DNA of 44,870 bases from Blastocatellia bacterium (GTDB lineage Bacteria > Acidobacteriota > Blastocatellia > RBC074): assembly GCA_049318845.1 (NCBI GenBank), contig JBMOFH010000002.1, positions 1 to 44,870 of the forward strand. Reading direction: 5' to 3'. Made by a program: the position numbers and the translations under genes. The notes under the pieces were generated by a model. The model made no database searches and was not told the origin of the DNA. It worked only from the letters and a program-made list of their open reading frames with translations. Within the stretch, counting starts at the first letter, position 1. Each line of letters starts with the position of its first letter. Of the stretch, positions 1 through 44,870 are shown in pieces.

Positions 1-1875
1 AATCTGACCGTGACCTACGGTCTGCGCTATGGCATCAGCACACCGGTCTACGAGAAGTTTGGCTTTGAAGTGAAGCCGAACATCAGCCTTGGCAACTACT
101 TCCAGCGGCGCATCGACGGGATGAAGATCGGCAAGCCCTACAACGATCTGATCTCGCTCGACCTATCGGGCAAGGCGAATGGCAAGTCGGGCATGTACCG
201 GTTCGACAAGAACAATTTCCAGCCGCGCGCGGCGGTGAGCTGGTCGCCGGACTTCAAGAGCGGGTTCCTGCACAAGATCTTCGGGGATACCGGCAAGTCG
301 GTCTGGCGCGGCGGATTCTCGATGTTCAACGACTACTACGGCAACCAGCTGGCGGTGACGTTCGACCTGAACAACACTCTCGGCTTCTCGTCGAGCGCCG
401 TGACATCGGCCAACACGTTCAACCTGACGACCAACCCCGGTCCGCTCTTCACTGGTTATGGTCAGGCGGTGCGCGGTCTTCCGGGAATTATCGTTCCGGG
501 CAATGTCTCGTTCCCGCGGACGCCGATCTCCCGACTCTATCCGGGTAACATCGAAGGGAGTCTCGACGACTCGATCGTTGCGCCAACACATTACAACTGG
601 AACCTGACGTTCGAGCGTGAGCTTCCCTTTGGAATGATCGTCCAGATGTCCTACATCGGACGAAAGGCGCGGAAGCTGCTGGCGTCGCGTGACGTCATGA
701 GCTGGAACAATCTCACCGATCCGAAGTCGAATACCGACTGGTATACGGCAGCGGGCCAGCTCGAGGTTCTGCGCTCACAGGGCAAATCGGTCTCGAGCAT
801 CGCTCAGATTCCCTACTTTGCCAATCTCTTCCCAACCAATCTGGCCGACACGCTGGGTCTCAATGCGTCCTACAACCAGACCCAGGCGATCTATGCGCTG
901 ACGGTTCCGTCGGGACTTGGCGGATCAAGCTCCTACAATTACGGTAATGACTGGACGAGCGTGATGTGGGAGATCTCGACGCTCGGCAATGCGGCCTGCA
1001 ACCCGGTCCAGAGCTTCAGCAGAGCCTGTCACATGTTCACCCAGCCGCAGTATGGAACACTGGGTGCGTGGAGCTCGATCGGGAACTCTGACTACAACGG
1101 CTTCACCTTCTCGGCGCGTCAGCGATTCAAGAATGATCTGACGCTCGACTTCAACTACACCCTGTCTAAGTCTTTCGACGATGCCTCGGGTCTGATGACC
1201 GCTGGTGCGTCATCCGGTTCGGCCTTCATCGTGAATCCGTTCCGGCAGCGTGACAACTATGCGCTCTCCGATTTTGACGTCACACACGTCATCAACGCGA
1301 ACGCGGTCTGGCAGCTTCCCTTCGGCAAGGGGCGCTGGCTGGGTGGTAAAGCCGGTGGAGCGCTCGACGCGGTCATCGGTGGCTGGCAGTTGAGCACGAT
1401 CGTTCGTGCTAACTCGGGTCTTCCGACCTTCTCGCCGTATGACGATGCGCGTTGGGCGACCAACTGGAACGTTCAGTCGAGCTCGGTCCGGACTCGTCCG
1501 GTCACCACCTGCCCGACACGTGGTGGAGCGCTCTTTGGCTGCAACACGACCCAGGCTTTCCAGAGCCTCCGCAACCCACTGCCGGGTGAAACGGGCGACC
1601 GCAACGTCTTCCGGAATGTTGGCACGGTCAGCACCGACCTCGGACTTGGCAAGACGTTCAAGATGCCCTACAGCGAAAAGCATAGCCTGCAGCTTCGGTG
1701 GGAGGTCTTCAACCTCTTCAACTACCAGGCAATGGGTGCTTTCGACACGGGGCGAAGCGGATTCGGAATCCCGCTCGATCCGCAGACCAAGACTCCGCCG
1801 GTCAACTGGAGCCGTTACACGGCCATCCAGGGATCGCCGCGATTCATGCAGATCTTCCTGCGTTACAGCTTCTAA
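1..1875 (+). CDS. TonB-dependent receptor-like outer-membrane beta-barrel, C-terminal part (5' end outside window)
   Basis: The frame is open from base 1 (the ORF track starts at 10). The sequence is long and rich in G, N, S, Y and F, as in beta-barrels. It ends in the typical aromatic C-terminus ...MQIFLRYSF. A strong terminator hairpin follows. Confidence 0.8.
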   Translation, partial: NLTVTYGLRYGISTPVYEKFGFEVKPNISLGNYFQRRIDGMKIGKPYNDLISLDLSGKANGKSGMYRFDKNNFQPRAAVSWSPDFKSGFLHKIFGDTGKSVWRGGFSMFNDYYGNQLAVTFDLNNTLGFSSSAVTSANTFNLTTNPGPLFTGYGQAVRGLPGIIVPGNVSFPRTPISRLYPGNIEGSLDDSIVAPTHYNWNLTFERELPFGMIVQMSYIGRKARKLLASRDVMSWNNLTDPKSNTDWYTAAGQLEVLRSQGKSVSSIAQIPYFANLFPTNLADTLGLNASYNQTQAIYALTVPSGLGGSSSYNYGNDWTSVMWEISTLGNAACNPVQSFSRACHMFTQPQYGTLGAWSSIGNSDYNGFTFSARQRFKNDLTLDFNYTLSKSFDDASGLMTAGASSGSAFIVNPFRQRDNYALSDFDVTHVINANAVWQLPFGKGRWLGGKAGGALDAVIGGWQLSTIVRANSGLPTFSPYDDARWATNWNVQSSSVRTRPVTTCPTRGGALFGCNTTQAFQSLRNPLPGETGDRNVFRNVGTVSTDLGLGKTFKMPYSEKHSLQLRWEVFNLFNYQAMGAFDTGRSGFGIPLDPQTKTPPVNWSRYTAIQGSPRFMQIFLRYSF

Positions 1876-1890
1876 TCGGGGCTTGAACAA

Positions 1891-1932
1891 GAAGATGAAA
1901 AAGGGGGCCACATGGCCCCCTTTTTCATCTTC
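1891..1932. terminator. Bidirectional intrinsic terminator between convergent receptor gene and folA
   Basis: Perfect 20 bp inverted repeat GAAGATGAAAAAGGGGGCCA / TGGCCCCCTTTTTCATCTTC with a 2 nt centre. A-run and T-run arms give a U-tract on either strand. Confidence 0.75.
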
Positions 1933-1980
1933 TTCTGTCTTCTTCTTTATCCTATTTTCGCTTCGAGTCCGCCCAGCCGG

Positions 1981-2472
1981 TCATCTCCGATCATAGACCA
2001 GGAAGGAGTATCCATACTCATTCTTCTCATCGGCAAGGTGGGTGGAGACGAGCGTCTCGCTCCAGGAAGCACAATCCCACTCCGGAAAGACGGTGTCGGT
2101 TGGAAGTGACGTCTCGACCCGTGTCAGATAGATTCGGTGGGCGAGGGGGAGGGTTAGCGCGTAGATATCGGCGCCACCGCCGATGAAGAGTTCTGATTCA
2201 CCGCTATTTTTGGCGACGTCGATTGCGTCGGAGAGGGAGTGCGCGACCTCGACGTTTGGCGGCGCATAGTCGGCGGTGCGAGTCAGAACTACCATCTTCC
2301 GGCCCGGAAGAGGGCGACCAATCGAATCATAGGTTCGGCGCCCGAGAAGAAGGTGGTGCCCCATGGTCAGCTCCCGGAATCGCTTCAGATCTGTCGAGAG
2401 CCGCCAGGGCAGCCGGTTATCGATTCCAATTCCGCCCTGCAGATCCATTGCGACAATGATGGAGATTTTCAT
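1981..2472 (-). CDS. folA: Dihydrofolate reductase
   Basis: MKISIIVAMDLQGGIGIDNRLPWRL..DLKRFRELTMGHHLLLGRRTYDSIGRPLPGRKMVVLTR is the canonical DHFR N-terminus. The ATG at 2472 is preferred over the TTG at 2484 used by the ORF track. Confidence 0.9.
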   Translation of the reverse strand: MKISIIVAMDLQGGIGIDNRLPWRLSTDLKRFRELTMGHHLLLGRRTYDSIGRPLPGRKMVVLTRTADYAPPNVEVAHSLSDAIDVAKNSGESELFIGGGADIYALTLPLAHRIYLTRVETSLPTDTVFPEWDCASWSETLVSTHLADEKNEYGYSFLVYDRR

Positions 2473-2660
2473 CGTATTTCCCAATCTATTTTTACCGCCT
2501 CAGTCTTGCCAGCCCCCCCCGGTCACAGGGGTAAACGTTTGCACTGACAGTCAAATCTTGCATCGTTGATTTATAACAAATTATTTTTTTAATCGTTACA
2601 AAATCTTATCAAAGTTAGCCGTACTGTAAGCAGGAGACCCAGTCATCCAGCCTGGGTTCA

Positions 2661-2688
2661 GAGCCAGTTGGCCTGAGCCAGTTGTCAG
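2661..2688. repeat. 14 bp direct repeat x2 (GAGCCAGTTGGCCT / GAGCCAGTTGTCAG)
   Basis: Read directly. It lies in the 395 bp spacer between divergent folA and the CE15 gene. Confidence 0.6.
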
Positions 2689-2880
2689 GATATGGTGGAA
2701 ACACGGGCTGGCTCTTTTTCAAACCACAGCAATAGCTGTTTTCGGCGCGTGATCGCCCCGCGGCCTTTCCGCCACTGGATTCCTTCCAATGTTCTGGTTC
2801 AAACTTCTCAATTGGCACAGACGCAGCTATCATCACGCTGATAGCCGGACGATACTAATCCGATAGCCAATGGAGATTGA

Positions 2881-4200
2881 ATGATAAAAAGGTTTCGTGC
2901 CAATATTTTCCTGCTCCCGGTGCTGATATTGCTGCCAATGATAATGGCAGAAATACCAGGACTGCGGGCACAGACCCCGAACACCGCCAATTACGAGGAG
3001 TCGAAGGTTGGCTCCTACACCCTGCCCGACCCGCTGATCACGACTAAGGGTGTCCCGGTCAGAACCCCCGCTGACTGGAAGAGTCGGCGGGAGGAGTTGC
3101 TCGAACTATTTGCAAGCCAGGTCTATGGTCGAACGATGGCCCCTCGCGGGGCGGCGTTTAGTATCGTAGACAGATCGCGCGCCACGGCAGCTCTTAACGG
3201 ACTGGCGACCCGCCAGGAGATGACAGTTCAATTGATGGGGCGGAGTGGAGGGCCGCGGCTGCGGCTGTTGCTCTATCTTCCACGTAAGGGAGCGGGCCCG
3301 CATCCGGTCTTTTTGGGAATGAACTTCAACGGTAATCAGAGCGTCACGAACGAGCCCGAGGTAGCGCTTCCAGCGGGCTGGATGCGAAACACGAACGATG
3401 ACCGGGTCGTCAACAACCGGGCAACGGAAAAATCTCGTGGTGGCGAGGCTTCCCGCTGGCCGCTGGCGAAGATACTGCAGAGCGGATACGGTGTCGCGAC
3501 AATCTATTACGGCGATCTCTTCCCAGACTATCCCGGTGGACTGGTCGATTCGGTCATTCCATTCTTTTATCGATCCGGCCAGACATCTCCCCGAGATGGT
3601 GAGTGGGGAGCGATTGGCGCCTGGGCGTGGGGGATGAGCCGGGCACTCGATGTGCTTCAAACGATCCCCGGAGTCGATGGAACCAGCGTGATCCTGCACG
3701 GCCATTCACGAATCGGCAAGGCCGCACTCTGGGCGGGGGCCCAGGACAAGCGATTCGCCATCGTCATCTCCAACGAAAGTGGCGAAGGTGGCGCAGCGCT
3801 CGCACGCCGCTATTTTGGCGAGACTGTCGAGCGAATCAATACCGCCTTTCCGCACTGGTTCTGCGGTAACTTCAAACAATACAGCCAGAAGGTCTCTTCC
3901 CTCCCGGTCGATCAGCACGAACTGATCGCGCTGATTGCGCCGCGGCCAGTCTATGTCGCAAGCGCCGCCGGCGATCAGTGGGCGGATCCGCGCGGTGAGT
4001 TCCTGTCGGCAAAGGCGGCCGACCCAGTCTACCGTCTACTCGGAACCGATGGCCTCGGAGCGGTCGAGATGCCAGAGCTCCATCAACCGGTGACGACGAC
4101 AATCGGATACCATATTCGCGCCGGTAAACACGATGTCACTGATTATGACTGGGATCAGTTCATCAATTTCGCCAATATACATCTGAAAAAGAGACGCTGA
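2881..4200 (+). CDS. Carbohydrate esterase family 15-like glucuronoyl esterase (secreted)
   Basis: N-terminal signal peptide. Nucleophile motif [13 protein letters not shown] and C-terminal [16 protein letters not shown] resemble bacterial CE15 enzymes. GGAG lies 7 nt upstream of the ATG. Confidence 0.7.
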
Positions 4201-4276
4201 CCGTGCGGGGGGATGGCAATCCCGTCCCCCTGCCGACTTCGATCTCCGTTTGAATCAACTCAGACAACCGGTCAAC

Positions 4277-5071
4277 TTAAACAGCCACTGCACCGGTCAG
4301 CCGCGGATGTGACCGATAATCTTCAAGTCTGAAGTCACCATACTGAAATTCAAAAATATCCCTGACGTCCGGATTGAGGATCATCCGCGGGAGTGGGAAT
4401 GGCTCTCGAGCGAGCTGGATCAAAGCCTGTTCAACGTGGTTGCGGTAGAGGTGTGCATCGCCAAAAGTGTGGATGAAATCGCCCGGTTGAAGGTCGCAGA
4501 CCTGAGCGATCATCATCGTCAGCAGCGCGTATGAAGCGATATTGAATGGAACCCCGAGAAAGATGTCGGCCGAGCGCTGGTAGAGCTGGCAGGAGAGGCG
4601 GCCTTCAGCAACATAGAACTGGAAGAGTGCGTGACAGGGTGGCAGCGCCATCCGGTCGATCTCCGCGACATTCCAGGCACTGACAATCAGACGCCGTGAA
4701 TCGGGAGTTCTCCTGATCTGATCGATGACCTGGCCAATCTGATCGATCACCTGACCGTCCGCCCCGCGCCACGAACGCCACTGCGCGCCGTAGACTGGTC
4801 CGAGATCACCGTTTGCATCCACCCACTCATTCCAGATCGTTACTCCATTTTCCGTCAGGTAACCGATATTTGTATCACCACGCAGAAACCAGAGCAGCTC
4901 ATGAATGATCGATTTGAGATGAATCTTCCGGGTCGTCACAAGCGGAAATCCTTCCGCCAGATCGAAGCGCATCTGGTAGCCGAAGATCGAGTGGGTTCCA
5001 GTTCCGGTTCGATCGTCTTTCCGTACCCCATGCTCAAGGACGTGACGCATCAGGTCGAGATACTGTTTCAT
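4277..5071 (-). CDS. thyA: Thymidylate synthase (ThyA type)
   Basis: [49 protein letters not shown], plus [11 protein letters not shown] and DxHLY motifs. Length is 264 aa. Confidence 0.95.
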
Positions 5072-5195
5072 TCGATCTCCAGGTCTATAATTTAATTAAA
5101 ATTACATCCGATCACCTGATCTCAGAACAGACCCGACCGGCAAAATTTTCCGGCACCATTATTACAATAAATTACAAGCAGCACCAAACGCGAAG

Positions 5196-5223
5196 AGGCC
5201 GGGAGAGTCACCCCTCCCGGCCT
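5196..5223 (-). terminator. Hairpin downstream of the 5258..5641 gene
   Basis: 10 bp stem AGGCCGGGAG / CTCCCGGCCT with an 8 nt loop, 35 nt after the stop codon. The U-tract is weak. Confidence 0.45.
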
Positions 5224-5257
5224 TTCTCGTAACTCGAATTGAACCAGGATCAGAAGA

Positions 5258-5641
5258 CTATTCTGCCTCGGTGATCGAGACAACACTGACCTTCGAGCCC
5301 TCGACCTTGCCGACAACCTTGAAAGTCGCGCCCTTCTCCTTGGTGCTCTTCTCAAAAGCAGCCTTTGCGAGCTCAGTCCCCTTGGCATCGAACTCATAAT
5401 ACTTGCCGTCGGAAAAGACTCCGTAACCACTGGCGGCACACTTCTCCATCAGCGCACACTTCTTGCTGTGGCCGGCGGAAGCCTCCTGCGGAGTAGCAGC
5501 GGCAACGAATCGACCAGAGCAGGCCTTGTCAACAAGGTGGCCCGTCAGGGTCTTCGTCTCCCCATCGGCCAGTGCGAGTGTGGTGAGGGCCATTAGCAAT
5601 CCAACTACTAATACAATCTTACTCGTCGTCAGTCTCTTCAT
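5258..5641 (-). CDS. Small secreted Cys-containing hypothetical protein
   Basis: Signal peptide MKRLTTSKIVLVVGLLMALTTLALA. AAGGA lies upstream of the ATG. No family recognised. Confidence 0.6.
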   Translation of the reverse strand: MKRLTTSKIVLVVGLLMALTTLALADGETKTLTGHLVDKACSGRFVAAATPQEASAGHSKKCALMEKCAASGYGVFSDGKYYEFDAKGTELAKAAFEKSTKEKGATFKVVGKVEGSKVSVVSITEAE

Positions 5642-5660
5642 CGTTAAATTGTCCTTTCAA

Positions 5661-5687
5661 CTTATGCATCTTATGCATCTTATGCAT
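5661..5687. repeat. 9 bp tandem repeat x3 (CTTATGCAT)
   Basis: Three perfect copies, 20-46 nt upstream of the start codon at 5641. Each copy contains the palindrome ATGCAT. Confidence 0.9.
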
Positions 5688-5691
5688 CGAC

Positions 5692-5726
5692 TCGACAAAC
5701 AAGTCGATTATCGAATTGTTTGTCGA
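5692..5726. promoter_or_regulatory. Inverted repeat, 11 bp arms (TCGACAAACAA N13 TTGTTTGTCGA)
   Basis: Perfect 11 bp arms read directly. It abuts the 9 bp repeats upstream of the 5258..5641 gene and could be an operator or an RNA hairpin. Confidence 0.45.
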
Positions 5727-5994
5727 CTTGAGGGTCAAATATCCCGCCACTTTCCAATTGAGCTTCTGGACAGTGCTACGGCTTAAGGTCAGATTTTACG
5801 CCAACGAACTCATTTCGGATGAAATGAACTGCCACCAGAAAAGAGCAGCTGAACTAACCTATAAGGGGAGAATACCTTTTGCAAGCGAAACGCGACCTCA
5901 CACGACAATTCGCGAGTCACTGACTGGCAACGACTGCCGGTAGCCAGATAAGTGCGTTGTCGAAGGGGATCGCGGTATCGGGCTATGCCGGAAA

Positions 5995-6255
5995 CTACAA
6001 TGCACGTGGGCTGCGATACTGTTCGTAGCGTCGTGTCGGCTCATATTTATTGGCACCCATCGACGTATCTTTCCGCGGGGGGCCTTCAAGGCGAATTATC
6101 TCGATGGCCTCCTGGTAGACGCGCTCCAGATTTTCTGGCTGAAAGCCGTTCAAACGGCAGGCACGGATATGAGCACGAACGATCTGCTCGACTGCCTCAC
6201 GGCCCGTCTCGTCGAGATCCTGAAGCGAACGTAGTGCATGTGAAGATAGCTTCAT
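5995..6255 (-). CDS. Hypothetical small protein (86 aa)
   Basis: The ORF has plausible helical composition and AAGGAT upstream of the ATG. A comparable ORF overlaps it on the + strand. No family recognised. Confidence 0.35.
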   Translation of the reverse strand: MKLSSHALRSLQDLDETGREAVEQIVRAHIRACRLNGFQPENLERVYQEAIEIIRLEGPPRKDTSMGANKYEPTRRYEQYRSPRAL

Positions 6256-6290
6256 AAATAGATTACCGATCCTTTCAAGGTGGTGATTTC

Positions 6291-6320
6291 TTTATTTAAA
6301 TTTATTTACAGTTATTTACG
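6291..6320. repeat. 10 bp tandem repeat x3 (TTTATTTAAA / TTTATTTACA / GTTATTTACG)
   Basis: Read directly inside the AT-rich 480 bp spacer upstream of mqnA. A-tracts are phased at one helical turn. Confidence 0.7.
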
Positions 6321-6737
6321 GACCTTATCGCCAATGTCTTAAAGTATCGTAAGTCTGTAGTCGCAAGTCGTGAGACGCGAGCTGTAATTACCTGATTGTA
6401 TTTACCTTATGGTATTTTTATAAAACCCAAGGGTAGGTCAGCCGGAAGTTTACCATAATATTTCCGACTGTCTATAGATTTTTTTACAGAGGTTTGTCGA
6501 ATTGTTCCGAAGTTTTAACGCTTACGACAACCTGACCGCTAATCCTATTATTTCTTGTCGTTTAGCAGTGGCAGCCGGATAAATGATCGTCTGGTTGGAG
6601 GGTGCTTCGATTCAAACTATCCCCTCCGTCGGTGAGGTCTGAAGCGTGTTAATATCAGAGTGAGTTGCTGCCTTGTGCTACTGATTGGTGAGATATTGCC
6701 AGCGAGGTGTGTTGGCTGTCAGAAGAGAGCCTGTAAA

Positions 6738-7673
6738 ATGAGAATTGCGGCATCAACATATCTGAATTCGGCGCCCCTCGTCCACAGCTTCGCAGTGGGC
6801 GCATTACGATCAGATTATGAATTCATCGGAGACACCGCGCCATCGCGTTGTGCGGAGCTTCTGGCCGCTGGGGAGTGCGAGATTGCACTGATACCGGCGA
6901 TCGAATACCAGCGAATTCCCGGTCTGCGGATCATTCCGGGTGTGGCGGTGGCGTCAAAGAGTCGTGTCCGGAGTGTTTTGATTGCCTCGCGGTGTCCGTT
7001 ATCCGAGGTTCGGACGCTGGCAATGGACACATCTTCGCGGACATCACAGTCGCTGGTAAGAATCCTGTTTCAGCACCAATTTGGCTGGGAACCGGAGTTG
7101 ATCGGGCGCACACCGGATCGACGAAGTGGTTATGAGAATATGCTCGATGGAACCGATGCCGCACTGGTGATCGGAGACCCGGCGATGCGAATCGATGCGG
7201 CAGCGGCAAGTTTGGGGGTGACGATCCACGATCTGGCCCTGGAATGGCGGAAACTGACCGGCCAGCCATTCGTTTTTGCTGTCTGGGCGGTGCGGGAAGA
7301 TGTGTTATCGACACGTGGCGCGGGAGCGAAGCTGACTAATGATTTTCAGTTGGCGAAGCGTGAGGGCATCGGTCGACTGGCCGAGATTGCAGCTGGCTAT
7401 GTCACCGAGCTGGACCTGCCACTCGCGGACCTCACAGACTATCTCAAATCTAACGTCAACTATGAACTCGACGAAGAGAACCTCGCCGGATTGCGTGGAT
7501 ACTATGATCTGGCACACCATTACGGGCTGATTCCGGCGGCGCGCCGGCTCGAATTTCTTTCGGGTGAAGCGCCTGAGGATCTGCCTGAAAGCCGTGGGGA
7601 GACGGTGATCACATCGGCAGCGATGGGAGCGCCGGGCGTTGTAGACTCGACCATCGGAAGGCGTGGAAGATGA
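6738..7673 (+). CDS. mqnA: Chorismate dehydratase (futalosine pathway, MqnA/MqnD family)
   Basis: MRIAASTYLNSAPLVHSF...CEIALIPAIEYQRIPGLRIIPGVAVAS..VRSVLIAS...DTSSRTSQSLVRIL fits the MqnA/VitK2_biosynth pattern. The ATG at 6738 is preferred to the GTG at 6660. Confidence 0.75.
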   Translation: MRIAASTYLNSAPLVHSFAVGALRSDYEFIGDTAPSRCAELLAAGECEIALIPAIEYQRIPGLRIIPGVAVASKSRVRSVLIASRCPLSEVRTLAMDTSSRTSQSLVRILFQHQFGWEPELIGRTPDRRSGYENMLDGTDAALVIGDPAMRIDAAAASLGVTIHDLALEWRKLTGQPFVFAVWAVREDVLSTRGAGAKLTNDFQLAKREGIGRLAEIAAGYVTELDLPLADLTDYLKSNVNYELDEENLAGLRGYYDLAHHYGLIPAARRLEFLSGEAPEDLPESRGETVITSAAMGAPGVVDSTIGRRGR

Positions 7674-8617
7674 AGATTACAGCATTGGCGGGAGGGGTTG
7701 GCGCCTCAAAATTTCTTTCGGGACTCCAGCGGGTTCTCTCCGAAAATGAAGCCAGGGATCTGACGATCATCGTCAATACCGGCGACGACATCGAGATGTT
7801 CGGGCTCTACATCGCGCCGGATCTCGACATTGTGACCTATACGCTGGCCGGAGTGGTCAACGCTGCTACCGGTTGGGGAATTGCAGATGACAGCTTTCAC
7901 TGCCTTGAGCGATTGATCGGATACCTGGACGAGGATCGATGGTTCAACCTCGGAGACCGGGATCTGGCGACACACATCTATCGCACACAGCAGCTTCGTG
8001 CCGGAAAGAGTCTGACAGAGGTCGCCGACAGCCTGCGCCGATCATTCCGCCTGCCAATGCAGATTCTGCCAATGAGCGACCTTCACACACCAACGACGAT
8101 AGTGACGGCAGATGGCGAGATGCATTTTCAGGAGTATCTGATCCGACGGCGGGCCGAGCCAACGATAAAGTCGATCCGATTCGAGAATATCGAGCTGGCC
8201 CGACCGGCCCCGGGAGTGCTGGAGGCTATTCTGGAGGCGGAGGTGGTGATCGTCTGCCCAAGCAATCCGCTGATCAGCATCGGGCCGATTGTCGCCGTTC
8301 CCGGTATCCGTCAGGCGCTGGTTGAGACAACGGCGAAGGTAGTGGCAATCAGCCCTGTCGTTGGAGGAGCGTCACTGAAGGGACCGACCGACCGCATGCT
8401 TCGCGATCTTGGTATGGAGGTCACGGCGCCACAAGTCGCCAAACTCTACCGTGACTTCGTCGATCTCTTCCTGCTCGACGAAATTGACGAGGGTGAAAAG
8501 GGAGCGGTCGAGGCGCTCGGCATCGCAACCCGGACCGCGCAGACGGTAATGAAGACGGAGGATGACAAGGAGCGACTCGCCCGATCACTGCTCGAATGGC
8601 TTGGGAGAATAGACTGA
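7670..8617 (+). CDS. cofD: 2-phospho-L-lactate transferase (F420 biosynthesis)
   Basis: MKITALAGGVGASKFLSGL and ..VNTGDD..GL.I.PDLD are characteristic of CofD/FbiA. The start overlaps the mqnA stop (ATGA). Confidence 0.9.
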   Translation: MKITALAGGVGASKFLSGLQRVLSENEARDLTIIVNTGDDIEMFGLYIAPDLDIVTYTLAGVVNAATGWGIADDSFHCLERLIGYLDEDRWFNLGDRDLATHIYRTQQLRAGKSLTEVADSLRRSFRLPMQILPMSDLHTPTTIVTADGEMHFQEYLIRRRAEPTIKSIRFENIELARPAPGVLEAILEAEVVIVCPSNPLISIGPIVAVPGIRQALVETTAKVVAISPVVGGASLKGPTDRMLRDLGMEVTAPQVAKLYRDFVDLFLLDEIDEGEKGAVEALGIATRTAQTVMKTEDDKERLARSLLEWLGRID

Positions 8618-8626
8618 CCTGTCCAG

Positions 8627-8671
8627 TGCGCACGGGGCGCACGGGGGCACACTGGGCACACTGGGCACTTC
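8627..8671. repeat. 9 bp tandem repeat x5 (TGCGCACGG GGCGCACGG GGGCACACT GGGCACACT GGGCACTTC)
   Basis: It fills the 55 bp cofD-cofC intercistronic spacer and ends 1 nt before the cofC ATG. Confidence 0.85.
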
Positions 8672-8672
8672 G

Positions 8673-9356
8673 ATGAGATATATTTTGATTCCGGTCAAGG
8701 ATCTGGGGCGCGCCAAGCAGCGACTGAGCTCACTAATGAGCCAGGAGCAGCGAACCATACTGGCGACGGAGATGCTGCGCCACACGCTGGCTACTGCAGC
8801 GGCTGTCAGCGAGGCGAACGAGGTCGCGGTTGTCACGCTCTATCCGCCAGCAATCAGACTTGCGAAGGATTTCGGCTTTATGGTGATCGGAGAGGATCGG
8901 CAGATCTCGGAGAGCGATTCGGTCGATTTCGGCTCGCGTGAGGCGATGAGAGCCGGCGCCCGCGCCGTACTCCGCCTCCCGATCGATCTGCCGTGGATCA
9001 CCGCTCCGGACATCGATGCCATCCTGACACTGGATCAGCCCGAGAGCCCCGAAAGTGTGGATCAGCGGTCGGTGGTGATCGTCCCATCGCGCGATGGGAC
9101 TGGCACCAACGCCATTCTGCGCCGACCACCAGACCTCTTCCCCTCCCGCTTCGGGACGGGAAGTCTGGCGAAACATCGCGAGGAGGCCCGTCAAATCGGG
9201 ATTCCATGCCAGATCTGCGAAAACCCTAACATTGCTTTCGATATCGACGAACCAGCCGACGTCGCACACCTGCTCGAAGATCAAAGACCGTGCAGAATCA
9301 GGGAGATCGTCAGGGAGATCCTGTCCGGAAGAGACATCTGCAAAAACCTGCCGTGA
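8673..9356 (+). CDS. cofC: 2-phospho-L-lactate (or PEP) guanylyltransferase
   Basis: MRYILIPVKDLGRAKQRLS, DGTGTNA and FG.GS...H motifs as in CofC/FbiD. Confidence 0.85.
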   Translation: MRYILIPVKDLGRAKQRLSSLMSQEQRTILATEMLRHTLATAAAVSEANEVAVVTLYPPAIRLAKDFGFMVIGEDRQISESDSVDFGSREAMRAGARAVLRLPIDLPWITAPDIDAILTLDQPESPESVDQRSVVIVPSRDGTGTNAILRRPPDLFPSRFGTGSLAKHREEARQIGIPCQICENPNIAFDIDEPADVAHLLEDQRPCRIREIVREILSGRDICKNLP

Positions 9357-9463
9357 TCGGGCCAGACCGGGGTCTCCGGCGGTGAACCATCGGGCATGAG
9401 TGTCGCCAGTCTGGCAAAGACGCGCTTCTCGAATAGATCGGGATATTTTATTTTCGGCTCTCC

Positions 9464-10489
9464 TTAAAGCGCCAATTCGGCCATGGTGCGAAGGGCATCG
9501 ATATCCCAGGTGCCACAAATCATGGTCGTGATACCACAATTTTTCCAGGCTGTGAGCCGTTCAGCAACCCGTTCACGTGGTCCACAGAGCGCCACCTCGT
9601 CGACGAAGCGATCAGGAACAGCCATTGCCGCCTCGGCCTTGCGCCCGGCAAGGAAGAGGTCCTGGATCGTGTTGGCGGCCTCTTCATAGCCATATCGACA
9701 GGCGAGATTGAAATAGAAGTTCTTGTCGCGCGCCCCCATGCCACCGACGTAGAGGGCAATGAAGGGTTTGACCATATTGCGACAAAGTTCAAGGTCGTCA
9801 CCGATTACGACCTGGACGGTCGGTGCGATGTCGAAAGCGGTGATATCGCGATCGGGGCCGGCCTTCGCAAACCCCTCATCGAGCCATTCGCGATAGATCG
9901 ACATCCGATCGGGAGAAAAGAGTATCGGAAGCCACCCATCAGCAACCTCGGCAGCGAGCGCGACATTTTTGGGGCCGATGGCGGCGAGGTAGATCGGGAT
10001 CGACGGCCGTTGCGGGTGCATGATCAACTTGAGCGGCTTGCCAAGACCACTCCCATCCTGCACCGGGATGTCGTAATGTTCACCGTGAAACTGGAGTGGC
10101 TCCTCGCGTCGCCATACTTTGCGAAGGATCTCGACGTACTCGCGCGCGCGCGTAACGGGCTTGCCATAATGTACACCGTGCCACCCCTCGACCACCTGTG
10201 GACCGGAAGCGCCAATACCAAGGAGCATTCGGCCACCGGTCAGGAGGTCGATCGTCGCTGCAGTCATGGCGGTCATTGCCGGCACGCGCGCGGTCATCTG
10301 CATAATCGCAGTTCCAACATTGATCTTCTCTGTCTTCGCGGCCAGCCAGACGAGCGGAGAGACTGCGTCAGAGCCGTAGGCTTCGGCGGTCCAGACCGAA
10401 TGGTATCCAATGCGGTCGGCCTCCCTCGCGAGGGCGACATAGTCGACCGGCACCGATCCCCAGTATCCACAATTCAACCCGAGTCGCAT
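9464..10489 (-). CDS. LLM-class (luciferase-like) oxidoreductase, probably F420-dependent
   Basis: [11 protein letters not shown]...[35 protein letters not shown] is typical of LLM TIM-barrels. F420 dependence is inferred only from adjacency to cofCD. Confidence 0.8.
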
Positions 10490-10535
10490 TGCAAACTCCT
10501 CTCAGCCCCGGTCCGGAGCCGTTCAGTGGATTTTG

Positions 10536-11384
10536 TTACCGGACTTTTTGGAGCAGGCTCCGGGCCTCCGTGAGCTCGACCTGATCGATCATCCGGCCAT
10601 TGAAGAGTGCCGCCCCACGTCCGCGCGCAAGGGCCGCTTCCATTGTGACGATGATACTCTCAGCCTCTGCAATCTGCACTGGCGTCGGAGTAAAGACTTC
10701 GTTGATGACTGCCAGCTGAACCGGATGGGTAGCTGCTTTTCCATCATAGCCAAGCTGACGGGTCGCAAGGCAGCGCCGACGGACACGGTCGAGATCCTGA
10801 ACAGCTCCATCAGCCGAATCGTACGCCTTGATCCCGGCGGCACGTGCCGCCATCAGCAGATGCGAGCGGGCCATCAGAAGCTCTGGTTCGTCGTCTGTCA
10901 GCTCACTGCCAAGCTCACGGGCAAGATCCGACGCCCCAAACATCAGGCCGGTCACCAGACCATTCGACTCTGCAATCGACCGTGCAGCAAAGATTCCACG
11001 CGGTGTCTCGATCAGACAAAGAATCTGCGCCCGCTGCCGATCATCCGATTTGTGGAGCCGTGCATTGATGACCGCGGCGATCGACGTCACATCATCGACC
11101 GCTTCGATCTTTGGAATGATTATCCCGCGCGCTCCACCCGAGACCGCGGCTCGCACATCTTCAAGCCCCCACTCCGTCCGGAGCGAATTTATCCTGACAA
11201 ATACCTCACGACCAGAAAAATCGACCTCACGCAGAATCTGTGAGACAGTCGATCGCGCGTCGATCTTCTGCTCTGGCGCAACCGCATCCTCAAGGTCGAG
11301 AATCAGCGCGTCCGCTTCCGACTCCTGTGCCGTGAGGATCATTTTGATCGAACTCCCTGGCACAAACAAAAGACTTCGAAACAT
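10536..11384 (-). CDS. HpcH/HpaI aldolase / citrate-lyase beta-subunit-like (CitE family) lyase
   Basis: MFRSLLFVPGSS......ADALILDLEDAVAPEQK and ...IETPRGI.. motifs. Confidence 0.8.
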   Translation of the reverse strand: MFRSLLFVPGSSIKMILTAQESEADALILDLEDAVAPEQKIDARSTVSQILREVDFSGREVFVRINSLRTEWGLEDVRAAVSGGARGIIIPKIEAVDDVTSIAAVINARLHKSDDRQRAQILCLIETPRGIFAARSIAESNGLVTGLMFGASDLARELGSELTDDEPELLMARSHLLMAARAAGIKAYDSADGAVQDLDRVRRRCLATRQLGYDGKAATHPVQLAVINEVFTPTPVQIAEAESIIVTMEAALARGRGAALFNGRMIDQVELTEARSLLQKVR

Positions 11385-12116
11385 CTATTCTCCTTGATTA
11401 GCCCTCGTCCTGTCAGACCATCGCCGGACGGTGATCGACCACGAAAGTATCATATAAAGCGCTGGAAACGCGGCCGATGCCAGAATCACCGGACCCGGAT
11501 CACTGAAGATCCCCGTGACGATCAATATCAACAACATCACCCAGATCAGACAGGTGGCTCTTGTCAATCGACTATAATGCCCACGATAGGACGGATACAA
11601 ATAAAATGACGGAACGAAGGTCAGTATCGAAAGAAGCAGAATGATCACCAGACTCAGCCAGACCGGTGGACTCAACCAGTAGAGATAGATTGCCACAACA
11701 TTCCAGTAAGACGGAAACCCTAAAAAAAGGTGATCATCCGTCTTGGCCTCTGTCTGGGAGAAACCGTAGAGGCTTGCAAGCAGCGGGACGACCAGCCACC
11801 ACCCATACGATTCCGGAACCACCCCTGCACGCCACATAAAGAGTATTGGAAGCGAAGTATAGGTCTGGTAATCGATGATGTCGTCCAGTCGTCGCCCATC
11901 AAATCCGGGCAAGACCTCCCTGACACGCCAGCGCCGCGCAAGAGCACCATCGGTGGCATCGATCAGCGTCGCGAGGATCATCATTCCAATCGCCGTCCGA
12001 AAAGCGGACTCCCCACCGCGAATGATCATCACCGCCATGACGGCGGCGACGACAATTCCCGTCGCCGTGTAAAGATGAACACTCCAGGCTTTAAGCTTCT
12101 CCACGGTCGAAGGCAT
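11385..12116 (-). CDS. pcs: Phosphatidylcholine synthase (CDP-alcohol phosphatidyltransferase)
   Basis: AWSVHLYTATG, LIDATDGALARRWRVREVLPGFDGRRLDDIIDYQTY, KTDDHLFLGFPSYWNVV and LSILTFVP blocks match rhizobial Pcs as I recall it. The ATG at 12116 is used because the track start at 12302 would overlap the upstream symporter. Confidence 0.85.
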   Translation of the reverse strand: MPSTVEKLKAWSVHLYTATGIVVAAVMAVMIIRGGESAFRTAIGMMILATLIDATDGALARRWRVREVLPGFDGRRLDDIIDYQTYTSLPILFMWRAGVVPESYGWWLVVPLLASLYGFSQTEAKTDDHLFLGFPSYWNVVAIYLYWLSPPVWLSLVIILLLSILTFVPSFYLYPSYRGHYSRLTRATCLIWVMLLILIVTGIFSDPGPVILASAAFPALYMILSWSITVRRWSDRTRANQGE

Positions 12117-12160
12117 CAAGTTCTCCGTAAAATTCCAGGTGGTCGGTGACAATTGACCTG

Positions 12161-13711
12161 TCAGCCGATGAGGCTTCGTAATGGTTTTGGCGGATCGAGG
12201 CGTCCCGTCAGACGCGAGACTGCCGGAAGGATGACGAGCCCCGCCCCGGCGGCAATCGATTTGAACGGAAACAGCATCGCCCCGGTCGCAGCATCGTACC
12301 ATTCTCGTGGCTCGAGTGGCAGAAACGCCCCGAAGAGTTCTGGATAGGGTATGACTGGCGGCAGTCCGAAGAGCGGCTCCCCCCCGCCAATCCGCAGCAC
12401 CAGCGAAACAACAAAAGCGCTGATCGATCCGACACGGTTGGCACGCTGATCAAAGAGCGCCATCACCAACTGCGGAAAGAGCAGGACAAAGACGAGGTCA
12501 CTGGTAAAAAACCAGAGCGCCTGGACACTCCGCACCCTCAACGCCAGTATCACCGCCAGGATCCCGAAGATAAGAACCGCGCCACGAATCATCCGCCGGA
12601 TCTGCGCCGTCGAAAGATTGGGACGGATAAGGCGGTGAACGCCATTCCAGCTAACCATCGAAGCGGCCGATAGGATCGACGAACTGAAACTGGAAGTGAC
12701 TGCACCGACGATCGCTCCAAACCCAAGCAGCATTACCAGCGGCGGCGTCAGATGCTGGAGAACCATCGGCAGAGTCTCCGCCGGCTGACTCCGCAACCGC
12801 TCGAGCATTGCCGCCGGCCAGTCGTGCCGAAAGGCCGCAACCCCAAGCAACAGCGGCGGCAAAGTCAATCCGATCGTCAGCACCCCGGCGAAGATCGAAT
12901 GCCAGCGGGCAAGACGCGCCGTTCGACACGCCAGGACTCTTTGAAAATAACAGTTCCACGGAATCCCGCCCAACATCAGCATCAGACTGACATCCCACCA
13001 TCCCACCAGTGCCGGCAATGTCCAGAAATTTCCACTCGGCGAGGTCGGAGGCAGCAGCAGTCCACGATCTGCCCGCGCGGCAAGATAGCCCTCGATCGCC
13101 ACCCCCATCCCACCAACCGATTCAAATACGAATGGCAACGCCACCAGCAGTCCGATGACGACCAGTCCCAGTTGCATCGCATCGGTATACGCAACCGACC
13201 ACATGCCACCAACCATCGTGTAGAGAATGACAACCACCGCAGAAATCAGGATTCCGGCAACCAGTGGATAGCCAAGCAGAACGCTGAAGGTTGAACCGAT
13301 CGCGACCAGCAACTCAGCGCTCCAGAAGAGCTCTGCCAGAACCGCCGGCAGGAAGAGGACCACCGCCCAGCGCTTTCCAAATCTCACCTCGAACGGATCG
13401 ATGAGGGTCGTGAAGGAGAGCTCACGCATTCGCCGCGCAAAGAAGATCCCACCCAGAATCAGGCTGATCCCAAAGAAGAGTCCACCCTGAATCCCGGAAG
13501 CGAGCGATGTCTTGTAGGCTCCCTCGGCCGTCCCGAGCAGATACCCCCCATCGACCCAGGTTGCCGTCATCGTCAGTGTCGCCAGCCAGAGCGGCATCGC
13601 ACGCCCGGCAACCAGCAGATCCGCCGGGCTCCCATCACGAACCTTCCGCGCCGCCAGCCAGCCGAGCAGCAAAAATAGCGCGTAGAGTGTGATCAATGTC
13701 AGTAGTGTCAT
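12161..13711 (-). CDS. Sodium:solute symporter, high-affinity choline transporter (CHT1/SLC5A7)-like
   Basis: TMTATWVDGGYLLGTAEGAY, LILGGIFFARRMR, LYTMVGGMWSVAYTDAMQL, LMLGGIPWNCYFQRVLA, SSILSAASM, FPQLVMALF and LRIGGGEPLF parallel the conserved blocks of animal CHT1 as recalled. Confidence 0.85.
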   Translation of the reverse strand: MTLLTLITLYALFLLLGWLAARKVRDGSPADLLVAGRAMPLWLATLTMTATWVDGGYLLGTAEGAYKTSLASGIQGGLFFGISLILGGIFFARRMRELSFTTLIDPFEVRFGKRWAVVLFLPAVLAELFWSAELLVAIGSTFSVLLGYPLVAGILISAVVVILYTMVGGMWSVAYTDAMQLGLVVIGLLVALPFVFESVGGMGVAIEGYLAARADRGLLLPPTSPSGNFWTLPALVGWWDVSLMLMLGGIPWNCYFQRVLACRTARLARWHSIFAGVLTIGLTLPPLLLGVAAFRHDWPAAMLERLRSQPAETLPMVLQHLTPPLVMLLGFGAIVGAVTSSFSSSILSAASMVSWNGVHRLIRPNLSTAQIRRMIRGAVLIFGILAVILALRVRSVQALWFFTSDLVFVLLFPQLVMALFDQRANRVGSISAFVVSLVLRIGGGEPLFGLPPVIPYPELFGAFLPLEPREWYDAATGAMLFPFKSIAAGAGLVILPAVSRLTGRLDPPKPLRSLIG

Positions 13712-13812
13712 AATCGAGCAGAAACCTTCCCGGCCACCCGCAGGTCAAATATCAATCGTAGTTGCTTACCCGTTGGAGTTGGACATTCTGCCGCCTCGTA
13801 ACATCAATCTGG

Positions 13813-13840
13813 TTGCCAGCTCATTGCCAGCTCATTGCCG
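13813..13840. repeat. 11 bp tandem repeat x2.5 (TTGCCAGCTCA)
   Basis: Read directly in the spacer upstream of the symporter gene. Confidence 0.7.
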
Positions 13841-13901
13841 GGACCAGCCGTGGAGCAGACTATCTGCCGTGGATGTGTCGTGACCCACCCTGTTTCTCAT
13901 T

Positions 13902-16151
13902 TCAGGTCACTTTCCTGGCGATATTTTCCAGCCGGGCCTCGATGAACCGCACATCTTCAGCTGCTAATCGACGGTTGCCGAAGCGTACCTGCTGATACAG
14001 GAGTGTTATCTCGGCGACGCCGTCGAGCGGCACCGTCGCGGCAAATTCAGCCGGTGTCTGGCCCGGTGCGCGATGATAGCCTCGCTGGTGAAGAATCTTC
14101 AGCATTTCACGATAAAAGTGGACCGCCGAATCCGCTGCGTCACGACTCGATCGCCGCCGTTGGAGACCAGCCAATCGCCGCCGAAAAATGGCAAGTAGCA
14201 GAATAATCACGACGATCGCGCCAGCCAGCAGACGCGCGCGCCAACCCACTCCGGCTCGACCGGCCACCTCAGCACCAGTGTCATTGGTGCTGGCACCGAC
14301 CGGACTCCGAAAAGCACCGGCCCGCCACGCTTCAGCCTGCCGGACAATCCCTGCCATCAAGTCTGCCCAGCGAGACGGATTCTGATTCTGGTAAGACGCC
14401 AGTCGACGACGAAGCCCGACCGCCATCGCAATCTGCTTCGATGTATCGAACCCAACCACCTTCTCGAACCAGAACATCTCGACCGCTTCGCGATAATGGC
14501 GCAAAGTCGCCAGCCAGCCACTGTCATACGAACTCAGACCGGCCGCCGGCGTCGGCTCGAACGAAAACCAGCCCCGCGTCGGCCCCCAGGCTGGAAAGTA
14601 GACCTCGACCCACGAATGCGCATCCGACTGACGAACGGTGTAGATATCGACCGAATCGTTATACTCACCCATCTGAAAACCATTGACGAGGCGGGCAGGA
14701 ATTCCCACCGATCGAAGCATGAGCACCATCGCCGAAGCGAAGTATTCGCAATGCCCCTTTCGGACATTGAAAAGAAAATCGGCGACCGGATCGCCAGCTT
14801 CACCCCTTGTCATCTCGAGCGAATATCCGTACCCCGTCCGGAGGTGGCGCTCGATCGCCAGCACCTTTTCATATTGCGTTGGCGCCCCGCGAACGATACT
14901 CTTCGCCAGCTCCCCGACCCGGCGATCGAAACCCTCCGGCAACTGAAGATAACGCTCCCGGATCTCCCCGGAATAGTCGCTGGAATTGTCTGCCAGAAGC
15001 TCACTCGGCGTCGGACGATGGATATCCGAGTAGACGCGGTAGACCAGTTTGCCGCCCGGATGGGGTGTCGCCCAGAGCCCATCCCCCTCATCCCGCATCA
15101 GCCCGGCGAGTCCAACGACAAAGATCGGGGTCGGCGCTGCAAAGACGGTACTAATATTGAGCGGTTCGAGGAAAACTTCCTGGTCGGCCACTTCCGGCGC
15201 AGATGCCGGTCGCGTAATCGCAAAGAAATTCTCTGCCTTTCGGACAAGCCGACTTCTCGTGCCCGACTGAACCCAGTTTCGACCATCGTAACGGTCAAGC
15301 GTCACCCCCCGCCAGCGGAGAACTCGCGCGCCCACGCCGCGCGGAAAACGAACCCTCACCCGCATGACAATCTCAGGGTTGAGCTTGATCTGCCCAACCT
15401 CCCCCAATCGTACATTGTCGGAGAATCCGGTCAACGTCTCTGTTGCCAGAATGCCATGCCGTGATGCCCCCTGCGAAACCCGCGGCAAAATCAGAAATAT
15501 TGGAACTGCCAGCGGCAGAATCACCAGCAGGATCAGCAGAGAATAGCCCGGAAGTATCCTAATCCCCGGCCGAACCCCGCTCTCTATCCCTCGCCGCCAC
15601 CCCTGCCATCCCAGCTTCAGGATCCGGCGACGGTATTGGATCTTCAGTGACGAAGTTTCGCCCTCCCGGTGCTCGTCATCAAAAGACTGCTTCGATTGCC
15701 AGATTTCGTGCGCGATCAGCGCCGGAATCGCAACCAGCAGATAGATGGCGAGCAAAAGCAGAAACTCCGGCCCCATCATCATCCCGGCAACCATGATCAT
15801 CTGACAGAATGAGACGACGTGCAGCCAGAGCCAGTCGCGCGCCGTTTTGCGCCGCAACATCTTGAGCGTCGTCGTGAAGAGCACAAAATGGATGATCATC
15901 CGCGCCGGTGAATATTGAAGGATCCGCCACTCGAAGATCACGAACAGCAGATAGGCCAGAATCAGTCTATTTGCCAACCGCGACGAGATCTGGCCATTAA
16001 TCTTCCGATGATCAATCAGCCAGGAGACAGCGATCACTCCGGCAAAGAGCAGAATCACGACCGGCTCGATCTGGCGCGTCGCACCCAGTGCAACGAAGGC
16101 AATCGTCAACAAAAGATAGGATGAGAGATGGAAGAATCGATCAAGGGTCAT
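13902..16151 (-). CDS. Transglutaminase-like membrane protein (TgpA/DUF3488-type)
   Basis: N-terminal polytopic region. Transglutaminase core KGHCEYFASAMVLMLRSVGIPARLVNGF...DAHSWVEVY. One C-terminal TM plus a DUF4129-like tail. Confidence 0.85.
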   Translation of the reverse strand: MTLDRFFHLSSYLLLTIAFVALGATRQIEPVVILLFAGVIAVSWLIDHRKINGQISSRLANRLILAYLLFVIFEWRILQYSPARMIIHFVLFTTTLKMLRRKTARDWLWLHVVSFCQMIMVAGMMMGPEFLLLLAIYLLVAIPALIAHEIWQSKQSFDDEHREGETSSLKIQYRRRILKLGWQGWRRGIESGVRPGIRILPGYSLLILLVILPLAVPIFLILPRVSQGASRHGILATETLTGFSDNVRLGEVGQIKLNPEIVMRVRVRFPRGVGARVLRWRGVTLDRYDGRNWVQSGTRSRLVRKAENFFAITRPASAPEVADQEVFLEPLNISTVFAAPTPIFVVGLAGLMRDEGDGLWATPHPGGKLVYRVYSDIHRPTPSELLADNSSDYSGEIRERYLQLPEGFDRRVGELAKSIVRGAPTQYEKVLAIERHLRTGYGYSLEMTRGEAGDPVADFLFNVRKGHCEYFASAMVLMLRSVGIPARLVNGFQMGEYNDSVDIYTVRQSDAHSWVEVYFPAWGPTRGWFSFEPTPAAGLSSYDSGWLATLRHYREAVEMFWFEKVVGFDTSKQIAMAVGLRRRLASYQNQNPSRWADLMAGIVRQAEAWRAGAFRSPVGASTNDTGAEVAGRAGVGWRARLLAGAIVVIILLLAIFRRRLAGLQRRRSSRDAADSAVHFYREMLKILHQRGYHRAPGQTPAEFAATVPLDGVAEITLLYQQVRFGNRRLAAEDVRFIEARLENIARKVT

Positions 16152-17431
16152 CTCTCGCTCCCCTTTCGGATCACACCAGAGTCTGCAAATTCAGCCGGTA
16201 CCCGATCATACGAAATGAAATGGACCCTGTTCTGACTGACTGTTTCACTCGAATCGACTATTTTCAATTCTGGCTGGCCTGACTGACTGGGCCCGATCAG
16301 GATGACCAGACCATCGTTCGGTTTCAGTATCTTTTCAATATCACTCTGACGCTCAATATTACCCTGACGCGGCAACTCGGAGGGATGCAAACGATGGCGG
16401 TGCAACTTCTGAAGAGTCCGATGCAATCGACTCGCGACAAGAGCATCTTTGCTGACTGGCAGACGCGCGAGCAGATCGAGGATCGATAACAACTGCGCCT
16501 GCCCGCTGGCAAAAGGGATGACAGATCCCTCCCGATGGCCTGAAATTATAAGCCGCACGGCCGCCCCCTCACCAATGAGATTATCGGCAAGGCTCGCCGC
16601 CAGAACGATCGCCGCCTCATACTTCTCGTCATTCAAACTGGCACCATCCGGCCTGGCACCATCCGGACCTTGGACACGGAATACGATCGTCACCCGCCAA
16701 TCGTCATCACGGGCGTGCTCGCGAACCATCAGCTGTCCCGTCCTCGCAGTCGCTTTCCAATCAACCCGCTGGTGATGGTCGGTCCGGAGCGACTGCCGTA
16801 TCCCGTAAAGATCGCTCCCACTCCCCTTCTGACGGCTCTCCTCGCGGCCATACTCGAGCGGCAGAAGCTCGATAAAATCGGCCAATGGACGCGGCGCCGG
16901 ATAGACTATCAGCTCTCCATCGATCGCCATCCGGCGGCGATGCTCGAGAATCCCGAACGGAAACCGTGTCTCGAGACGGAGCGCGCTGAAACGGTAGAGG
17001 CCTCGCCGCCTGAACCTCCGACCGATGCTGACCTCCGCCTCGGTCCGCCCCGGCAGTATTGGCAGATACCCAAGCGTCAACAACTGGCTCTTCCGGCTTC
17101 CCGGCCGACTCTCAACCAAATTGATAGACTGCGAGATGACCGGAAAAAGACCACGCCGATTCCTGATCGTCAGGTCGAAAATCGCCTCCTCACCCGTCCT
17201 GACTCCACTGGGATGCCGAAGCCTGACGTCGATCCGGCTCAGAATGAGGCGCGAGGCGAAGAGCGAAAAGATTCCGGTCGCCAGCAGTACCGACACCAGC
17301 AGGTAGAGGAGGTTGTTTCCACTCGAAAGCGCAAGCAAAGTTACCAGCATCGCCAATATCGAAAAGAGCATCCCAGCCGGCAAGACCTGGAGCGAATAAC
17401 GCGATCGACCTGACGCGGAAATGGTTGGCAT
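16148..17431 (-). CDS. DUF58 domain protein
   Basis: Two N-terminal TM helices. The motif RVDWKATARTGQLMVREH is typical of DUF58. Its stop overlaps the downstream tgpA-like start by 4 bp. Confidence 0.8.
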   Translation of the reverse strand: MPTISASGRSRYSLQVLPAGMLFSILAMLVTLLALSSGNNLLYLLVSVLLATGIFSLFASRLILSRIDVRLRHPSGVRTGEEAIFDLTIRNRRGLFPVISQSINLVESRPGSRKSQLLTLGYLPILPGRTEAEVSIGRRFRRRGLYRFSALRLETRFPFGILEHRRRMAIDGELIVYPAPRPLADFIELLPLEYGREESRQKGSGSDLYGIRQSLRTDHHQRVDWKATARTGQLMVREHARDDDWRVTIVFRVQGPDGARPDGASLNDEKYEAAIVLAASLADNLIGEGAAVRLIISGHREGSVIPFASGQAQLLSILDLLARLPVSKDALVASRLHRTLQKLHRHRLHPSELPRQGNIERQSDIEKILKPNDGLVILIGPSQSGQPELKIVDSSETVSQNRVHFISYDRVPAEFADSGVIRKGSER

Positions 17432-17466
17432 GAAACGATCCCTGATAGTCAGCGATTGCCCGAATC

Positions 17467-18414
17467 TCAGATCGGAACGGAGACGTTGGCGAGAATATCA
17501 TTCAACAACTGTCCGGCCTCGTCGCGACCACGCGGAGTCCTGACATACCGCTGATTGATCACCAGACGATGGGCGAAGACCGGAATCACCAAATGTTTAA
17601 AGTCGTCCGCGATACAGTAATCCCGCCCCTCGAGCAGTGCGCGTGCCTGCGCCGCCCGAAAGAGCGTCAGCGAACCACGCGGACTGACGCCAAGGTCGAG
17701 CATCTCGTGATCTCTTGTCCTGGCGACGATCTCCATCAGATAGTCGATCAGCAGATCACTGACGCTGATTTTTCGCACCTCCTCCTGCAGCCGTATCAGA
17801 TCGTCGGCGTGGAGGACCGGTTTTAGCTGATCGATCGGATGGCTGAGCGCCTGTCGACGCAGAATCGATTTCTCCTCTTCGACTGCCGGATATCCAAGCC
17901 GGATACGCATCATGAATCGATCGAGCTGCGATTCGGGAAGTGGATAGGTGCCGTGATGCTCGACCGGATTCTGCGTCGCCAACACCATAAACGGCCGCGG
18001 CAAATCATACGTTCGGTTCTCGATCGTCGCCCGCCCCTCGGACATCGCCTCGAGAAGGCTGCTCTGCGTCTTTGGCGTCGTCCGGTTGATCTCGTCCGCA
18101 AGAATGATGTTGGCGAAGATCGGCCCCGCCCTGAACTCGAACTCACCCTGGTGCTGATTAAAAATGGAGACACCGACAATATCGGACGGGAGCAGGTCAC
18201 TCGTAAACTGGATCCGCTGAAAGGTACAGTCGAGGGAACGCGCAATCGCCTGCGCCAGCGTCGTCTTTCCAACACCGGGGACATCCTCGAGGAGCAGATG
18301 ACCACCGGCCAGCAACGTGACCATCGCCAACCGTACCGATTCGGTCTTCCCCCGTATCACACTCTCAATGGACTGCTGCAGATGATGCAGCCGATCTGGC
18401 GTGCCTGTAATCAA
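17467..18414 (-). CDS. MoxR-family AAA+ ATPase
   Basis: LLEDVPGVGKTTLAQAIARSL (Walker A), ILADEINR (Walker B), 315 aa. It is the first gene of the MoxR-DUF58-TgpA arrangement. Confidence 0.9.
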   Translation of the reverse strand: MITGTPDRLHHLQQSIESVIRGKTESVRLAMVTLLAGGHLLLEDVPGVGKTTLAQAIARSLDCTFQRIQFTSDLLPSDIVGVSIFNQHQGEFEFRAGPIFANIILADEINRTTPKTQSSLLEAMSEGRATIENRTYDLPRPFMVLATQNPVEHHGTYPLPESQLDRFMMRIRLGYPAVEEEKSILRRQALSHPIDQLKPVLHADDLIRLQEEVRKISVSDLLIDYLMEIVARTRDHEMLDLGVSPRGSLTLFRAAQARALLEGRDYCIADDFKHLVIPVFAHRLVINQRYVRTPRGRDEAGQLLNDILANVSVPI

Positions 18415-18589
18415 ACGATCCTCGCGATCTTAAATCAATCGAAGTGGTGGCAGTGCCCTTAATCACTCGCGACCGTCGAAAATCTTCGGGTTGGCAGACC
18501 ATCAGATTATGCCCCCCGACCTGGCCCCCCCTCCACCCCTGGCCATTTCGACTTTAACACGATCCGCAACGTCAAATAAACCGTCGATT

Positions 18590-20401
18590 CTACCAGCCAA
18601 TCGCATAGCGCCCACGCCGAACATCGGCCCCGGCCTGAATGACCTTCGTCAACGGGTCATAGATAACGATGGTTGGAGCGGCGGTCGGGTTGTAGTTCTC
18701 CCTGACCTCGACCTTGTGGCCACGCTTCCGCATCTCCTCAGCCAGGTTTTGGCCAAACCGCTCTTCGAGGGTCAACGACCCCGGACTGTATTTGTGATCG
18801 TCAAAGGAGCTGACGAAGTGCTGGGTCTCGAAACGGGCCGCCTCGACCGCCTCCTGCGGATTCATGCCAAATTCGATGATGTTGAAGAGAACCTGAACGA
18901 GAGCCTGATCCTGGTTGTCCCCACCAGGTGTCGAGAGCGCGGCAAAGGGCTGCCCATCCTTCATCACCAGCGTCGGCGAGAGGGTAATCCGCGGGCGCTT
19001 ACCCGGCTTCAATTCGTTGGCATGGCCGGCCTCGAGCAGAAAGCTCTGGAGCCGGCTCGAAACGGGAATTCCCGTATCGCCGGCGATGAAGGCCGGCAGC
19101 CAGGCACCGCTCGGCGTCGCCGAAAATACGTTGCCTCGCGCATCGATGACATTGACGCAGGTGGTGTCGTTCGCGCGCTCATCAGCCGGCACGCTCGATG
19201 GTCCGGTCGACGCCTCCCCTGTCAGTCCAATCAGCGCCCCACGGTTGACGGGATCTCCGGGCCGCTGATCGAGTGAGGCCCGTCGCGGATCGATCAGCCC
19301 GCGACGCACCGCCGCGTACTCCTTTGAAAGCAATGCCAATCCCGGCACCTTGACCACGCGCGGATCGCCGTAGTAGCGGTCACGATCGGCAAAGGCCAGC
19401 TTGATCGCCTCGATCGCCGTGTGGACATAGTCGGGCGAGTTGTGGCCCATCGCCTTCAGATCATACCCTTCAAGCAGGTTGAGCGTTTCGAGCATGACCG
19501 GCCCCTGGCTCCAGAAACCGACCTTGTAGATGTCGTAGCCACGATAATTGACCCGTGTCGGCTCATCGACCTCGGCGTGGAACTTTGCCAGGTCGGCCGT
19601 CCGCATCAGGCCACCGGCCTTCTCTATCGCGTCACAAAATCGCTTGCCAAGCGGACCGCGATAGAAATGGTCACTCACCGCATCGAGCGCCGCCGCACGC
19701 CCAACTCGACGCGTCAGCATCTTCTTTTCAACCGCGACCAGTTCGCGCAGGCTGTTAGCCAGATTCTTCTGGACGAAGATCTCGCCCACCCGCGGCTCTC
19801 GCCCACCCGGCAGGAAGATCTGCCGCGAATCTGGCCAGACCTCGTAAACACGGCGCGTCTTCTGTATATAACTGACGCGCATCTCATCGATCGGAAATCC
19901 GTCGGCCAACTCGATCGCCGGCTGCATGACGTCGGCCAGCTTCATCGTTCCGTGATCGCGCAGCGCAACAATCATCGCGTCAAGCACCCCCGGAACGGTC
20001 GCCGCAAGCGGCCCGGTCGACGGGATCCGTGGCGGTTTCTGACCAAGATAAAATTCGCGCGTCGCCAACTCCGGTGCCGCCCCCTGGCCGTTGATCGTCT
20101 TCACTGGCTGACCAGCCATACGAATGATTACCGGGACTTCTCCACCAAACCCAAAATGCGAGATCTCGATCACCGAGGCAGCAAAGACTGCCGCCACTCC
20201 GGCATCGACCGCATTCCCCCCGCGGTGCAACATTCGCAGTCCAGCCTCGGCAACCAACGGATGCCCACCCGCCACCACACCCCGCGTTCCACGCACTGGC
20301 GGCCTGAACGTCTCCGGCCGCGCGGGTGTCTGCCCCTCTGCAATCAAGGCATTGAACAGAAATGTCACGACAATCAACAGCAACCAACTCTGACTTCTCA
20401 T
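18590..20401 (-). CDS. ggt: Gamma-glutamyltransferase family protein (secreted)
   Basis: Signal peptide, GGNAVDA near the N-terminus, an autoprocessing region ...NDTTCVNVIDARGNVFSATPS, and GGDNQDQ near the C-terminus. Confidence 0.85.
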   Translation of the reverse strand: MRSQSWLLLIVVTFLFNALIAEGQTPARPETFRPPVRGTRGVVAGGHPLVAEAGLRMLHRGGNAVDAGVAAVFAASVIEISHFGFGGEVPVIIRMAGQPVKTINGQGAAPELATREFYLGQKPPRIPSTGPLAATVPGVLDAMIVALRDHGTMKLADVMQPAIELADGFPIDEMRVSYIQKTRRVYEVWPDSRQIFLPGGREPRVGEIFVQKNLANSLRELVAVEKKMLTRRVGRAAALDAVSDHFYRGPLGKRFCDAIEKAGGLMRTADLAKFHAEVDEPTRVNYRGYDIYKVGFWSQGPVMLETLNLLEGYDLKAMGHNSPDYVHTAIEAIKLAFADRDRYYGDPRVVKVPGLALLSKEYAAVRRGLIDPRRASLDQRPGDPVNRGALIGLTGEASTGPSSVPADERANDTTCVNVIDARGNVFSATPSGAWLPAFIAGDTGIPVSSRLQSFLLEAGHANELKPGKRPRITLSPTLVMKDGQPFAALSTPGGDNQDQALVQVLFNIIEFGMNPQEAVEAARFETQHFVSSFDDHKYSPGSLTLEERFGQNLAEEMRKRGHKVEVRENYNPTAAPTIVIYDPLTKVIQAGADVRRGRYAIGW

Positions 20402-20688
20402 CGACTATCTCCCTCTGGAAAGGTTTGCGGATCAGACAGAATTCGAATTTTCCGTCATCCACACGCTCAAGGCAAACCCACTCACGCAACCACGCGGACA
20501 AAGATCCTCCGACGCACCAAATTCCAGGTTGCGCCACTCGATCGCAACGTATTGTTCGGATCGGCGGCAATTGTCTGACCGACTGTCTTTCCGGTCGCCT
20601 CTCTTTATGGTAGATTTTTGTCTGGTCTCGCGATCGAAAAGTCGCCGGCCAGGTTTCGATCACCAAACGAGTGTCGAAACCGATCTAT

Positions 20689-20724
20689 CAATACTTTGGA
20701 CAATACTTTGGACAATACTTTGGA
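20689..20724. repeat. 12 bp tandem repeat x3 (CAATACTTTGGA)
   Basis: Three perfect copies ending 16 nt before the FmdB-like ATG and fused to its GGAGGGTGGAG ribosome-binding region. Confidence 0.9.
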
Positions 20725-20740
20725 GGGTGGAGTAAAGGTT

Positions 20741-21001
20741 ATGCCAATTTATGAGTATGCCTGCAAAAAATGTGGTCACCATCTGGAAGTGATGCAAAAA
20801 ATGAGCGATGCCCCGCTCAGCAAGTGTCCGGAATGCAAGGGGAAGCTCGAAAAGCAGTTCTCCCAGACCAGTTTTCAGCTCAAGGGGGGTGGCTGGTACG
20901 TCAATGATTACGGCAAAGGCGGGCAGAAGCCCAAGAAAGAGGCAACTCCCGCGAAAGAGACCGCTCCCGCCGGCACGACCACAAACACAACGACCACCTG
21001 A
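20741..21001 (+). CDS. FmdB-family zinc-ribbon protein (CxxC_CxxC_SSSS)
   Basis: MPIYEYACKKCGHHLEVMQKMSDAPLSKCPECKGKLEKQFS. The ATG at 20741 has an upstream SD. The track start at 20618 would translate the repeats. Confidence 0.85.
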   Translation: MPIYEYACKKCGHHLEVMQKMSDAPLSKCPECKGKLEKQFSQTSFQLKGGGWYVNDYGKGGQKPKKEATPAKETAPAGTTTNTTTT

Positions 21002-21092
21002 GCGCCCAGAGGTGGAGCCTGCGGGACAGGCGGATGTGGAACAGACAATTGACCGAACATAGAACCAGCGCCTGACTGGCCAATAATCGAAC

Positions 21093-22073
21093 ATGAGCGA
21101 CCGTTTCAAGGTGAGAGTATATCGACTTGGAGCCTGCCTGGCATTGCTGGCGGGCGGGCTTCTCGTGAAAACGATTCTGACCTCCGCGCAGTCCGGGCGC
21201 AACCCGGTCTCCGGGCGCCGGACGACGGTTCTCAATGTCATTGGCCGCCGCGCTGAAGATCCAAACAAACCGAAGAAGCTGCTCACCCCCTCCGAGGAGG
21301 AGAAAGAGTCGCTCGAAAGAATCATTCCACGCGATAGTGTCAGCCTCTTCGATGGTGGAGTAATGCAGAAGATCGAGGCCTTCGCTCCCGACCCAACGCC
21401 GGCACGTATCGTTGTCCTGATGGACAATTCCTCGACCCTTCAGACAGATGTCCGCAAACTTGCCACCGTCCCGGCAGCCTTCGCGCCGGAAATATACGAG
21501 GGCGATAAGGTGATGGTTATCGGCTATGATCTCAAACCGGAGATCATCACCGACTTTACAGACGAACCCGCCAAACTCCAGGGAACCCTCGAACTGCTTC
21601 GCAAATCCGACATGCCAAAGCTGTATGACGCTCTCAACGTCGTCGTCGAGGATGTCCTGCGCCCGGAGGTCGGGTTCTCAAAACGGGTCATCCTGATCGT
21701 CAGCGACGGTCTCGATCGGGGCAGCGTCATCAGGTTCGACGAGATACTCGCCAAGCTTCAGGCCGAGAATATCACCGTCTATGCCATCCAGGTCCGCGAC
21801 CGGACACGCGGTGCCCTCCGCAAGGATCAACCCAAGCCGGCCGAGGTCATTCATCAGCTCACCGCCGGTACCGGCGGCCAGCCATTCCCGATCGATTCCG
21901 ATATCAGAAATACGGTCCGCCAAATCTGCGACGAAATGCGAAATGAGCGATACCTGCTAAGCTACTATCCGGAAGGTATCAACCCCATCAACAAGCGGAT
22001 CCTCCTCTTATCATCGACCGATCCGACCGTCACCCTCCGCTACAAGGGCTGGCATCCCCCGCAAAAATTCTGA
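21093..22073 (+). CDS. VWA domain protein (VWFA-related Acidobacterial domain type)
   Basis: N-terminal anchor. MIDAS-like VVLMDNSST and ILIVSDGLDRGS motifs. Confidence 0.8.
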   Translation: MSDRFKVRVYRLGACLALLAGGLLVKTILTSAQSGRNPVSGRRTTVLNVIGRRAEDPNKPKKLLTPSEEEKESLERIIPRDSVSLFDGGVMQKIEAFAPDPTPARIVVLMDNSSTLQTDVRKLATVPAAFAPEIYEGDKVMVIGYDLKPEIITDFTDEPAKLQGTLELLRKSDMPKLYDALNVVVEDVLRPEVGFSKRVILIVSDGLDRGSVIRFDEILAKLQAENITVYAIQVRDRTRGALRKDQPKPAEVIHQLTAGTGGQPFPIDSDIRNTVRQICDEMRNERYLLSYYPEGINPINKRILLLSSTDPTVTLRYKGWHPPQKF

Positions 22074-22095
22074 GCCGGCCACCACCTCATCCAAT

Positions 22096-22344
22096 TCAGC
22101 TTCGCACAATATCGACCTGATAGTTCTCGATCACCGGATTGGCGAGAACATCATTGGCGAACTTCTCGACCCTCGCTCTCGCTTCGACATCATCGAGCGA
22201 CGGATCGAGACTGATCTCAAAGTACTTTCCCTGTCGGACATCGGCAATCCCCTGATAACCTATCGTCTCAGCGGCGTGTTGAATCGCCTTTCCCTGCGGA
22301 TCGAGAACGCCAGTTTTCAGTGTTACATAGACCTTTGCTAACAT
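22096..22344 (-). CDS. purS: Phosphoribosylformylglycinamidine synthase subunit PurS
   Basis: 82 aa, MLAKVYVTLKTGVLDPQGKAIQHA...GKYFEISLD. Confidence 0.9.
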   Translation of the reverse strand: MLAKVYVTLKTGVLDPQGKAIQHAAETIGYQGIADVRQGKYFEISLDPSLDDVEARARVEKFANDVLANPVIENYQVDIVRS

Positions 22345-22431
22345 TGAGAAATACCTTTCTTGAAATAAACGTGTCGGGTGGTTTCAAAATTTCCGTCCCG
22401 TGGTGTCACCGACTGCAGACCGAACAGAGGC

Positions 22432-23736
22432 TCATTTTCCCTTACCGGTAAAGACCCTCGCGAAGACACGATCGACATTCTTGAGCTGGGTACGGACATC
22501 GAAGGCGCGATCGATCTGATCCGCCGTGATCGTGCGTGCAATATCGGGGTCCTTCATCACCAGTTCCCGAAAATCGAGTCCGTTGTCCCACGAATTGAGG
22601 GCGTTGCGCTGCACCCAATAGTAGGCATCTTCGCGCGGTGCACCAGCGGCCGTCAGTTCGAGCAGGAGCTGACCGGAGAAGACCAGTCCGCGCGTCACAT
22701 TGAGATTCTGCATCATCCGCTCCGGCTTGACGACGAGCGTGTCGAGCAGCGACGCGGCCTTCGCCAGCAGATAATCGATCGCGATACACCCATCGGGCAG
22801 AATGACTCGCTCGGCGGAAGAGTGCGAAATATCGCGTTCATGCCAGAGGGCATTGTTCTCGAGCGCGGTTACGGCATAGCCACGGACGACACGCGCCATT
22901 CCACAGATGCGTTCAGAGAGGATCGGATTGCGCTTGTGTGGCATCGCCGATGAACCCTTCTGACCGGGCTTGAAGTATTCGTGGGCCTCACCAACCTCCG
23001 TCCGCTGCCAGTGACGAACCTGAAGAGCCATCTTTTCCAGTGACGAAGCGATGATGGCAAGAACACACATAAATTCGGCGTAACGGTCACGCTGGATCAC
23101 CTGTGTCGAGACACTGGCGGGGCGCAGACCAAGCAGAAAGCAGACACGCTCCTCGATCTCCGGATCGAGATGCGCGAAGGCTCCGACTGCACCGGAGAGT
23201 TTTCCGTAGCTGACCGCGTTGCGCGCCCGTGTCATACGGTCGATGTTTCGCCGATTCTCCTCGAACCAGAGTGAAAATGTCAGGCCAAGCGTCGTCGGCT
23301 CGGCGTGAATGCCGTGAGTCCTCCCGATCATCGGGGTATCCTTAAACTCATAGGCGCGTCGCTTCAGGACGTCACTCAGCGCCTGGAGGCGCGATATGAT
23401 CAGATCTCCCGCTTCACGCATGAGCAGGGCGTTTGCCGTGTCGACGACATCCGATGAGGTCAGACCAAAGTGGACCCAGCGCGCCTCCGGCCCGATATTC
23501 TCGGCGAGGTTGGTCGTGAAGGCGATCACGTCATGATCGAGTGTCTTTTCAAGTTCGTGGATCCGATCGACCGAAAAGGCAGCCTTCTGACGAATCACAT
23601 CAACAACTTCGGCGGGGATGTTTCCCGCTTCGGCGTTCGCCTGGCAGGCGGCAATCTCCACCTCCAGCCACTTGCGGTAACGGTTCTCCTCGGTCCAGAT
23701 TGCCCCCATCTCGGGCAGTGTATATCGCTTGATCAT
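22432..23736 (-). CDS. purB: Adenylosuccinate lyase
   Basis: MIKRYTLPEMGAIWTEENRYRKWLEVE...GSSAMPHKRNP signature, 434 aa. Confidence 0.95.
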   Translation of the reverse strand: MIKRYTLPEMGAIWTEENRYRKWLEVEIAACQANAEAGNIPAEVVDVIRQKAAFSVDRIHELEKTLDHDVIAFTTNLAENIGPEARWVHFGLTSSDVVDTANALLMREAGDLIISRLQALSDVLKRRAYEFKDTPMIGRTHGIHAEPTTLGLTFSLWFEENRRNIDRMTRARNAVSYGKLSGAVGAFAHLDPEIEERVCFLLGLRPASVSTQVIQRDRYAEFMCVLAIIASSLEKMALQVRHWQRTEVGEAHEYFKPGQKGSSAMPHKRNPILSERICGMARVVRGYAVTALENNALWHERDISHSSAERVILPDGCIAIDYLLAKAASLLDTLVVKPERMMQNLNVTRGLVFSGQLLLELTAAGAPREDAYYWVQRNALNSWDNGLDFRELVMKDPDIARTITADQIDRAFDVRTQLKNVDRVFARVFTGKGK

Positions 23737-23743
23737 AGAAATA

Positions 23744-23974
23744 TTATTCCTGGGAATTCCCGATATTTCGGGTCTGTGAATTCCCTATCTTCCGGGATTG
23801 TGAATAAAAAACAGTACTGAGCAGCGCGGCCGCGATCGGGATCGCCCAGACAAATGGCGAATCGTCAGGCCGTCGACCAAACAGAATGGCAAGTATCCAG
23901 CCAATGGCAACAATGCAGAGTCCGGAGGCGGCGCGACGATACCCCCGATCCAGATTCTCGTTCTCTTCGTTCAT
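23744..23974 (-). CDS. Small hypothetical membrane protein (76 aa) with a repeat-encoded C-terminus
   Basis: Two hydrophobic segments, tightly packed between VWA and purB. The last 16 aa (RKIGNSQT RNIGNSQE) are encoded by the 24 bp DNA repeat, so the true 3' end is uncertain. Confidence 0.4.
   Translation of the reverse strand: MNEENENLDRGYRRAASGLCIVAIGWILAILFGRRPDDSPFVWAIPIAAALLSTVFYSQSRKIGNSQTRNIGNSQE
23753..23806. repeat. 24 bp tandem repeat x2.3, each unit starting with a G(G/T)GAATTCCC palindrome
   Basis: GGGAATTCCCGATATTTCGGGTCT / GTGAATTCCCTATCTTCCGGGATT / GTGAAT. It lies 17-70 nt upstream of the purB start. Confidence 0.8.
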
Positions 23975-23975
23975 G

Positions 23976-25121
23976 CTATCGATTCCCCGTTATCCGCTTC
24001 CGCGACTCTTCTTCATCGACAAGGTAACTGCGACGTGAACGGAGGGTCATCCCGGGGCGGGCGGGAATGACCTCGATCATCCGCCGATCCTCGAGGCTCG
24101 GTCTCCGCTCCGTCGCAAAAGAGAGACTATACTGGGCGCCGATCTCTTCCGCCAGTGGACGAAAGCTTGTCACCACCTCGCCGTGACTCTGCGGCAACCA
24201 CATTATTCCGCCACTTCCATCGGCGAGCTGACGAAGCTCGACCTCCGTCCCCTCGAGCCGTGAAAGATAGCTTTTTAGCTCCCCAAGCCGACTGGCAGAG
24301 GCAGAGGTAAAACTTTCATGTCCGCGCATCCAGCCGACGGCAAGCTCTATCTCTCGCCGGAGAGCCTCGGCCCACCCGACGACAAAGACGATCGCCCGGG
24401 AATGCTCGAGCACACGCAGCGCTTTCGAGCGCCCCGACTTGCTGGCCGAATCGACCCCATCGGTAAGCAGCACGACAACCCGCCGACCTTCCGGCTTCTC
24501 TGCCAGCTTCGTCGCCGCCAATTGCAGCGCGTCATAATAAGTTGAACGAATACCGACCCGATACCCGGAGCGGAGCGCGCCTATCGCCTTCGCTGAATCA
24601 CGCGTCCAATCCTGGAGCAACTGCACACGATCCGCATACTGGATGATCGCCACCTCGTCACGCGGCGAAAGCGCGGCCAGGAACTTTTCCGCAAACTCAC
24701 GCGCGGTCGGATTCGCAAGCATCGAGGCGGTTTCGCTCTTTGCCCAGACTGGGCGCTCTTCGGATCCGTAGCGGCGCGTCGGACCATTCTTGAAGGTTCC
24801 AACCTCGTTGCACCCGTCGAGAATCAGAACAATATTCGCCGGCTCCCGCTTCAGACTGACGACCTGACGGGACTCCTTCTCCTCGAGAACCAGCACCTCC
24901 TGTGGCTTCAAATCGTCGATGAATCGACCATTCGCGTCATAGGCGAGGAGCGGCAGCACCACCTCGAGCGTCTCGATTCGAATGACTGGCTTTTCCGCCT
25001 CCCCATTCCGCCCCTGTGGGCGACGTCCTGATTGTGCCAGGCCAGACTCTGCCAGAGGAGGCCATCCCACGCCACCAAGCAACAGCATAATCCAGACAAC
25101 TCGACGTTTAGCTCGCGACAT
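23976..25121 (-). CDS. VWA domain protein (VWFA-related Acidobacterial domain type)
   Basis: Signal/anchor, then IVLILDG and VVVLLTDGVDSASKSG motifs. It is a paralogue of 21093..22073. Confidence 0.8.
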   Translation of the reverse strand: MSRAKRRVVWIMLLLGGVGWPPLAESGLAQSGRRPQGRNGEAEKPVIRIETLEVVLPLLAYDANGRFIDDLKPQEVLVLEEKESRQVVSLKREPANIVLILDGCNEVGTFKNGPTRRYGSEERPVWAKSETASMLANPTAREFAEKFLAALSPRDEVAIIQYADRVQLLQDWTRDSAKAIGALRSGYRVGIRSTYYDALQLAATKLAEKPEGRRVVVLLTDGVDSASKSGRSKALRVLEHSRAIVFVVGWAEALRREIELAVGWMRGHESFTSASASRLGELKSYLSRLEGTEVELRQLADGSGGIMWLPQSHGEVVTSFRPLAEEIGAQYSLSFATERRPSLEDRRMIEVIPARPGMTLRSRRSYLVDEEESRKRITGNR

Positions 25122-25134
25122 ATGGCGGGGCTCC

Positions 25135-25932
25135 CTAAAGCTCTATCCAGTCACCAGGCCGGTTGTAGGGTGCAACGCTGACCCGTCTTCCCGAATTACC
25201 TGAGAGAAGAGGAGCCCGCTCCCCGAGCGCCTGCATTGCCGCCTGCTCCGCCAACAGCGGCAGATTGGTGTTTTGTGAGAGATGTGCAAGGACGATGTGC
25301 CCGGCCTTGCCATCGAAATCCTCACGCAGAAAGCGGGCCATCTCCATATTCGAGGTGTGACCGTGACGCCCCATAATCCGCTGCTTCAATGCCCACGGAT
25401 AATAAGTGCAAACCTTGAGCATCTCGATCTCGTGATTGGCCTCGAGGATCAGCGCATCACAACCACGAAACCCCTCGACCACCGGCTGACTGAAATAACC
25501 GAGATCGACCGCAATCCCCATTCGACAGCCGGCCGCCTCGACCGTGAAAGCGAGCGGATCGGCCGCATCGTGTGGAATCGCGAATGGATGGAATATCAGC
25601 GAACCGATCGCGAAATCCTGACCAGCAACCAGCGATTCGCCACGCCGCAGCCCCTTCTCCTTCTCGCCAAGGTTGCAGGCGTCAAGGGTCGCCGATGACG
25701 CATAGACCTCGACACCAAGCAGCGTTGAAAGCCTCGCCAGTCCACGTGAATGATCACCATGCTCATGGGTCAGAACCACCGCGTCGAGTCGCGCCGGATC
25801 CTCACCAACCTCCTGAAGCCGCTTGACCGTCTCGCGTCCGCTCAGACCACAGTCGATCAGAACCCGCGTCTCGCCGGCAACCACGAGGGTCGCGTTTCCT
25901 GCACTGCCGCTTCCAAGCGTGCAAATCCGCAT
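25135..25932 (-). CDS. MBL-fold metallo-hydrolase
   Basis: [14 protein letters not shown]...LIDCG...[10 protein letters not shown] (HxHxDH motif). Confidence 0.85.
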
Positions 25933-26516
25933 TATTGGTCCTTCTCTCTCATCTTTACCGGCTCTTCAATCCCGCCCAGGCTGATCGGGCTAATTGGGCC
26001 ATTCGGATCGACACGGTCAAGATTGAGGGTCGTCTGCTCGACGATGCTCCCTTTTGGAATTGGGGAACCGGGCAGCGTCGCCATCGCCGGCTTACTGGCC
26101 GGCAATTGCCCCGTATCAGGTACCTGAGGTGAAAATAGACTGGGCGGCCCGCTCCGAAGACGCAAATGCTCGCGATAACGCAGATACTGCCCGACCCCGT
26201 GCCCCATCGACCCGAATGCCGGAATCAGAATCCAGAACCACCAGAGCCGACCGGCCGGAGCGAAACTCAACGCCGCAAATGCCGCGATAAATAGACCAAT
26301 CCCGGAAAAGAACGATGACGCCGCCGCCTCGATGCTGGGCGACCGCCCACTCTTACCATCTCCACCCCGGCCACCTCCACCCTGGCCATCTCCACCCCGG
26401 CCACCAGCTGGTGCACGCTGGCCATTCAACGCCTGCGACACCAGACTCACATTCGCGCCACACGAACGACAGAAACGCACCCCATCGATCTGTGCTGCAC
26501 AGTTTGGACAATACAT
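25932..26516 (-). CDS. Zinc-ribbon membrane protein with a Gly/Arg/Asp-rich repeat
   Basis: [23 protein letters not shown], then [20 protein letters not shown], then two TM helices. Its stop overlaps the next start by 1 nt. Confidence 0.7.
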
Positions 26517-26536
26517 CTGCCACCTCCCTGCCTCGA

Positions 26537-27361
26537 TTACAACCAGTCGAGGTGATTGTAACGCTCACCAACGAGATGAAGAAAGAGCGCCTCGAGCGTA
26601 CTGAACCGCTCACCGTCACATTCGAGCGAACCTCCGCTCGCCAGGCACTCCAGCTCACCTCGCCACGCCAGTTGCCCACCCTTGATGATCGCCACATCAT
26701 CGCACAACCGTTCAACCGTCTCGAGAACGTGCGTCGTCATAAAGACTGTTCGCCCATCGGCGACAAACCGCCGCAGCCAGTCCTTAAGCATCGCGACACC
26801 CGCCGGATCGATACTCTCGAACGGCTCGTCAAGAAAGAGAATCTCCGGCCGGTGAATGATCGCCGCCGCAAAGGCAACCTTCTTTCGCATCCCGGTGCTG
26901 TAATCGGCCAGCCGCTTGCGGCTCGCCGTCGTCAAATCGAGCACCCTGATCAACTCACCCACCCGCTGGCGGACGATCTCTTCCTCAAGCCCGTGCATCC
27001 GTGCCGTGAAGGCCAGAAACTCATTCGCATAGAGCTGGTCAAAAAGCGCCAGACCTTCCGGCATGACCCCGATCCGCCGCTTGAGCACGATCGAATCGCT
27101 ATTGAACCGCTCGCCAAGCAGTTCAACCTGCCCGGATGTCGGATCAAGCAGCCCGGTCAGACATCCTATCGTTGTGCTCTTCCCCGCCCCGTTCGGCCCC
27201 AGAAATCCGAAAAGCCGCCCCCGCGGTACCTGCAACGTCAACTGATCGACCGCCGTAAAGCTGCCGTACCTCTTCGTCAGGCGGTCGAGACTAATCGCGA
27301 TCCCTGGCTGATCGGCACTGCCGCCAGTTTCAATCTTGTCATTTTTTAATGATCCACTCAT
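26537..27361 (-). CDS. ABC transporter ATP-binding protein
   Basis: [13 protein letters not shown] (Walker A), YSTGMRKKV (signature-like), ILFLDEP (Walker B). The ATG at 27361 is preferred to the TTG at 27397. Confidence 0.9.
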
Positions 27362-27401
27362 TGAGAATCCTGGAAAATTGCCTGCCCTGCCAACCAATAA
27401 C

Positions 27402-29012
27402 TCAGTTCGCTCCGGAGATCCGCCGGATCACCGACTCACTCTTCATCCGTAACGCGCCGTCAAGATTGAAGAATGAGAGAAGATAGAATGCCAGACTCAA
27501 AAGAAATGTGAGCCACGGCGCCCACCAGAAGCTAAGAAGAATCGCCTGCCCGTAATCCCTCACCAGCGCCGACCCGAAAACAAATGGCACCAGTACCCCC
27601 GTCAGCACCACCGCATTTGCACCAAGCGAGAGCCGGTTGTTCCACATAGAATCAAAATCGACCGACTTGGCTGAAAAAATCGAGATCCAGAGCCCGATAC
27701 CATTGAAAAGCACTGTCCCGGTCAGCGAAATCCCGATCAGGACGACCATCATTCGCCACGACTTGGGCTCTTTCCAGTAGATTGCCAGCCAGAAGACGAA
27801 GGCCGTCAGCACCACCGTCAGCCGAAGCAGCATCGAGGCCATGCTTCCCGCCCGCAGTGCATCACCCATCGGGGCCGGAATTACTGCGTACCGGCGAACC
27901 CCTGCCCCATCAAACCCAAGCAGATTGAGCATCATCCCCGCCGCCGTTGCACAACTGAGAATGTAAAAGACCAGCGCCGAGTTGAAGAGAAACCCGCCCT
28001 TCCTCCCACCAGCGTCAAGAAACCGGATGATTATCACCAGCAATGGCGAGGTGATCAGACTGTACCTGATCAGGTTGCAACGCAGATGATAGCGGAGCGA
28101 TTTCTCGACCAACGGTCCATAATGGCGCCCAAAGAGGCTCCCGACCTGCGCGATCGTATCTTCTGAAACGACCTGCGCATCGACCGGACTGACCGCTCCG
28201 GCGTCAGATTTGACCGGACGATGCTCGATCCAACGAAGAAAGGTGGTCAATCCGGCGATCCAGGCAATCAGAACCACCGCCTTCATCAGATGCGACGTCA
28301 CCGGGCCGGAAATCATCATTCCAGCCGCTACCCCCGGGGGCAGCCAGCGCAAAACTGCATCCAGCCCGCGCCAGATCGCGCGCGTTGTCGATGGTTCGAG
28401 CGTGCTTGCCACCAGCGGACCAACCGAGAAGATCACCAGAACCCCGCCCCACAGAATCGCCGTTCCGCTCCGGGTCTGCATCAACCGGTTGATGATCGAC
28501 AGCAGCACCGCCGTCGTCAGATAACTTGCCAGAATAAACAGCAGCGCCGCGAAGAGCCCCGATCCAAGATCACCCGCCTTCAACCAGAACATTCCGATCG
28601 CCAGACCGAGCGCCCCGCAGACCAGCACGATCCAGACCGGATCGAAGAGCCCAATTCCATGCCGGACCATAAACCGTTGTCCGGCCCGCAGCGGATATCC
28701 GCGCAGCGCCCCATCTGTAAACGCCGCCCTCGCGCCAAATCCGAAGAGCAGGCTGAGTCCAAACCCATTGGCGTAAAGGCTGGTCAGCATCCACCGGCTG
28801 ATCGACTCCCCCTGGCCAAGGGCAATCGCCGCGATCGCCGCCCCCAACCCGCCAAACGCAAAGAGCAGTGCCCCCAGCGCACCAAGCAGATAGAGAGCCA
28901 GCATCGCCGAGATCATCCCCTGACTCGAACGCGCCTGCGCCCAGATCAGCCGGTATCGCAGGCCGATCAGTGCCCTTCCCTGCCGCAGAAACTCAACCGT
29001 CCACATCTCCAT
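27402..29012 (-). CDS. Polytopic membrane protein, putative ABC-exporter permease partner
   Basis: About 12 or more hydrophobic helices. It lies immediately upstream of the ABC ATPase (4 nt to the track start). Size and topology resemble the 'putative ABC exporter' family. This is a weak assignment. Confidence 0.6.
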
Positions 29013-29015
29013 CGA

Positions 29016-30314
29016 TCAAAACTCCAGATCAGATCTCTCGATCTTAAAGTCGTCCAGCTCTCCAAGAACCGTCATCGATATCATCTCCGGCTGGAATACC
29101 TCATTTGCCATCCGATGCAGATCCTCGACCGTCACCGCTTCGACCGAAGCAATCATCTCCTCCGGCGTGATGTTCCGACCAAAGGTCATCTCTAACTGCC
29201 CAAGAGAGCTCATTCGCGACGATGTCGATTCCAGGTTCAGGACAAGTGACGCCTTCAACTGCTCCTTGTTCCGGTGAAGCTCTACCTCGTCAACCGGTCG
29301 CTCCCGGATCCTCCGGATCTCCGCCAGTGTCGCCTTGATCGTCTCCGCCAGATTCTCTGGTGAAGCCCCGGCGTAAATGCTCAGATTCCCACAATCCTTG
29401 AATGGGTTGACTGCCGCGTAAATTGTGTAGACAAGCCCTCGCTCCTCCCGCACCGACTGGAAGAGCCGCGAACTCATTCCCCCACCCAGAATCACGCTGA
29501 GCAGGTGGCAAACATAGCGATCCGCGCTTACCGCCGATGGACACGGCACACCAAGAACCAGATGCGACTGCTCCAGCTCGTCCTTGTGATGGAGCACGAT
29601 CGAGGAGACTGGTTCCGGCGGCACCGTGACGGCGAGTGCCGGTCCGGCCACCAAACCACCATAATATTGCCTCGCCATTTCAACCAGTGCCTCATGGCTC
29701 AGATTACCCGCCGCCGCCAGAACCATGTTGCCGGGAGTAAAGATCTCCCGGTAATACGGCCAGACAAGATCCGGCCCGAAGGTATCGATCGACTCCCGCG
29801 TCCCCAGAATCGGTCGCCCCAGCGGATCGCCCGGATAGAGATTCTCAGAGAAGATATCAAAGATGATGTCGTCCGGTGTGTCCTCGACCATCTTCAACTC
29901 CTCGATGATCACACTCCGCTCCTTCTCCAACTCTACCCGATCAAACTGCGGTGACGTCACCAGATCCGCCACCAGTTCGAACGCCTGCGAAAGATGCTCG
30001 TCAAGGACCTTATTGTAAAAACCAACCATCTCCCGCCCGGTGAAGGCGTCAAGATTCCCTCCAAGCAGATCCCCCTCGGCCGCGATCTCCGCCGCCGTCC
30101 GCTTTCCTGTCCCCTTGAACAGTGCATGCTCGATGAAATGGGTCAGCCCATGCCTCGCCTCTGTCTCCTGCCGCGATCCCGTCCTCAGAAAGACGCCAAA
30201 ACTGACCGAGCGAACCTGCTCCATCTGCTCGGAGACGACCACCAATCCATTATCCAGAACCGTCTTCTCAACCCGGGTACCGAAACCGCCCGGCCTGCCA
30301 TACTGGCTCCCCAT
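29016..30314 (-). CDS. M16-family (pitrilysin/insulinase) zinc peptidase
   Basis: [11 protein letters not shown] (HxxEH). The ATG at 30314 has AGGAGAAG upstream, and the track start at 30383 is less likely. Confidence 0.85.
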
Positions 30315-30485
30315 ATTTCTTCTCCTGATTCCTTCATAACTTAGAGGGTAAAAACGATTCTTCATCATATGCCACCAACTCAACCAGCTTCAATTGAACC
30401 TGCTTAAATCGAAAAGGATATCTCCGAACCGATAGCCTATTCCCCCTCTCCATCCCTCCGTCAACTGTAAACTGTAAACACATGT

Positions 30486-30536
30486 TGTCACCTTTTGTAG
30501 ACACGTGGAACCTGCAAGTGTCACCAGTTATGGACA
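30486..30536. promoter_or_regulatory. Two copies of an 18 bp operator-like motif, TGTCACC-N6-(T/G)(A/G)GACA
   Basis: TGTCACCTTTTGTAGACA (30486-30503) and TGTCACCAGTTATGGACA (30519-30536), starting 33 bp apart. Each is an imperfect TGTC..GACA palindrome. They lie between the M16 operon and the RNA-module array. Confidence 0.4.
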
Positions 30537-30940
30537 CTGTCAACTGGAACGAATCCGGTAACCGTGGCTGTTGCGGGAACCAACTTCAGCGACGAACTAA
30601 CCAGAAAACTGCAAGTCCAATAAACAGAATGAGATACATTTTTATCTCATTTGTGGCCACACTGTGGCACGACCGTTGCATTTAGGTATTGCGTAACGAG
30701 ACGGAACACCGCAAGACGGGTTCCAACGGAAAGAGACAAAGATCGTTACCCAGATGCGAGATTGGGTGACTGACGGGATGACCGAAAAGATATTTGATAC
30801 GCAAATAGTCTGCCAGAGCGCCAATAGTAATTGCCAACGGGGATCAACTAACGGCTGCCGGCAGAGGCGAAAGAGATTGAATTGTGGAGCGCTGCTCCCC
30901 GAGGGCTTGAGAGTTTAAGAGCCCAAGGGTTTAAGGGAAT

Positions 30941-31057
30941 GTAATCGCGATCCGGAGGAATGACACGGGGGTCGGATTCCGGTTTCGATTACAGCTTCGA
31001 TTCGCAGGTTACTTAGTACAAGTTACGGGGCACATTGTGCAAGGTAACCTGCGAATC
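30941..31057 (+). ncRNA. Structured-RNA module A
   Basis: P1 is GTAATCG (30941-47) / CGATTAC (30986-92). Loop 1 core ACGGGGGTCGGATT is at 30965-78. P2 is GATTCGCAGGTTAC (30999-31012) / GTAACCTGCGAATC (31044-57), 14/14 Watson-Crick. Loop 2 core ACGGGGCAC is at 31025-33. Confidence 0.6.
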
Positions 31058-31097
31058 GGCCGAAAGGCTTCCGAATAGAGCGCGGCCAGACGAGTTT

Positions 31098-31207
31098 GTA
31101 GCAATGATCGAAGCCAACGGGGGTCGGATTCGGTCTGTCGCTACACCCTGTGATCCGCACAACTGCTACCGATACAACGGGGCACGTCGTGATCAGTTGT
31201 GCGGATC
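31098..31207 (+). ncRNA. Structured-RNA module B
   Basis: P1 is GTAGC (31098-102) / GCTAC (31140-44). The inner stem is GATCGAA / TTCGGTC. Loop 1 core is at 31117-30. P2 is GATCCGCACAACTG (31152-65) / CAGTTGTGCGGATC (31194-207), 14/14 Watson-Crick. Loop 2 core is at 31177-85. Confidence 0.6.
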
Positions 31208-31250
31208 GCTAAACGGGACACGCCGTGGTCAACGACCACGCAAAGAGATT

Positions 31251-31367
31251 GCAGCCGCCGACCGGAGAAGACACGGGGGTCGGATTTTGGTTGACGGCTG
31301 CAACATCGATTCGCGGGTTACGCCATCCGGACATACGGGGCACATCGGGTGACGTAACCTGCGGATC
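31251..31367 (+). ncRNA. Structured-RNA module C
   Basis: P1 is GCAGCCG (31251-57) / CGGCTGC (31295-301). Loop 1 core is at 31273-86. P2 is GATTCGCGGGTTACG (31308-22) / CGTAACCTGCGGATC (31353-67), with 13 Watson-Crick and 2 G.U pairs. Loop 2 core is at 31335-43. Confidence 0.6.
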
Positions 31368-31439
31368 GGACCTTAACAGGTTCCCGCCGAGGGTGCAAAA
31401 AGTTATTTCGAGTTGAGGAGCGCTGCTCCCAAAGGGGTT

Positions 31440-31558
31440 GTAATCGATTACCCGGGTCAATGACACGGGGGTCGGATTCGGGTATCGATTACATCTTTAG
31501 ATTCGCGGGTTATTTCACTCAAGTTACGGGGCACATTGGGTGAGATAACCTGCGAATC
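31440..31558 (+). ncRNA. Structured-RNA module D
   Basis: P1 is GTAATCG (31440-46) / CGATTAC (31486-92). Loop 1 core is at 31465-78. P2 is GATTCGCGGGTTAT (31500-13) / ATAACCTGCGAATC (31545-58), with 13 Watson-Crick and 1 G.U pair. Loop 2 core is at 31526-34. Confidence 0.6.
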
Positions 31559-31791
31559 GTCTGTTATCCCAGGTCGAGCGCCAGTCAAAAATTATTCTCT
31601 GTGTAAGATTTCGGTTTTGCCACACGAACTCCGTCGAATGAATTCTGTTCCAGTCTGGTTTCCCTCCCAGCCTCTTCATCAGGAGGCGATTCACCACGGT
31701 GAGTCCGGAGTTCAGTATTCTGAAGAGTGATTACAGATCCGCCAGCTGGCTGATCTGCCTGCCGGTTTGGGGTCTCACCCCGCCAATTCAA

Positions 31792-31824
31792 GGCCACCGA
31801 TCGATTTTCGATCGGTGGCCTTTT
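31792..31824 (+). terminator. Rho-independent terminator
   Basis: GGCCACCGATCG ATTTT CGATCGGTGGCC has a 12-13 bp perfect stem and is followed by TTTT. It lies 234 nt after module D and 118 nt before the nuclease ATG. Confidence 0.8.
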
Positions 31825-31941
31825 GCTGTTATACTTGCTTACTGTTTTCGAGGTGGTCAGACTTGCAGGGCCTCTAGAGCCTGCGAGGAGAATAAAAACT
31901 ACCTCCGCGCTTTAACCAGTTTCGTCAACCACATTAAATAT

Positions 31942-33240
31942 ATGCCGAAGTTCCTTCATCTTGCCGATCTGCATCTTGGGATTCGCCGTTACCGTTCCGA
32001 GGAGCGGACGCGTGATTTTTTCTTTGCGTGGCAGGACGTTATCGAGCGCTACGCGATTGGAGAGCAGGTCGATTTCGTCCTGATCGCCGGCGACTTCTTC
32101 GATGCGCGCCGGGTTGAGCCGCAGGCCATGAACCACGCGATTGCCTGCCTTGACAGACTTCGAGCCGCCGGTATCCCGGTGGTCGTGATCGAGGGAAACC
32201 ATGACTGCCACGAGGCGGAGAATAAGTTCAGCTGGCTGCGAAGTCTTTCGCAATGGGGTTTTCTGCACCTGCTCGAACCGATTCACGATGAGGGTGGTGT
32301 AAGGCTCCAGCGTTGGAACGATGCCGAGAGGAAAGGGTCTTTCATCGACATTGCCGGAGTAAGAATATTCGGATCACTCTGGTACGGATCGACCGTGGGT
32401 CAGGCGCTTGGTTCACTGATCGATGCGTTACGGGAACACCACGACGACCGGCTCTATCCAGTATTAATGCTGCACACAGACGTCGAAGGGCAGCTCAACC
32501 GCCCAATCCCGGCGCTGCCGGTTGCCAGACTGAACGAGCTGCGGTCGCATATCCGGTATGTGGCACTTGGACATACGCACAAGAATTTCGAGATCGACGG
32601 GTGGGTGTACAATCCCGGGTCGCTGGAAGCCTGCAACGTCGAGGAGTATTTCAACCGCCGTGGTGCCTATCTGGTCGAGATTGGCGAAGACGGTCACCGG
32701 GCGGAGTTGAAGCGTGAGTATCAGCAGCGGCGGATCGTGCGGCAGAGCTTCGATGTCACCGGCCAGGAGACACCGGAAGCACTTCATCAGGCACTAATGA
32801 GTCAGTTCGGGGAGGAGATGGCCGGGCATTGCCCCACAACTGTTAGGGCTGTTGGGGAGCCGGAAGGAGCGCCGGTACCGGAAGGAGCTCCCGTAATTGA
32901 ACTGACGCTGCGTGGACAGCTCGGCTTCAGGAGCTCGAGCCTTGAGATCAACCGTTATCGTGAAGAGATCAGGGATACTTTCGAGCCATTGCTGGTGATT
33001 GTCCGCAATCAGACGATGCCAATGGAGTTGGCGGTTGGCCTTGGACTGACGGATCAGACTTCGCGATCGGAACGGGAAAGAATGGTGATCGAGGATCTGC
33101 TGACGCGGGAAGTCCGGTACCGTGACCATGCGGCGGCACTTGCCGGGCTGATCCTCGAGGCCAAGCATCTGGCACTGACCAGTGAGGCGCCGGAACGGAT
33201 CCTTGACCTGATCGCATTGCAGGAGGAGAGGCAGGGATAG
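31942..33240 (+). CDS. SbcD/Mre11-family metallophosphoesterase (DNA repair exonuclease-like)
   Basis: [13 protein letters not shown] (motif I at the N-terminus), [22 protein letters not shown] and LGHTH. The start is set at ATG 31942 because the track start at 31699 would read through the terminator. Confidence 0.8.
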
Positions 33241-33277
33241 CTGGCGAACCCGGCTATCCCTGCAAATTTGGTGGCTT

Positions 33278-34588
33278 ATGGGAATCATCTTCACGATTGT
33301 CGCGGCTCTTGGGCTGCTTTTGCTGTTGCAGAGCCTGCTGGCGCTGGCAGCCAGCATTGGGTTTGCGCGATTTGCACGGCGGAGTGCCGCCAGTCGACAG
33401 CGTGAGTACCAGCCAAAAGCGGTGGTATTCGTTCCCTGCAAGGGGCTTGACCACGAATTTGAAGAGAACCTCCAACCGCTCTTCACCCAGAACTATGGTG
33501 AATACGAGCTGATATTCATCACTGAGAACGAGACCGACCAGGCACACGGGGTGATTGAGCAGATGATCGGAAAGAGTTCGCGGCCAGCCTGGCTGGTGGT
33601 CGCCGGCGAGGCCAGGAACCGTGGGCAGAAGATTCACAATCTCTGTGCGGGTATCGAGATGCTCAATACCATCGACCGACGGACAGAGGTACTGGTCTTT
33701 GCCGACGCCGATGCGCGCCCGGGCAGCGACTGGTTGTCGGAGTTGGTGGCACCTCTGGGCGACAAGCGAATCGGAGCGACGACAGGATTCCGCTGGTTTG
33801 TTCCGGCAGTGAGCGGCGGGTGGCAAAGATGGTTGGCGGCACTGCTTCCATCGACCCTTCTTGCCGTCTGGAACTCGGGGGCACTGGCATTGCTGGGTGA
33901 GCGCTCACGTTTCGCGTGGGGTGGCTCGATGGCGATCCGGCGCGAGAACTTCGACAAGCTGCGCGTACTCAGGCGCTGGGATGGGGCGATAAGCGACGAC
34001 TATATGCTGACCGGGGCGGTTCACGAAGCACACCAGCGGATCAGGTTTGTCCCGGGGGCGCTGGTAAAATCGCCGCTCTCGATCTCCTGGTCGGAGCTGT
34101 TCGAGTTCACGACGCGACAGATTCGGATAACACGAATCTACTCACCAATCGTCTGGAAACTCGGAATCGCGACTCACCTATTTTACAATCTCACCCTCTG
34201 GGGTGGCATCGGCTGGCTGATTGTGGCTTCGGTGGAAACGGTCCTCACGATGGGCGCAACGGTGCCGCCAGGTCCGCCGGAGGGAATTGGAATGATGATG
34301 TCGCTGCTTGGCGGAATCTGCCTTGCCGGCGCGGCCAACGGTGCGATCCGGGCGGCAGTGGCAATTCGATTGATCGATAACGGGCAGGGGACCAGGCAAG
34401 CACGCCGCGGTCAGGTAGCGACAATTCTTGCCCACGCGCTTCTCAATCCGGTCATCTCGCTGCTCTATCTCTGGAATTTTTTCGCCTCACTCAGATCCCG
34501 CCGGATCGTCTGGCGCGGGATCGATTATGAAATGGTATCTCCCGTCAAGACGATCATCCATCGCCGTCGCTCACCCGAAATGGATTAA
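33278..34588 (+). CDS. Membrane glycosyltransferase, GT2/GT21 (ceramide glucosyltransferase/HpnI-like)
   Basis: N-terminal [20 protein letters not shown] (DxD), GGSMAIRRE, and ISDDY followed by C-terminal TM helices. Confidence 0.75.
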
Positions 34589-34622
34589 CCCCAAAGATTC
34601 CGCTCCGCCCATCACTTCCGCT

Positions 34623-34690
34623 GTTTGGCATAGCCCGTTTAGCATAGCCCGTTTGGCATAGCCCGTTTGGCATAGCCCGTTTGGCATAGC
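34623..34690. repeat. 14 bp tandem repeat x4.9 (GTTTGGCATAGCCC)
   Basis: Five consecutive units, one with a G>A change. It starts 35 nt after the glycosyltransferase stop and runs straight into TTGACA at 34691. Confidence 0.9.
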
Positions 34691-34724
34691 TTGACAGCCA
34701 CTCTTTCGTATCTCAAAATCTGTA

Positions 34725-34749
34725 GGACGCCTGCCTGCATTTGGCGTCC
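34725..34749 (+). terminator. Hairpin GGACGCC N11 GGCGTCC (possible terminator of the glycosyltransferase gene)
   Basis: 7 bp perfect stem with no clear U-tract. Confidence 0.3.
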
Positions 34750-34941
34750 GCTCGCACTCGGCGTAATCGAATTGACTTGCCGCGTGGAATCGGTGCCCAT
34801 TTGCAGAATATCTGATAAATACAATGACGATGAATGAGATTCAGATTTAACGGGTGGGTCGAAAATGGGATATGCTTTGCTGATTAATTTTGCTGATGAC
34901 AATGTCTGCTCTGTTCGTTATGGACAGCCGGAGAGAAGCGG

Positions 34942-36834
34942 ATGGAACATATGCGGATGAAACGTATGAAGAAGGCATTTAGTCCACTGATCATCGGGTG
35001 CCTGGCTTGTGCAATCGTGGCAGCGCCGGAGACGGCGTTCGATGCCGGCCTGGCCAGCGTGGTGGGTGGGGGCTTGCGGGTCGAAGCGGCGGCGGCGCCA
35101 CTGGCACTGGTGAGTGGCTCGGTCCGGGATGACTCGGGCAGTCCTTTGATTGGGGCAGTGGTCGCATTGCTCGAGCCCCAATCGCGTGGTCGCGAGCTGC
35201 AGAGTGTGCGGACTGACCTGCAGGGCAAGTTCTCGGCGACGGTAGCGCCCGGAGCCTATCGGCTGCGTGCCACTGCTGAGGGCTTCTCGTCGATGCTGAC
35301 GCGGATCAACCTCGATCGGTCCGGGCGTGTCATCTACGACTTCTCCCTCAAGCGGACCGACACGCTGGTGCAGAAGCGCGGTGACAGCGACGATTATCGC
35401 TGGATTGCGCGGAGTGTGCCGCGCCACGTCCTCAACCTGAGACAGGGTGTCCCGACCTCGACGGTGGCCAACCAGTCTGGTGATCCGCTGATGGACGAGG
35501 TCAGGTCAGACAGCTTCACTCGACTGCGGCCGACATTTCACGGGCTCGCACAGTTTCTGGCATCGCAATCGAGCCTGCCCCAGGTGGGATCCAACTTCTT
35601 CGGATTCAACTTCGCTTTCGCCGGATCGCTCGACGGGAACGTCGAGATGGCGCTGATCGGCCAGCGTGGAATCGGCCGAATGGCCCCACAAAGATTGACG
35701 GCGATCACCTCGATGCGGACGAGCGATGGCCACAAGATTACAGCATCGTTGAGTCATGGTCAGATGACGACCGGCACAATACCGGTCGCCACAAACAGCC
35801 CCACGAACTATCCGGGATCGGGGCTCGGATCAGGTCGCACATCGGGACTCGGATTGGCAAAAAGCGAGGTACCGTCGACCTTCGACCAGATATCGGTTGC
35901 GACGCTTGGGGAGTGGCAGATCGCACAGCCGTTGCTCCTCATCTACGGCTTCGACTACTCCAGTTTTATCGGCTCGGCGGCGCGTCAGCAGGATAGCTTT
36001 CTGCCACGTTTTGCCATCCAGTACGCGCCGACCGCCAACTGGAAATTGAATGCAGCGGTCACGCCCGGGCGTATCCGCGCCCACCAGGCGATCGAGGAGT
36101 TCAAGACAGAGAATATACAGACCAGCCTGGAACTGGCTTCACCCGAGGTTGCCTTCAATGGCACGCCACAACTCGATCGAAGTCAGCGCTACGAAACAGG
36201 TCTCGTCAGGACCTTTCGTGATGGCAGATCGGCCATCGAGGGATCGGCCTTCTACGATCTGATCTCCGGCCACGGAGTGGGAGTAATGGCGCTTCCGCTC
36301 GAGGCATCGCCAGAGATCGAAGCAGCCTTTCAGCGGATCGCAAACCAGGTGACATCGCTGAATGGGGCGGCTCGCGGGACACGATTGATGTACCGCCAGC
36401 TCATCGGTTCACGACTAACGGCGTCACTGGGCTACAGTGCCGGAAGCGGCAGCCGATTCCAGCACCAACTCGGCAAAAACCTTAAGCCGGCGCAGCTTTT
36501 CCGTGATGGATTCTTTCAGGTAGCGACGGCCAAGCTTGATCTCGATCTCTCCGACCAGAGTGGAACGCGGGTCTCGACGGTGATCAGGCTCTCTCCAACG
36601 GCGGTCATCTTCGCTATCGATCCCTTTGCCGGTCGAATGAGCGTCTACGATCCAAATATCAACATCTATGTGACACAGGACCTTCCGAGTTTCGGGCTGC
36701 CAATCCAGTGGCAGGCGATCGTCGACCTCCGGAACCTGCTCAATCAGACGACGTCAGTCGAGGATGGGGCAGTCCAGTTGCTGGCGACTCGGAACAGTCG
36801 GACGATTCGAGGTGGTCTGGCTTTCCGCTGGTAA
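34942..36834 (+). CDS. Outer-membrane beta-barrel protein with an N-terminal carboxypeptidase-regulatory-like domain
   Basis: Signal peptide. GSVRDDSGSPLIGAVVALL...TDLQGKFSATVAPGAYRLRATAEGF is CarboxypepD_reg-like. The C-terminal ...GGLAFRW has an aromatic end. Confidence 0.75.
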   Translation: MEHMRMKRMKKAFSPLIIGCLACAIVAAPETAFDAGLASVVGGGLRVEAAAAPLALVSGSVRDDSGSPLIGAVVALLEPQSRGRELQSVRTDLQGKFSATVAPGAYRLRATAEGFSSMLTRINLDRSGRVIYDFSLKRTDTLVQKRGDSDDYRWIARSVPRHVLNLRQGVPTSTVANQSGDPLMDEVRSDSFTRLRPTFHGLAQFLASQSSLPQVGSNFFGFNFAFAGSLDGNVEMALIGQRGIGRMAPQRLTAITSMRTSDGHKITASLSHGQMTTGTIPVATNSPTNYPGSGLGSGRTSGLGLAKSEVPSTFDQISVATLGEWQIAQPLLLIYGFDYSSFIGSAARQQDSFLPRFAIQYAPTANWKLNAAVTPGRIRAHQAIEEFKTENIQTSLELASPEVAFNGTPQLDRSQRYETGLVRTFRDGRSAIEGSAFYDLISGHGVGVMALPLEASPEIEAAFQRIANQVTSLNGAARGTRLMYRQLIGSRLTASLGYSAGSGSRFQHQLGKNLKPAQLFRDGFFQVATAKLDLDLSDQSGTRVSTVIRLSPTAVIFAIDPFAGRMSVYDPNINIYVTQDLPSFGLPIQWQAIVDLRNLLNQTTSVEDGAVQLLATRNSRTIRGGLAFRW

Positions 36835-36944
36835 TGGCGGATGCGGCTGTGGAAGCTGCGATTCAAATTGCACTGTGCAAATTCATTATTTTGCATAAGA
36901 CCCGGAAAAATGGATTCGGAGCGTACGAGGACAGGGTAGACGCG

Positions 36945-36986
36945 GGAGATGACTGGAAGTACTTTAAAGGGCTATCTCCCGTTTTT
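36945..36986 (+). terminator. Possible terminator hairpin GGAGAT N23 ATCTCC followed by CGTTTTT
   Basis: 6 bp stem with a large loop and a T-run, 110 nt downstream of the barrel gene. Confidence 0.25.
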
Positions 36987-37169
36987 ACAATAGTTTGGAA
37001 AAACTGAACTATCCGCAGGGCTGGAATTTTCAGCAGGTACGCCAGTTGCGTAACTTTAATCTTTAGTTACTCCCTGCCAGATTGAGCAGGACGGAAAACA
37101 GATCGGTGTCCCGGGATCAAAGGGGCAAAAGTCAGGCCGGACGTCTGGCGTAAGTCAGGATTTAAGACA

Positions 37170-40145
37170 GTGAGTCCGCAATCAGGAACAACCAGGGTTA
37201 CGACACGAACGATGCTGCTGCTCTTTGCGGCACTGGTCGCGCTGGGGAGCGGGGTCTTCAATTTTCGTGACCGATTGCAGCAGAAGCAGGTCCCAACCGA
37301 CGGAGTGGCCTGGCGTGATGAGCCAGGGCTCGGGGTTCGTGCCGGGCAGGTCGAGCCTGGCAGTCCGGCGGCGCTTGCCGATGTGCGACGCGGTGACTAT
37401 CTGATCGGAATCAGCACGACCGGCAGCGAGCCATTCGAGATGGTTGAGGAGGCTCAGCACGTCCAAATCTACCTCGATCAGGCAAAGGACCAGATGTCAC
37501 AGGGGGCGCCACTCGCGCTCAGCTACTGGATCGAGCGGCGAAATGATGCCGGGGATACGATCCTCCGCGAGGGGATTGCCGATCTCGACCACCTTCAGAT
37601 GCGCGAGACATTTCTCCTGCGGGGAAGCTATCTCGCCCTGGTCGGTCTGATCTATCTCGGAGTCGGGCTCTATTTTTTGTTGAAGCAGGGGCGTGCGCCA
37701 TATGTCACGCACTTCTTCATGGTCTGCCTGCTCGCGTTTATGGCCCACTTCTACAGCCCGACGATCGAAATGCGAACCCATTTCGACAAGGCGATCGACC
37801 TTGCGGACACATTGGCACTGATATTTCTGGCGCCGCTGCTGATCCATTTCGCGGCCATCTATCCGAGCCGCTACTCACTCTTCCGGGAGCGGCGTTGGGC
37901 AGCGCTCGGTTGCTATGGGCCGGCAGTGCTGCTGATGACGATCGAGCTGCTGCTGCGTTTCGCTCCGCTGCGGGCCCTCCTCATCTTTCCGGCCGTCAAC
38001 CTGCGGAGCGGGCTGAACCGAATCGAGCTGCTCTTCTTCTCGATTTCGCTGATCGCGAGTGCGCTGCTCTTCATCCGAACCTTCCGTGCCGCGCGTTCGA
38101 TCGTCGTCCGCCAGCAGTTGAAATGGGTTATGTGGGGGATGAGTATCGCGGCGACGACCTTTGCGCTCTTCTATCTCCCCTCCTTTCTGGCCGTTCAGTC
38201 AGTCGCCTCGGTGTTGACACTGACGGCACTCGCACCGCTAATCCTCGTTCCGGTAACGCTTGGGTACTCGATCGTCCGCTATCGACTCATGGATGTCGAT
38301 GTCGTCATGCGCCGGTCATTCGCCTATATCGTCGCCACACTCTCTGTCGCCGCGCTATTCGGTTCGGTTATGGCGATCAGCTACGAGGTGCTCCGCTCGC
38401 TCATTCCGCAGGAAGCGACGTTGCTGATCGCGGCAGTAACGATGTCGATCATTGCCATGCTCTTCGCGCCGGTCAAAAACTGGGTTCAGGAGCGAATCGA
38501 CCGGATGTTTTATGGTGAAAAATACGACTACCGGCTGACGTTGCAGGACTTTGGGCGGACGCTCTCATCGACGACAGAGCTGGATCCGCTATTGGTCAGC
38601 CTGACGCGACGATTGAAAGAGGTATTCTCGATCGACCGGCTGGCAATCTTCATCGAGGATCGCCGCCTGGTCTCCGGATTCAAGATTGCGCGGGCGGAGG
38701 GTAATGGGCAGGAGATAGTGCTGCCGGCCGATTTCCATCGCCAGCTTCGCGAACACAGCATTGGAACCGGCATCGTCCGTGTCGATGATATCGAGCAGGA
38801 AGACGGGGTATCGAGTGGCGACCTGCTGCCAGTTTCGAGAAATGCTTTCAGCTACTACGTTCCGTGTGCCGCGCGGTCACGGATTGTCGCCGTCATCGCG
38901 CTGGGCCGAACAATCGATGGCGCGCTCCTCTCATCGGAGGACATGGCACTGCTCCGCGCCATCTCAGGCTATGTGGCAGTCGCGATCGAGAACGCTCTCC
39001 TGCTCGAAGAGCAGGGCCGGCGAGCGAAGGAGCTCGCCAAACTGAAAGAGTTCAACGAAAATATCATCGAATCGATCAATGTCGGTGTCCTCGTCATCAA
39101 TCTCAGCGGACGGATTACCAACTGGAATGGAGCGCTCGAGAACATCTATGGCCTGCGGCGTGAGCAGGCGATCGGTCAGCGGATCGGGGAGGTCTTCGAA
39201 CCGGGCATCCCGCGAACATTGCGCGAAATCATGAACGTGGGCGACCTCCGGGCGGGCCAGCCTGCCAATATCTACAAGTTTCGGACGAAGTCCTTTGATG
39301 GGCGTGACCTGATTCTGAACATCTCACTCGCGCCATTGCAGGGCCGGAAAGGTGAATTCGAGGGGACGCTGGTCGCGATTGAAGATGTAACCGCGCGGAT
39401 ACGGCTCGAGGAGCAGCTCCAGCAGAGCGATAAGCTATCATCGATCGGACTGCTTGCCGCCGGTGTCGCGCACGAAGTAAACACACCTTTGACCGGCATC
39501 TCATCGTATTCTCAGATGCTGATGCAGCAGATACCAGAGAATGACCCGCGACAGGTGCTGCTGCAGAAGATCTACCGCCAGACCTCGCGCGCCTCCTCTA
39601 TCGTCAACAACCTGCTCAACTTTTCGCGTGTCAGTGATTCGCGGTTCGTGGCGATCGACCTCAACCGGGTTCTTGATGACACCATCCAACTGCTTGAGGC
39701 CCAATTGCACAACACGCAGATCGAGGTCGTTAAGCGCTACGGTGAGAACCTGCCCCCGGCTCCCGGCAACGCGCCAAAACTTCAGCAGGTATTTATGAAC
39801 CTGATCCTGAACGCGCGCGATGCGATGCCGCGTGGTGGCCAGCTGGAGATCTCGACCGGCTTCGATGAGGATTCGATCACGATCTGCTTCCAGGATACCG
39901 GGGAGGGGATCTCTCCCGATCATTTGTCACGCATCTACGACCCGTTCTTCACCACCAAGCAGATCGGCAAGGGAACGGGACTCGGCCTCGCCGTCAGCTA
40001 TGGCATCGTCCAGGATCACGGTGGTCAGATTACCGTCGAGAGCAGCTCCGGTGAAGGGACACGCTTCCTGATCAGACTTCCACTCGTGACCGCACATCCG
40101 GCCTTTGACTCAAGCCATCCTCCGCTGGCGACAGCCAGTGACTGA
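37170..40145 (+). CDS. Sensor histidine kinase: TM - periplasmic PDZ-like domain - polytopic membrane region - GAF - PAS - HisKA - HATPase
   Basis: PDZ-like [27 protein letters not shown] between TM1 and a roughly 7-helix block. GAF end ...[40 protein letters not shown]-box [12 protein letters not shown]1 and G2 boxes [16 protein letters not shown] and GTGLGL. The start is GTG 37170, with ATG 37212 as an alternative. Confidence 0.9.
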
Positions 40146-40186
40146 GGCCAGCAACAATAGTCTCGATTCACTATTTGCCCGATTCA

Positions 40187-40948
40187 CTAGCGGGCCATCC
40201 ACCCGCCATCGACCACCATCAGGTGCCCGTGGACATAGTCGCTCGCGCGCGATGAGAGAAAGACTGCCGCGCCGGCCAGATCGTCCGGCTCCCCCCAGCG
40301 CCCGGCCGGGATCCGCTCGAGAATCTGTCGGTTCCGTGTCTCATCTTTCTGCAGCGCCGCCGTGTTGTCTGTCCGCATATATCCAGGTGCGATTGCATTG
40401 ACATTGATCCGCTTCGAGGCCCATTCATTGGCCATGGCCCTGGTCAACTGCGCCACGCCTCCTTTGGCGGCCGCATATCCGGGAACCGTTATCCCACCCT
40501 GGAAAGAGAGGAGTGAGGCGATATTGACGATCTTTCCGTCTCCACGTTCGAGCATGTGGCAACCGACCAGCTGCGAGAGGCGGAAGATGCTCGAGAGATT
40601 GACCTCGATCACTGCGTCCCAGTCATCCCACGGATGTGTGGCGACCGGTGCACGCCGAATCATCCCCGCGTTGTTGATCAGAATGTTGATTCGACCAAAG
40701 CCGTCGAGGACCTCCTTCACGAGCCGTCCGGGCGTCTCCCGATCCCGCAGATCCCCGACGACCGCCAGACTCTGCCGGCCAAGGGCGCTAATCCGATCAG
40801 CCGTTCCCCCCGGACTTCGTGTATTGCCGTGACAGGCGACATCCGCGCCTGCCTCCGCCAGCGCAAAGGCGATCGCCGCCCCCAGACCAGCCGAGGAGCC
40901 AGTCACCAATGCCACTTTTCCATCAAGTCGAAATTGGTCAAGTATCAT
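40187..40948 (-). CDS. Short-chain dehydrogenase/reductase, KduD (2-deoxy-D-gluconate 3-dehydrogenase)-like
   Basis: LDGKVALVTGSSAGLGAAIA (TGxxxGxG), NNAG, and YAAAKGG (YxxxK). ATG 40948 is preferred to the track start at 41086. Confidence 0.85.
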   Translation of the reverse strand: MILDQFRLDGKVALVTGSSAGLGAAIAFALAEAGADVACHGNTRSPGGTADRISALGRQSLAVVGDLRDRETPGRLVKEVLDGFGRINILINNAGMIRRAPVATHPWDDWDAVIEVNLSSIFRLSQLVGCHMLERGDGKIVNIASLLSFQGGITVPGYAAAKGGVAQLTRAMANEWASKRINVNAIAPGYMRTDNTAALQKDETRNRQILERIPAGRWGEPDDLAGAAVFLSSRASDYVHGHLMVVDGGWMAR

Positions 40949-41042
40949 TTGAGTAGTCTCGTGTAATCGATGTTCAGGATGTCGTCCAGTTATGTGCGCG
41001 AAGTTGTACCCTGTAAATAATATTCGGGACAAAACCCGGCAC

Positions 41043-41104
41043 AAAAAATAGCGCGGAGCAGTTGATGATCCCGCTGGGATATTCAATCGCTCCGCGCTAT
41101 TTTT
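41043..41104 (-). terminator. Long-stem intrinsic terminator downstream of the 41135..41869 gene
   Basis: AAAAAATAGCGCGGAGC ... GCTCCGCGCTATTTTT has 16-17 bp arms, with a nested ATCCC-GCT-GGGAT hairpin in the loop. A/T runs on both sides. Confidence 0.75.
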
Positions 41105-41134
41105 GTCAATTCAGCCAATGGCCGAACCGGTTTA

Positions 41135-41869
41135 CTACTTCTTCCGTTTGGCCTTCCAGGTGCCGGAGAATCCACCGGCTTCCCACTTGCCACCCATCTC
41201 ATCGGCACTGATCCGCTTACCGGTCAGCGGAATCGGACCCTGTCCCTGATAGGTTGCCGTCAGGTTGACCACATCGGGATCCTTGACCTGGATCTCGACG
41301 ATATTGAGATCACCTGGGGCCGGAACTTCGGTCACCAGCTTGTCGCCACTCTTCTTGATGACCAGTCCAAGCGTGAACTCGCCCTGACCGTCAGCAACTA
41401 TCGTCGTATCGTAGCTGCCCTCGATCCCATTCGTTACACCAGCGGAGACTGCCGGAGCTGGCGCCGCCGCGGGAGCAGCCGCCACCGAACCAGCGGCCAC
41501 TTTCTGCGTCGCGACCATGTTTCCCTTCATGTCGCCCGCCGTCCACTGGCCTGTAATCTTGCCCGCTTCGTAGCTCCCGGCGATGATGACTGAGGTTCCT
41601 CCGGCGTCCGAGGTGATCTTAACCTTGTTCGCGGGGTCGACCATGACCTCTGTCACTGACAAAGGCATAGCGGCATCCTTGATCTCGCCCTTCCATTTAC
41701 CGTTGTCAAGCTTGAGAATTATCTGAAATTTCAACTCGCCAAGATCACTGCTGCTCGCCGTCACATCATAGGCGCCCTCGACCGGATGTGACTGTGCCAT
41801 TCCGGTCAGGTTACCCATAACCGTCAAAGCCAGCGCAAAAGCGACCATCGCCAACATTCGTTTGCCCAT
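41135..41869 (-). CDS. Secreted hypothetical protein made of two homologous ~100 aa domains
   Basis: Signal peptide MGKRMLAMVAFALALTVMGNLTGMA. AGGAG lies upstream of ATG 41869. Internal duplication: EGAYDVTASSSDLGELKFQIILKLDNGKWKGEI versus EGSYDTTIVADGQGEFTLGLVIKKSGDKLVTEV. Confidence 0.6.
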   Translation of the reverse strand: MGKRMLAMVAFALALTVMGNLTGMAQSHPVEGAYDVTASSSDLGELKFQIILKLDNGKWKGEIKDAAMPLSVTEVMVDPANKVKITSDAGGTSVIIAGSYEAGKITGQWTAGDMKGNMVATQKVAAGSVAAAPAAAPAPAVSAGVTNGIEGSYDTTIVADGQGEFTLGLVIKKSGDKLVTEVPAPGDLNIVEIQVKDPDVVNLTATYQGQGPIPLTGKRISADEMGGKWEAGGFSGTWKAKRKK

Positions 41870-41918
41870 ATTACTTGCTCCTTTTGATCTTTTCTGACCC
41901 TTCTTCACCGCTTTCAAC

Positions 41919-41970
41919 CACAATCCATCACAATCCATCATAATCTGCGCATAATCCGCGCATAATTCGC
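41919..41970. repeat. 10-11 bp tandem repeat x5 (CACAATCCAT x2, CATAATCTGCG, CATAATCCGCG, CATAATTCGC)
   Basis: On the gene strand this is five phased GGATTRTG-like cores, 50-100 nt upstream of the 41869 start codon. Confidence 0.85.
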
Positions 41971-42080
41971 TATATGTTCGCAGTCTACAACCCGTATCTG
42001 CAGAAAACAAGAGGCTCGAGCGCGAAGCGGTCTGGACAAGTGGGACCGGCACAATACCGGACCCCACTCGCCCAGCCTTT

Positions 42081-42159
42081 CGGATCTGGCCAGCTCTGGC
42101 CAGCTCTGGCCAGCTCTGGTCGGATCTGGTCGGATCTGGCCAGCTCTCGTCAGATCTGG

Positions 42160-42160
<1 letters not shown>
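42081..42160. repeat. 10 bp tandem repeat x8 (CGGATCTGGY / CAGCTCTGGY variants)
   Basis: Eight contiguous decamers in the order X Y Y Y X X Y' X'. The last one abuts the hppA stop codon (42160-42162). Confidence 0.9.
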
Positions 42161-44712
<2,552 letters not shown>

Positions 44713-44870
44713 AAGTGGTGATTCCTCTTTTCGTTGGTGTTAGCCAGCTTTGAACTATTTTTCACGATCTTTCGGGTAAATGTATGCCGCATTACTCTGT
44801 TTGCTGATTGCCTGAAGCGATTTTCTATGCCGGACAGCTAACTAAGTTAGTGCTAATCAAAAGAATCCGA

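Follow-up and report, generated by a model that had tools for sequence, protein, structure and literature searches.

CrcZ is a sponge RNA built of a repeated motif, A-rich motifs for Hfq/Crc, and the CcsR1-4 or 'cuckoo' sRNAs of Alphaproteobacteria are built of tandem two-hairpin units that share one conserved loop motif. ANTAR proteins read a hexaloop by the A at position 1 and the G at position 4 (PMC3369931); EutX is a decoy RNA for an ANTAR protein, and the motif is thus usable on a trans-acting sponge (PMC8934654). The locus described here lies in a window of 44,870 nucleotides (44.9 kb), the whole stretch of DNA that was analysed, and occupies an intergenic gap of 1558 nt (30384-31941; about 1.6 kb in an earlier note on this DNA) between an M16 peptidase gene on the minus strand and a metallophosphoesterase gene on the plus strand. 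Repeat finder and alignments agree on the four tandem two-hairpin modules that the earlier note had claimed, starting at 30941, 31098, 31251 and 31440; they are 111-121 nt long and have a mean column identity of 76%, with invariant loops. Each loop motif is found exactly four times in the whole window, once per module: ACGGGGGTCGGATT at 30965, 31117, 31273 and 31465, all on the plus strand, and ACGGGGCAC at 31025, 31177, 31335 and 31526. The earlier tally of about ten ACGGGG-type motifs is accounted for by eight exact ACGGGG copies, all in module loops, together with AACGGGGAT at 30838 and ACGGGAC at 31213. A pre-module hairpin occurs twice (Table 1). The copies of repeat families D3, D4, D6 and D8 are spaced by 499-531 nt and are 83-87% identical, and the second pre-module hairpin indicates that 31410-31560 is a duplicate of 30879-31060; the array has thus grown by segmental duplication (families D3, D4 and D6).

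Table 1. Features of the modular RNA locus (window coordinates; MFE, minimum free energy; CM, covariance model).
Feature	Position	Strand	Remarks
Putative upstream activator site 1	30486-30503	+	TGTCACCTTTTGTAGACA; exact TGTC-N10-GACA match
Putative upstream activator site 2	30519-30536	+	TGTCACCAGTTATGGACA; TGTC-N10-GACA; 33 bp from site 1
Predicted sigma-54 (-24/-12) promoter	30665-30680	+	TGGCACGACCGTTGCA; sole perfect match in the window
5' leader	30691-30940	+	predicted start G30691, conserved GCGUAACGAGA; holds the ACGGGG-like site at 30838
Pre-module hairpin GGAGC-GCU-GCUCC, copy 1	30886-30898	+	repeat family D6; precedes the first module in relatives
Module A	30941-31059	+	CM match 126.5 bits; MFE -58.6 kcal/mol, z -8.2; hairpin 1: P1, P1b and loop with ACGGGGGUCGGAUU at 30965-30978, then a 5-6 nt linker; hairpin 2: 22-bp P2 and loop with ACGGGGCAC at 31025-31033
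Module B	31098-31208	+	CM match 82.7 bits; MFE -47.2 kcal/mol, z -3.5; most divergent stems of the four; loops at 31117-31130 and 31177-31185
Module C	31251-31369	+	CM match 125.6 bits; MFE -64.8 kcal/mol, z -6.9; loops at 31273-31286 and 31335-31343; three G.U pairs in P1b
Pre-module hairpin GGAGC-GCU-GCUCC, copy 2	31417-31429	+	repeat families D3, D4, D6 and D8
Module D	31440-31560	+	CM match 127 bits; MFE -65.3 kcal/mol, z -10.7; loops at 31465-31478 and 31526-31534
3' region	31561-31789	+	start GGUCGAGCGCC (31571-31581) and end hairpin GGGGUCUCACCCC (31769-31781)
Intrinsic terminator	31790-31831	+	perfect 15-bp stem (31790-31822), 3-nt loop, UUUUGCUGUU tail
Extended -10 promoter-like box	31827-31835	+	TGTTATACT; would serve the metallophosphoesterase gene, outside the RNA

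Each module is predicted to fold into two long hairpins, one of about 16 bp (P1 plus P1b, the inner stem P1b contributing 5-8 bp in the window modules) and one of about 22 bp (P2), separated in the four window modules by a linker of 5-7 nt. All four fold far better than shuffled sequences (z -3.5 to -10.7). The stem sequences quoted in the earlier note are correct: P1 is GTAATCG/CGATTAC in A and D, GTAGC/GCTAC in B and GCAGCCG/CGGCTGC in C, and P2 of A (30999-31012/31045-31058) differs from P2 of B (31152-31165/31194-31207) at seven positions, with pairing intact at all of them. The compensatory change that these differences had suggested extends to orthologous loci, about 145 in all. In the module alignment 94.9% of the cells are paired, compared with 30-43% when the partners are slid; double changes are seen at 37 of the 38 pairs, and none of 500 shuffles reached the observed values. 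The top ten pairs of a mutual-information scan are all pairs of the model, and MAFFT with RNAalifold recovered the same three helices de novo from 55 modules, 32 of 40 pairs being compensatory. While the stems covary freely, the tips ACGGGGGUCGGAU and (A/U)ACGGGGCAC are kept invariant across hundreds of modules, as stretches of 13 and 10 nt within loops of 14-21 nt; the loop-closing pairs are without covariation, their 3' sides being invariant. The predicted tip of hairpin 1 in A, C and D is a hexaloop ACGGGG closed by C-G, from which module B differs, and that of hairpin 2 is an 8-nt loop UACGGGGC or a mismatch-closed one, with no clean hexaloop. A pseudoknot or a pairing between loop and linker was rejected, the scan showing nested helices only. 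UCGGAUU could also be drawn as pairing with the 5' strand of P2, but 23 of 128 modules have a C opposite the invariant A and would thus have a C-A mismatch there.

The earlier note had assigned the RNA to the plus strand, and several observations agree with this. Among 261 distinct modules G.U or U.G cells outnumber A.C or C.A cells by 1481 to 85 (17:1), an excess which indicates that it is the plus strand that folds. For modules A, C and D the plus strand folds 9-18 kcal/mol more stably than the minus strand, B being about equal on both, and the sigma-54 promoter and the terminator have the same orientation. These three lines (G.U against A.C, module energies, and orientation of promoter and terminator) also led us to reject a minus-strand RNA displaying C-rich, anti-Shine-Dalgarno-like loops in the manner of cuckoo/CcsR.

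The promoter element TGGCAC-N5-TTGC (TGGCAC-N5-TTGCA in the window) is present upstream and on the same strand in 115 of the 123 related loci for which the upstream sequence extends over 450 nt or more. It has the hallmarks of sigma-54 dependence: GG at -24, GC at -12, a fixed spacing and upstream enhancer sites. The latter, TGTC-N10-GACA (TTGTCATCAATCGTGGACA), precede the promoter by 110-180 nt in 99 of 102 distinct loci of the family, where their density is 6.4 per kb compared with a background of 0.028 per kb (about 230-fold), and are presumed to be the binding site of a sigma-54 enhancer-binding protein. The spacing from the -12 element and the first bases conserved in other loci place the predicted start at G30691. 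At the other end, the perfect intrinsic terminator that the earlier note had reported on the plus strand consists of the stem-loop 31790-31822 followed by TTTTGCTGTT, and terminator-like hairpins occupy the equivalent place in relatives. A terminator scan also flagged 30966-30981 within module A; this stretch belongs to hairpin 1 and was rejected as a terminator. Between terminator and start codon, 58 of 66 distinct loci have a TAYAHT box, usually TGCTATACT, which in some loci lies 10-15 nt from the ATG, suggesting a leaderless downstream mRNA. Since it has its own promoter and terminator, the downstream gene has a separate promoter and the downstream genes vary, the window RNA is predicted to be not a leader but an independent, regulated gene of about 1.14 kb on the plus strand, from about 30691 to about 31831.

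The module was found in about 145 loci (70 metagenome and 76 genuine MAG loci, the latter after leaving out 2 of 78 genome stretches that had no model match), all from Acidobacteriota/Blastocatellia, in collection scans that demanded exact loop sequences. The covariance model matches on the sense strand with about 38-128 bits. The carriers are all uncultured MAGs with one or two loci per genome, the complete 9.5 Mb chromosome OY969418.1 having a single one. Other long contigs with the RNA are, for instance, Ga0070741_10003723 and Ga0268299_1000833. A locus contains 1-7 modules and hence 2 to 14 hairpin tips per RNA, and the RNA is 0.6-1.7 kb long across the family; in one class of loci units of the hairpin-2 type stand alone. 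The gene downstream encodes a metallophosphoesterase in most loci, and elsewhere a NUDIX protein, an FAD monooxygenase or another product; in one lineage NUDIX and zinc-ribbon genes take its place. Several genomes have a second copy in a different context, ahead of unrelated genes or convergent genes. Such variable downstream genes and second copies support a putative action in trans.

Most relatives also have a conserved, covarying 3' domain with C-rich loops, as well as extra conserved hairpins with C-rich loops (CCUCAC, UCCCA) in leader and 3' domain. The modules are only one part of a larger RNA family, which has additional 5' and 3' domains. In the window lineage the CCUCAC hairpins and the greater part of the 3' domain are gone, and four perfect modules are kept: in the alignment only the start and the end of its 3' region resemble the conserved domain, the middle having diverged, and an nhmmer profile of the domain has no match in the window and matches only over its last ~70 positions in the closest relative (L132). 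Compared with that relative each module is 99.2% identical, the flanking coding DNA 95-97%, the leader 92.8%, the 3' region 96.5% and the terminator 100%, and indels are confined to the spacers. The identity relative to the flanks and the placement of the indels support the view that the modules are under selection. Rfam 15 has no match to the whole window at the gathering threshold, in line with the earlier statement that no known family was recognised, and matches only tRNAs in ten related loci; at E<=10 or E<=1 there are only chance-level miRNA and viral matches, far below threshold. A full-text literature search found no description of this RNA. By these searches and the comparison of loci, it is a previously undescribed non-coding RNA family confined to the class Blastocatellia. 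Three outcomes that the earlier note had named as refuting its reading did not occur: a match to a described family, dispersed copies by the hundred, and a lack of covariation at orthologous loci.

Among the three roles suggested in the earlier note, the multivalent sponge appears to fit best. Our best guess, offered tentatively, is that the RNA, acting in trans, is a multivalent decoy for an RNA-binding regulator that is specific for the loops. An enhancer-binding protein would switch the RNA gene on in response to a signal; the hairpins would present the eight ACGGGG tips, two to a module, in a fixed arrangement; and by binding a regulator that recognises RNA by its sequence, and that is probably a dimer or bipartite in its binding, the tips would titrate it off its mRNA targets. 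The logic would be that of CsrB/RsmZ for CsrA or of EutX/Rli55 for the ANTAR protein EutV, with a titration capacity set by the number of modules in each species. Loops that stay identical while stems drift, the variable copy number and growth by segmental duplication are decoy-like features, and so are the linker of 5-7 nt and, in A, C and D, the predicted hairpin-1 hexaloop with A and G where ANTAR proteins read them. However, in known protein sponges the stems and the invariant loop stretches are much shorter than the 22 bp and the 13 and 10 nt seen here, and the C-rich-loop hairpins of the relatives hint at RNA-RNA pairing, instead or additionally. Crude motif searches of about 1.07 Mb of flanks for genes of ANTAR-like, CsrA-like and sigma-54 activator (GAFTGA) type returned only one RtcR-like activator, 6 kb off, at one locus.

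The hint of RNA-RNA pairing leads to an explanation that we consider unlikely but worth serious attention, namely a regulatory RNA whose G-rich loops pair with C-rich RNA and titrate no protein. The partners would be either transcripts with CCCCGU-like sites or, within the same RNA, the C-rich loops (CCUCAC, UCUCCCACU, UCCCAAG) that most family members have in leader and 3' domain. In the latter case the modules would mask or buffer these anti-Shine-Dalgarno-like seeds. CCUCAC is indeed strongly biased to the sense strand of relatives (mean 2.2 per RNA, compared with 0.07 antisense), the covarying 3' domain presents C-rich loops, CGGGGG can by inspection form 5-6 bp with CUCCCG or CUCCCA, and seed regions typically show such long invariant stretches in their loops. 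However, the best intramolecular pairings reach just 4-6 bp, loops and candidate partners are both invariant and hence show no covariation, and the mutual-information scan detected only nested helices, with no pseudoknot or long-range signal. G-rich seeds, moreover, would not target ribosome-binding sites. The window lineage is also informative here: its modules are conserved even though it retains no CCUCAC hairpins and little of the 3' domain, so the modules work without them.

It is improbable that the RNA is a cis-acting leader of the metallophosphoesterase/glycosyltransferase operon, as the earlier note had also suggested for the downstream nuclease and glycosyltransferase genes, in which the modules would bind a ligand or protein and decide read-through of the terminator (31790-31824). 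In most loci the RNA does precede the metallophosphoesterase gene on the same strand, with the terminator between them. Yet module D ends 230 nt ahead of this sole terminator, no part of any module can compete with its stem, and the extended -10 promoter that follows it, the NUDIX/zinc-ribbon genes of one lineage and the second copies ahead of unrelated or convergent genes all disfavour the leader. A new system of post-transcriptional control in Blastocatellia, with this RNA at its core and no protein dedicated to it, has a similarly small chance of being correct. Here a single sigma-54-induced transcript, carrying G-loop modules and in most species C-loop hairpins, would either mimic Shine-Dalgarno and anti-Shine-Dalgarno sequences on ribosomes and mRNA ribosome-binding sites or assemble by G-loop/C-loop kissing into a higher-order particle; GGGGGU can pair with the 16S anti-Shine-Dalgarno ACCUCC via one wobble, and the C-loops (CCUCAC, UCCCA) resemble the anti-Shine-Dalgarno sequence.

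Invariant loop nucleotides on freely covarying stems are also the pattern of an aptamer, and since hairpins 1 and 2 reach a similar height, contact between their tips is conceivable. An array of small-molecule aptamers, in which the two G-rich loops form a ligand pocket, possibly with a G-quartet-like core, is nevertheless quite improbable. There is no expression platform per module, a copy number of 1-7 is unlike that of tandem riboswitches, and in one class of loci hairpin-2-type units stand alone. The ACGR-type loops of the guanidine-II riboswitch resemble the module loops; however, guanidine-II (mini-ykkC) and all other Rfam riboswitch families score nothing, the module loops are not tetraloops, and no guanidine-related domains were found among the neighbouring genes scanned. 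Finally, a DNA-level repeat without RNA function (REP/MITE-like, iterons or an origin-of-replication feature) can practically be dismissed: the repeats are tandem, and at the gap gene orientation switches and the cumulative GC skew of the window has its minimum, but a genome has just one or two loci and not hundreds of scattered copies, the G.U excess is a single-strand signature, and promoter and terminator are conserved. The replication origin, prompted by skew minimum and strand switch, was rejected in view of the lack of DnaA boxes (<=1 mismatch) in 30384-31941 and of dnaA/dnaN domains among the 30 window ORFs scanned, and the structured repeat element of the earlier note, like any mobile, phage or plasmid element, on the number of loci per genome and the lack of module matches in phage, plasmid and viral collections.

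Acidobacteriota are among the most abundant soil bacteria, and their post-transcriptional regulation is almost unstudied. The locus adds a new and well-supported family of unusually large RNAs, whose modules covary and number in the hundreds and whose sigma-54 promoter comes with a defined enhancer motif. It also offers experimental handles: the ACGGGG loops as bait for the partner, TGTC-N10-GACA as bait for the activator, and the copy number as a natural dosage series. Should the decoy model hold, a Csr/Rsm-like global regulatory circuit would exist in a phylum with none known; otherwise this is one more of the few large bacterial RNAs that await a function.

The multivalent decoy can be compared with several known systems. 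Like CsrB/CsrC and RsmX/Y/Z, the Blastocatellia RNA would act in trans from its own regulated promoter to its own terminator, and it repeats a short motif on hairpin tips whose stems drift and whose number depends on the species. There is, however, no sequence or model similarity; the core is ACGGGG rather than A(N)GGA, the hairpins have 16-22 bp rather than 3-6 bp, and the promoter is of the sigma-54-dependent type rather than GacA/UvrY dependent. The many loop GGA motifs of CsrB/Rsm are not found in the modules, where each module has a single GGA, in the UCGGAU of hairpin 1, and none in hairpin 2, and a crude search of the MAG flanks for the N-terminal motif of CsrA found nothing. The module resembles the dual hairpin of ANTAR targets in having two hairpins, a linker of 5-7 nt (5-12 nt in ANTAR targets) and, in A, C and D, a predicted hexaloop on hairpin 1 with A1 and G4. 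Yet its stems are several times longer, 13 plus 10 loop nucleotides are invariant rather than two, the tip of hairpin 2 is not a hexaloop, the tips are spaced by ~60 nt through the long stems, and up to seven modules are present rather than the one of ANTAR targets and EutX. Overlap with a terminator, a trait of ANTAR targets, is not seen, no T-tract or terminator following any module, and six-frame translations of the 1.07 Mb of flanks contain no AKG(I/L)LM-type ANTAR motif.

With CrcZ/CrcY of Pseudomonas, Qrr1-5 and GlmY the Blastocatellia RNA shares a -24/-12 promoter activated from upstream enhancer sites. It has no kinship to them in sequence or structure, its motif is G-rich and lies in structured loops, and no activator gene was found nearby. 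The cuckoo loops of CcsR1-4 are C-rich anti-Shine-Dalgarno seeds (CCUCCUCCC), each unit being a separate small sRNA, whereas here the expressed strand shows G-rich loops on one long transcript and the C-rich loops lie outside the modules. OLE, GOLLD, ROOL, raiA and HEARO are likewise large, strongly covarying and lineage-restricted RNAs found by comparative analysis. None of them matches the Blastocatellia RNA, which consists of a variable number of identical modules and, unlike them, has a clearly recognisable sigma-54 regulatory region.

A gap of 1558 nt between two divergent genes (30384-31941) holds the module array of the window, and the earlier note's observation of it holds in all particulars. 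Motif counts, a repeat finder and two alignments agree on four modules with invariant loops and differing stems: ACGGGGGTCGGATT has exactly four copies in the window (at 30965, 31117, 31273 and 31465) and ACGGGGCAC likewise four (at 31025, 31177, 31335 and 31526), all on the + strand. In the predicted fold, hairpin 1 of each module is made of an outer stem P1 and an inner stem P1b, while hairpin 2 has a 15-bp stem, a bulge and 6-7 further pairs; folding z-scores against shuffles range from -3.5 to -10.7. The stem sequences quoted previously hold, and so do the seven compensated differences that separate the P2 stems of modules A and B; the terminator reported downstream is indeed a perfect hairpin. 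Within the array, 30879-31060 and 31410-31560 form a segmental duplication of 83-87% identity that comprises a GGAGC-GCU-GCUCC hairpin, usually placed before the first module, and one module; modules A and D are thus paralogues, and the identity indicates that arrays grow via segmental duplication.

Features of the RNA locus in the window, with the 3' domain of a related locus for comparison
Feature	Position	Strand	Remark
M16 peptidase gene	29016-30383	-	bounds the gap on the left
TGTC-N10-GACA sites	30486-30503 and 30519-30536	+	motif match
Putative sigma-54 promoter TGGCACGACCGTTGCA	30665-30680	+	only perfect match in 44.9 kb
Module A	30941-31059	+	repeat finder and two alignments
Module B	31098-31208	+	repeat finder and two alignments
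Module C	31251-31369	+	repeat finder and two alignments
Module D	31440-31560	+	repeat finder and two alignments
Degenerate 3' domain	31561-31789		counterpart of the typical domain
Intrinsic terminator	31790-31822	+	perfect 15-bp stem, then T-rich tail
Extended -10-like box TGTTATACT	31827-31835	+	directly after the terminator
Metallophosphoesterase gene	31942-33240	+	bounds the gap on the right; family-2 glycosyltransferase gene next
Typical 3' domain, related locus L005	8975-9262		

The structure of the module is under selection. In 128 distinct modules, whose alignment was fitted to the model, standard pairs fill 94.9% of cells, a share that falls to 30-43% once the 3' partners are shifted by 1-3 columns, and 37 of the 38 pairs have changed on both sides, values that no shuffle attains. 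Because of that fitting, two independent checks were added. When columns were scanned for mutual information, with correction by average product, the ten strongest pairs all proved to be model pairs and the module alignment gave no non-nested signal; MAFFT and RNAalifold, applied to 55 diverse modules, arrived de novo at the helices P1, P1b and P2, and 32 of the 40 pairs are compensatory. The compensatory stem changes proposed from the four window copies are therefore borne out. Essentially invariant, even in modules unconstrained by the search pattern, are the loops ACGGGGGUCGGAU of hairpin 1 and (A/U)ACGGGGCAC of hairpin 2, and the base of P2 (G...CGC/GCG...C) is nearly fixed. Compared with the window's closest relative, L132, in which the flanking coding DNA is 95-97% identical, each module shows 99.2% identity and the leader 92.8%, with indels in the spacers only. 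The + strand reading is upheld as well: G.U/U.G cells number 1481 versus 85 A.C/C.A cells over 261 distinct modules, counts that would swap on the opposite strand, and modules A, C and D fold more stably on the + strand by 9-18 kcal/mol (module B is about equally stable on both).

Altogether, the modules represent a conserved family rather than a peculiarity of this locus. By exact pattern, a scan of metagenome contigs retrieved 70 loci and one of GTDB species representatives 78; both demanded exact loop motifs and under-sample distant relatives and loop variation. A covariance model built on the four window modules gave sense-strand matches of ~38-128 bits in all retrieved loci but two, a Terriglobales and an Acidimicrobiaceae contig, which lack such a match and are chance pattern matches. 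True carriers are all uncultured and all MAGs, labelled Acidobacteriota, Blastocatellia or Blastocatellales, with a few under 'Heliomicrobium' or 'Heliobacteriaceae'. These Firmicutes labels (L072, L073, L077, L082, L089, L094, L102, L108, L114, L116, L119, L131 and L138) look wrong, since many of the loci have the same acidobacterial flanking genes at ~60% amino-acid identity. Each genome has one or two loci (one in a complete 9.5 Mb chromosome), and no similar elements were found in viral, phage and plasmid collections. As the earlier note had surmised, the RNA matches none of the Rfam 15 families at any threshold tried, and searches of full-text literature brought up no description of it. 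The family is new. RNAs of its general kind, inducible and built around a repeated motif, are already known; less probably, this one acts by a mechanism so far undescribed.

Among 89 complete, distinct loci, 23 carry one module, 20 one module plus two extra hairpin-2-type units, 21 four modules as in the window, 7 five, 7 six and 1 seven, the other 10 having other or mixed loop counts; predicted RNA lengths run from ~0.59 to 1.74 kb. Most relatives conserve a leader hairpin with a CCUCAC loop and, between the last module and the terminator, a 3' domain of ~250 nt with six helices, in which 95.3% of cells pair (26-50% with slid partners) and both sides have changed in 22 of 33 pairs. The loops of this domain are C-rich (UCCCAAG, ACCCAGU, UCUCCCACUU), and it terminates in GGG-UCCUCA-CCC just before the terminator. 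By sequence profile the domain is complete in ~75 loci and half present in the class with one module plus two; the window's lineage matches only over the last ~70 nt, and the window had no match. Of the domain that lineage retains only the initial ~11 nt and the final hairpin, the rest having been lost, and in some lineages the RNA is cut down to leader, modules, last 3' hairpin and terminator. Since the modules were kept where the 3' domain was lost, they are the constant core of the family, with the window as a derived, module-rich, 3'-domain-poor version. The C-rich loops would also offer partners for the G-loops of the modules, but we consider RNA-RNA pairing of this kind unlikely, as the window's lineage has perfect modules without the parts that bear C-rich loops and the possible pairings span just 4-6 bp.

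Hairpin loops in the family also bear another recurrent motif, CCUCAC, with a mean of 2.2 copies per RNA in sense versus 0.07 in antisense and up to 5 in single-module RNAs; it is placed in leaders and 3' ends of related loci (for example L003:9967-10190 and L099:137-500). No exact CCUCAC is present in the RNAs of the window and L132, and the window hairpin at 31769-31781 reads GGGGUCUCACCCC. Spacer hairpins too differ in copy number between relatives: in one locus (L035:9395-9505) the spacer between modules B and C has three copies of a ~30-nt unit with a GUGACC-AAAGG-GUCAC hairpin, and the window has a single one, at about 31222-31240.

A -24/-12 promoter came to light in the upstream DNA of several loci and is found on the same strand in 115 of the 123 loci with enough upstream sequence. 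Further upstream, by 110-180 nt, 99 of 102 distinct promoter regions have TGTC-N10-GACA sites (putative enhancer sites, consensus TGTCAWCAATYRTRGACA), usually two; their density there is 6.4 per kb, versus 0.028 per kb elsewhere in the loci. Judged by the distance from the -12 element and by a conserved GCG(U/C)AACGAGA, transcription probably starts near G30691; this start and the terminator together predict an RNA of ~1.14 kb. Terminator detection across loci was crude, and alignments are the main basis for calling the terminator's position conserved. In 58 of 66 loci the terminator is followed, ahead of the start codon, by an extended -10-like box similar to that of the window, so the next gene would have its own promoter. 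In many related loci TGCTATACT lies 10-15 nt before the metallophosphoesterase ATG, so close as to suggest a leaderless mRNA.

The RNA usually sits between an M16 peptidase block and a block of metallophosphoesterase, glycosyltransferase, TonB-like receptor and histidine kinase genes. In one lineage NUDIX hydrolase and zinc-ribbon protein genes lie downstream instead, and several genomes have a second, single-module copy that adjoins a ketoacyl synthase gene, is followed by unrelated or convergent genes and retains the promoter and enhancer sites. Differing downstream genes and second copies with their own promoter are the pattern of an independent, trans-acting gene, and genomic context argues that the RNA is such a gene and no leader. 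The proposal of a leader for the downstream nuclease and glycosyltransferase genes is disfavoured on these grounds and by the separate promoter of the next gene, and we regard control in cis as quite improbable. That the modules are an array of aptamers seems very doubtful. A DNA-level repeat or replication origin is excluded as far as sequence tells, given one or two loci per genome, the G.U excess and the lack of DnaA boxes.

Several other features of the neighbourhood deserve mention. The cumulative GC skew has its minimum at ~30000-32000, where gene orientation changes from - to + at the RNA's intergenic region; no DnaA boxes occur there, and for that reason coding-strand bias rather than an origin is probably responsible. 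A near-consensus sigma-54 promoter (TGGGATATGCTTTGCT, one mismatch, 34866-34881) lies ~60 nt upstream of a TonB-dependent-receptor-like gene (34942-36834), making this gene a possible further target of sigma-54 in the neighbourhood. Across 1.07 Mb of flanks just one sigma-54 activator gene (GAFTGA) turned up; it is RtcR-like (L065, ~1160-1370) and lies ~6 kb from the RNA in this single locus, probably a coincidence. Elsewhere in the window, a 22-nt intergenic inverted repeat (5687-5731, 86% complementary, 1-nt spacer) upstream of a gene for a small secreted-looking protein (5258-5641, - strand) is a possible operator, and cofD- and cofC-like genes (7670-9356 and 9464-10489) adjoin a luciferase-like monooxygenase gene, which suggests both synthesis and use of coenzyme F420 in the organism.

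Taken together, these comparisons indicate that the RNA gene is regulated, terminated and strongly structured, and that what selection maintains is the hairpin geometry together with the invariant tips. Decoy RNAs such as CsrB/RsmZ and CrcZ carry one motif on many hairpin tips, with drifting stems, varying copy number and an independent inducible promoter. One motif on many tips, drifting stems, 1 to 7 copies and an inducible promoter make the same pattern here, and the most likely role of the RNA is likewise that of a decoy, a multivalent molecule that would soak up a binding partner via its repeated tips. Because each module always combines two different tips, the binder may be dimeric or bipartite.

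By analogy, a specific candidate for this partner would be a protein of the ANTAR family. Such proteins recognise pairs of hairpins, 5-12 nt apart, whose hexaloops have A in position 1 and G in position 4 (PMC3369931), and EutX is a decoy RNA that titrates one such protein (PMC8934654). A motif search found no ANTAR-like gene in the flanks of the RNA. The modules have a linker of 5-7 nt between their two hairpins, and the hairpin 1 tip of A, C and D is predicted to be the hexaloop ACGGGG; however, hairpin 2 has no clean hexaloop, the stems are far longer and no module overlaps a terminator. As this fit is only partial, we assign the RNA to no known family and give the decoy mechanism slightly less than an even chance.
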